Shown: piece after piece, positions 1 through 64,000 of the stretch
How the letters are laid out: the number at the start of each line of letters is the position of its first letter
Numbering within the stretch: position 1 is the stretch's first letter
Assembly (NCBI GenBank): GCA_047967505.1
Contig: CM106538.1
Length of the DNA: 64,000 bases
Source of the DNA: Dipteris shenzhenensis
Taxonomy: Eukaryota
Strand: one strand, 5' to 3'
The notes under the pieces: model-generated
Databases searched by the model: none
What the model saw: only the letters and a program-made list of their open reading frames with translations
What the model was told of the DNA's origin: nothing
Translations under genes and position numbers: made by a program

Positions 1-471
1 TTTGGTGGAACGAATAGATACTAGCTCCGTCAATAACTCCTTTTGGGGTTGATTGATGATCCAAGTTGTTCCTTTGAAAAGCCACTTGCATACAACTCCA
101 CTCCTCCCATGAAGCAAGCCAACCAACTCCGATGTTGTCATTCTTTTTTATTGCATTACACTCTTATTGCATTGCTAACGCCATTTGTCGATTCAACATG
201 CCATCATAGGTCTTGGCCTCCACTTCAGCCAACAAAGTACATATCAAGGCACCATTAGCCCAGAGCTAGCTTGCTATGTTGACCTTGAAGACCTCTTAAC
301 ACGGCCAATACGTGACAATTCCTGCAATTTAGACTCTTCAAAAATCTCCAAACACCATATTAAAATCTAAGTCTTCCAGGAGCTGTGTATTTATTTGGTT
401 AGCTGACACATCCTCTCGAAGCTCATTTTCTCTTGACATGCGTCTTCTTGATCATCTTCCTTGCCCCTGCT

Positions 472-943
472 TTGGCAAACCATTGCTCATCAAGCATCCT
501 AAGATTCTCAAGCAGAATGGCATCCCGATTCCCCGTCCTCATAAAATGGGCTGTCATGACAATAGTCTTTTCATTTTAAAACAATACATCCTGTGGGCTT
601 TTTGATTAATCACTGCACCCAATAACCTGGCCTTTTTTTCTTGTTAGTTAACTTCCTTCTTCACTGCTCTCCAGCCCACCTATGCATCCTTCACTGCTAT
701 TCTGCCCTCGGGCACATGTGCATCTTTCTTTCCCCTACTTCCAATTTGGCATGGCAAAACATTGCCCATCAAACATCCTAGGATTCTTAAGCGGAATGGC
801 ATCCTGATCCCCGTCCTCATAAAATGGGCTGTCATCACAATAGTCTCTTCATTGTGAAAAGTATACAACCTGGGTCACTGCACCCCATAACCTGCCCTTT
901 TTTTGCTTTTATTTAACTTCCTTCTTCACTACTCTGCTGCCCA
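472..943. repeat. Imperfect direct duplication (~472-678 and ~752-943)
   Basis: Both copies share e.g. 'gaatggcatcc..atccccgtcctcataaaatgggctgtcat.acaatagtct' and 'taacttccttcttcact'. Confidence 0.85.
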
Positions 944-1113
944 TAACCATCTCACTGATGGATGAAAGCATCCTCCATCCTTTCTTTCAATTGTGGAGTA
1001 TATGGAATCGTACTCACATTTCCTTAATTGATTGAAGATTCTCCACCATGCCCTCAAAGTCTTTTAAACTTTTGAGACGTTTTAGCTTCTCACGTCCTGA
1101 AAAACACTTGCTC

Positions 1114-1393
1114 TGAAACCGGCCTCTATGCACTCAGAGGGCAGTGGAACTAAACCTTTAATCACTTCAGCACTTATTTACAGCTCACAAAGCATATATC
1201 ACGACCATTAACCATTGCATGATCACCATTTGGCATTTACCCATTTGTTCACAAACAAAACCACTGAAAAAAGGATGGAGGCTAGAATGCCCCTGCTCAA
1301 CAAACATAGACAAGTGCACCCGATTGGCCCCAAACACCGTGGCGCAAGAATTCCAAGAGCATTTACAAGAGCCGACCAGCAAGAATTCCACTG
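1114..1393 (-). repeat. Truncated 3' LTR of the gypsy element
   Basis: 1114-1345 is nearly identical to 5018-5249; 1361-1393 matches ~5783-5815; the rest of the LTR is absent. Confidence 0.88.
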
Positions 1394-1659
1394 AATACAC
1401 TGCTCAAAATCTATGTGATCCCCAGCAATCAATAGTCAAGATGCATCAATATCATGAAGTCTCACAGCAGAAATATTGTCAGCTCAGTATCTCGGATAAA
1501 ACGTACAGTGTCATCAAGCGACCTCATGAAATCACAGTGAGACCGTCTGTACTGAGGGAGTGGAGGTGCTACCCCCCTCTCGAACATCAGGTAATGCTCC
1601 AGACGCTTGCTCTGCTAAACTACCTGTAGGAGCCCAGACCACAGTCGGCTCTAACTGAA

Positions 1660-1775
1660 AAGCATCAAGGTAAAGCTGCAATAGTCCAAATGAATCTGCC
1701 ACTTCACCTTCCTCCATCCATTTCGCATCAAGTGATGAATTTTGAAATTTTACCAAGTAGCGGTACAGCTTTCTC
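1660..1775 (-). pseudogene. Chromodomain-like C-terminus of chromoviral integrase
   Basis: ORF 1532..1810 contains RYLVKFQNSSLDAKWMEEGEVADSFGLLQLY, resembling the YLVK(W/F)...W..E..L chromodomain motif. Confidence 0.65.
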
Positions 1776-4732
1776 GTGTAAAGCATGCAAGGGAGAAGCA
1801 ATTTCTGCAAAGTACTTTATAAACCGTTGATAGTATTTACACAACCCAAGGAAGCTTCTGACTTCATGCAGATTTTTCAGAATTGGCCAACTCCTTATGG
1901 CCTCAACTTTTGCAGGATCCATCTTGACTCCATCCTTTGACACTATATGACCAAGAAAATGAATCTCATGCATAAAGAACTCACTTTTCTAGGTGTTTAT
2001 TAACAGCTTGTGTCTTTTCAACTCTTGAAACACAATAGTGAGGTGTTTCCTGTGCTCCTGCTCATTTTTAAAGAACACAATGATGTCATCGAAGAAAGTG
2101 CCCACAAACTTTCTGTGTGCTCTAAAAATTATATCCATCATTCTATTGAAAGTGGCACGTGCATTAGTCAAACCAAAAGGCATCACAACGAACTCACATA
2201 AGCCAAATGAAGTGCAGAAGGCAGTCTTGTAGACATCTTTAAGCCGTATCCTTATCTGATGGTATCCACTTTTAAGGTCAATACGACTGAACATTAAGGA
2301 ACCTTCCAATCGATCCCATATATCATCAATGTGTGGAATTGGAAAACGGTTCTTAATTGTGACTTTATTCAAAGCCCTATAATCAATACACATTCTCCAA
2401 CTGCCATCCTTCTTTTGCACAAGCAACACAGGGGAACAGTAAGGAGAATTACTTAGCTGTATTAATTCCTTTTCCAAGAGTTCCTTCACTTGTGACATTA
2501 TCTCTTCCTGTTGTGTCTTACTGACACGATAGGGAGGTATATTAGGCGGTGAGCTTCCTAGAATTATATCAATTTGATGATCCTCGGGCCTCTTGGGAGG
2601 TAATTCTTAAGGAAGTGCACCTGAGAAACAATCCTGAAAATCTGAAATAAAAGCATCCCTTTCTCTATCTAAAGAAGAAAGAGTAGAGCCTTCCTGAACT
2701 AGTTGGTTGTCCTCTTTGACAACATACGCTGAAATATGACGCTTTATTACATTGAAAATACAAGAAGCTGAAACTACAGGGATGGACTCCCCTTTCAACT
2801 TTACATCAAGTACATGATTTTTGCCTCTATGAGTTAAAGAAATCTTCTTGTTTCTCATCTGCACATCAGCCCCCACCCTGTACGTCCAAGGCATCCGAAG
2901 CAAAGCATCACACTCTAGCAAAGGCATAATGTAGAAGTCCTCTGCATCCTGATATCCCTGGATATGCATCCTCAACTTGCCAATAATAGGAGTGACAGGT
3001 GTGTTGAGTTCAGGGTTGGCCATATCACACATGCCAGATGGCCTCATTTCCTTAGGCTTGATGTCAAGCCTTCCTGCCATATTAGGAGTTATAAAATTCG
3101 CCTTTGCCCCAGAATCAAAGAAAAACAAACAATTCTGATTTCTGATTTTTCCCCATGCTCTGCACATCTCAGTCTTTTTCATTTCCTCTTCATCATGTGC
3201 ATGTGGCAAACTCCCAATCACATCTAAAAGAAGTCCAGCGGAAGGTTTAGGCCTTTTGCCCTTCCGATCAGCCTGTTTATCACCATTCTTATCATCATCT
3301 GACCTATCTCTTTTCTTGGATGGGCAATCATAAGAACGGTGTCCCTCTCCTTTGCATATAAAACATTTGTTTTGCTCCATGAGTGACTTTTTCTCTTCAT
3401 CAGGTAACTTGGTATGGGGCTGTTTATTAGGCTGTCCATGCCTTTGACCAACTTTGAATTGGGCTTTTCCTCCCTTTTGAAACGATCGTTTGCCATAATT
3501 TTTATTTTCAGATTTGATGTCCTTATCCTAGTGTTTGGCAGCCCGTTTGTTGTCTTCTTTCTTGCTGTCCATAAAGCCCAAATTCTTCTCCTGCATCCAT
3601 GCATATGCTGTCCTTGCATTATCAATTAATTGACTCATAGAACCCACCTTGGTTTTAATGCAATAATCACGTAGCTCACTAGGCAATCCACAACAGTACC
3701 TCTCTATTTGCTCTTTCAAAGAAACATGCCTGTAAGAGCTCAATGGCAGCAAAACATCCCAAAACCTTTGGGTATAATCATCAAGATTCTTGCAAAGTTT
3801 GTATGACAAGTCATGCCAGTGTGAAAGTACTTTAACTTCAAAAGTTGGAGTAAGCCAAGTAGAAGAGAACACTTGCTTAAATTCCAGCCAAGTAGCAGGT
3901 GCATCTCCATGAAGCATAAGGTTGGTGTACCACTTAAGTGCATTGCCTTTCAAAAATGTGGCAACCTTCCTCATCTTGGATGCTTCTGTAAACAAACCCC
4001 CAAGAAATGCAGCATCAAACTGTTGAAGGAATGTGAGGGCTTTGTACCTGTCCTGTACTCCATTATATGTCTCAAACTTGACATGAGAACCACCATCCTT
4101 GATTTCTTTATATACATTTGATATTGGCTGTCCCAAAGATGGCTGTATTTTTGCAGCATTCCCTTCACTAGGGAGAGCCATGCTTGGCTGAACATTAGGC
4201 ATGGGAGCATATGCTGTGGCTTGCATGCCTGGTTGCATTCCCACATTGTCATACATGGCTTGCTTTCAATGCCCAGTTGGTGGTGAAATCAACATAGCAT
4301 CAAAGATAGAATCTGTACCAAAATATTCAGGTTGCTGCCTCAAAGATGGCTGAGGTGGCTGAGCCACATTTATGGACTGCACATTATTATTTTGAGTAGT
4401 AGAAGTACCCAAACCAAGGCCTTGTGCAGGCTGCTCATACTGTTGCACTGGCTGTACTTTTTGTACCTCTTTCTCAAGTGCTCTTTTGGGGGATTCCTCT
4501 CTCTTGGAAGTCACTTTCTGAGTCATTTTTTATGGCTGTCCCTCGTGGGAAACTGATGCATGAGTGTGCGGTCCGCCATGAGAAGCTGATGCATGTGTGT
4601 ACTCACTCTTTCCGTGCTTGTGCTTTCTTGTGATTTCTTCTTCTTCTTGGCATTTGTTTGCACAATCAGAGCCAAATTTTGACTCAGCTGAGTCACAACA
4701 GTCACTGCACTTACAAGCTGTGCATTCAACAT
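1770..4732 (-). pseudogene. Gypsy gag-pol remnant (gag, zinc knuckle, protease, RT) with stops and frameshifts
   Basis: Gag FLQQFDAAF...FLKGNALKWY (3528..4256); CFICKGEGHRSYDC and FFDSGAKANFI (2607..3380); RT SPVLLVQKKDGSWRMCIDYRALN...MPFGLTNA...FFDD (1989..2498); FLGHIVSKDGVKMDPAKV (1728..1973). Confidence 0.95.
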
Positions 4733-4998
4733 AGTAGCATCATTTGACTCACTGCTAGAACTAGTATCACCGTTGAGCTCAGTTGTAGCTTCATGTGTGG
4801 CCTACTCAAAAGGCATTTGTTGTGCTCCCTACAACTATACACTAGCTAGATCATTAAGGCTTTCCTGCCTTCTCCTTTGAGGAGTTGTGGAGCTCTCTTG
4901 CTCGTGTTTATGATTGTAATATTCAGCTGTCAAAAAGTGCAGCAAAGATATCCTTCCACCAAACTACCGAGGCCCACCTCTTCAAAAAGAGTGTGGTA

Positions 4999-5016
4999 TC
5001 CCGGCAAATGGAACCA
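4999..5016 (-). promoter_or_regulatory. Primer-binding site, probably complementary to the tRNA-Glu 3' end
   Basis: Minus strand reads TGGTTCCATTTGCCGGGA 1 nt inside the 5' LTR. The plus strand 'tcccggcaaatggaacca' resembles the plant tRNA-Glu 3' end TCCCGGCAA(C/T)GGAA-CCA (recalled, one extra base). Confidence 0.7.
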
Positions 5017-5017
5017 A

Positions 5018-6609
5018 TGAAACCGGCCTCTAATCACTCAAAAGGCAGTGGAACTAAACCTTTAATCACTTCAGCACTTATTTACAGCTCACAAAGCATA
5101 TATCACAACCATTAACCATTGCATGATCACCATTTGGCATTTACCCATTTGTTCACAAACAAAACCACTAAAAAAAGGAAGGAGGCTAGAATGCCCCTGC
5201 TCAACAAACATAGACAAGTGCACCCGATTGGCCCCAAACACCATGGCGCCCCTTTCAGTATTTCTTTATATTTCACAGTGAAATGATTACAAGTTGCATC
5301 TGGGAGATCTTCCCTGCAACTCAGCACACAACCCCAATTCACTGAGCCTTCGCAAGGCTTTCAAGCATAGAACACCATCACATAAGTGCACTTAACCCAT
5401 AGGCTCAACCCCAAAGGCATTCTCTTTTCCGAGTGCAATTCCATTGGCTGTCCAAATGCAATCACACTGCACCCCAGCTGCACTCTCTTTGGGTGGTTTC
5501 CAGATGGCATTCACAAAGCTTTTCAAAACTCCAAAATAAAATCAACAAAGTACCCAACCGAAGAATGACTCATGTAGCACTGCCTAAGCACCTGTGAACC
5601 AAGAAAGAGGCGACACACGAGGCCAACCAATAGCTTATGGCAAAAAGAAATTGCAACAGCAAAATCACAACTCACCAAGCCTTGAAAACTCAAACCAAGT
5701 CCTCAATTGCCAAGAGGACATAGTAGCCAATGCTCGATTGCATTCTCAACCAAAAAGAAGTGCAAAGGCATGAAGAAAGAGAATTTACAAGAGCCGACCA
5801 GCAAGAATTCCACTAAAAAATGTGAAAAGAAGCACTTTTGTCGCGAAGAAATGGGAGTTCTTAGGCTCAAAAGAAGCATGCTTCAGAGAGGAATGCATTG
5901 AGAAGGTTTTGGACAAGTTTCATCATCGGAAAGTCCTCCAAAACTGAGAAAAACCAGTCAACCAGTGCGTGGGACCACTCGAAATTCAACAGAAAGCTGT
6001 AGCTTTGCAAGAGGAGAGGCCCAAGAGGCTATAGAAGCAAAAAGGTCCAGAAAAAGCCACTTTTGCAAATTCGACCAACAAAAAAAGCGCTCAGCTCTGC
6101 CCGTTCTACCAAACGCACGGAGGGAAAAGCATATCACTGCGAAGGGGAGGCAGAGGGGAAGCCATCGGGCCAAACGAAAGTCGAGGAATCCAAACGGGTA
6201 AGGAGTTATGAAGAAAAACGGAATTTAGCTGAAGAAGGCTAAAAAACCAGTCCAAAATCTCAACAAAGGGAGAAGATGAGAGAGAAAACCACACATGTGA
6301 AGTTTAGAAGGTCCAAGAATGGCAAAGGAGCATGTAGAAGGCACTGGAGCCACTTGAAACTCTAGGGGGGCCACTGAAGGTACATGGTCCTCTAGGGGGC
6401 CCATTAAAAATGCCACATCATCATTTTCCAACAACCACTCTTTTAATTCCTTGGAATGCCTTTGGGCCTAAGGATTAATTACACTTATGTACTAGGCACC
6501 ATGCCGCGTTTAATTACACATTATTAAGCCCACGCTTGGAATTTTAAAACCAAAGTTATCACAGTCTTGTAGTACATTAAAGTACTTAGAATTTCACGCC
6601 CCCGTGACA
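5018..6609 (-). repeat. Full-length 5' LTR (~1.6 kb) of the gypsy element
   Basis: TG...CA termini, PBS on the inner side, TSD on the outer side. Confidence 0.88.
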
Positions 6610-6959
6610 TGCTCTATCCAATGAGCATGATGAAATACTTGCTCCATCAAGCTAGCTCCATTCTTGAACCAAGCCTTATGGTATACATCCCGCCTTCTAC
6701 ATCAATGTAAGGAAGAGTAAATCTAGAGGGAACAAGGGGGATAGGGTAGTGGAAGGGAAGGTCAGGAGAAAGCAAAATAAAGAAATGTCTGTTAATGTAT
6801 ATGAAAGGCCAAGAGAGCCCATGAGACCAAGAATTTAAAATGGACATAAGAATACACCCCCATGGGGGAAAATATAGGTATCATCACACCTCCAAAAAGT
6901 ACTGATGGATCTGAGGAACAAATATGGAAAACTCAGTGTGCAGAAAGTAGTTCCTATTG

Positions 6960-9395
6960 TGTCATGCTATATGCCATGTATCACGTGTTGGCATGAGCAG
7001 CCTAAGCTCAATGTGGGCTTGATTAGGTGTTGGAAATGGTGTGGTCACCTCCCCATCTGTAAGCCCCCATATGAGGAGTGCATGGGGCGATAAACCAAGG
7101 AATGATGTGGCGGCCACATGGGCACTTGGCTGCAATGTGGGCAGCATACACACAGCAAAACATGAAAGGATGGGGCTGTCGCATGGACAGCACATGGGCT
7201 TCCATGTCATCAGGGCACACAAAGATTTACCCACAGATGTGCCACGTGTCTGTCAAAGGTTGGCTGGAAGCAAGGCGATGACAGAAGTGCCGATGTCAGC
7301 AACTGTACGGCACTCTGCAGGATCTGCACTGCACTCATTTCAGGGCCTGTACGGGGCTATACCAGGTCCCCTAGAGCTGGAACATGGCCTGACAGGAGGC
7401 GAAACAGCAGAGCTGAATGTGTGTCTGTCTGGAGAAGAGTTTAAGGCCAGAATAAGCCCTGGAACAGGTCGAGGTATAGGGACGATTGCCTGAGCCAGTG
7501 GCAGTGGCAGCCTGCCACGTGCCAGGCAGGGGCTTGCAAGGTCCTCAAAATGGAGAGCCCACCTGGTCGGTTTTACAAACTAGGGTGGGTCGGTTGGTAG
7601 GGCTGCTAGATCAGCGGAAACCCCTACTGGGTCGGCCAGTTTTGGGGGGCTACCAGCCCCTATAAAAGGGGTCCCTTGGTGCCTCATTCCATATCCACCA
7701 GAGCAGCAAGTCATCCAGCAGATTTGGAGCAGCAGACCAGCACATATGGGACCTACATCCAGGAGGTCAGTTGGAGGCTGAAGAGCTCCGCGCATAGCTT
7801 GGTAGGGACTGCACACCTAGGCTGGCAGTTAAGGAAGCAAGGACCAGACTCAGCACAAAGACTAAAGTCTACAGAAGCTCGGCAAGGAGCATGCGGGCTT
7901 AGGGATCTAGAAGTGCCAAGGAAATAGTAGGGCAACTTTTGGTGAGGACAGAGGATGACAGTTTGGTGGAACGACTCTTTTGTATTGTGTCCTGTTGTGG
8001 AAGGAAATATATCTTTCTCTTGGACCATTGTCTACTTACCGGCTCGCGCACACACATGTTTAGCTGCATCAAGCTCGAGTAGAGGCGTAGTCACTAAGAA
8101 GTTGACGGATTCTTGAAGCCATGAAATTATATAGAATTGGGTGGTAACAGAGTGTCAAGATACAAGTAAAGAAGTTTTGGATTCCGTAGTTAAACACTTC
8201 TGTGTAAATTCTTGGTTAAGTATGCAAATGCCTATGTTACAATGAGGATGTCTGACATTGAGGGATGGTCAGATGAGGAGTCAAAAACCTTTGTGAAGGT
8301 GAAGGACAGCATTAAATGCTTGGAGCCCTTAGGTGCTTGGCTGGTATTGCTAGGATACAGAGGAGGATTCTTCAACAGGACCTATGGATTCAGAGTCAGA
8401 TGGATGTTGTGACCTAGAGGAGGACATCATAGTACACATGGAAGCTTATGTCCACGCAATCTGGAGTTAAGCTTGGGATTTGATTTCTCAAGTACGGTAT
8501 TTGGTTGCAAACCTTGCCAGATGGAGGGCGGGTTGAAACACCCCCTGAGCCTGGAAGTTCCAAGTTGTTCGCCCATCATGAGGGGGATAGTTGGACGATG
8601 TTGGTGTCTGGATTGCTTGAGTTTAAAGACGGGTACGTGACTAAAGGAGGTGGTGCCATCTGGTGCTACCAAAGATGGACCTATGACACCGCAATGTCCG
8701 GAGGGCTATGACATAGGAGCTACTGGAGCATCTTCATCGACGTGTTGAGATTGGGCCAAGATGTCTCGGTGAGAGGTCATCTTGGAAATGGTATGGTCAC
8801 CTCCCCATCTATAAGCCCCTATATAAGGAGAGCATGGGCAGGGCGAACCAAGGAATGAATGGCTGCCACATGGGCAGCACCTTGGCTGCCATGTGGGAAG
8901 CATACACATAACAAAACATGAAAGGATGGGGCTGTCACATGGGCAGCACACAATAAGACTTATCTGGCAGTTTGGGCCGCCATGATGGCCAGCAGGGGTA
9001 CAGATGTGCCACGTGTCTATCAGAGGTTGGATGGAGCATGATTGCGAAGGGAATACAGCCTGGAAGCAAGGCGATGACAAAAATGCTGATGTCGGCAATG
9101 TACTGCACTCTGCAGGATCAGTACAGACTGTTTTCAGGGCTTGTACAGGGCTGCAACATGGCCTGTCAGGAGGAACAGTGAAGCTGAATGTGCGCTTGTT
9201 TGGAGAAGAGTTTGGAGCTGAAAGAAGCCCTGGAACAGGTCGGGGTATAGGCAGAATTGCCTGGGCCAGTGGCAGCCTGCCACATGGCCAGGCAAATGCC
9301 TGCAAGGGCCTCCGACCTGGTCGGTTTTATAGACCAGGGTGGGTCAGTTGTAGGGCTGCTGGTCGTTCAAAACCCCTACTGGGTCGGGCTAGTGT
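6960..9395 (+). mobile_element. Degenerate non-autonomous LTR-like element: two diverged ~610-bp direct repeats (~7029-7640, ~8781-9393)
   Basis: Both copies run 'ttggaaatggt.tggtcacctccccatct...' to 'aaacccctactgggtcgg'; their ORF translations are parallel; TATA-like 'ctataaaagggg' near 7660. No recognisable domains between them. Confidence 0.55.
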
Positions 9396-9679
9396 CCATG
9401 AGTCCTCTCCGTGGACGGCATGAGACGGCCTGGCGTCTAGATGCTGCACTGATAATACCAGAATGGGATGTATGCTCCTAGAGCCTGAATCGAGGTGTAT
9501 TCTCATAACATTGCTACCAGGCTCCAAGATTATGGCATCTTTAGCATCTCAGAGGTAGCTAAAAGGCTCAATCAATTGCAATGCATAGGATGCACTTTCT
9601 TTCCTAAGTTCTGTAACCAATGCCCTTACTGTAATTAGCTACATTTTTGGTGCTGTGAGACCCAACCATTGTCTTGCAA

Positions 9680-12600
9680 TTGTCTACAAAGATGAGAGTC
9701 ATGGCATTCAAATCTGTGAGAACAAGGGAGAGTAGAGAGCAAGAGTGAGAGCTGAATAACTGAATAGAAGAACTGAAGTACAAGTGAGAGTGAATTAAGT
9801 GACAAAACCCTTATCCTATCCACTAACCGTAGTTAGGGATTGGACTGTGGTTAGGGAGAAAAACCTCAATGAGGGAAAAGTACCCCTAACCTACTTATTA
9901 CAATACATTGGCCACTGCCTAGAATATAATAATAATTCTAACACCCCCCTGCAGTGCCAATGTGGTGTACAAGGTAGTGATCAATCACCAAAAGGAGATA
10001 AGTTTAGGGCACTGCGAAATGCCTCAAACTTCTCACGTGGAAGTGCTTTGGTGAAGATGTCTGCAACATTGTCATGTGTTGACCCATACATCATATTGAT
10101 CTCCGTTGCATGCAACTTCTCTCTAACATAATGATAATGAACCTCAATGTGCTTCGTGCGAGCATGAAACACACGATTCTTTGCCATTGCTACTGACTAT
10201 CAGTGAGAATTGGAGAAGGACCCTCCAATAAGAGACAAAGAGCAGCAAACAAATGACGCAGCCAAACACATTCAACTGTCGCTGTGAAAGCTGCCCTGTA
10301 CTCAGCTTCACATGAGAAAGTAGCCACTGTAGATTGCTTCTTGTTCAGCCAAGAAATGCAAGCTTTGCCCAAAAAGAAACAATTACCACTAGTGGACTAC
10401 CTAGTATCATAGTCTCCAGCCCAATGTGAATCACTGTAAGCATGCATCTGCAAGTCACCCCCCGGGAAACATCAAGCCATAAGACTTTGTGCCTTGCAAA
10501 TAACGGAAGATGCGTTTTACAACCTCCCAATGTGTATGGGCTGTGCATATACCTGCTCACCTGAGATACTGCATACTGAATATCGGGCCTTGTATTGCAC
10601 AAATAGATGAGGCATCCAACAGCCTGGCTGTAAAGTGTGACATCGACTGATTCACCTGCATCATACGTAGTAAGCTTCAGCCCCGGCTACATGGGAGTGG
10701 CTATAGGCTTACAATCATGCATGTTAAACCTATCCAAGAGCTTTTGCACATACTTGGATTGAGACATAACAATGCCACACTTGTCTTGTATAAACTGAAT
10801 CCCCAAACATGCCCAAATCTGTCATGTCAAATTCAGCTTTCAACTCAGCTTTGAAATCTACAATTATTTCCTCATTTGACGCTATCAGCAACATGTCATC
10901 TAAAAATATCCCCCCCATCCTTCTTGATGTAGAGGGTGCTTTCCGTGGGACTATTATGTAGCCCCTTACTTGCCAGGAATGCACCAATTTTGGCATATCA
11001 TGTACATGGGGCTTGTTTCATCCCATATAAAGCTTTATTCAGCTTGCAAACTTGAAGTGCATTGCTAGAAAGTTCAAATCCAGAAGGTTATTTCACATAA
11101 ACCTCTACAAATCCCCATTAAGGAAAGCTGTTTTTATGTCCAACTGATGGACATTCCAAACAAAATTTGCAGCCATGGCAATAACTAACCTTATGGTGAT
11201 CATTCGGGATGTAGGAGCAAAAGTCTCCTCATAATCTAAGCTCTTCTTCTGTGCATAGCCTTTGGCAACCAGCCTTGCCTTGTACCTATCAATGGACCCA
11301 TCTGGCTTCCTTTTCACTTTGAAAACCCATTTGGTACCAATGGCATGCTTCCCAAGTGGCAAGTCCACAAAATCCAATGGACTGCAATTCATTGTGCATG
11401 GCATGTATCCAATGCACATTATCCTTGCTTCTTCAAAAGAGTCAGGCTCTTCTTCATCAAGAAGAGTACCTGCATAAGCTGTCTCAACAGAAAGAGCCCC
11501 CCCTGCGTGCCTTACTACAAGTCCTGCCAGGCAAATGTGCATCAAGCCTACTCTCCCTGAGGGTCTGTAGCAACCAATTCAGAACTGTTTTGGCTGCATG
11601 TATCTCTTGAATCTCTTGCCTGACAACTTCATCCACACCCTGTGGAGGTACAAAATCAGCACGTGGCTGAATCGGGGCATGTGGATCGGGAGGAGGTTGC
11701 TGTAAATTCTGATTTTCAGCATGAGCCTCAGCTGGGGAACCAAATGCTATAGGAAGCATCCCCTTGAAAACATCATCTGAAGAAGCTGGAATAGTAAATT
11801 CAGCATGTGTATGTGCTGAATTCTCTGAAAAAATAACATCTCTACTCACAAAAATCTTGCGAGAAGCAGGATTGTAGAGACGATAGCCTTTGCTTTGTGT
11901 ACTATACCCAACAAAAATACACTATTGCCTTATCTGACAACTTATGTCGAAACTCCACAGGCATGTGGGGATATGCAACATAACCAAAACTCTGAAGTGA
12001 CCCACTGAAGGCTTTCTCCCATGCCATGCCTCATCGGAAGTGATTGTCTTCAAAGCCTTTGTGGAAGCCCGATTCAAAACATAATTTGCACACTATCAAA
12101 ATACCAAGTGTTCAGTGTCTCATTGACACTAAGAGAGCATGCATCCTTTGAAGTGTCATAACTGCAAGTCAAGAAAGCATATGGGTCATCCTGAAGAGTG
12201 GCTGTAGTATCTGAACTATCCACTGGAATATCTGAAATGCAAGACAAAGGCATAGTGCTCTTCCACAAAGTTGGCTATAACATCCCCTCCATCATGTGCA
12301 TTAGGAGCTAATGCATTGAGATAGCCATACCTGAATCCCTTTTATTTTCTTTAGCTATGCGCTTCTTGCATTCACCAATGTAATGACCTGGCTTCTTGCA
12401 ATAGTGACAAAGGTGCTTCTTCTTAGGCTTATCTGCATCTCCTTTAGCCTTATAAGAGGGCTGTCCTGAATCAGCTTTATGCTGATGTGCAGGCTGATTG
12501 GAATGTTGCTTTTGCTGCCCTTTTCCTTTGGGCTTGAACTTAGAAAGCATGGCATGCTCACCAGCCCGTGTTGCCATATTTCTTCTTGTCTACTCTTCCT

Positions 12601-14200
12601 GCAACAGAAGTCCTACCAACTCGTGAAAAGAGAGAGGATTGCTGCCCCCCCCCCCCCCCAGTGACAAATTCAGCGAGGTGTGGAAACCAAGATAAGACTC
12701 GGGAAGAGAATTCAAAGTGGTGGAAATCATCTCTGAATCCGGAATAACTTCATCTATATTCAGCAGTTGTTCCCTCAAATCCTAAAGTTTTGTGAGGTGA
12801 GCATTCATGGAATCTCCCTCATCGATATGCGTATAAGATAGCTCTCTCTTCAGGAAGGAAACTCTGGCATCATTTCTTGCTGCAAACATGCTCTCTAAAA
12901 TCTCCCAAGCTGCTTTTGAGGGCTATCCCAAATCAGCTTTATGCTGATGTGCGAGCTGGTTGGCATGTTGCTTTTGCTGCCCTTTTCCTTTGGGCTTGAA
13001 CTTAGAAAGCATGGCATGCTCGCCAGCCCGTGTTGCCATATTTCTTCTTGTTTGCTCTTCCTGCAACAAAAGTCTTACCAACTCGTGAAAAGAGAGAGTA
13101 TTGTTGCCCCCCCTAAGTGACAAATCAGCGAGGTGTGGAAACCGAGATAAGACTCGGGAAGAAAATTCAGAGTGGTGGTACTCATCTCTGAATCCGGAAT
13201 AACTTCATCTATAGTCAATAACTGTTCCCTCAAATCCTGAAGTTTTGTGAGGTGAGCATTCATGGAATCTCCCTAATCCATATGCGTATGAGATAGCTCT
13301 CTCTTCAGGAAGGAAACTCTGGCATCATTTGTTGCTGCAAACATGCTCTCTAAAATCTCCCAAGCTGCTTTTGAGGTCTTGCATGACCGAATGTGAGGAA
13401 TAATGAACATCTTGACAGAAAGAAAAATCACAGAAAGAGCTTGTGCATCCCTAGAATCCCATCTTTCCTGCTCTGTTGTGGGAGCCACTGGAGTAGCAGC
13501 TACTCCAATTACTTGTGTTGCATTTTGACCTCTACCTCTGCCTACAACTGTAGGAGTGACAAGTGTAGCCACAGATTCCCATCTCCATTGACATAATCCC
13601 AGAGATGTTTGCCAACCAAGATGTTGCGAACCATAAAACTCCACAAGGAGTAGTTGGTGCCATCCAACTTATCCTCCTGTGTGAGGACTCCAAACACCTC
13701 ATTGGGGTTCTTCCGAGCCATTTCTGCCAGAAACTCAAAAAAACGCAGCAAACTAGACAAGTAAAATCCCTTCCTGGGATGTAAAATGCAGCACAACCAG
13801 AGTCTACCAAAACATTCTGCCCACAATGACAATTACTGTCACAGCCTATCAAAGACTTGAAATGCACCACAATGCTCTGCAATGCCCAAAAATCTGCAAA
13901 GAATATCTGCAAAAAGTGACAAAAGCCTGCAATTTGTGCAATTTGACTCACGCTGAGTCCAAAACTGCTTGCAAATCTCCCAAAATGGTCTTTCAACTGC
14001 CAAATTGCATCCGAATGCCAAAAGCCCCAATTTCTTCAAGGAAATTGCATCCAAAGAGGGCAAATTAACTGAAAGCCCCAAAAATGCCTGAAATTGCAGT
14101 GCAAAACCAAAAGCCCCAATCATTGAGCTGAAATTGAGTGAAATTGTGGCATGTTCACTAGAAGCCTCAAATGTCACCCAAATTCCAAATTGTCCTTCTT
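9680..14200 (-). mobile_element. Ty1/copia LTR retrotransposon remnant (3' LTR starts TGTTAGA at 9943, PPT at 9944-9950; 5' LTR/PBS not found; outer limits approximate)
   Basis: Gag DKLDGTNYSLWSF / DAQALSVI / CHYCKKPGHYIGEC; protease start WYFDS; integrase tail ANYVLNRASTKAL; RT KWVFKVKRKPDGSIDRYKARLVAKGY, QLDIKTAFLNGDL; RNase H KQSTVA..EAEY, HARTKHIEVHYHYVRE, ADIFTKALP. Confidence 0.93.
12469..13376. repeat. Tandem duplication of ~450 bp inside copia gag (12469-12921, 12931-13376)
   Basis: Both units start 'aatcagctttatgctgatgtgc' and end 'caagctgcttttgagg'; peptides REQLL.IDEVIPDSEM and MATRAGEHAMLSKFKPKGKGQQKQH occur twice. Confidence 0.93.
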
Positions 14201-16422
14201 TGGGGCTGTGTGGAGAAAGGTGAAAGTAGCCAAGTGAAAGTTGTCTGAAAGTAATGGAAGAGACAAACGAATGCCCCTAAATGGATGTATTAATTGGAAT
14301 TTTTGATGTCCCATAGACCTGTTGGTATCCCATGAACACTAATAGACTCTCTTTTCTTTTTGTCTTTGCTTTGTTAGCACGGCCCCACTAGGGGCAGGCT
14401 ATAGCAACGAGAAAGATTTGTGTCTAAAGCGGAGATCAGCCATGTGGTTTCTTTTTTCATTGAGCAGGGGAGAGTGGTTGCTGGCATCAGGTCTCCCGAA
14501 AACTTTCAATCTTGGTTTTGCTCTCCTCCCTATCCATCACTCCCTCCCTCTCCCTCTCGCTCCAATCTCCTCTTCCTTATCATCCTCCCTCTCTCCGTTG
14601 GTCTTCATCTTCGCTCGTAACAATCTTTGAGGTAGTATCACCTCAAGTTTTCGAAACCTCATGAATGTCACCTCGACCTAGCATCCAACTTATTCATCGG
14701 TTCCGTTTCCCTTGCTCCGATCCAACTTAAAGATCTTGAGACGATGAACCTTACAATGAGAAAGGGCAAGCGACAAAGGGCAATGCTCTAGGCACACCAT
14801 GCCTCTTCTTATTCTATCCCCTTCTTCCTCTTTTTGATCCGGTCATTCTTACATAGTATGAGAAGGTCACAAGGCAGCTCCCAAGGAGTGCATAAAGCAA
14901 CTCCAATTATTATAAGATACCTACATTATAGTCTGAAAATGAAGATAATAAGCAGTCATACATCAGTTTAAGATTGAGGGTCTTTTGGTTTGGATTTAAA
15001 TTCCTTGATGAGGGCCATGTCCTCAGGACATACTGCCATCTTCCATCCTTTCTAGCAGGCTTGACCTTGGCTAATTCCGACTGAGCTTGAGTGGCAGCCC
15101 ACCTAGGCTGGTTTCTAGACAGCAAGATGGAGAGGATCATTCTGGATGAAAAGTCTACAGACGTTCGAGGTGGAGCACGCAGGCTCGAGTCTAGAGATAG
15201 CCAACAGATAGGAGAACTACCTTGTGGTAAGATCAGAGGACCACACCATTGGTGGGACTCTAAATCTATCTCTTTTGTATTGTGTCCATAGCTTTGGACG
15301 AAAATATATTATTTTGGTGGTTTCTCTATCTGGTTGGTTCATTGTCTATTGATGAGTCTGCACATCTATTCTATGCACATTAAGTAAAGAAGTTTGTGAT
15401 TCCACACCCCACACGCACACTGTGTTAGCTGTTGGGCATTACTATCAGTCTTCCGCTGTGCGTACCCTCTCTTGGGTCATTTCTAACAGCCTTCCTATCC
15501 TAATCTTTAGTGATTGCTGCATTTGGCTTCATGTTCCTTAATCTCAGCTCGAATGTCAATTTGCCTTTGTACCCGCCTCTACAATTGTTTCCTTCGTGAG
15601 GATTTGCACTTCTGTTTGAACACTAATTGGGAGGTGGGAGAAGAGGCCTTGCACGTCTACATTACCTCATCGATTATTGCTTGTGTATTGGGCCCTTCGA
15701 TCACCTGGATTCAGGCCACCAAACATGCCATCTACAACCTTAGCTCTCGTGGTATCTCCTTGCATAGGGAGAGGGTGTCGCAGCTGCAACTATAGAGTAC
15801 ACATTTTGCCGGTTGAAGTCAAGGCTATAGGAGAAGAAGCAAGAAAAGGGGACTTTGAGGATTCATGTTTGCTCCATATTTAACATATTTGAGTGCATCG
15901 CCTAGCTAAGACTAACTCCCTATGTGCACCCCCTAGTTGAGACTACCCCCGAGGTGGGCTGGGGTTTCAACCCTGGGGACACCAACAAAAGGAGTGGAAG
16001 TGAAAGGGGGCTGAATTCAACAACGAACTGAGTGAAGACCTAAGACACGACCTAAGTAGAGCAGACCTAAGCGAACGGATACCCGAGGCGAAGGGAGAGA
16101 CAACCTAAGAGAGAGAGTGGAGCCTGAGAGGCGATGGCTAAAGCAAGTTCTAAGTGGAAGGTCAACGAAAAATTAACGAGGAGCAACGATCAAAGGATCA
16201 AAGACGATGAACTTCAACGGGGAGCACCAATCAGAGGATCATAGGCGACGACCTTTAGCGGGAACGAGGATCAACGACCTTTAGCAAGGACCGACGATCT
16301 TGGAAATGCTAGAGCAAAGTGACGATCAAACGACCTTCAAGATGCGACAACCTTCAACGGAAGAGGAATAGAGAAGGGAGTGAGCGATAAAGAGAGAGAG
16401 ACACAGAGAGAGAGAGAGAGAG

Positions 16423-18582
16423 ATGCATTAACGCCTGCGGGAGGCCGGCCTCGTAGGCCTATGAGACAAAGTACAAACCAAAAGTAACTCATACAAGCCA
16501 TTGTAGGTTGGCTCACTAAGGCCCTTGCTGAGTGCTAAAGTGCTAAACTAGTACCAGCAAAATATCAAAATAGCATCAAGTGCTCAAAGCTAATGCTCCG
16601 AGTGCATGTCTAGGTTCCATGTATCCCGACACTCTCTGATGAGACACAAAGAGCTCGTATCTGTGTCTGTCGCACTGTCTCTCGAGGTGGCAGAGGGCGT
16701 GGTCTCCCCGATCTCTATATCCGATGGGCTACGTCAAGGGTGACGCCTCGTCTTTGGTGGTCTTTGAGGAGGCCTGAGATACACCAGGGACCTCGATCGT
16801 GTGTGCTTTGGTCACTCTCCACGCCGGCCTGTGCGTCTCTCGTCTGGTTCTCACTACTAACCCATGATGCCCTCATCTCATCTAGCTCCTCCTCCTCCTC
16901 AACCTCCCCTAGAGTTGACTCAGATGCATAGAATTTTTTGACACGTATCTATGCTCAGTCGACCTCAGTATCCTATGGGATCAACCACGGTAGCTCTCTG
17001 GTCTGTCGCACCTGTGTCGTCGCATCTCAATCAAGTAGAGCCCAATGCAAACCTGGTCGAAAAAATGGATCAGCCATGTAAGCGGACCAAAGCCATGCCC
17101 ATCCTGAAAGAGACAGTGGTACCATCTCGGGACTCATAGTAGACTGGATAGACATAGAAAATGCTCCTCTGTCTCGACCTCCCCCATCGTGCATAGTGTA
17201 CATATCCTCAACTCTCAGAGTGTGCCTACAGCTCTCCGTACGTCAAAGGGACGAAACTCGTAACTATCCAATGGCTATCCTCAGTGCATGCGAGAATCTT
17301 CTATCCTGAGGTATTGAGGTCCGATTATGAGACCACTCCGAGATCCTCAAGAAGTGGTCATGGTAGAACTGGATCTTGGTGGGGAGCTCTGGTCTTTCCC
17401 CCAAGCCAGAGACGTATGGAGCTCGAGGAGGTCCAACCATACGATACGATTGATCTCATCTCGTGTGATCAGCTCGGGCGGTGCATCCATGCTATACTAA
17501 AAGGGAGGAAGTTTATCCATCTAAATGCCGTGGCTATCAAACCATGTGGACACTAGTGCATACCATGCCGTATCAATACCGCGCTCTGCTAGTCGTCTAG
17601 ATGACTCTAGTGCTAGTCTCGGTAATATCCACCGGGATAAGGCCCAAACTCTGTGGAGGAATGTCCCTGTCTGAAAGATGGCATCAACTTGGAGAGGAAT
17701 CATGGCGAACTCTCCCGGTATAATCTGATGGGCAACTTAAGGCTTGCTCCGAATCATCATGGATCCCATAGTCACCTATAGTGTGTAGTGTGTAGCCTAT
17801 CAAATCTCTTCCACTATGTCATTGAAAGGTCACTCCCTCATAAAGGTGATGCATACATGGCAGTCGGTCTCACCAGAGTGTCAAAAAGCCAACCCTTTGT
17901 CGGGGGATCCTGGAAGTGCGTGTGAAAGCACTACCTCTCTAGTCGCGCTAGAGCACCCCGTCCTCACATGAGTCGTGCTATAGCTGCATGGGTCATCGTG
18001 AGGACTGACCCTGTGAACATTGCCCCCAAATACGTGTATGACTGCACTATCTCCACTAGCTCACCTCAATAAGTGAAACTATGTCGATGAAGCACTGCTC
18101 GTGAGGTGTTGAAGGATCATAACCTTGGTCTTCCCAAGGTTAACTGTCAAGTCTCTCTTTCTACAGAACACCCCCAAAGCCTCCAGATGTTACTTCAATC
18201 CCTCTGATGAGGATGATATAAGGACTATGTCATTTGCGTACAGCAACATCTGTACCATTAAGTCATTCAGAAATAAACTCTCTCCTCCTAGGCGGTCTAC
18301 AAAGGATGTAATCTCATCGATATATAGCCCCAAAAGAGTCGGTGAAAGGAGGCAACCTTGCTTCACTCTGATAAGGTTCTCAATCCAACCCGATAGACCT
18401 CCTGGGGCACGTATTCTCCCTCTGACGGACTCATATAGGCTCATTACCCCCCAGATCATGACCTCTGGGAGCTGTAACTCCTGTAATCTCCTTATCAAGC
18501 GAGAACATGAAATAGTATCGAAGGCCTTCCGAAAGTCTACAAAGCAAGTGTAGACTTTCTGACATCTCAACTTCGCCTCCTC

Positions 18583-18585
<3 letters not shown>
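16423..18585 (-). mobile_element. 5'-truncated non-LTR retrotransposon (RTE/RTEX-like LINE) ending in a (TC)n tract
   Basis: RT motifs CFVDFRKAFD, VKQGCLLSPTL, LLYANDIVL (18190..18642), then LTVNLGKTKVM and YTYLG; 3' end abuts (AG)n at ~16390-16422. Confidence 0.88.
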
Positions 18586-18616
<31 letters not shown>

Positions 18617-18618
<2 letters not shown>

Positions 18619-19400
18619 CTTAATGTCCGCGAGAGGCCTCACGGGCCTCTAGGAAAGAGTACTACGCTAGGACCCTTGCTAGGTACTAAACTATGATGAT
18701 CTGATGAACTCAAGGTGGCTCTCCAGTGAGTGGTAAATATATCTCGACTCTGCGCCTATGGGGCTGTCTCGCACTGTGGTGGGAGGCGCGGTCTCCTCAA
18801 TCTCTGAACCCGCTGAGCTATGTCCAAAGTGATTCCTCGTCTCTGGCGGTTTCCTCTGAAGAAAGCTGTGATAGGCCAAACCTCAATAGAGTGATCCACA
18901 CATCTCTCATATCAACGAGCTGCTTCTCCTCCACTCAGTTGTACCTTGGAGCTGGCTCAAATGCATATAAGTATGTGGCGCATCTCTGTACTCGATCAGC
19001 CTCTGTATCTATATCATGTGATCCGGTCGCCTCGTGCTACTCTCTAATCTGTAGTAGTAGTGTCTCCATGTGCATCTCAAATTAGTAGAGCCCAATGCAG
19101 ACCTGGTCATGGCAATTGATCAGTTGAGAGTGGGCCAAAGCCGCTCACCTCCTGATAGAGATAGAGGTATTGCCCTCGAATCTCCTAGTAGGCTGGGTAG
19201 GCACAAAGAAAATATTCCTCTATCTCAACCCCCCCAATGTGCATAGCATACAAATCCGCTACTCTCTGGGTATACTTACTGCACTTCCCCGTCTCAACCC
19301 TCAGCTGATGGGACAAAACCCGCATTTGTTCAATGGCGATCCTCAGTGCATGTGAGACTCCTCTGTCCTCAAGATACTCGGATCTGATGATGCATGTTAG
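18617..19400 (-). mobile_element. Second, shorter 5'-truncated copy of the same LINE family
   Basis: C-terminal motif MRVLSHQLRVETGK...VEIEEYFLC..Y (19185..19409); colinear similarity with ~16430-17250; 3' end abuts (AG)n at 18586-18616. Confidence 0.82.
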
Positions 19401-20094
19401 AGCAAACAAACTTTAATGTCTTGAACATGATTGTTGCACGTCATTGCCGTGCTCATTGATTTCTTATGCAACACTATGCTGGACATTAAACTATTACTTT
19501 TTATATTCCTCCATCCAAAGGGCAAAACAGCATTGCCTTTGCTATAGGTAAACTTAGCCTATATAGCTACATAACAAACAACCATTTACGTGTTTTTTCA
19601 TGCAAGAATTTTGCCTGGGACCGTGCTCTTGCCATAATAGATTTCGCTTCTCAACAACACATGGAGATTGTGATTGAGCAGAATTAAAGAAACAAATGGT
19701 ATGATGAGCCTGGACCAAAATTTCAGTGTTTAATAGTGTCTGAGGACTTACTCCCACTCCATCCCAAATCATGAGATACAAACATCTGAGCGCAGTTATG
19801 CTTACATGTAGAACATTTGGTCATTAATCTTCACAATTACCGGAAAGAATGCTCCAAGACATGGTCAAATTTTCTAGAAACATTGTGAAACCTCTGTAAT
19901 TTAAAAAAGAAAATATATCTTATTGTTATAGCATGCTGTGCTGCATGAGCTAGTAGTACTCCACATAAACATCCACTCAAAAGTTGACAATTACGGGAAC
20001 AGATTAGAAGTCTTCACAACCGTTTAAACTACCTTGCTAAGGATTAATTTCTATTCCCGCTAGCCCGTAAGAATGAATTTACCAAAAGCCTTAC

Positions 20095-20145
20095 CAAAAG
20101 GATTGCACCAATCTTGAAAGAGCCCAACGAAAGCATCTCTATCCC
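20095..20145 (-). CDS. SPP: SPP exon 6
   Basis: cag|GGG ATA GAG ATG...TTG|gtaagg; GIEMLSLGSFKIGAILL. Confidence 0.93.
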
Positions 20146-23100
20146 CTGAAAGTAGACCCAACATCAAAGGAGGAAAACAACTTCAGTCCTTGTCAAACGT
20201 AGTAAATACCAACCACATGCAAGAGAGAGACCAAGCAGCTGTAGGGAAAAGGGGTTTTTATTTTTTTTTTTGGGGGGGGGGGGGGGGGGACACCAACAGA
20301 GAGAGCGAGATAGGAGAAGAGAGAAAAAAAAAATGTATTTCTCACATCTATACCCAGACCTCAAATTGATTTCCGTCAAAGACAAGTCATAAAGCTATGT
20401 GGCATCTCAGCAAGGCACAGCCGATCTTTTCTGAATAAACTATGGCATAAGAGGGATGAGCATTTCAATTATACAAACTTTGATTCATTGAAAAAAGCAC
20501 TATGATAATGAGTCTTATTGTGTGCAAAGTAAGTTTCCAACATCTTGGCCCAAAAATACGCTGGAAGGCTGGGCAGACATGCGTGGAGAAGACATGGAGG
20601 ATTGGCCAGGGAAAATAGTCTGATTGGGATGGTACGGTGCCTGGACCAATGGCCAGGTCAAAAGGCAGCCAACCAGGTAAGATCTCAGGACGCTAGTGGG
20701 TCTGGAAAAGTCAGCTGATTTAGAGGCTGACTGGTAGGGTATTTCATGGTCTTTTGGGCCACATAAAAGGGAGCCCTTCAGGGCTCATCCAGGAGGATAC
20801 AAAGGTAGCAAGGCAACTGGCTGAGTGCAGCTACGAGGAGCTCACAGATCTTCACCATTGGCTGCAGTTACAGCAGCAAGAAAGACGATCACAGATGGTG
20901 CGTGTCTTGGTTGGTCCAGCTTGCTGCCTTGTTGCTGAGTCGCGGCTGAGTTGGAGATGTTGTGGAGGACAATGGCCGCCCGTTGCTCGTTGTTCAGCTT
21001 GTGGCCTTGCGTTGACTTGCGAGCTTGAAGTGCAGATACTGCAGCATGCTTTGGATCTTGGTACTAGCTGCTAGCGTAGATGGAGACAGTCCAAGTTGGA
21101 TGGCATAGGAGCTATGGCAAAGGTTGATGGAGCTGCCCTGAGGAGAGAGCTTTTGACTGTGGTAAGAGTCGCCACCACCTCTTCGTGCTTCGTTGCAGCT
21201 TTGTAGAGCATGTTGTTTTAGAGAGCTTCAGTTTTTTTAGCGTGACGAAGGCCCAAATGAAGTCATAGGATTACTATGGAATTGCAAGCCGTGATGGATG
21301 CCTGAGCAACTGACGGAAAGGAATTCGAGACCCGTAGCGCTGAAAAAAGCGCTAGTTGTTTGGAAGGAACCAGCAAGCAAAACCACAAAGAGAGGACCGC
21401 CATTCGATTCACTATCTCTTCCAACGTTACCTTGTGATTCCAGGCAGGCACCCAACGGGAGCTGAAGGGACTCGTGACAGTAAAGATAAGCTACGCAGGT
21501 ATATGACGGACGAATCTCAAAGGGTTTTTTTTCGAGGACTTGTGGCGCTGGATAGCGTTAGTCATTCCGAAAGGGCTAACCATAAAGTCACGCAGAGAAC
21601 ACCGCCAATCGCTTCGCCATCTTCCCCATTCATGGAATCTGCACATAGATGATGTGTAAGTCATCGGCTGACGTGGCACACACATGTGGATGACATGGCC
21701 TTGACTGACACGTGTCAGTTGAGGTGGCTGACTGTGGTTAGGGTAATCCTGTTAATGTAACTGCAGTTAGTTGACCATGGTTTGGTTGACCCTGGTTAGT
21801 TGACATTGGTTAGTTGAGCCAGTACCCAGTTAGCCTAACCCTAGTCCAGTTAGCCTGACCTAATCAGACCAATTTGGTTAGTGTAACCAGACTGTGATCA
21901 GTCCAGTTACTCTGGTTAGAGCTCAGTTCCAGACTAACCAGACCAGAGCCAGTTAGTCTGGTTAGTGTAACCAGTCGGTTACTCATCCAGTTACTGTCAT
22001 AGAAAAAAAAGAAAAAAAAAGACAGTTGCAGAGACAGTTTTTGCCATCAGATTCCACCCATCTGTCAGTCATTTTACTGTCAGAAAATCAGAGATTTGCT
22101 GAGTATAAAAGATGCACGCCTTTGCATAGAAAAAGGGGACAACAGATGTATTTTCAGTGCTTTCTGCAGCAGCCAGAAAAGGGGCAATAGTAAGTGAATG
22201 CTTAAGCAACTTTGGTGGTTTTTGCATTGAGTTGACAGCCTGACACTGGCACGAGTTGTGAATGCAATACACCTCTAGTTGAGGTATTCTTCTCAAGAAA
22301 GAAAAGGCTGAGTGCATCAGTTGCATACACGGTGAAAACTCCTGTTTCACTTTGCTGTGACCCATCGGCTGTAGTGGAGGGTCTCCCTTTGTTCTGCCTT
22401 CCTTTTCACGCAGCAGCGAGCTAATTGCTTTTTTCTGAAGATCAACCTTGACAGTGACCCTTGGTCTGGCAAGAGGGGCTCAAATGGCAGCACCTTCGAC
22501 TCCCAATACTGTTAAGGTTTTGCTCTCTCCGGAGGATAAGCAACAAGTTCAAAGTGCAATGGAGGCTATTCAAGATAGGACCCTGGTAGGCCGGATTGTT
22601 GGGCTCACCCCGTCCAAGCGACAGATTCGGGATTGGCTTCAGGCGAGTTTAGCCCTAGGGGATAACCACATCCAAGAGGTTACCATCTATGGGAGAGGGG
22701 TCTTCCTTCTCCAACTGAGCTCCCCAGAGACCACCTTGTCACTTGTGGAGCAGAGCCCTATCTTTCTTGGTCGTCATCTGGTCTTCCTCTCCCCTTGGTA
22801 CCATGGCTTCACAGTGGCGGACATGGACACGACTCACCACGGCAGCCACAGTGGTCATAGATGATGGGGTCCCTACGCTCAAGGTGATTGTGAACACCCC
22901 CAAGACGCTTCCTGAGGAGATCCTTCTAGAGATCTTGGATGGAGGCGAGCTACATCAGAGAGTTGAGGTTTATGGGCTTCCAGGCCAATGCCTCTGATGC
23001 AGACAGATGGGACACTTAGCTCGGGACTACATGAGGCTAGGGTAGGGATCCTCCTCACCCTAGGCAGGAGCAGGGGGCTCTCCCTCAACCCCAGCAAGGG

Positions 23101-26100
23101 CAGAGACAGATTCTATGTCGGAGAATGAGCCATGCATAGGGGTGGAGCCACCGGTATTCTAGTAGGGACTAACCTCTCAGACCACTCCCCTATCGTTCTT
23201 CACCTACAGCAGCCCTGTCGTGGCCTGCCGCAGAGAGGGGTCCGCATTCCAAATGCTTTGCTCCTGGAGGAGGAGGTACAGTAGAGTATTACAGCTATTT
23301 GGCAACAGCCTGAGTCCCTCCCGCAGAGCGGGTGGGCCATGTGGGCAGCTGAGCCGATTCAGCGGAGCAGTGAGGAGCTTCGCACCCATGCTATGCACCA
23401 CCGTCATACTCTTCAGGAGAGAGAGAGGGCTTTGCGGCGGGACTTGGCCTCCATTGAACGTCTTCAGGAGCAGGATTCAGAGTCGCAGTTGTTAGCAGAC
23501 CGGTATGAGTGCACTCGCTTGGAGCTTCACGATACAGAGGTGAGACACGCTAAGTACTCTACCGCTCCTCTAGATCTCGGTGGGTACAGCAGGGTTACAA
23601 GATGACCAGGCAGTTCTTTCAGGCCACGGGCCCTAGATCAGCTAGCACACACTTGGCTCCTTAGCATGAAAAGACTACTTTTATATAGCTTCATAAGCCT
23701 AGAACAAACACAACTTCTCAATTTGTGAGTTGTTAAAAGCCATAGGCAAGCAGAAAAGAGCAAATAAAGTGGTGGAGGATAAGCATAGGATGGAGAAGGC
23801 TCATGGGATACAAACATGATGTTTAATAGCCTTACAGAGTCGTCTTTGATTGATTGCAACGTGTATCTTGTTGCTTTTGCTATAACTTTGTTCTCACACT
23901 CGCACAACTATGCCATATTCTTGAGGACCATATGCCTACCAGGGACTCTAATGCCTCTGAACATGCGAATCGCTACCTTAAGGATTATTGACCTCTTAAG
24001 GATATCTTTTAACCTAATCTAAAAACCCTTAACAACTAAAGAACCTGAAAATTATAATGGAGACGCTTAAATTCACATACATGAAAGATTTAACCCATAC
24101 TCTTCCCCTTCTTGACCTCCAATGCATCTTTAATTTGAGAAGTTTTGGAGACTCATACACCCATACTCAATAGAATCCCTCTAGCCGTTGTGTTTGCGGT
24201 CCTTGACGCTGTGCTAATACACACTTTACCTTAGACGCTCCAATGAAATTGGAGGTTGGATTGGATGAATTAGGACATCAAATCTCGCTCTACAAGAGTT
24301 TATGGTGCTCCTAGAAGTAAAACAATGAAAGAAAGGTTTCAGCCATATAAGCATTCAAATCTAGATTTCCACCCATAGGGACAATGCCTTGTAAAGGTGA
24401 ATGATCCAAGGTAGCAAGAGGATCACTACATTTGAGGCAGCTCCCAAATAATCGGGACCATCTAGGTTTGGCATCACTTACAAAAATACAAGACCAAATC
24501 AAACAAGAGCAGTCAACAAATGCCAAGCAAGAAAAAAGTCGAAGGGAAAGGTGGTAGAGAAGGGGGACAGGGGGGGGGAGAGAGAGAGAGAGAGAAAGAA
24601 AGAGAGAGAGAGAGAGAGAGAGTTTTTTACTTTCTAGTTTTGGGGAGGTAATGTTTGAAAAGACAAGCATAAACATTAGATAGACGGTAACACCATGATA
24701 TTATATAAGTAATGATGCAAAGATCATTTGTGCGAATACCTGTATTGAAAAGGCCAACCCCAAGACGTTGTTTGCCAACCAATGCTTTTTCACCACATAC
24801 CACAAGCAAAAAAAAGTAGCTGGTATTCCAGCTATGAGCTCTGATAACGTCAACTGTATACCTGTCCAATCCATGACAATAGAAAACACTTCATAAGAAA
24901 GGGAATCTCAATACTATAGGGAATCTAAGGGACATTACCAAAAACTTCAACTAGCCCAAATATTAGGTACAAGGTTGTTAAAAACGAAATAGTTGAAGCC
25001 TCTCATATGATACAGTACAGTTTATGCCACTTGTTTTCCATTCACACTTAAGCACTAACCTTGTAAAAGAGGTTATAGGGATAGCATTCATAAACACACG
25101 ACAAGATGACAATCATGTTAAGCTTGACTAGCCACAGAGGTTATAGGGATAGCATTCATAAACACACGACAAGATGACAATCATGTTAAGCTTGACTAGC
25201 CACAGGCACAGCTTTTGGTACAAAAACAAATAACATTACAAGGATAACAAAACGTAGCAAGAGAGCGTTCCAAGGCCACTACATAGGTGGAATATTGCCA
25301 TCCCTTCCAATCTTCTTTTTTACATACTTACATGTGTCCATACATACATATAAATAGGTTCCTCATACCTCTTATCCGCTCCTCTAAGACTTCATACCTT
25401 GGAGTATATTTATCAGACAAGGAATGAGGCCACGCTCTCTTTCTTAAAGAGAGAACTTGATAAGATGTTGAAGGGGATTCAATGTTAGATCATTTGACTA
25501 GGAGCTTAGAGAACGACTAGTGACATTGATGAGGTCACACCCAACAGTCAGCTTAAATCTACGACTCTAAACTCTTTGCCATAGACATATTTGAGTTTTT
25601 GCACTTTCTGAATTTGTTCATGAGAGGGACTACAGCTCCACTCACTTTTCAACGTCTCTCCCAAAGACGAGTCCTCGCGTTTTGGGAGAGTCCTATGTAA
25701 TACCATACAATGACAATCGTGTTTAGTTTTATCCTAAATGCTATGCTTTCTAAGACACCAAGAGGTGCCACATGGGATATATCATTTCATGACTATTAGT
25801 CTGTCCAATGTAATACCTACAGTGGCAGTTGTGACTGTCTATGTTTAATTTGTCCTAAATCGTGTGCTTTATGTGCCCTTCGGTTAACAAATGAAGAGGT
25901 GCCACATGAGATATATCATTTTCACAAGTGCTCCATTTTATGTAAACTCGTTGCCAAAATTTATCCTCCAAAAATCACGTTACAAGCACAGAATAGACTT
26001 TTTGAACAAAATATAACACACTGAACTTGAAGACCAAAGCTGTAGGGTTTAAAATGCCTTGTTGACCCTGAAAAAAAGAATAAGGCACAATGCATAAGAG

Positions 26101-27043
26101 AGCTGCATGCTGGCCAATTAAGTGTTTACATACTCTGAACAAAAGGGATACTCAGCGGGAAGGAGCACTCAGTGAACTGCTTGGGGAAAACTTTCTCAGC
26201 AGCTGGCAAAATGGTTGCTCTGCATGTGCCATAAACACAAAATATGAGTCCTAAAAAGGATCAGGAATAGAGGATCGCATAAGAGGGAACGACGTAAAAC
26301 AATAACACAAAAATAGCAAGGCTTACGTCAAAGCAAGAATCCCTAACGCGAAGAAGTACAGCGTGAGCACAGTGTTGATTAAGTCCTTCGGTAGGAACTT
26401 GAAAAGCAAAAAGAGCGAAAGGAGCACAGCGCTCCCAATAAAAGGGAAGCGCATTGCATGTTCTTTAGACATAGTTTCCTGCAAAAACGAAAACCCGTTA
26501 AGTAAAAATTACCACGATGTACTTGTCCATGATTTAATCATTCAATGTCAATAATATATTAAATTTCAACTTGAGATGAAATGCCCATTGTAGCGGGCAA
26601 AAAGGCATTCAACTGGAGATAAAATGCCCATTCTAGCTGGCAAAAAGGGATTTAGCCAGCAATCGCACTTACAGACGGAGGAGCCGGCTTGACTGAGCGA
26701 TAACAACCAATAAAGACAGTCAGGCACGCCGTTAGAACGACGTTCAAGTTGGGATTGACTTTGACAAAAAGAGGAGCGACGGTAATCCCTGCACATCCCC
26801 GTGACCAGAGTAAGATCTAAGATACTCAGCAGGATTTCAGGAAGGATCCGGAAAATTAAACAGATTAGGCTAAGGAAAAAACTCAAATTCCTTGATAGAA
26901 TTGTTCCAGAGCAAGAAAGCGGCAAAAGCACAAAGGATTTCACAGAAACGGTGAATGGAAATCGGCAGAGGAGGTTCAGCAATCAGGCGACGGCACTCAC
27001 CAATGAGAGCAAAGGAAGCTAGGCGCTCAAGAAACGACGCCAT
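20095..27043 (-). CDS. SPP: Signal peptide peptidase (A22B intramembrane aspartyl protease), exons 1-6 only: join(27043-27001,26788-26673,26478-26327,26219-26134,24861-24740,20145-20095)
   Basis: Spliced translation MASFLERLASFALIGITVAPLFVKVNPNLNVVLTACLTVFIGCYRSVKPAPPSETMSKEHAMRFPFIGSAVLLSLFLLFKFLPKDLINTVLTLYFFALGILALTATILPAAEKVFPKQFTECSFPLSIPFVQSIQLTLSELIAGIPATFFCLWYVVKKHWLANNVLGLAFSIQGIEMLSLGSFKIGAILL closely follows plant SPP. All introns are GT-AG with consistent phases and no stops. The catalytic YD/GxGD exons are not in the window. Confidence 0.95.
21700..21995. repeat. Degenerate short-motif array (tggttagt / ccagtta / ctaacc, both orientations) upstream of the L1 relic
   Basis: Dense recurrence of the motif and its reverse complement, including 'tggttagtgtaaccag' twice. 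Confidence 0.65.
22448..23640 (+). mobile_element. L1-clade LINE relic (ORF1 DUF4283-like region, zinc knuckle, ORF2 fragment) in SPP intron 5
   Basis: RTLVGRIVGLTPSKRQIRDWL...GRGVFLL...FLSPW; YGLPGQCL*CRQMGHLARD knuckle; downstream ...RSRWVQQGYKMTRQFFQA resembles the plant L1 ORF2 linker. Confidence 0.75.
24577..24622. repeat. (AG)n microsatellite
   Basis: Direct reading. Confidence 0.95.
24740..24861 (-). CDS. SPP: SPP exon 5
   Basis: cag|...|gtattc; IQLTLSELIAGIPATFFCLWYVVKKHWLANNVLGLAFSIQ. Confidence 0.95.
25068..25205. repeat. Perfect 68-bp tandem duplication in SPP intron 4
   Basis: 'agaggttatagggatagc...cttgactagccac' at 25068-25135 and 25136-25203. Confidence 0.95.
26134..26219 (-). 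CDS. SPP: SPP exon 4
   Basis: cag|...|gtatgt; ATILPAAEKVFPKQFTECSFPLSIPFVQ. Confidence 0.88.
26327..26478 (-). CDS. SPP: SPP exon 3
   Basis: cag|GAA ACT ATG...|gtaagc; ETMSKEHAMRFPFIGSAVLLSLFLLFKF... Confidence 0.95.
26673..26788 (-). CDS. SPP: SPP exon 2
   Basis: cag|...|gtaagt; ITVAPLFVKVNPNLNVVLTACLTVFIGCYRSVKPAPPS. Confidence 0.93.
27001..27043 (-). CDS. SPP: SPP exon 1
   Basis: ATG GCG TCG...ATT G|gtgagt; MASFLERLASFALIG. Confidence 0.85.
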
Positions 27044-27530
27044 CGATGCCAAAACCGCAGCAATCGAAATCAAAGCTTCTTCGTGGGATGCCGACCTGTT
27101 GTTGCTTTGAATACTTTTCGATGGAAGGTCGGCAGAGCTTGTTCTCGACGACCGTCCTGCTTCCGCTTCAATACTCTCTTTAGCTTTATGGAGTGTAACG
27201 TACTACACAATCATGACTTTTATCAATTAGACTCATCCTTATGTGTGCCCATTGCTCATTATGATGGAGTCTACACAAATCATTACTTAATCACACTAGA
27301 GTCATTCCACAAACTCGTCATATTTTGGCTTGCCCTCCAATAGCCATAGCAATCGTTCCCGTTCTGTAAAGCAGAAATTCGAAACTTTTAGGATTAATTT
27401 GCTTCCACAATAGTTTTGATGCTTTGATTGGCTCCTGTCAACAAGTGGGAGTTTTGTGCACTAATGGCTTTGGGACGAGTTTGGCACTGAGCATTCAAGA
27501 CTTCGGGCCCCTCGTTTTTATTGTCATTCC

Positions 27531-27556
27531 CTCTCTCTCTCTCTCTCTCTCTCTCC
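27531..27556. repeat. (CT)n microsatellite upstream of SPP
   Basis: Direct reading. Confidence 0.9.
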
Positions 27557-28099
27557 ATTCACAACCTCCTTTGTTTTACATTTTTGGGCAGGCCTTATGA
27601 GTGACAAGAGTCATTCATTTCTTTCACTTGTTATGTTTGCTTGCTTGCAGGGACTTCGAATGCATCCAATACACACCACAAGCCCACCAATGCATTTCAC
27701 AAAGATTTGCCACCATCAATCTCTTGAGCCACACTCACTCAACTGTGTTGGGAAAGTTGCCCTGTACTCAACTTCACACAGGATGAGGTTACCGAAGTGG
27801 ATTGTTTCTTGCTTAATCATGGTGGTTTGCAACATCTACTCCTATACATGCTAACGTCAGAGTACTATTGCTGTGGCATGAAATCCAGTGTTCCAATTAC
27901 TTTTGAACTAGATGGCTCATTGGTGACTATTCACTGAGGCGAAACGGGGGGCAAGGCAAGTAGTGCTCCTGTGATGGATGGCACAAATGTATTTTTTTCA
28001 AGGCCAAGTGGTATATTTGTTCTTGATTGCTTCAAAAAAGAAGTGGGAAATTCAAATTTACACCTACAGGACATAGAGATGACTAACCCAGGCATCGTG

Positions 28100-28900
28100 T
28101 CACTTAGCTCAAACCAGACTCTACCCCTATTAACCTTTACAACCTCCCTTTCCCATCCCCTTTTTTAACTTTACCACACCTCAGATACCAAGGTCCCATC
28201 TCTGGCATGGGTCTAGGACTTAGCCACCTTGTGCTTCCAAGTTGTTTTAACAATCCAACAAAAGTACTTGTTCTGAAGATGAATGTAATCAAACTTAAAG
28301 GAGAGATCCAATAATCTATCAACCTTAATAGGAATAGCAAAGGTCTATTTCAATGGAAACGATGTGATAAAGAAAGCTAAACAGTATCTCACCCTTTAAA
28401 TGTGGTTTCATCCACCAGCGTCCTTTCAAGGCATGGGACGTGTCAATCCTACTCGCTTGTAAAATGATCCCCTACCTACTTATTAGTGTAAGTGAACTCT
28501 CGAAGACCTTCATCAAGTAGATTAGCACAATCAAATCCTTGACCAAGCTACTCCATACATCAGTTTTAAGTGAGCAATAAGCCATGTTCCAATCATATGC
28601 CAACATCCATGGACCCCATGCAATTCCCTCCAGAATTCTCCCACAAGGCCACTCTTGCTCAAGTATCATTGGGGGCATAAATGTTACACATCCCCAAAAA
28701 GGGTTTTTACTATTACTTTAAGTAGGACCGTTTTCACCTAGCCGTAATGACCATTTATCTCTCTTGATACTTTTTAAGCTATATGGCTCCCATAAATTAT
28801 TAAAGCTACTCTTCCACATCCCTTTAGGCAAAGTTGATGAAGGGAGGGAAATCATATCTCTTAACAAACTCCCAAAAGAAGTTCAATTCATCACATTTAA
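28100..28900 (-). mobile_element. Degenerate L1 ORF2 endonuclease relic
   Basis: CNIYAPND (~28670-28690) and GPWMLAYDWNM (ORF 28472..28678) resemble the NVYAP and WxxxGDFN endonuclease motifs. Confidence 0.6.
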
Positions 28901-29629
28901 TTTTGTGTAATTTTAGAATGTCTAGTATTTGTTTAAGAATAAGTTAGAGAAAACCTACTTGCTTTTATGTGCTCCAACACCCATGTAGATTCCAAGAAAT
29001 CTACTCCACTACCTTTGTGGGCTTTGACCTTGCATCCCACTCTATTAACCCTCCCCTCATTTCACAAAGACCTTGAAGCGATCACATGAACCTAGAGGTG
29101 CTTCTTGGTTGCATCCTTGGCCATTTTCAACAAAAAAGAAAGGCGAGTATGAGAGAAAGAGGGCACATCTAGGTAGAGAAGGAGAGCAAAAGACGACAGA
29201 CTAATGGTACACTACATTACTTGAAAAGAATGAATTCACCTTTAGGGTTTTGGCTTTATGACTTTATAATACCATCTCTCCAAAATTTAATACTTAAACA
29301 AGGAAGCATTAATAATAAATTATTTATGTCAAAGATGATAGATCTCTTTTGAAGTTGCAAATGGAGTCTCCCCTCCCCTTGAAGTTTGTAGTAAATTGTA
29401 TGGTCTACATTGAATGCTATGTATCCTTGATTTTAAAAGTACTAGTCAATTTTGCTTTGTGAGTTTTCAATTTTGTTCCATTTGTGTCAGCACCATTTTG
29501 TTTCCTTGCATGTGGACCTTCTTTAGGAGAGGATCAACATACTTGCATTATGTCATGAAAGTGTTTTCAATGTTTCTCCAAAATTCAATGCCCAAATAAT
29601 AATGCCTAAATCTCTGTGTCAAATTTTGA

Positions 29630-30810
29630 TAATCGGTCTCTTTTACTTTGCATAGGCCTTAATGTGAGTAAGATTAAGATCTATGCAAAGTATCATACCC
29701 ATCAGATATCATTTGTATGGTTGGGAATGCATTTGTCCCATCAGATATCATTTGCATGGTCGGGCATGCATTTTTTTCCTTGTTTCTTACATGCATAAGT
29801 GTTAAAAAATATGCATCGGCATGCTTTTAGCCTCTATGTGTGTGTCTGATGGGTATGATACTTTACATAGGCCTTAATCTTACTCAAATTAAAGCGTGTG
29901 AAAAGTATCAATTTGATCAAATACCATTTGCATGGTTAGGCATGCATATTTCCTTGTTTCTTACCATGCATCATGCGTAAGTGTGAAAAGATATGCATCA
30001 GTGTGCTTCTAGCCTTTGTGTGTGTCTTCAATGGGTATGATACTTTGCATAGGCTCTAATATTACTCACATTAAGGCCTATGTAAAGTATCATACCCATC
30101 GGATATCATTCACATGGTTTGACATACATATTTTCTTGTTTCTTACCATGCATCACGCATGAGGGTTAAAAAATATGCATCGATGTGCTCCTAGCCTATA
30201 TCTCAGATGGGTATGATAATTTGTATAGGCCTTAATTTCCTTATTTCTTATCACACATCATGCATCAATGTTTAAAAATATGCATCGGTGTGTTTCTACC
30301 CTATATGTGTGTCTCCAATGGGTATGATATTTTGCATAGACCTTAATCTTACTCACATTAAGGCCTCTGCAAAGTATCATATCTATAGGCAAATATTATT
30401 TGCATGGTTGGGCATGCATATTTCCTTATTTCTTACCATACACCATGCATGAGTGTTAAAAGATATGCATCACTTTGCTTTAGGCCATGTCTCTGATGGG
30501 TATGGTACTTTCCATAGGCCTTAACCTGAGTAAGATTAAGCTTGTGAAAAGTATCATACCCATCCAATATGTTTGCATGGTTGGGCATGCATATTTTCTG
30601 GTTTCCTTTTCCCCCCCTTAACACACATCACACATGCATGTTAAAAAGTATGCATTGGTGTGCTTGAAGCTTATATGTGTGCCTTTGATGGGTATGATAC
30701 CCTCGATAGGCCTTAGTCTTACTCATATTAAGGCCTTGCAAAGTACCATACCCATCGGATATCATCTACATGGTTTGGCATGCATATTTCCTTGTTTCTT
30801 ACCCACACGT
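29630..30810. repeat. Tandem array of ~7 units (~180 bp), each containing a ~70-bp palindrome
   Basis: Consensus atgggtatgatactttgcataggccttaat-[9-nt loop]-attaaggcctatgcaaagtatcatacccat; arms start near 29644 (partial), 29849, 30031, 30207 (half), 30318, 30496, 30688. Confidence 0.92.
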
Positions 30811-31697
30811 GCCCAGGTGCATGCCTCTAGGAGAATAAAAGAAATTTGCATGTGTAAACCTATTTATGTGACAAGATTTAGAACAGTGATTAGGCCCATA
30901 GTTAGCAAGAGTCACATAAATTCTTGTGCCATTACAAGACACGAAGCTTTGCATTTGGCCTTATCCTACCAAACATCCATTAGCGACACGTGTAGTATAA
31001 AAAAAGCATGCGCATCCTAAACCAGGCGGCCTTGTGCTACTCTAGATGCAATGTAATCTAGTAAGAGGATCAACGTTTGCTTGGGTGTAGCCAATCGTGC
31101 AACTATTTTTAGGGCCATTTTATGGCCATGACGTGACGCGCTCCTGGGTGAGATTTTGAATTTTGCATGGACCTGTGCTCTCGTCGTAAATTTTCCCAAC
31201 ATCATGATGCCGCACTGGCATAATAATGCGATGCAATCTATTTATTTTAAACACCGCATAGCTCGACACGCGGCAGCTCTGCACTGCTTCGAGTAGCGTA
31301 GGACTGCCTATCATCATGCAGCCTTTTGTCGTAGCTTTGCCACCTGCCACTAAGCAGCGGGCCTATGCAGATAATGAAAATTCAAGGTTGGCTTGGAGAG
31401 ACCGTTGCGCTGGTTCTTGGCGTAATAATGAGACACAATCTATCATTCTGAACATCGTCGCATCGCAATCTCTGGCCTGACCACTTGTCATCACCTAGAA
31501 TTCAAGGTTGGCTTGGAGTGACCGCTACGCTGGTTCTTGGAGTTATGGCTCCGTTACCTATTTTTGCATATTACAAAAGGAGATCTATGTCGACCACTGC
31601 ACTAGCAAACAAAAAGAGATCTATGACAACCACCGCGCTAGTTCTTGGAGTTATATATTTGTGTACCAAGGAAAATTTATTTCCTTGTGCAACCAAG

Positions 31698-31865
31698 GAA
31701 AATGTAATTGACGATATGGGCCTTGAGGGGTCCCCTCTAGGGGCAAGAGCCATATTGACATGCCATATTTGTCCAGTGGCATCCTGGATATTGTATAATG
31801 CATGTCGATATTGCCCTTAACCCTAAAGGGGACCCCTCAAGGGCCATATCGTCAATTGCATTTTC
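31698..31865. repeat. ~170-bp fold-back (45-bp inverted arms), MITE-like
   Basis: gaaaatgtaattgacgatatgggccttgaggggtcccctctaggg pairs with ccctaaaggggacccctcaagggccatatcgtcaattgcattttc (about 3 mismatches). Confidence 0.85.
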
Positions 31866-33164
31866 TAAAGGTCTACTTCTAGATGTATCTCCATGCAAGC
31901 ACAACGGTGGGTTGTTGGAGCTATTTTAGTGCTATTTTGGCCTAAAGAAAGAAAATTTTAGCTCTACTTTATTGGTATTTTAGTCCTTGTTGCAGTAAAT
32001 CCTAAATGAGGGCAAATGTATTCCGAGCCACCACAGTGACTGGAGGCCCGATGGTGCCATCCAGATAGAAAATTGAGCAAAAGAGATTACGTTTACATCC
32101 AATAATAGGTTAGATAAAAATTAACAACAACTTATACTAAGCAAAAATTGAACAGAGTATCTCACATTTATAAAAACTCAGCAAATACTGAGAGCCTTAT
32201 AGGCCACAAAAGATTACATCTAGCGACCATAATCACTCAAATATAAAAGTTAACAACAATGCATACTGAAAGACTCAAATTGAGCAAAAGACATTATATA
32301 CATGCAAACTTAACAATTGATGAGAGCCTTAGAGACTAAAAGATTACATCCAATGAGCCAAAAGATTGTTGAGAGCCTTAGAGGCCAAAAGATTGCATCC
32401 AGCCATTGCTGAGTGGTTATGAGCCTTGTTGAGCAAGAGGAAATTTGTACAACTCAGTATTGCCACTAGCCCAAGTTGTTGCATTAAATTTTTGTAGGCA
32501 GCTAATGGAGGAGACAATGGAGAGGCCGAAGACCATGTACATTGCCAGGACTCATATTACGGCCCCCCTAACAAGATGAGAGTACTTTGCTGTGAAAATC
32601 TTGAGGCCTTTGTCGACGTCTAGGGGAAACCCATATAGAACAATGATATAGAGGCCCTCTCTGACCATGTCATCCAATGTGGTGACATGCAGATATGGGG
32701 GAATCGACCGTGGGAACGAAGGGTGTCCACTAGAGCAAGCATTTCCAATCTAGGCAAGTGCAATGCAATCACCTTATATGAGAAGGCAGATAACATTGGG
32801 ATCACGTTGCATCAAAGGGTGGTAGTAGTTACAATAATAGGCATGGTGAAGATGAGTGGGTGAGCAGTGGAGCTAATGAGCAGGGGAGCACATGACTGAT
32901 GAGAGTTGGAGGGAGCGTGGAGCAAAGTAGAGCAGGGGCGAAGGAGAGCTAGAGGAGGGTGTGTGGAGCAAAGTAGTAGAGCAGGTGTGCATGAGAGCAA
33001 TGTAGTAAAATGCCAAATGCCACAAATCTTATATATTATAAAGTTTGAGCCACCGTGGTGGCTAGAGGCCTGGTGTTCCATCCATATTAATTACAATCCA
33101 CCGCAGTGGAATCTTAGGCACCACCCTAGATGGGCAATGGCAATTAATTACAATGTGGATGGTA

Positions 33165-33810
33165 ATCATGAAGCAAATGCCCAGTGGTGGTAATTGGCAA
33201 GTGAGTGATTGCAGGCCACTGCAGTGGGGCTGGTGATTAATTGCTAGCTCGGTGGAATCTTAGCCATGATAGACGTGGTTGATGAGAGCCACCACCACAG
33301 GGCAGTAATTACCACAAAAGTAAACCATGAAGCCTAATCACCACAAAAGTAATTACCACGAAGACTAATCACCTCTAATCACTAGCCCGATGACTAGTAA
33401 TTTGCTGCACTCATAGTAATCATGCATGCAAGCCTGGTGGCGGTAACTGGTAGGTGAGTAATTGCGGTCAACGGTGGCCGGTAATTAACTGCTAGCCTGA
33501 TGGAATCTTAGCCACCACAGACGTGGCTGATGAGAGCCACCACCACCGAGCAGTAATTACTGCAAAAGTAAATCATGAAGCCTACTCACCTCTAATCACT
33601 CATTACCATGCACTCTAGTACTCTACTGAGCATGCAAGCCCGGTGGCTGGTAATTTACTACACTCATACTAATCATGCATGCAAGCCCGGTGGTGGTAAT
33701 TGGCAGGTGAGTGATTGCGGGCCACTGCAGTGGTTGGTAATTAGCTACCAGCCCATTGGAATCTTAATTGCCACCAGAGACATGGCTTATAATCTTAGAT
33801 GCCACCACCA
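33165..33810. repeat. Three diverged ~250-bp tandem units
   Basis: Recurring 'ggtggtaattggca.gtgagtgattgc.ggcc...ggaatctta' and 'gatgagagcc..accacc'. Confidence 0.8.
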
Positions 33811-36453
33811 TTGTAGGATTTGCCTACTGTTCCAACCAGCTACTCCCTCGAGCTCATGACTTCCACCCGTGGCGTAGCACTTAGAACTGCTATGATAACG
33901 CTACTTTTTCAATTTACTCTCTATTTGATTGATACAAAGAGTAGTTTAGATCATTACGTGCTCATGCCTTTATGACGGTGGACTCCATGTTTGTGTGCTT
34001 CATTCCAATCTCTGCTTCGTTCTAATCCCAGTTTGTGTACTTACAAGTTACATAGTGCATTTAATTTTTGACTTCTCCTTTCATTATGAAATGTCCACAA
34101 AGCATCAAGTCAATTATTGTGAGAGCAAACAGTGTTAACTCTTTGAAAGCCGAGACTACCTAGCCTTGACCCAATGCCTTCATTCTGACCTGCAATTTTG
34201 TATTATGGTACATTGTTTTCTAGCATATGATGCTCTCAAAGAGCTCTCGAGTCTAGAGATCTCTGGTGATAATGTTAGCTACACCGGCCCTTAGTATCAT
34301 GACTTATGATCAGGGAGACTTATGCTTGCTAAGGGCAAGATAGCAATGACATGAGTCTCCGATCTCATGTTTTGTTGCTTCTAGTTCTACCATTCTATCC
34401 CTTTACAAAACTCGGAGAGCACTTGCCTGACTATCAGCCTAGCACTTAGAGTCCACTACATGCCTTTTTATTAATATTGATTACGTAAAAGGTGAGATAC
34501 TAAAAAACCCTATTGTGGAATGATCGGATGAATGATGGATTGGGTCCTTTCCTAGGGGATGTCTTTTAAGTGAGAAGGAAGTGAGGAATGTTCACAATTG
34601 AGATATCTTTTTGAGAGGATTGAAAAGAGATATAAATAATATTGATATGAATAATTGTTTTCATTGGTCATATTACCCCTTAAAAGATGGAGCCTTGGGT
34701 ATATTTCATATATATGTTCTTAATAGAAAACGAAAGAAAAACGTGACTTCCCTTTGAGTTTCACTTTGTTCAACTCCATATTTTATAGATTCTATAGTAT
34801 TTTCATGAAAAGGGGCATTTTCATTATCTACCCTTGAGCCAAGCTAATAAAATGGAGCATTAATTCTTGGTATAGAGATGTATATTTAAGAATTTTATAG
34901 GGAATCTTCTTTTAAGAGAAGTTGTGAATATGGTGACACTAAGGTTGGTTGGACAAGGTGCATCCCATAGATGGACATGGGGACATTAATCCTAATTGGT
35001 GGTATTTATGTTGGAAATTCTAGTAGGTAATGGTGTTAAATGGCAACCCTCACTTCGGGAGTATTTCCTCACCCTCACTTTACTAAACACTTCGCTTCAC
35101 TTTTCTAAACTTACTAGAATTTTGGAAATTTGACTAGAAGAACTTATCTTGAAAATCACTTGAAAAGTGAATGTAATTGTTTTACAATATAGATTTTTTC
35201 ACACTCCTGAGTATTGTATAGAAAAACTACATGACCATTAATATTGATATATTTGATGGCCCTTACCTGTAAAGTTCTTCCCTATGATGAGATTGGTTCA
35301 TTGATGCTAAGGTTCATTGATGATGATCTAAATTCTTCCCATGGAAGAATGAAAAATGCCAAGGTTCATTGATGATGATCTAGATAGCCTTAGTTAGACA
35401 GTTTACACTCAAGATCTCTTAGCATAATCCCCTACTCTTAATGGGGTTAGGCATATATTCCTTATCAGTATTTTCCATAATGGCTTTAGACTATATAATC
35501 TTTGGGAAATTCCCTATAATACTCTTTATATAATGGATTTCCATGGTGGCATAGTTGGGTATAATAACATGGAGTTGTGTATAGTTCCATGGAATTTAGC
35601 ATGATTTTAAGTGTGAAATAATGTAAAAGCCATATAGCATGGAGTTTATCCTTTAATTTTGACCTTCTCAAGGACCTTATAGCACTTTGATGTGTGCATA
35701 AAGTTATTTGTGATACTGATAATTGGAAAATACCAACAGGATATCAAGGTAAGGTAATACTGAGGTTTGATCTGGATTTTTTGACCTTGGGAATCCCCTA
35801 GGACTTGGTTGGAACAACCATATTTATGGTTTATTTGTGATTCCCACTTATTACTTGGATTTCACTAACATTTTATATGCATTTCTTCATATCTTTAATT
35901 GCCCACCTTAGATTACTATTAAATAGTAAAATGCCAGATTTGATTATGTTAATCTAGATCGAGTGACATGGATAATAACTGCATGCTGGCATTGAAGCCT
36001 GCAGTCCCACAATTCATAGTGTACATGTTCTAAAGTGCTATGTCTGTGAATGGATGCACGTGAGTTGGCATACCTCTCCATCAGATTTGCATTGAAAATT
36101 CTAAGGAAGAAAGACGATGTTGGCATCTTCGAAGCATACTCTACAGCAGATTACCTCCAAGTACTAGTAAATATGATTGAACATTCTATTGGAGACTAGC
36201 CATCAATACAGTTGTACTTTTTGCAATGTTATGACATGAATGTGAGTATAAAAATTGACTTTCACTTTGTAACTTTGTCAGAAGGAATGATATGATATAA
36301 ATTATTCTCACTTAGGCAGTATTAAGAGAGTGGTTAGCAATGGATTACTCTCATTAAGTGTTTGAAAAGGGCAAGAGCGGATGTTTGCAATTGATTTATT
36401 TTGACATTGGAAACTGATCTAGTAGTGTAGTAGGATAGTTGTTTGATAGGCAA

Positions 36454-36456
<3 letters not shown>

Positions 36457-36489
<33 letters not shown>
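36457..36489. repeat. (AC)n microsatellite
   Basis: Direct reading. Confidence 0.95.
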
Positions 36490-36490
<1 letters not shown>

Positions 36491-37043
36491 TTTTGTGAAT
36501 ACCATTTGTATTATATTATAAGAAATTGTGAAATTGTCCCCTAGAAAAGTGGGGAGAAGTACTTACAACATCAAAAGATCTAAAGAGAGATGGATAATCT
36601 AGATCCCGTGCATGTAGGCAATCAAAGAATGATTATCATAGAGAAGCACAAGCATGTGTGCTCTTGCAAGCACGGACACACCCACATCATTGCCTCCTTA
36701 TTAGAAATGATTAAACCTTCTAGCTAGTCGAATAAGCTTATAGAACTCTAGGCCCTAATTTGACATTCCATAGCTTGGACTTGTATTGAATGAGGACTCT
36801 TTAATACACTCTAGGTGGATGGAGTATATGCCCTAACCTTGACATTTTACAACTTGGACTTATATAGGGAAGGTCACTCTTACCCTAGGCAGTCTAGTAC
36901 ACTCTACTCCCATTGTTTATCATATGTTGAACTTGTATAGAGGAAGGTTTCTCTTCATTAGTAGAAACAATAGATAACAACAACATAATATGGCTAGAGG
37001 GAGGATTAAATCATTTCCCAAGTAATGACCTCCTTGCCTCTAA

Positions 37044-38067
37044 CATTAGGGGAATTTTGAACTCAAAAAGGGCCTCTTGCATTAGGGGCTTAAGAATTGG
37101 GATTAAGCTCTAGGCCAATGAGGAGGCTAGAGCATTAGAAGAATGGAGGTTTCCTTCCTCCTCCTCATTTGGTGGAGAGGAATGGTCCCCACTCCAAGTT
37201 ACTATGATTACCAAAGGTAAAGGGATGAGGAGAAACTTGAGGATGGTTGGATCATATTTGATCCAATGGTTGTCATTTCTAAATCATATCCATTGGATTG
37301 TGCACAATCTAATGGCTATGAACCACTCATAGCTTGTTGCATTTAGAAGCGTTGGATCCTTTCTTGATCCAATAGTGTATACAAACTATCACGGTGATAG
37401 ATTGCACCCTCTTTACGTGTGGCAGATGCACAAGGGAGAATCTCTTCCCTCATAATGAGGCGGCCGCTAATTATGCAAAACCCTTGGATTGACACTTACA
37501 TATAATGGTTGACAAGAGGCGCGATATGCATGTCCTTGGATGGGGGATTAGATCCAAGGATCCACAAAAGGCACTCTACGTGAGCCCTTGGATCTACTAA
37601 AGGATTGACGATGCAAATTCACAGTCGCCTTTGCCTCCATGGTCTATGGTGTGCCCTTGGATTGACACTTGCATCTAATGGCTAATAAGAGGCATGATAT
37701 GCATGCCCTTGGATGGGGGATTAGATCCAAGGATCCACAAAAGGTGCTCTACGTGAGCCCTTGGATCTACTAAAGGATCAATGATGAGAATTTGTCGCCG
37801 CCTTTGCCTCCATGGTCTATGGTGTGCCATTGGATCAACAGTTGATCAACGTTCTAGAATAGGTGTGCAATTTGAACCATTAGATTAGAATCATGATCTA
37901 CACTTCATAAGTGGCATACAATCTTCACTTGTAAAAAAACCATCAATCCTCATTATGACACAAAAGTTTCCCTTTACCACAACGCTTTGTCCTATAGATT
38001 AAGGAATTAACCTTTTTCTTAATCTCCTCCTTATAAGGCCCTTTTTGAGCCCAAAACTCCCCTAATG
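37044..38067. mobile_element. ~1-kb MITE-like element with ~30-bp inverted ends and an internal 173-bp tandem duplication (starts 37481 and 37654)
   Basis: cattaggggaattttgaactcaaaaagggcc versus ggccctttttgagcccaaaactcccctaatg; duplicated 'cccttggattgacactt...ccatggtctatggtgtg'. Confidence 0.6.
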
Positions 38068-38559
38068 CAAGACAAAGTGAATAGGCATTGCATCTACAAC
38101 AGTAGCTCAAAGTCCTCTAGCAAGAGAACCAATATCTCTTATGTAGATGGTAGAGGTATTAGAGTGCATATCCTCATTCGATGCATGGTGGGACAAGCAT
38201 CTTATCCATAGAACAATACACCAATGTGCAAGCAACCATTGATACTCTTTGTTGGAAACAAAAACATGCTATCACTAATTATTCGAGTATATTTGAATCA
38301 AGAAAACCACTTGAAGGGATTTTCGAGCAGATGCCTAATGCATATGCCTTCCATATTCAACCACTTAATACTTAGAACTTGTATAATTTATCCAATAAAA
38401 TATATCTGCCACACTTTTTAGTATCTCTCTTCAGCTATGTGCTATCCACATTCTATTGTTTGTCTCTTCACTTACATGTTGTCTTGCACCTAGAGTAGCA
38501 ATGACTACTTATAGATGCACATCGAGAAGCATCCCATATGGTGAATTGTATAAGACTAA

Positions 38560-39050
38560 GTTAGGCTACTTTTGATTGTGAGGTTGGGTATGGAATGTCA
38601 TGGTGGTTAAGGGCATTGAAGAAAGCACAAAGACAAAGAAGAGGGATCACTAACAATGCAAGCATGACAAGACAAGAATGACAAGGCACTTATGCACATG
38701 GCTTGGGACTTTCTAACATAATCCATCATGTTGACCTAGACAAGTCAACCAGAGAAGTATGGGAAACACTTGAAAGTTTGTTTGGACACACGACCAATAA
38801 TTTTGAGTTTTTTGTTAAGGAATTTTTTTCCTATACAAAAATGAAGAATCCCAAACTCTACAAACACATTCTACAAACACATTTGAGCAATCTAGGCTTA
38901 GTCATTCAACAACTCACTGCTCTCGAAGAAAAATTTGATGAGGAAGACATGAAGGCCATTCTTCTATTCAGGATAGAAGAGATTTTTAATAGGAAAATGC
39001 ATGCACTATTCTCAGGTTAGCATGTGAAATGTCATGGGAGGATATGTTTG
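38560..39050 (+). pseudogene. Degenerate copia gag (UBN2-like) fragment
   Basis: GLSNIIHHVDLDKSTREVWETLESLFG...LTALEEKFDEEDMKAILL. Confidence 0.65.
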
Positions 39051-41999
39051 CCATTATCATTTATGAGAACCATCATGTCATATATCTTGTAGTTATGCTT
39101 GTGAAATGAAAAAAGATTTCATGTCAAAGATGAAAGGCAAGAAGGTGCATTTACTACAAGAAGCTTGGACACGCTGAAGATAGGTGCTTCAAGTTGATGG
39201 AATATCATGCAAACCTTGTGGGAGAAGAATATGATAAAGATGAAGATGTAGCAGAGAAAGCCCTGACACTGATCACAAATCTTTCTTCTAATGAGAAACA
39301 TTTTGACTGGCCTTTTATGTCCTTTTATTATTTTATGTTCCTCTACCCAAGATGTCCCCCAAAATGATTGCAATAATTATGTGTGTTTTATTTTCCCCTT
39401 GATTCTATCAAAGTATCCATTATTAAATATTCACTAATCTAGCTCTAATATTTTGCCTGATAGTGATCTCACATAAGTACTATTAATATAAGATTCCCAT
39501 GAAAGATCTATATTGGATAATAGAAAATGCATTGAGGCTTTTGGTGCTCTCACATAAGTACTATTAACATTGTGTACTATTTCAATCTAGAGGAGGATTC
39601 ACATAAGAGGAGATGGACACTTGAAGATGATTCCCAAACACCCAATTTGGGTCTACTGTTTCGATGAGATGGGGACAATCTGCAAACACCCACATCTAAT
39701 CTATTGTTCATTGGAGATGAAGATATCCTTATTGAAAGGGGCTTTACTCACATTCAAATATTTTAAGGGCCTTACTTTTATGTAGTATTTTTGAAATAAC
39801 TCTGCACACTTTGGTATAAACACATCATTAAGTAATAATCCAATTTTAAGCATTGCACTGCATCAACAAACTCGAATATATTCTCTTAAATTTGAGCTCA
39901 AACAGAAGGGGCAACTTGGTGTGCTTTAGAGCTAACTTGCATAGTGTCATTTAATTCATCATCTCATTTACAATGTACTCCTTTAGAGCTTCCCCTTTTA
40001 AAAAATATTGTTTTTTATATATGTGATCTACTTTGAATCTCCTTAAGTAAATCTTCATCACATTGGCATGGAAGGGGGGATTTAAGGCTAGCAAGAATAG
40101 TCAAAGGAGATCCCATTATTATCCAAATGGGACCAAATTTGATAAGATCATTATCAATATTTTCTCTCATTTCCAATTTTGAGGATGTTGTTTACCTTTA
40201 GCTATGTCATTGCCTATTGTAGCATAAGTGTTCACAATGTAAAGCAGGTCCTCGGGTCGTATGTAGGCTAAAGCATAGAAAGCATTTTTGGCTTATGCTT
40301 AGGTGGAAAGAGGTGTTGATCACAACATTTGATGTAGATTCTCACCTCCATTGGGATACAAGGATTTAAGAAAGTTTTGTAGGGTTTCGAAGGAGAATAT
40401 ATTTGAGAAATCTATGCTAAGGCATTGATGCTATCAACTCCAATCAAAAGCATTAAAAAATGGTGTTGTGTGTGAATTCCAAAGTGCTTTGAAGAAGACT
40501 ATCACATTTTGCAAACACCTCCCAATTTGCTTGTAAATGTATTGTTTTTTATTATTTCTTTGCATTCCTAGGAGTATAGGTAGTGTAACATCCTCATAGG
40601 CCAGAAAATCATGCTCATCAAAACTCAAAAAACCATGAAAAACTCACCGATGGACTTTGCAAGGAACACAATGCCAGGTTAGCTCCTAATTCAGTGCTAT
40701 GCTGAATTAGTTGATTCAATGCATTGAATTAGGCCTGACACACCATCCTCTTACATCTAGACGTGATTGCCAGTTGGCACATTTATTATGCTAGTTCAAC
40801 CATTTCACAATTCAGTGCTCAGGGTTACACGCTAATACATCGTGCAAGATTAGGACCCAATAAAGGGTGTAGGGTTACGATCCAATACAATGCATATGGT
40901 TAGGATGCAATTCAACTTACTGGGTCATTTGCAATGTTGAATTACTAGGTCAACAGGGCATTAGTGATTCTAGAACTAAGAGTAAGATCCTTGATGATCA
41001 ACTAACCTAATTTAACTAAATATATTCACTTCTAACCCTAAAGCTTGATCCAACACATATAAAAAATAGGGTAAAATTTATTTATAAAAAACTCAAAGTG
41101 CAATTCAGCCTATTGACTTCAATCAACAAAGCCTAAGTTGAAGATCTTGCTTCTTACAATATCATGTCTAACTACCTCTCTAGTTTTGTGTCAATGTAAT
41201 CCAACTTAGTCCTAAGCTCGTACTCAATACACAGACCACCCCAAGCTAATATATGGGCAAAAATTCAAATGTTGGAGCCTCAATGGCTCCTAATTCTAGC
41301 TTGGTTCAATCCCACTCCTCTACTCCTTCCACCACAACATCTCGGATATGGGAAAATTTTTCCAATATGATGGGAAGGTTAGGGGGTTGACTAAACTAAT
41401 TGATATGATAAACCCATTTTCCAGGTAGAATAGAGTGCCTGTGGAGCCACACGATCCAACAAAAGAACCTATGTTAGAAGACTCACAGATTGCACCAATT
41501 CCCATTGCATCAGTGAGCAATATGACACTACAAATATGTTTCTTTGGGCATAGCCCTCTCATAGTGGTACCCTTGACCTTAGAATGCTAGGGAACTACCA
41601 ACCACAAGGGCTAGCAAGACATAGATGATCCAAATGAGCCAAGAGAGGATACCCGACCTAGTTTCTGGTGTCCTAGCCTCCACTAGATCAAACTTGGGGA
41701 GGAGGCCTTGAGGCATAGGGTCCTTATAGACCGGTGCCTGATGTAAATATGCAAATGGTAGGGCACCACCGATGCAGTTGTAAGGCCTAGTTAGCCTCGT
41801 GACTTGATTCCAATACCTAGTGGGTTGGGTTGTACAAACCCTACTTTTGTCTAACCACCTAATTTTTGGGACCCTCCACCTAACCTTGTATAGGGCAAGG
41901 TCTCCCCAACCTATAAATACTTCTACTACACAGACTATGCTTTTGGATGAGGCTATGAGGATCCTAGTGCAAGCAATAGGGAGGGGGGGCATGCCATCA

Positions 42000-43400
42000 A
42001 CTTTTACTGAAAGGGAAACTAATACTTCGAGGAGTAAGCCGTCACGATCACTAAGCTAATCACTAAATTCTTAGGAGAAGAAGACCTGATATCCCACACA
42101 AAAAGGTTTGAACAATTCTGTGAAAATTTGGGGATATTGGAGACCTAGATAAAGTCAATGCCTTTGGTTTGAGCCTGGATGGCAAGGATGATTAGTGGTT
42201 TAGAGATTCGAACCCAAAAAAGAACATAAATTGGAATGACTATGTAAATCATTTACAGTGGGTTTTCCCCTAGTAAACCAAATGGAGGCCTAATTAACTA
42301 GTTGTACGAGGTTAAGCACAAGCATATAGGATCCCTTCCTAACAATATAAAGAAGGATAAAACACTTCAACTCATGATCTGAACCTTATGAGAGGATGAA
42401 TGATGCACAACCATGCTTCCTCATAGGTTTATGGGACTCTAGCTGCTTGTGATGAACCCCACATTGTTTGAGTTGTGCAACAAGACTACAATATGTCTAG
42501 GCAACTATGTGAAGGAAAAGGATAAAGGGGAGAATTCTTCATCCACCTCATCTAAGGTGTCACAAACATTGATGGCCACAATTTTTGGTGAAGCCAAGGA
42601 GGCAGGTGGACTGCTAAGGGCATGAATATGGAGGAGTTCACTACCAATTTATTAACTCAAGCAGACTGCTAAGGGCATGAATATGGAGGACTTGGCTACC
42701 AACCTATTTAATCAGCTAAGCAATAGTTAAAAGGGGAGCGATAAAGGAATCCCCTAGTAACCCTCATCTATTTCCAAGACATGACAATATTTGGTGTGGG
42801 ATTGGTACAGGAAATCATCCCACTAATAATTGCCACCGCCTTAAGGCTAGGCCAGAACTCTATTGTGCCTACTATTGTGTACGATGGGGAAATCATGAGA
42901 CATCACAATGTCAGCATCCTAAGAGCATCCCCCAGACCATGCACTAACCAAGGCAACCACTAACGTTGCTTGCACCTTCTAATCCATCCAATCAGGGACA
43001 ATTAACATTACAAGGAGCCACTCCTACCAACCAAGGGTAAGTTAGGGCTTAAAAATTCCCATACCCAACCTATATTGGGACCTCAACCAGCTCGACCATG
43101 AATCACTCCTATGAAACAAGTGTTAGTGGAGGAATTGCCTAGTGATTGGAAAGGACCGAGTCATGCCCTCAGTGGGACTGATTATGTGCAATATGATAAT
43201 ACTATGAGTTTGTCTAGCTATATAAGTCGTTACATTATGCATGACAACTTACATATCCCCATCTACCAAGTGGCTTGTATCTTTCAGAAAGCTAGGGATA
43301 TGAACACCTTAACCAAAAAACCATCAATTCAATGCTATATGTGACAAGGTCCCCATAGGTCTAGTGAGTGTCCGTATAAGACAACCACAAACCAGCAAAT
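42000..43400 (+). pseudogene. Highly degenerate gypsy gag relic
   Basis: KFLGEED...KRFEQFCE-like segment near 42065 and a decayed knuckle QCYM*QGPHRSSECP near 43330. Confidence 0.4.
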
Positions 43401-43557
43401 TATTAGTTACAAATGCCATTAAGCTAGGAAGGAAAGGAGTCTTTCAGATGTAATCTGTGTGTAACCTATTGAAATGTTAATATTCTCCAGAGTTTACTTG
43501 GGCAATGTTTTCTCAGCTATGTGGTTAGATAGTGTCCTTTGATCCACACCAAGGACC

Positions 43558-43790
43558 ATAATGTGAGATGAAAGATTTTAATTTGACAAGTAATGTGAGA
43601 TGAAAGGTTTTGATTAGATCACGAATGTGAAACTGAAAGATTTCGATTAATCAACTAATGTGAGACGAAAGATTTCGATTAGACAACTAATGTACTGAAG
43701 AATGAGAAGGTCGGGCTCAATGAACTCAAAGATTTCAATTAGACAACTAACATGAGATTGAAGATTGAGAAGGTCGGGCTCAATGAACTC
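43558..43790. repeat. ~32-bp minisatellite (about 6 diverged units), probably within an LTR relic
   Basis: aatgtgaga.gaaagattt.gattag.caact repeats; 'gagaaggtcgggctcaatgaactc' occurs twice. Confidence 0.8.
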
Positions 43791-44449
43791 TCTCCCTATT
43801 TAAGTGTAGTAAAGACACAACTAAGAGCCCATTATGAAATCTAGCCCCAAAACTCTGCACACCAATCCAAACTTTGTACACCAATCCACCTATTATGAAT
43901 ATATGGCATACCCAAAAAGCTTTGGAACGTTTTTGTTCTATTTGAAAATGATGTTGGATGACATCCTCGTAGAAAAAACCCAGAGAAGAAGGAGGAAAAT
44001 AGGTGCAAGGAGGACATGCTTCGGTGGTGGGTGTATTACTTGGAGTCGACAAAGATGGTGAATATTAATTTCCCTGGCTATTGTTTTTCTTGCTCCTTTA
44101 AGGTACTTGTCCAGCTCATGATGTATGTTTCTTTTGGCAGGACTAGACATGCGAAGATGTATAGAGTGCAAAGACCAAGATGAAGAGGACCCCAGCTAAA
44201 GGAGGAGTTACTATGGGCGTACAAGTGGATAGAGTCAAGAAAGCATCCTTGGGGGGGTCACTCATCATTTGTAACCCTATCATGTGTGTAATCCTTGTGT
44301 AATCTGAGTGTGTGAAGAGGTCTACCATTGTCAATCAGCTTGGCCTAAAGATCTAGGAGATGCTTGCTATAGAGAGGTTGATAAGATAGTCGGGAGTCTG
44401 GAATTTCCTTGAGCCATATAATCTTATTGTATTTTGAAAAAATAAAAAT

Positions 44450-45056
44450 CTTGCAGACATCTCCTAAACTACTTATCCTGCCAGTTGGTTGTGAAATTGT
44501 GAAGCACATATTTTGGGATGGATTGAACCACATGACCTATAAGCTTCCTTGGTTGGGTGCTCTTCTATGACAGTAGCCATCTCTTTTAATCTGATCCTTC
44601 AGCATTGACATTTTCAAAACTCCTCCATTTTAGAGCAACATGGTTGTCTTCCCTCATTTCATTTGGACAGACATTGAATGTTTTCTTCTTCAACTTCAAA
44701 CTGCAATGCTTGCATGTGCCGTGAATGCATTCAATCCTGTGCCACTCACAGTCTCCCTTTTGACAAACCATTGGCTCCCATAGAGACCTTAGGCTACAAA
44801 GCCTGCCCTCCCTTGCAACACACAGCTTACAGACTGCGCATTCATCAGTACAGCATTAGTCCCCATCGAGCAATGCTCCAACACAACCAAATCTCAAGTC
44901 ATTCATAGCTTGCCAGGCTAGGTCAAAGTCTATGTGTGTTTTGCAACAACAAACATTCCTGTCTTTGAGTTTCCTTATGTATTAGGGCTTACAATGCTCA
45001 AAGCTCCTCTACCCAATGAAAATGTTCGGATTCTGATCCATAAACTTGAGATAAAA
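44450..45056 (-). pseudogene. Decayed Cys-rich N-terminal part of a DNA transposase, Sola-like
   Basis: FYLKFMDQNPNIFIG*RSFEHCKP*YIRKLKDRNVCCCKTH...CEWHRIECIHGTCKHC...WRSFE...YVLHNFTTNWQDK*FRRCL resembles the F..L(K/R)P..V...R..C.C..H / C..G.C..C / H.F...WQ region preceding the Sola2 DDD core (from memory). Confidence 0.55.
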
Positions 45057-46020
45057 CTACGTCTACTAACCCAACATGCGAGAACAATAGAACGGTGAGC
45101 CTCCTTTTTGCTAATACTAATAGAAGACAAAACACAGTCTAATTAAAGTGTATAATGAAGCAAAACAATTTTCAACCACTAAGCTAGTTATCGTTAACAA
45201 CAACCACCGCGCTGGTGCTTGTTTTTAGTATATCCCAACAAGCACTATGCTAGCTTTCCATAACGAATCCACACCTCCTACAAATCCATTCATCTTGTAA
45301 TAATAGAAGCAAACCACCGTGTTGGTGGCTGTTAATATCCTAGTGCAACCAACCACCGCGCTGGTGATAACTTATCTTGCACTACTACCATGCTATCCCT
45401 ACAATACTGTCGTGCTATCCTAAAATTTGTTACACATTGCTATACTAAAACTGTGCCCTTTAGACTAGTTATTGTTAACCATCAAATTTCAACTACTGGG
45501 CTACTTAAAACATTTAAGTACTAACATGGAAGCAGGTCGATACAAAATTGGGTATTACAAGCACCTTGAGAAAGTCCACAAGTCCAAGATTTAAATGACT
45601 CTTCCAAAGATCTTTGCTGCGGATGTACACGTTGCTACCTTGTCCACTCTCCATATACTTCATAGAGCAGCTTGTCGTCTGTGTCAACGAGGCCACACCA
45701 CTACTTTGAGGTGGAACATCTACAGATTGACTAGCTTGAGGTGTGAGTATATCATCTACAGATTGACTAGTTCTAGATACTACCATATCATTTAGGTTCT
45801 AGAAAACATAACAATATTTCGAATCGTTTACAATTCTATGTGCAAAATCAATGTGGCTATTTGGGACACTAACTTAGAATACTCCATGCAAGCTTGCTAG
45901 ACCTCGAGAGAGAGAAATCATCCAATTGTCTTGCCCCCTAATGACGTAATTGGATGATTGTGAATGTGGTAATCTACCTATTAAAATAAGCGTGGGATGG
46001 CAAATCGCCTTTTCCCACAT

Positions 46021-46023
<3 letters not shown>

Positions 46024-46064
<41 letters not shown>
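46024..46064. repeat. (CT)n microsatellite
   Basis: Direct reading. Confidence 0.95.
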
Positions 46065-46067
<3 letters not shown>

Positions 46068-46674
46068 GCATCTATCTGCACTAGGATCATCCACAACATC
46101 ATGATCTATTGGATGAATGTCGGTATTTTACATACATTGGTGCAGTAGCTAGCATTACTTACACAAGTAGTTATAAAAAATTTTACTACTACTTTCTAAG
46201 CTAGGAGAATTTGTTAACCTAATAACCTCAATCCTCAATATTGTTTTTTTAATGTACATATGTACTATGAAGTTTGAGTTCTAATAAGGACTACAAATTA
46301 AAATGTATGCAACATAATCATATCTATTTTGTTTCACCTAGCAATGTATAAAACATAAGGATAGTAAACCTATGTATACCACTATCTCTCCACATGTACA
46401 TGCCATAATTTTGCGAGTTGCTACGAGCTAACAATTGCGAGCTCCACAACTGGCTAGACTTCGAGCGAGATGCAAACGGCCGACATAAGCGAGCCCGCAA
46501 CTGGCTCAAAGTCAAATATTTCCTCATCACTCTTAAATCCTAGTTTGTAGAGTTTTAGTAATATATGCTAATCTGATGTCCTGTTTTGATTTTTCCTTTC
46601 TTCAGTTCACTGTAATAACAATGACTTTGCATGAGGGGCCATCTAGTTCACAGGATGCCCAAATTAGCATTTTT

Positions 46675-47493
46675 CGATGACCGAGAAATTCTTCCATGGC
46701 AACCATCTAATTGCACATCATGGCTAGACAATGATGTATATGTCCGCCTAGGCTAGGCTAGGCTACCAGCAAAGCTGGGTGTATGTGCCACCGCTCCTCC
46801 CCCCTCATCCCATTGAATTATTATGATCTTGGCTCCGATGACTGAGAAATTCTCTCATGGCAACCATCTAATCGCACGTCATGGCTAGACAATGATGTAT
46901 ATGACCGCTTATGCTAGGCTGGGCTACCAGCAAAGCTGGGTGTATATGCCATTGCTCCTCCCCCCTCATCCCATTGAATTATTATGATCTTGGCTCCGAT
47001 GACTTAGAAATTCTCCCATGGCAACGATCTAATCGCACATCATGGCTAGTTGATGATGTATATGACCGCCTATGCTAGGCTAGGCTACTAGTAAAGCTAG
47101 GTGTATGTGCCACCGCTCCTCCCCCCTCATCCTATTAAATTATCATGATTTTGGCTCCAATGACCAATAGATTCTAGCATGGCAACCATCTAATCGCACG
47201 TCATGGCTAGATGATGATGTAGATGACTGCCTACGCTAGGTTGGGCTACTAACAAAATCTAGTTGGTGGATTGTGTGCTCTTAGCAATGATAGGCACCTA
47301 GAGTCGCACAACTGACACAAAATCTTCGCTCCGATGAGCAAGAAATTCTAGCATGGCAACCATCTAATCGCACGCCATGGCTAGACAATGATGCAGATGA
47401 CTACCTACGCTAGGCTGGGCTACCAGCAAAATCTAGCTGGTGGATTGTGTGCTCTTAGCAGCGATAGGCACCCAGAGTCCCACAACTGACACA
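46675..47493. repeat. Five tandem units of ~160-175 bp
   Basis: Units begin near 46675, 46836, 46996, 47157, 47331 ('cgatgac.gagaaattct..catggcaaccatctaatcgcac.tcatggctag'). Confidence 0.92.
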
Positions 47494-48769
47494 AGAAACC
47501 AAGGGGGAAAGAGTGGGAGGGCAGCAAGTCTAGCTATATAAAGGCCTTAAGGTAAGAGAAACAATTCACCGCACCCAAAAAATTTCTCTCCTACCCCCTT
47601 CCACGCTCTCTCCAAGCCCCCTTCTACCCCTATGATGAAACTTCTACTGCAACCTCGATGCCACTTCATAATGTTGCCCAACTCATGGGATCCATTGTTT
47701 GCCTTGGCTCTCCATCCTGCAACACTCCACTAGCCATAGCCATGACCAAGGGAGTTGCAGGATGGGGAGCCAAGGAAAACGAGTCGTCGTTGAGTTCTCT
47801 CTACCAGTGGTGCCTTGAAAGAAGCAATTCTTTGATAACCCCACCAGTGCCTCAAGACAGAAGTTGCTATGACGAAGGCAATTCCTTGAAAGACTTGAAA
47901 GAAAAACCTCATGACCAACCATGTTGCAAGATGGGGAGCCAAGGGAAATGGGTCGTCGTCGTTATGTGAGGCACTGGGAGAGAACTCAACTTGGTGTTGA
48001 GCCTCTCGTAATTGCACATTACCTTCTGCACTAGGGAAGGAACTCAACTGGGTGATCAGCTCTAACGCACTGAGAACATGCGTCAGTGTGTTGGAGCTTA
48101 CCACCATATTGAGTTCCCTGTCTGCTATCAAATGTTGTGCTCGATTGAGCTCACCTCTAAGTTGAGTTCCCTTTTCGAGTGCCTTGACTTTTGAAGTTGC
48201 TATGAAAAAGGTTATTTCAATTACGAGGTGTTCGTATTGTCCCCTGCATATGAAGAGTTCCAGGTCAAAATTGTAAGAAAGTCCTACCTACGATAGCACT
48301 ACGAGGTGCTCGTATTGTCCCCTACATACAAGGCACCAAGTCAAAAGTGTAAGAAAGTGCTAGCAAGGGCAAAAAGTAACACCTAGTCCTACCACAATGG
48401 TGGTGTTGACAAGTGCTTAAAGAAGTGTCACAAAAACAAAGTGCTAGCATCTTTGTATGTAATCTCTTTTGTTAAATGTTTGCTTCGAATGTAATTTATT
48501 TTGTTTCAATTTTGATATAATACTATTATCGCAAAAACTCTCAGATGTAATTTCTTAATGTAATTTCTTATGTTTCAATTTCAATGTAGTACCATTTATC
48601 TAAAATAACACTATTTTCCTTGGTTTATAACTAAAATAGCTCTGACATCCAGCACGGTGGTTGCGGATATGGACCTTGAGGGGTCCCATTAGAGATTAAC
48701 ATGCCACGATGGTCTGCCACGGTGGTCTTCATGCCAACGTGGTGGTATCTCCATGCCAACATCATTGTT

Positions 48770-49213
48770 TGAACTAGCACGGTGGTCAATGCAGCAAAAG
48801 ATTGCATTGCGCAGCGATAGATGGCAAAGCTGCATAATGATAGGTGGCAAGGCAAAAGTTATGTGCTGTTGTCAGGCCAACGTGGTTGTGCTTGAACTAG
48901 CACGGTGGTCAGCACAACAAAAGATTGTGTTGCATAATGATAGATGGCGAAGCTACGCAAGCAAACATGGCAAGGCAAAGGCTACATGATGGCTAGAGGC
49001 CAGAGCAATAGTCTCTGTGCTCATGAGTAATTGCATATAGTGCCATGTAACGAGCTCTACGAATTGACCATGATATGATAGATGGCGAAGCTGTGCAAGC
49101 AAACATGGCAAGGCAAAGGCTGCATGATGACTAGAGGCCAGAGCAACAGTCTCTGTGCTCATGAGTAATTGCATATAGTGCCATGTAGCGAGCTCTGTGA
49201 ATTGACCATGATA
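48770..49213. repeat. Subterminal tandem repeats, including a ~138-bp duplication (48937-49074 / 49075-49213)
   Basis: Duplicated peptide YHGQF.EL.TWHYMQLLMSTET.ALASSH in ORF 48953..49315. Confidence 0.88.
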
Positions 49214-52200
49214 ATATTGCATCTCATTATTATGCCAGTGCACGTTCATGACGTCAGGAAAATTTTCGACGAGAGCGCAAGTTTGCGCAAAATTCAAATA
49301 TTCACCCAGAAGCACATCGTGGCCCCAAAATGGCCCTGAAAATAGTTCTGCGATTGGCTACACCCAAGCAAATGTTGACCCACCACCCCAACTCTTGCAA
49401 GTGCCAAGATTTTTTCGGAGATCTTTGTTCTAAAACATCCAAGTGCTTCTACTTGATGCACCATAATTTCCTTATTTACATGTGATAATAGTGCAAAGGA
49501 TGTCAATTTTGATAGTGCCCTACACTTTATTGGTTCCTATTTTCCATGGGGTGCAAACTTTTCATGCATGCAAACCATTTTATCTCCTTGAAAAAGCCCC
49601 ATGTAATGGGAAAGGGAGGCATCTTTTCCAAAACCTTGCCTTATGCTCCCTTCTGCATTCCAAAAGTGTCAAACTCAATTGCAGCCTAAGAAATACATCA
49701 AAACATATTGATTGGATCATTTTCAACTATGAATTGAAATTGAAAACTAAAACATAATTTAAAATATACGTATTAGCACTTATGCATCTGCCTCCTCAGG
49801 ACCTTTCTTATGAAGGTTAATGGAGCTCTTCGTCTAAGCAATTGTCAAAGGTCCAACAAGTGAAGAAGCCTTTCTAGATGATTCTCCCTGGTGTCATTTT
49901 ACAGCTTGTCTTCTCTCCACCACCATATGTTGGGCTTTTTGATATTCTACTTCTGTGATGTAGCTTTGCTCAGCATGCATCATCTCTTCCCAAGTTGCAT
50001 AGATTTCACTTTCCAAGTATTCCACCATTGCCAGATTTGTGCTACTAGGTAATCCTTCATCTACAATGCCTAGGGTATTGCTTGATTCCCAACAATACAC
50101 TGCAGATCGAGCCTCATCTTTATGAAATCCTATCAGGATTGTATGTCTTGCAAAAAAAATGTATTCTTTATCATGAAGAATGATAGAGACCTTGTAACGT
50201 TATTTCATCCAATACAAGCTCTCCTCATTCTCAATTGTTGACATCTGTCGCTAATGTCTCTTCAATTTCTAAAGCAGTATCTGGTTCTGATTGCTATTGA
50301 TATAGAACCATTTGTAGTCTAGTCACTCTCTGTTCCTCCATTTCTGGGCCTTAAACACTTTGTTCTAGCTCTAAACTCTTTACTCCTATTAATAGACCTA
50401 CGCCCTACTCCTTTTCATGAGCTTCCACCCTTAGCTTTGATTGTGGGTGCTATAGAGTTGATTCTTGATATTGTTGGATGATGGAAAATCTTTCCTCCAT
50501 GTTAGCATCCAAAATCTCTTTGACATTAGTAGCTTCTTTATTTGACAAGAGCATTTCATGTCTTGCACAAATTGTGGAATATCAAAGTCCTCCATCTCTA
50601 GTAAAATGAGCCTTTAGGCCATTTTCCATGACAAGTATCATTTGCCATAGTCTTGCAAACTGAGGTCTTGTATCTCTAAGTCTGAGAATTGCAAAAAGTG
50701 TCTTTCAAATCACTCACCGTGTGTTTGAATGCTAGATCTTTGTGGAGACACTCAAACAATAGGTCACAAGGCACCCAGTCACCTCCCTCAATGCCAACAC
50801 GAATGGTGTATGGCCGAATGTAGGTTTCCTTGATGAATCATATCACATCAGTAAAAACCTAGTGGTGCTTTAGGAGGGTGTTCTCTACATCGAGCTTTTG
50901 ATCAAATATCTTGTAGATCTCATCCTCCCTACTCGTGTAGGGAGTGGCAGCTACAAAGTCATGAAAAGCAAGGCGTGGGGTGTGAGGATGTGAGGGAACA
51001 CTCCAAACGTTGAGGAGACAATGACAAAAGTATTATTCCTTTTCAAGCACCACCTTTTATAAAGTCAAAATTATTTAAAAATTAATCATACATACTATTA
51101 AAACATATAAGAGGAAACATGGTTACAATTAAACAAGATCAAAAGATCCCCCAAAGATCAACATTTTTCATCACTGGGAAGAAAGATCAAAATATCCATA
51201 TATTAATTCGATCAAAATCTAGAGAGCAAGTTGACATCGAGGTTTCCAATTATTGTAGAATAATGTAGCTTTTAGTTGTCTTCTTACTTTCTTCCCAGCC
51301 AGAGAAAAAATCATAATCATTAAAGGTTATAGCAAGGTACTCTCGAATTTTCTTCAAGGTCCAACTATCTGTATTTTCAAGACACTCGACCACACATGTG
51401 GCATATAAATTTGTGCCTTTGCTATCTCTTCTCCAACACAATCCAATGCAATCCAAGTATTGTCATTATCCTTCCAATGCATGTATACATATACCTCATG
51501 TACCAACTCGCTTGCAAGACTTGGTATCTTGTGACTAGTATTTTTGTGGAAACTACACATCTAATGTGATTTCCCATTTGGATAGCTTCCTTAATATCCC
51601 AATCCCAACCAGGATAGAGGATATTATTAAAGAGCTATTGTGCCATTTGTTTAAAAACCCACATCATTTGTGTTCTATGAATGAAGACCGATTTGAAGCA
51701 ATGGAAAAAACCGAGGAGGGCCTGAACCAACTCACACCAAAAGTGAATTTCATGGATGCTTGAATATCTTTTTGCATCTTCATCCTAAATTCATCTACAG
51801 TGAATGGATAAAGAATGGGATAGTATGTACTATCAAAGGAAGGAACATGTAGTGGGAGAAGAACTCCAAATGCTCAATCTCTTTGAGGCACTTGATAACA
51901 TGCATTATAAAATAAAACACTAAATTCAAGTATTTTGATATTGATATTATGGCCATTCTTATGTTCAAGGGATCTCTAGATCCATGTTATGATGCTGACA
52001 TGCCTATGGAGCAAATCCCATTGTCTTTGGAGACTTATACACTAGCATTTTCATTGTCTTGAAAGATTCTCTTACGATTGACATCAAGACCCCTAATTTA
52101 CAAATAGCTTCACTCACATTATGGCCACTTCCATGTATTGAGAATCTTCATTGACATCCATTGGATGTTTGAGGTTCATTCTTTGATCCATGCAATTTGC

Positions 52201-53162
52201 TTTAATAGTTGAGATTAAGAGCACTTAATCTCTTTTAGCTGTAGCATTTATTGTGATGCATTGTGTTGGTTTTAATAACTTACAAACATGTTTGATCTTA
52301 GAATGAAGAAGATTATAATACCATAATGCATGCAAATACTTAAAATGCAAAGGAAAATGAGTTCACAACCATGTCCATACGCTTGAACCCTTATAAATTT
52401 GAGGACCTTTTTTGTCTTCACAAACCAAGAAATGAAATTTCTAATGATTCTCATTTTTGCTTTATTTAGCTTTCTCGATTGTAGATGGTTGCATTGTAAT
52501 CTCAAGGGCTATAGAGAAATTTCCCATAACACTTCAGTTCAAGGGGGTCATTAAGGCTCCTATTTACATCTAGTTTATAAGATATTTTAACTCTAGAAAA
52601 TTTGGATTTTTGTTCTCAGTGTCAATAAACTAGCCCCTTATGTATGTAAACTTTTGTGAATAATGGCATTTAAAAAACACTCCTGTTGAACCTAGGTGGT
52701 AGAGTTACATACTTTTAAGTACGTACCCCCAAATATCAATCCAAGACAAACTATTCAACAATCCAAATATCATCTTTATCCATCCATTTTGGCATTATTA
52801 CGGAAGAGTAAAGTGATTGACGTGATATATGTGGACTAGTGTTTACTGAAAACCTGCAAACCATATAGAATGAACCTGCAACATTTTAATCTTCCCCCCT
52901 AAAAAACATGTTCAGAATTTTGTAAAATCTGCAAAATTTTAGGCAATTTAGTTATATTTTAGCTAAAAAATCACCAAGCCCCTGCTACTGTTGCTTCTTC
53001 TTCTTCTCTCTCCCTCCTTCCTTCTGCTACGTCTTCTTCTTCTTCTTCTTCTACGCAAGGCTCACTCGCCCCTTCTTATCTGGATAGCACAATTTACTGC
53101 TCTAATTTGGCCACCTAGATCCACATGAATTGTCTGACGACGTGGAACTCAATTGTGTGCAG

Positions 53163-53896
53163 AGTCACAAGAGGGCAAACGTAGCGCAGAAACGCATTTG
53201 AAGATCTGGGGCTCGGATGGAAAGCCGCATTCTCATCCAAGCGATGACTTATACTCTTCTCTCGCCATCAAGTTCTCTATACCTACAGATTTCGGCAGAC
53301 CCGGAGCCATCCTCGTGCTCAGCGAAGACTCAAACGAGTTTTTTCTTAAATCGATCACCCTGGATCTGCCTGACGGCCAGGAAATATATTTTGCCTGTAA
53401 TTCCTGGATAAACATCGCCAAGGCATACGAGGGGCCTCGCATATTCTTTGCCAACGAGGTTCACAGCTCCATTCTTTTTGTTAAACGTTCCTTATAGCTG
53501 CAAGCCTGCAGCCCAAGCTGTTGCGTACACTTTTTCCCCGGGTGCAACTTTTGTTTAATTTGGAGCTGCCTTGCAGGCTTATCGTCCAAATGAGATACCG
53601 CTGGGGCTGGTGAAACTACGACATGATGAGCTCGTGAACTTGCGGGGAGATGGTAAGGGTGAAAGGCTGAGTAGCTAGCGGATCTACGATTACGATGTTT
53701 ACAACGACCAGACAGCGATAAGGAGGCTGCGAGTCTAAGGAGCTTCCATATCCAAGAAGATGTCGGAGTGGACGCAAACCCACGAAGTCAGGTATCGATA
53801 TTGAACGAATGATTGGCAGAAGCCGATGAAACTGTTGAAGAAACTTTGTGTGCTTGTGCAGATCCTAAGTCAGAGCAGCACGGATCCCTATATATG
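53163..53896 (+). pseudogene. LOX: Lipoxygenase gene fragment with introns (exons 53163-53458, 53577-53791, 53862-~53896)
   Basis: PLAT domain DFGRPGAILV...EFFLKSITL...FACNSWI...RIFFANE; then [43 protein letters not shown]...LPYPRRCRSGRKPTK and DPKSE. GT-AG introns; premature TAG at 53676; exon 1 and the catalytic domain are missing. Confidence 0.92.
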
Positions 53897-55075
53897 GCAC
53901 ACCGAACTCACTTATGTGTTTCTGACACTTTTAAACAAAATTCTGATGCACAACATGTGGATTGTGTGTTGAATGAAGTTGCTGGAATTTTCAAGAAAAG
54001 CTCTAAAAGGTCATCTAGATTGGCAGAGTTGTCTAATCATCTTGATTGTCCAAGCTCGAGGATGGAAAAGATACACAAGATGAGATGGTTGAGTAGATTT
54101 AAGGTAATTTCCAAGATTTGTGCTTTTGGTATGCTTACAAGAGGAGAATACAAGAGTGTTTAAATTGGTTGCAAACTTTAAGTTCATGTACATGTTGCAT
54201 TTTTTGGGTGATGTGATGGATCATCTTGCAAGCTTGTCATATGCCTTTCAAAAGTATTATGTGGATGTTACAACTATTGCTAGTTTAGTGGCTTCCACCA
54301 TCACTATGCTAGATATGGAATTTATGGGGCCTCAAGACATCAACATCAATATGCAAGGGCATGATGGTTATGGATTTCCTTCTATTCCTAAGTTTGGTGG
54401 CCAAGATGGATGGTTATCTTCCATGCGTAGGGCTTTAAAAGGGGACATGCACTATGGGGTAAGAATTGATAGATGTGTTATTGGTAGTGATCTTGCTAAA
54501 GCTCTTGAGTTTCAAAGTGCTTTTTGTAATGAAGTGAAAAGAAACTTGCGATCTAGGTTTTATGAAAATCATGTGTTGGAGAGCTTGAAAATCCTTGCAC
54601 CTTCCACGTTTCCTTCAACTCGAGAGCTTAAAGTTATGGAGGAGATGAGCTGGGAGTGTTAGCACAGCAGTTTGGAAATGATGCAATGTTAGTGGATGGT
54701 ACACATGTAGGATGCTTGATTGATGGTAGAGCATTGAAGAGGGAATATCATATTTTTAAGATACAAGCAGCATAAGATTGGAGAGGAAAAGTGTTGAAAG
54801 ATGCATGGTGCTTTACTAGTAGAAATGAAGTGCTCCATGATAAGTATCTATGCTTCTTCGAGTTGCAGAAATCGCCTTGTTGTAGTGCAGCAGCACAACT
54901 ATTTGTGAAAGGGGCTTCAATATTCAGAACATCGTCAAGAACAAGCTGAGAAATAGATTGGAAACCAAGAACTTGGATTCACTTATGCAGATTTCAATCG
55001 TAGGACCACCTCTAGCAGAGTTTGATTTTGTGTCGGCTATACAACTATGGCGGAATGTAGCAAAACATGTAGACA
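53894..55075 (+). mobile_element. hAT-family transposase remnant (C-terminal half, including dimerization domain)
   Basis: MAHRTHL (CxxH motif), FKKSSKR, MRWLSR, FLGDVMDHLASLSYAFQ, STTICERGFNIQNIVKNKLRNRLETKNLDSLMQISIVGP; frameshifts and stops. Confidence 0.88.
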
Positions 55076-55251
55076 TGCATACAATGACTTAGAATGATAA
55101 TGTATCATGACTCCTTGAGCTGTTTCTTGCTTTTTCAGTGAGTGAAATAATAATGTAGCATGACTCCTTGAAGCTGTTTCTTGATTTTTCTAGTGCAAGG
55201 CGGCGGGTCTCATCTAACTTCTCAAGTTGTACCAATCTGGCCTCTACATGT

Positions 55252-58200
55252 TCATCTTCTGTCATCCTCTGTTCCTGCGCCAATCTTCGGAATCTCTATC
55301 TCTAGTGGTAAAACTGCCTCAGTACCATACACCAACTCAAAAGGGGTGTGACCTGTAGATGTTTTATGAGTGATGTTGTAAGCCCACACGGCTTCAGTGA
55401 CCTTCTGATCCCATTGGCTCCTATTCCCTGCGGCCATTTTTCCCATGGTTTTACAAAGGAGGCCATTGGTCCGCTCTGTTTGACCCATGGATGCTGGGTA
55501 ATAGATGCTAGAAGTGTGATGATCAATGCCCATGCGATCCATGAGTAACTCCACTGCTTCATTTAAGAATGGACTCCCATGGTCAGAGACTATCTCCATG
55601 GGTGTCCCAAACCTTGTGCAGATACGTTCAAAGATGAAATTTGAAACTACCTTGCCATTTGCAGCAGAGAGGGCGATAGCTTCAGCCCACTTAGTGACAT
55701 ACTGAGTGGCTACCAAAAGATACTTCTTTTTGCGGGCAGTCATGGGCAAGGGTCCGACAAAATCTATGCCCCACTTCTGAAACGGATGGATGGACATCAC
55801 TGGGTGATGTTGCCCGGGACGCAAATCCTTCCTACCGAAGAATTGACATGGTTCACAGGTTTTGCAATGCAAAGTGACATCCTTGAACAATGTCGGCCAA
55901 TAGTATCCAGCATGTAAAATCTTCTTAGCTGTATAGTCACTGGCATAGTGGCCTCCACAAAATCCATCATGATAATGCTTCAATACCTTAGGCACTTCAT
56001 CTGCATCAATGGCCCGTCTGAGTACCCCATCCATGCCTTGACAGTACAACACCCCATCAAGAAGGGTATAGCGCCTACTATCTCTGCAGATCTTCTTTCT
56101 CTCATAGCTAGTACTTTCTGAAGGAAAGGAGAAAGCGGTCAAAAACTTATAGATACCACCATACCAAGGATCCCCAACTTCTATGGCTGCTACCAGGGTT
56201 ACATCAAGGCACTCCTCTAAATCAATCAAAGCATTCTTCAAGTTGGAACAACCCCCTTTTACAATTTTGAAACAAAAATCATATTCTTGTAGAACTGCCA
56301 ACCACTTGGCCAACCGGCCCGTGGGATTTGGTGATTGAAGAACCTGCTTTGCAAGACCAGTGCTAGTGAGTATAAAGAAGGACTTTCCAGCCACATAATG
56401 CTTAAATTTCTCAATGCAAAACACCAAAGACAAGGCATGCTTGTCGGCCTCTGAATAGCGTCGCTCAGTGTCGAGCGATTGTCGAGAAGCAAATCGAACA
56501 GGATACATGAACCGATCTTCCCCTTGCTGGAGAAGAATACCTACCAGAGTGTGCTCACCAAACCTAGGATTGATATAGAAGGTCTTTGACCAGTCTGGAT
56601 TGCATAGAATGGGTTCTGAAGCCAGAGCATTCTTGATTTGTGCAAACCCATGATCACAATCCTCATTCCAAGAGAAATCAACCCCATCTTTTAATAGCAT
56701 AGTCATGGGCCATGTCAAAGTAGCATATTGATCAATGAAGCGGCGATAGTATCCTGCTAGATTGACAAATGAGCGTACCTGACGTTTGGTTGTAGGTGGG
56801 GAGAGCTTGAGGATGGCTTCTACCTTCTCGGGGTCAGGCTTGATGCCCTCGGATGAGACAACATGTCCCAATAACCTCCCTTGTGTGGCTCCAATGGTGC
56901 ATTTCTCAGGGTTGAGACTGCCATTTGCATCATTGACCCTTTGGAAGGCCAATCTAACCTTCATGATGTGCTCCTTTCGTGATGAGAATATACAGAAATC
57001 ATCTAAAAACACCTCCAAGAAATCCCCCAAATAAGGAGCAAACACCATCTGCATAAATCTTTGAAAGGTGGCAGGAGCATTGGTGAGGCCAAATGGCATT
57101 ACTTTGAATGCAAATGTCCCCCAGGGTGTGGCAAATGTGGTTTTCAACACATCTTCTTCGGCAATTCTGATTTGATAAAACCCAGAGTAACCATCACAGA
57201 AAGTATACATCTCATGACCACTTACCTTCTCAAGAATGAGGTCTTGAAAGGGTAGAGGATGATGATCCCTCTTGGTGGCAGCATTGAGCTTCTTATAGTC
57301 GATGCAGACCCGCCACTTGTTGTTTTTCTTTGGGATGACTACCACTGGTGAAACCCATTTAGTATTGTGAACCGGAACAATAAACCCAGCCTCTACAAGC
57401 TTCTGCAACTCTGAGCGCAAAGCATCGGTCTGCAGGGGCCCTAATCTCCGATACTTCTGAGCCACAGGCTTTGCATCAGGCTTCAGCTCTATCTTATGCT
57501 CTATGGCAGTCACATGGCGAAGGTGGTGGTAGCTAGTTGCAAAGAGGTCAGGGAAATCTTTGAACATTTCAAGAAACTCATCTTTCTCACCTGGAGTGAG
57601 GTCTGGAGAAAGCATTGATTCGAGCTGTTGAGGACTAGCTGTTATCTTTTCTGCAGGTGGCAGGGTCGGAGACACCCCCATCATGTAAACTTCCTCCTCT
57701 GAGAATTCGTCCCCCCCGTCTGATTCTTCCTCCATGGACTCAGACACCGAGGATGAGAGAGTATCATTGTCATGCTCCTCTTCTTCTTTCGGTTCCATGG
57801 CACCAGGTTGCACTGGGATCTTCTCCTTCGAAGCACCAAAAGACATGTGTCCTGTCTTCCAATAGCTGACTGCATCACTTTTTCTCAACCATGGTCTCCC
57901 GAGTATGGCTGGGTAACTTATGCCTGTATCTTCAATGTCCACTGCATAGAAATTGACAGTGGTGGTCAACCCGTTGACAGTGATGGGCAAATCCTCAATG
58001 ACTCCCATGGTGGCGAGTCGTCGACCATCTGCTACCTTGATTCGAGTGGAGGAACGCCTTGTACATTTCAAATTCAATTTCTTCATGATGCGGGGCACCA
58101 TGATATTACATGCAGCTCCCCCATCAACACACACATTTTTGACACGGCAATTATCTATGATGACATCTACTGTATGTGGGTGCTGATCAATTTCTTCAGA

Positions 58201-58527
58201 GATAGAAGATACCTCTCGTACCTTTTCCTTTTTCTTGCTCTTCCTTGTTGAGAGACCTTGCTGCAGCTCACGTCTCACCTTAGGGCTTAATGCTATTAGT
58301 TGAGGGAGTGTGATGCTTAAAGACTGATGAGCAAGGTCCTGAACGACCGAATAGTCCTCTTGCCCTGAGCCAATGGGAAAATCCGAGGGTGACCACTTAC
58401 TCCTGCGAGATCTTTTAGTCTTCTCTGTTGGTGGGTCTGCCATCCCAGCATCTGAGGGCTCTGAGAAGGACACCTTCTTCTTGGGGCGGCCCGCGGTCCA
58501 TGGTTTGAGAGGGGTCCGAGGTAGCAC
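55252..58527 (-). CDS. Gypsy pol polyprotein (protease, RT, RNase H, integrase), 1091-aa uninterrupted ORF
   Basis: VDGGAACNIM; WVSPVVVIPKK...CIDYKKLN; MPFGLTNAP; FLDD; HDGFCGGH...CEPCQ; WGIDFVGP; SDHGSPF; QTERTN. Confidence 0.93.
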   Translation of the reverse strand: MLPRTPLKPWTAGRPKKKVSFSEPSDAGMADPPTEKTKRSRRSKWSPSDFPIGSGQEDYSVVQDLAHQSLSITLPQLIALSPKVRRELQQGLSTRKSKKKEKVREVSSISEEIDQHPHTVDVIIDNCRVKNVCVDGGAACNIMVPRIMKKLNLKCTRRSSTRIKVADGRRLATMGVIEDLPITVNGLTTTVNFYAVDIEDTGISYPAILGRPWLRKSDAVSYWKTGHMSFGASKEKIPVQPGAMEPKEEEEHDNDTLSSSVSESMEEESDGGDEFSEEEVYMMGVSPTLPPAEKITASPQQLESMLSPDLTPGEKDEFLEMFKDFPDLFATSYHHLRHVTAIEHKIELKPDAKPVAQKYRRLGPLQTDALRSELQKLVEAGFIVPVHNTKWVSPVVVIPKKNNKWRVCIDYKKLNAATKRDHHPLPFQDLILEKVSGHEMYTFCDGYSGFYQIRIAEEDVLKTTFATPWGTFAFKVMPFGLTNAPATFQRFMQMVFAPYLGDFLEVFLDDFCIFSSRKEHIMKVRLAFQRVNDANGSLNPEKCTIGATQGRLLGHVVSSEGIKPDPEKVEAILKLSPPTTKRQVRSFVNLAGYYRRFIDQYATLTWPMTMLLKDGVDFSWNEDCDHGFAQIKNALASEPILCNPDWSKTFYINPRFGEHTLVGILLQQGEDRFMYPVRFASRQSLDTERRYSEADKHALSLVFCIEKFKHYVAGKSFFILTSTGLAKQVLQSPNPTGRLAKWLAVLQEYDFCFKIVKGGCSNLKNALIDLEECLDVTLVAAIEVGDPWYGGIYKFLTAFSFPSESTSYERKKICRDSRRYTLLDGVLYCQGMDGVLRRAIDADEVPKVLKHYHDGFCGGHYASDYTAKKILHAGYYWPTLFKDVTLHCKTCEPCQFFGRKDLRPGQHHPVMSIHPFQKWGIDFVGPLPMTARKKKYLLVATQYVTKWAEAIALSAANGKVVSNFIFERICTRFGTPMEIVSDHGSPFLNEAVELLMDRMGIDHHTSSIYYPASMGQTERTNGLLCKTMGKMAAGNRSQWDQKVTEAVWAYNITHKTSTGHTPFELVYGTEAVLPLEIEIPKIGAGTEDDRR

Positions 58528-58549
58528 GAGTTCTTTTCCCGAGATTAAG

Positions 58550-59545
58550 GATCTCTACATCAGAATCCTCAGTGCCCAACTCACTTAGAAGATTCACCCT
58601 TGGAATATTGGGGCATTCTGTGCGATAATGACCCTTCTGGTGGCACTCGTAGCATACAACATTAGCACGATCTCTTGGAGGGCGGTTGGCTTGATTTCTG
58701 ATGCCCACCATCTCAAGCTGAAGATCATTCAGGGCCTTGGCTAGGTCATTGACTCCAGGTTCTGTTGCAGGGGGGGCCTCTTTAGTTGGAGGGGCCACGG
58801 GAGTAGAGAGGAGGGGGGCTCGTGGGCGAGGCTGGGGAAATCTTCGAGGCGGAGGATGAGGATATCCACCTTGTTGAGGGTAAGCATCTAAGGGAGGACC
58901 ATACATCTGAGGTGGAGGTGGTGGATACATCCCTGATGAGGGGTGGGGGTATGCCCCTGAGTTAGACCCCCCAGGTTGTTGTTGCAGGAATGGAGGGGGA
59001 TGCGGAGGGACAATCGTCTTCTTTGAGGCGGGGTCAGACTGAACTTTATCAAACTTTTGAGCAATCTCATGTGCTAGCACCATAGTTTCTGGATTCTCCC
59101 ATTTAAGCTTGAGGCGGAATTCATCACTCGCTCCTGCTACAAGGTAGCCTAGCACATGCTGAGTCATTCCAGCTCGATACCCGGCATTGTCCTCCTGTGT
59201 GGCAATCAAACGGTCCAGGAGCACGGCCGCTCGATCCACATATCGACGCGCCGTCTCACCTTCTGACTGCTTCAAATTTGCCACCTGCAGGTACACATTC
59301 TCCGGCTCCTCTTCTTTGCCGAAATACTCAATCATTACTGCTGTCAACCTTGGTCAGCTTTGGCGAACATCTTCGGTTTGCTTCTCATACCACACTTGAG
59401 CCAAACCTTCTAGAAATGTGGGGAGAACCAATAGCCATCTGTCTTCAGTAAGAAAATTGAGAGAAACACAACGGCGCTTGAAAGCCACAAGATACTCATT
59501 TGGATTTTCTTCTACCCATCCACAAAACACGGGAATGTCAGCCAT
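58550..59545 (-). pseudogene. Gypsy gag (one internal stop near 59354; frame change to pol near 58530-58550)
   Basis: MADIPVFCG...FLEGLAQVWY; LKQSEGET; CYECHQKGHYRTEC knuckle. Confidence 0.88.
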
Positions 59546-59618
59546 GCTTGGAAGATGGAAAAGAGTGGCTTATCTATGGACGAACAATAGTAAGAGGAAG
59601 CTTGAACTGAAAATCGGG

Positions 59619-60863
59619 TGAAGATACCTCCAAAAAGCACACATAGGCAGGGTAGGGTGTGACTGGTGTAGTGTGAAATATTACACGAGAAGAATCTTCA
59701 GCATAGAATAGCACATAGACAATCTTAAAAGGACCAATCCTCATGATATCACTTTGATCATTACACGTGAGGGTTAGAGGTGCGGTGTTGCATGAGGTTG
59801 TTCATCAAGGCAAACAAGAATGCCATGACAAAGGTCAGCAATTGGAGAGCTTGCACATCACCTTCAGCTTCTTCCAGTTCTTGCAGTCGCCATGCTATTT
59901 CTTCAAGGGGTGTGCGGTCTGGCATCCTTCTTTTGAGCAATGTCTTTGAGAACCCTCCTGATGATTTGCCGAAGTCGGTGAACTCGTATCAAGTACGCCC
60001 AACACTTAGTTTCATGATGACCACAACCTTTGCATTCCTTACAAATGATTACCCTCCTTCGTGGCTTGCGGCTTTGTTGGGGTGGCGCTTCCACTCGCGT
60101 CATGCGTGATTGAAGTACAAGCTTCACGTGCCAAGAAATCAGCAACAAGATACTAGCTAGGTGGCTTTACAAGAATGAGCGTGTCCCATCAAGGAAAAGC
60201 CCCTTCCTTTTATAGCCAAAAGAGGGGGTCTCTCCATATTAATGTATCCTCCCACATGCATGGTGTGTGTGGAAAAGTCTCCCATGTGGGCTAGGTGGGT
60301 ACGCACTCTCAATTGTGTGCGACAACCCTTTGCCTCCATTTTCCACATAAATCAAGCCCCATATCTCAAGTCTATGATACTCCCTTGGTCTCTTTCCAAT
60401 TTTATAATAGGTTCAAACCTCTAGGAGGACAAGTGGAGGGTTGGCACAAGGAATCTTGCCACCTCATCCTACTTTCCCCATTATTTAACTAGCTCTCTTG
60501 GTCCTTCTATACCTCCCCCACATGGGCCTATCCCATATGGAGGAAATAACTCAATATAATAGCCATCTCCACCCATTTTATATTGCTTCTCCCATGGACT
60601 TTGAGCCATATCTCACTTAATGCATCCTAGGTGGAGGGGTGGCACATGGAGGAGCCATGCCACCTTGCATTTTATATTATTACTATTATGGATTATGTAC
60701 AACACACCTTATGGGTCCTCTTACATGGAAGGGTGGCACATGGACATGCCCTGCCACCTCAACCTTGGGCCCTATGCACACCATATTTTATTATACTATT
60801 GCCACATATACAAACACACATACATATTAATGCATTTTTCCTTAGACAATTTTATCCATAACA
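59619..60863 (-). repeat. Single LTR of the permuted gypsy element (inner boundary uncertain)
   Basis: Starts TGTTATGG at 60863 just after a G9 polypurine tract (60867-60875); TATAAAA near 60210; the candidate end ...ggtatcttCA at 59619 is not followed by a canonical TGG PBS. Confidence 0.6.
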
Positions 60864-61190
60864 GTTCCCCCCCCCAGGCAGGGAATGCACAGCATTTCCA
60901 TGCCTGGGACCATCACGCACAAAGAAAGACTTGAGGTAACGCTTGTTGATCACCTTCTTGCCATATGGTTCATGCAGCTCCTGAACTTGTACAGTCCCAT
61001 TGTTACGTTCTTTAATGACTTGGTATGAACCAGCCCACAGTGGCAGAAACTTCTTATCCATTTGGTGGTCCAATCTATTATCAAAGCATAGCACAACATC
61101 CCCCTCAGCAAAGTGTCTTTCCCATCCCTTGCGAATCTTAGCATCCAATCGGGCCTTTTGTCGATTCTTTTGGATCTCTGTTTGATGAAG
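60864..61190 (-). pseudogene. Integrase C-terminal tail (GPY/F-like) and PPT
   Basis: LHQTEIQKNRQKARLDAK...FAEGDVVL...KFLPLWAGSYQVIKERNNGTVQV...INKRYLKSF. Confidence 0.85.
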
Positions 61191-61999
61191 ATATATCCAC
61201 ATCTTGTCAAGAATGTAGTACCATTATATTTTCATGAATGTATTAGCAATGTTCCCTTGTAAATTTTCAATATATGATTATAAAATTGTTTAGAGTAGTT
61301 GTAAAATATAAGTTTAAGATTTGTTAAATTTTTGGAAATATAATTGAAAGTTTTCTAAGGCCATGATGACACAGGATAAAATTCAAATGTGCTGAAGTGC
61401 TCAAATTTCCGTTTTCACAAGGCTGAATCATAATATCTCAGGTTTGTGATTGCTAGGTTGATTCAAAGACTTGTAAGTTACATGCTTCTCTTCCCCCTCT
61501 CCCTTTCCCCTTGTGTCATAGTCTCCCTTTTCCTTCCCTCCATTTCTAATTCCTTTTTCACCCCTATGACATTCCTTTTCCCTCATGATCTCCTCTTCTC
61601 TATGGCCTTTGAGCGTCGCCATACTTAGCCTCTAGCCTCTGGTCTCGATTACTTTTCTAGCTAAAAGTAACTATATCCATACATAGATCTACAACCTTCC
61701 CTAGTTCCCTATTTCTATAGTTTCATGTGCCACCTAAAGGGATTGCTAGCCACATGATCTACCCTCTCCTTGCATCAACCTCTCACACCATATGATTTGA
61801 AAATGATGTGTAGGCGAATGTGTTCTTCAAATCATCCTATTTGTTTGATTGATTACACTTAGTCGAGTACTCCTTGATGATGTAGGATGTCGTTGGGATC
61901 ATCCTATGCACCTAACGGTAGATGGGTGAAATTTGTGGCTATGCCTGCATCCTTGAACAAAATCCCAAAGATAAGACTTCGGGTCTTCCCCTTAGGTCC

Positions 62000-62750
62000 C
62001 TCGAAACATTGGAATCTTCACCATGATGAAACACAAAAAGGAAACAGTAAGATCCAAATAATATCCCAAACAAGATCCAAACAAGATCCCACAGAGCCTT
62101 AGTATACCAAGACCAACTTATTATGCATAACCACTTGTTGGAAACCCTCCACAATGTGATCCTCAACAAAATCTTCAAAAATAAGTGACCAACTAGCACC
62201 ATGAAAACATTGTGTATACATGCATTCAAGAGTCACCCTTCTCACAATTGGAAGTGCACATAACAACTTCAAGATATTGTACTCTTCATCATTTTCATAG
62301 CAAAAGAAGTTGAAAGCATTGAGAATCACCACTCTGCTATTGTAGTCAAAAACTACCCAAAGGCTCAACTCTTCTTCACACCAAGCTGCCAGTGCATGAA
62401 ACAATCCCCAATCTATCATTGTGCCTGTTGACGGCATTGTCGATTCACCAACATATACAAGAGTGCAAACATAAAGGATATGATCATGATGACCATGCGA
62501 ATAGCTTGAGCATCACCTTCATAATCTTCTAGTTCTCTCAAACAGGCTGCAATATCTTCTAATGGAGTTCTTCCAGGCATCTTCTTTATCACATCAAAAA
62601 ACATATGCCGATAACAGTGCTATGTTGCAAATGCAACACATGCACTCTTGCATGCTCCACTCTTCAATGGAAGATGCACACATGATAGTTATTGAACGGT
62701 GTTATTGACAAAGGGATTTAGATGTACATCCTTGGTCTTATTTCATTTTC
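62000..62750 (-). pseudogene. Unassigned decayed coding relic, possibly Mutator/SWIM-type
   Basis: Adjacent protein-like ORFs 62416..62604 and 62099..62437 preceded by a Cys/His cluster near 62600-62660; weak. Confidence 0.25.
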
Positions 62751-63209
62751 AATGAAATTTTAAACTTTGTGTTAAAGATGCTACACTTTCTATAGTATAG
62801 TTAGTGGTCACGTACATGGTGATAATATATGCTAAGAGAACAACCATTTTGGCAAATACACAAGAAGGACAAGTTTAGTAGAGCTATGTTCTTTGAAGTT
62901 GAACACTTCATCTACAATTTTGATTTTGTTGACACAAAAAGAACACAAGTGATGCATTTGTTGGCAACTCAATAATTATTACACATGGAGTTTCCCATCA
63001 ATATATTTAAAGTTCCATGGCTTGGTAATAGCCCTTTAAGGTACTAGCTTCTATATGAATTTCAATCACCTATTGCTTGGTTCTCTTACAGCCCTACACA
63101 TCGATCGATCGCTCGCATGATGGTTGTAGACTACATGCGATGAATTTCTATATAATTGATCACATGATGATTGTAGATGACATCTTTTGAGAATAGAGTC
63201 TAAAATCTC

Positions 63210-64000
63210 ACCCTTTGAAAAATAATATAAAAACTACATTAAACTCTTGTTTTCTCTTTTTTTTTAATATAATTTTTTAAAAAACAAACTATATATGTTT
63301 TTACAATTAAATGAAAACTTCCCCAATTTGAAAAATAATATAAAAACTACTTTAATCTATTTTTTTAAATTAAAAAAATAGATGATTTTAAAATACAAAA
63401 TATATACATTTTGACATTTAATTTAAAACTTCACTAACATGAAAAATAATATAAAAACTACTTTAAACTCTTGTTTTCTTTTTTTTTTATAAATGATTTT
63501 TTAAAACAAAATTTAAATGTTTGTATATTTAAATAAAACCTTCACTAATTTGAAACATAACATAAAAACTGCTTTAATCTCTTTTTTTTTAAATAGATGA
63601 TTTTAAAAAACAAAATATATACATTTTGACATTTAAATAAAAACTTCACTAATTTAAAAAATAATATAAAAACTATTTTAAACTCTAGTTTTCTTTTTTT
63701 TAATAGATGATTTTTAAAAACAAAATTTAAACGTTTTTATATTTAAATAAAAACTTCAGTAATTTGAAAAATAACATAAAAACTACTTTTTTTAAAAAAA
63801 GATGATTTTAAAATACAAAATATATACATTTTGACATTTAATTTAAAACTTCACTAACTTAAAAAATAATATAAAAACTACTTTAAACTCTTGTTTTCTT
63901 TTTTTTTATAGATGATTTTTAAAAACAAAATTTAAACGTTTTTATATTTAATTTAAAAGTTCACTAATTTAAAAAATAACATAAAAACTACTTTAATCTC
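63210..64000. repeat. AT-rich satellite, ~100-113-bp monomer, at least 7 copies, running off the window
   Basis: Recurring 'aaaaataa(t/c)ataaaaactactttaa...gatgatttt...aaaacttcactaa'. Confidence 0.93.

Follow-up and report, generated by a model that had tools for sequence, protein, structure and literature searches.

The locus described here raises the question of how a retroelement can come to lie in a stretch of DNA with its long terminal repeat (LTR) in the middle instead of at its ends. The element under study, a gypsy retroelement of the plant type, is located on the minus strand at positions 55192-61190 of the 64-kb stretch of DNA that was analyzed, which we refer to as the window. Both ends of the element lie inside the integrase-coding region, and neither of them is an LTR terminus.

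Organization of the permuted element

As read directly from the letters, the order of the parts on the minus strand, to which all coordinates in this section refer, is integrase tail, polypurine tract, a single LTR, gag, pol, and integrase head. The same order, from the tail to pol, had been proposed in an earlier reading of the DNA, here called the sequence-only reading. Translation of the integrase C-terminal tail (60852-61190) gave 112 residues and a stop; the residues are encoded from 61190 to 60855 and the stop codon is located at 60854-60852. The tail opens with a full leucine codon (61190-61188) at the right junction, and its final 12 bases extend into the LTR. No Pfam family was assigned to it. 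The polypurine tract, G9AA, was read at 60865-60875, one base before the start of the LTR.

The single LTR was placed at 59755-60863, with its outer end marked by TG at 60863 and its inner end by a candidate ...TGATCA at 59755; this inner end is a candidate only, because there is no second LTR for comparison. The LTR thus starts at 60863 and not at 60864, where the sequence-only reading had set the limit of the tail. Neither a second LTR nor a second copy of the element was identified within the 64-kb window, and a search of the element against the window returned the self-match alone. A TATA-like motif, CTATAAAAGG, was read within the LTR at 60215-60206. We also considered an inner LTR boundary at 60151, where the X1 and X2 contigs have loose ends. 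It was rejected, since the diverging sequence past this position aligns loosely by eye and therefore looks like a more variable upstream part of the LTR, not like a boundary.

Three bases past the candidate LTR end, we read a candidate primer-binding site (TGATATCATGAGG) at 59739-59751, which we take to resemble a site of the tRNA-iMet type; no tRNA genes were found in the window. An extra open reading frame upstream of gag (59762-60109), consisting of 2 frame pieces and located within the LTR or the leader, encodes a CX2CX4HX4C knuckle, after which come an acidic part and then a hydrophobic C-terminus, and matched no Pfam family. The gag gene (58415-59545) starts with an ATG at 59545, and a CX2CX4HX4C knuckle is visible in its open reading frame; its match to the zf-CCHC family (E-value 0.0073) scored 16.8 bits, which is under the Pfam cut-off of 20.8.

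The pol open reading frame (55252-58554) comprises 1,100 codons from stop to stop, running from 58554 to 55252. According to Pfam, its domains follow the order protease, reverse transcriptase, RNase H, and integrase, as in elements of the Ty3/gypsy (Metaviridae) type. Matches were obtained to RVT_1 (residues 407-565, E-value 3.1e-27), RT_RNaseH_2 (residues 629-758, 4.4e-21), Integrase_H2C2 for the zinc-binding domain of the integrase (residues 850-904, 4.2e-11), and rve for its core domain (residues 923-1020, 1.7e-12), while protease-like matches at residues 129-224 were under the Pfam cut-offs. Near 55288, a one-base difference in length shifts the frame, and the last piece of the integrase head (55194-55290), which reads in the resulting frame, ends at the left junction with ...LEKLDETRRLA. 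Its final 22 residues, encoded from 55259 to 55194, end with ...LDETRRLA plus 2 bases of a codon.

The two ends meet within the integrase

The tail and the last piece of the head were each aligned on their own to 46 homologues. The tail matched the C-terminal approximately 90 residues of homologous polyproteins, beginning directly after the match of the head piece. There were 3 homologues in which both pieces aligned up to the break, and in all of these the head and the tail abutted exactly, between residues 1185 and 1186 in P0005, 948 and 949 in P0006, and 465 and 466 in P0007; the last head piece matched residues 1164-1185 of P0005. In P0004, one residue remained between the 2 matches.

At the nucleotide level, the element has AG on the plus strand, and CT on the minus strand, at both of its ends (55192-55193 and 61189-61190). 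A total of 11 public runs were found, the best with a share of 0.23, and we examined the contigs of 4 of these, which came from 4 studies and held relatives of the family. Among the contigs listed, all 9 end-to-end joints, which lead from 61184-61187 to 55191-55193, contained the same 6 letters between 61184 and 55194 as a join with a 2-base overlap, and normal copies of the family therefore have no sequence in excess at this point. Thus, both the homologue alignments and the contigs lack extra sequence between RRLAL and HQTEIQ, and the previous suggestion that the ends join without a gap through a common CT was supported. Since the contigs cross the joint with 30 to 59 letters on the shorter side, the tail and the head belong to one family. 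Taken together, the abutment of the proteins and the 9 joints imply that the copy is one unit long, within 2 to 4 bases.

Regions of this type often contain truncated copies, as seen on the left side of the window and in the available portion of a survey of tandem structures (PMC11899658), and the 2 pieces could in principle represent neighboring copies that were truncated or deleted independently and happen to end at the same position. By simple arithmetic, however, a coincidence to within 2 bases on either side in a unit of 5,997 bases has a probability of about 5/5,997, or about 1 per 1,000, and both pieces are joined to one uninterrupted LTR. The likelihood of such a chance origin is in our view negligible. 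The topology, that is one unit with one LTR, a single break in the integrase, and ends that were not made by integrase, is well supported.

Junctions and flanking sequences

At the left junction (55192-55195), AGTG is common to the element and to a tandem repeat in the flank. At the right junction (61189-61190), the element ends with AG, the dinucleotide that is also found at its left end, and the flank continues ATATATCC. A 5-bp target-site duplication is absent: the flanking bases are TTTCT to the left of 55192 and ATATA to the right of 61190. These flanks, and the position of both ends in the integrase, bear out the statement of the sequence-only reading that the ends are not LTR termini and that there is no such duplication. 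The tandem duplication in the left flank (55093-55195, plus strand) has a repeat of approximately 54 bases with 90% identity over 50 bases, and its second copy is truncated by the element. The alignment of the repeat runs through 55195, and AGTG is therefore shared, as previously noted for the agtg with which the flank repeat ends.

The ends of the flanks did not resemble diverged copies of the ends of the element, as the observed scores were reached by 35 and 46 of 300 shuffles, respectively. Nor was there any continuity between the left and the right flank (279 of 300 shuffles reached the observed score), which means that the sequence does not demonstrate one clean insertion into contiguous DNA. 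The left 55 kb of the window is rich in other retroelements, and the right flank had no match anywhere in it. In the right flank, a distantly related element has left a remnant (61947-62586, minus strand), which has the same orientation as the element under study and contains collinear homologues of the extra open reading frame and the start of gag, with tblastx identities of 46% over 50 residues (62586-62437 against 59931-59782, E-value 7e-13) and 42% over 26 residues (62024-61947 against 59545-59468). At the junction, the right flank is thus situated about 750 bases within the remnant of another element and not at a transposon end.

These features bear on an arrangement in which a copy with 2 LTRs acquired a very large insert in its integrase and later underwent an unequal exchange between LTRs, so that the window would represent the middle of a tandem pair and would read end of insert, head, LTR, tail, and start of insert. 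The abundance of retroelements in the left 55 kb means that large nested blocks exist here, and unequal exchange has been proposed as the origin of tandem structures in the accessible part of PMC11899658. The insert would, however, have to be more than 58 kb, because the right flank is unmatched in the left 55 kb and no second piece of the element is present in the window, and the flanks end without transposon termini. Furthermore, a 2-base overlap is not known to match any common target-site duplication other than TA. We consider this arrangement highly improbable.

It could also be asked whether the junctions were created during assembly, either by the joining of unrelated reads or by the threading of reads from an extrachromosomal circle into a chromosomal contig. 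In a rotifer assembly, the authors attributed one circularly permuted scaffold to an extrachromosomal 1-LTR circle that had been assembled, according to the section available of that study (PMC5408684). The element described here is embedded in the window, where other sequence extends for 55 kb to one side of it and for 2.8 kb to the other. It shares only 2 to 4 bases with its flanks, and there is no long common repeat to mislead an assembler. An artefact would, moreover, require 2 false joins, both at the identical position of the element, and is judged to be unlikely. Metagenome contigs were scanned for exact matches to 30 bases spanning the right junction and to 22 bases of the tail, with 0 matches in each case. 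The contigs listed from the 4 runs had next to no cover of the left flank at 54603-55190. None of them bridged 55191/55192 or 61190/61191, and no joint among those listed skipped 55192-61190; as the flank parts beside the junctions do not show up as covered, these absences speak neither for nor against the junctions or an empty site.

Other identities were considered for the flanks. The motif CERGF...KNKLRNRL in the left flank is presumably one known from hAT dimerization domains, and the name of a hAT-like remnant was dropped: the 4 left-flank open reading frames run against Pfam gave no family in its support, the sole match being a PLAT domain at 53138-53494, and a search for homologues with a left-flank frame of 184 residues found nothing. 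The left flank ends with TAGTG, and its interpretation as a CACTA-type terminus was rejected because no inverted counterpart was detected: the region 30000-54000 and the junction zones had 0 exact 12-mers in common, and 33 loose matches were obtained compared with 28.6 expected. Ends of the Helitron type were also dismissed: although a CTAG occurs at 55190-55193, the right flank lacks a TC start and there is no A|T host site.

Origin of the permuted copy

Judging from the sequence, we find it somewhat more probable than otherwise that a unit-length one-LTR circle, broken once in the C-terminal region of the integrase, was end-joined into a chromosomal break with the aid of 2 to 4 bases of microhomology. 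The starting molecule would have been a unit-length circular DNA of this Ty3/gypsy family that contained one LTR together with the complete internal region. One break within pol, where the C-terminal region of the integrase is encoded, would have converted this circle into a linear molecule, and end joining would then have inserted that molecule at a double-strand break in a chromosome, with no involvement of integrase. We infer that the intermediate was a circle and that the joining occurred through either a filled-in stagger of 2 bases or 2 to 4 bases of microhomology. Host sequence at the insertion site may also have been deleted or copied, and the 54-base duplication beside the left junction could be a templated filler. 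The circle itself could have been a by-product of cDNA synthesis or have been excised from a chromosomal copy by recombination between LTRs, between which the sequence does not discriminate. More tentatively, the locus might be a heritable chromosomal relic of an entire 1-LTR circle that was end-joined back, with the 2-base redundancy as the trace of a staggered break and the 54-base duplication as filler from its repair. A central polypurine tract was considered as the cause of the break and is no more than an idea: the short G-run about 90 bases downstream of the break, on the sense strand, is on the wrong side to have formed a central flap.

The phase is identical at the 2 ends of the copy, as would be the case in a concatemer, and the same type of event could have given rise to several head-to-tail units, in a rolling-circle concatemer or in a tandem array whose two limits fall at one and the same point, that were collapsed into one by the assembly. 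Tandem structures of LTR retrotransposons are common in plant genomes, as stated in the part of PMC11899658 at hand, where they are described as beginning and ending with LTRs and as flanked by 5-bp duplications. The copy examined here has neither of these features, and the assembly contains one unit. We therefore regard a collapsed array as decidedly unlikely, and the capture of a single circle remains the preferred interpretation. One permuted copy of this kind was identified in the 64-kb window, at this locus.

Comparison with other insertions

A canonical insertion made by integrase has 2 terminal LTRs and a 5-bp target-site duplication, in contrast to the copy described here, which is a non-canonical mode of insertion of a known element type. 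Endogenous plant pararetroviruses have circular DNA genomes that are integrated by illegitimate recombination in permuted order; they are not known to have LTRs or integrase. The Ty1 cDNA captured at chromosome breaks consists of fragments of linear cDNA and not of a full unit, and integrase-defective retroviruses, which are laboratory mutants, yield oligomeric or permuted proviruses. All of these cases have in common with our copy that the junctions were not made by integrase and are located at arbitrary internal positions.

Circles with 1 LTR are known from plants, yeast, and flies (PMC12786077, PMC12951756). In the text available from these sources they are presented as by-products that rarely reintegrate, and in one of them as rarely or never doing so (PMC12951756). 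Their content is the same as that of our copy, with a full internal region and one LTR that links the side of the polypurine tract to the side of the leader, whereas our copy is linear, chromosomal, and opened inside the integrase. Tandem structures, as defined in the portion seen of PMC11899658, have the order LTR-internal-LTR-internal-LTR, and the middle of such arrays also has the integrase tail, an LTR, and gag next to one another. Our copy starts and ends within the integrase and contains one LTR and no duplication, and it falls outside this definition. For Tf1 in fission yeast, integrase-independent retrotransposition has been reported (PMC12786077, citing Li et al. 2022); from what is available of that source, it proceeds by homologous recombination or single-strand annealing with element-like sequence and generates tandems at existing copies. 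Both routes insert DNA without integrase chemistry at the ends of the element, but the flanks of our copy have only 2 to 4 bases in common with it.

Retroelement activity is traced by means of 1-LTR circles, which are usually regarded as by-products outside the genome. If verified, a copy in the chromosome whose topology is exactly that of such a circle would provide direct evidence for a return through break repair. Such circles would then not always be dead ends, and unit-length permuted copies would form a separate, integrase-independent class of insertions that can be searched for. The signature for annotators would be one unit with one LTR and both ends at the same internal point, by which the frequency of this route could be measured relative to canonical and tandem insertions. 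A single locus, known from an assembly, does not yet establish either the return of circles or such a class of insertions.

Coding state and age

The sequence-only reading had also interpreted the element as a broken circle and, from an uninterrupted pol, as a young insertion. The first part agrees with the unit length, the single LTR, the non-LTR ends, and the lack of a target-site duplication, but the inferred youth is not supported, in view of several features. The gag gene contains an in-frame stop codon, TGA, at 59356-59354; pol has a frameshift near 55288, about 30 codons ahead of the break, past which the last approximately 12 codons of the open reading frame are out of frame; and gag and pol are in different frames. 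In its present state, the insertion is damaged and inert. At position 55288, the contigs from 3 of the 4 runs were one base longer, whereas X1 agreed with the window, and among the matches listed the X1 contigs differed from this copy by about 1% to 6%.

Organization of the permuted element

The Ty3/gypsy element at 55192 to 61190 is located on the minus strand and was read directly in the order integrase C-terminal tail, polypurine tract, one LTR, gag and pol, which is the permuted order described in the sequence-only reading. The integrase tail extends from 61190 to 60855 with a stop codon at 60854 to 60852, the polypurine tract of nine G followed by AA covers 60875 to 60865, and the LTR begins with TG at 60863. 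A leader with an extra small ORF lies between the LTR and gag, gag starts with an ATG at 59545, and the pol ORF of 1,100 codons extends from 58554 to 55252. The final piece of the pol part, here called the head, consists of 22 residues in a different frame (55259 to 55194, minus strand) and ends with ...LEKLDETRRLA plus two bases of a codon.

The domains identified by Pfam in the pol ORF were, in order, RT, RNase H, the integrase zinc-binding domain, and the integrase core, whereas protease-like matches were below the Pfam cut-offs. No Pfam family matched the integrase tail, with which the last approximately 90 residues of homologous polyproteins align. A search with the element against the whole 64-kb window returned only the self-match, and there is thus a single LTR and no second copy of the element within the 64 kb.

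The element is one unit in length

When the integrase part was used to search for homologues, 46 proteins were identified at E ≤ 0.001 among 1,342 candidates, with 47% identity for the top homologues and a liverwort and a fern among the named ones. Three pieces, namely the pol ORF end, the last piece of the head, and the tail, were aligned separately and unjoined to the 46 homologues. Wherever the last residue of the head piece and the first residue of the tail were both aligned, the two abutted exactly, as observed in 3 polyproteins (P0005, 1185|1186; P0006, 948|949; P0007, 465|466). In a fourth, P0004, one residue remains between the head piece and the tail.

The contigs of 4 public runs from 4 studies (X1 to X4) were compared with positions 53700 to 62700 of the window at 90% likeness. 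The share of sampled words found in any of the runs was at most 0.23, so the runs hold relatives rather than the source. Family members were numerous; the 367 contigs of X1 included 65 at 99% or more, 181 at 95% to 99%, and 121 at 90% to 95%. At least 9 contigs contained joints that go back from 61184–61187 to 55191–55193, with 30 to 59 letters on the shorter side. Each of the 9 listed joints implies six letters between 61184 and 55194, the same number as is obtained by joining the two ends in the window via the shared AG, and normal family copies therefore have no sequence between the head and the tail. The continuous head-to-tail reading proposed earlier is borne out by the 3 protein abutments and the uniform length of the 9 listed joints, none of which contained the extra sequence between RRLAL and HQTEIQ that had been named as evidence against it.

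The copy in the window exceeds one unit by no more than two repeated bases. In 6 of the 9 listed contigs, the joint landed on 55191 and the match also included the T at this position, which would allow the redundancy to be counted as three bases, one of them mismatched. Independent truncations would coincide so closely about once per thousand, according to our own arithmetic. A tandem pair with a large insert in integrase is highly improbable, since the insert would need to exceed 58 kb and recognizable ends would be absent. A collapsed array of several units, which would represent the same type of event with more copies, is rather unlikely.

A separate joint, from 61173 to 55669, was present in 2 contigs of organism B among the joints listed, and is a deletion derivative of the family. 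In the derivative (X3 and X4), the integrase head is missing its end and the tail its first bases, and seven other letters are present at the joint.

Junctions and flanking sequences

The element does not end in an LTR terminus on either side, and the flanking pentamers are unlike (TTTCT versus ATATA), in line with the earlier statement that there is no 5-bp target site duplication. In the left flank, about 54 bases are duplicated in tandem (55093 to 55140 versus 55146 to 55195, 90% over 50 bases). The second copy aligns on for four bases inside the element, and AGTG is thus common to the flank repeat and the element. An assembly error at the flank junctions is unlikely, given that no long repeat is shared at the junctions.

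No transposon termini were found at the flank ends. Similarity of the flank ends to decayed element ends was not significant (35 and 46 of 300 shuffles reached the observed local scores), continuity between the 2 flanks was not detected (279 of 300 shuffles reached the observed score), and no inverted partner was found for the left flank end (33 loose matches versus 28.6 expected by chance). The start of the right flank resembles neither a CACTA nor a Helitron end.

The right flank consists of what remains of a distant relative with the same orientation as the element (61947 to 62586, minus strand), and the junction is therefore located about 750 bases within this remnant rather than at the end of an element. 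The remnant contains, in collinear order on the minus strand, homologues of the extra ORF (62586 to 62437, 46% over 50 residues, E 7e-13) and of the gag start (62024 to 61947, 42% over 26 residues). The stretch from 61827 to 62700 was present in contigs of all 4 runs.

The extra ORF in the element, located upstream of gag (59762 to 60109, minus strand), matched no Pfam family. It encodes a CX2CX4HX4C knuckle followed by acidic residues and a hydrophobic C-terminus. Its counterpart in the older relative indicates that it seems to be conserved in the lineage, and in the permuted copy it is broken across 2 frames.

Origin of the permuted copy

The permuted one-unit, single-LTR copy is real and is more sharply defined than could be seen from the sequence alone. 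The observations relevant to the mechanism are the order, the unit length, the single LTR, the non-LTR ends, the lack of a target duplication, and the 2 to 4 bases shared at the junctions. The best available reading, which we favor slightly, is that a closed single-LTR unit was cut open a single time and then ligated at a break in the chromosome. A circular intermediate with one LTR would have been broken once in the region coding for the integrase C-terminus, and end joining into the chromosome could have occurred via fill-in of a 2-base stagger or via the AGTG microhomology. We only suggest that the duplication in the left flank, the copies of which diverge by 10%, may be filler copied during repair. 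The circle may have arisen from cDNA or by LTR-LTR recombination of a chromosomal copy, and the data fit either. With replication-based copying, a halt after exactly one turn would not be expected, and paired deletions in a tandem array would need to hit the same base twice.

Permuted integrants are known for circular pararetrovirus genomes, integrase-defective retroviruses yield permuted proviruses, and Ty1 cDNA is captured at breaks. No chromosomal unit-length circularly permuted single-LTR copy was described in the full texts searched, supplements aside, where precedents are possible. A permuted rotifer scaffold was taken by its authors to be an extrachromosomal 1-LTR circle that had been assembled (PMC5408684), integrase-independent insertion of Tf1 via homologous recombination gives tandems (PMC12786077), circles form abundantly but integrate rarely in flies (PMC12951756), and circular DNAs can in general be reinserted (PMC9694575). 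Plant tandem LTR-retrotransposon structures have LTRs and 5-bp duplications at their boundaries (PMC11899658), whereas the copy in the window has non-LTR ends and no duplication. Based on a single locus, this mode of insertion of an ordinary type of element is non-canonical and would be of interest to transposon specialists.

State of the copy and its surroundings

The copy is not intact. The gag gene contains an in-frame stop (59356 to 59354), and the pol frame changes near 55288, about 30 codons ahead of the break. Furthermore, the frames of gag and pol differ and the two overlap by 140 bases, an arrangement that represents either a natural frameshift site or damage. The argument that an uninterrupted pol indicates a young event therefore fails. 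At 55288, X1 is the same as the window, whereas the contigs of X2, X3, and X4 have one additional base; the X1 contigs differed from the window by approximately 1% to 6% among the matches listed.

The left 55 kb is a retroelement-rich block with at least 3 further retroelement pieces, all on the minus strand: a gypsy-type gag, protease, and RT with stops separating the ORFs (1764 to 4265), a copia-type RT fragment (11108 to 11578), and another RT fragment (18193 to 18648). An isolated exon-like ORF on the plus strand (53138 to 53494) encodes a PLAT/LH2 domain of the plant lipoxygenase type (E 3.5e-11); no other lipoxygenase parts were seen nearby, and it may thus be a gene fragment. From 63214 to the end of the window at 64000 there is an AT-rich tandem array, in which a period of about 110 bases is combined with a higher-order period of 205 bases (89% matches, 3 copies).
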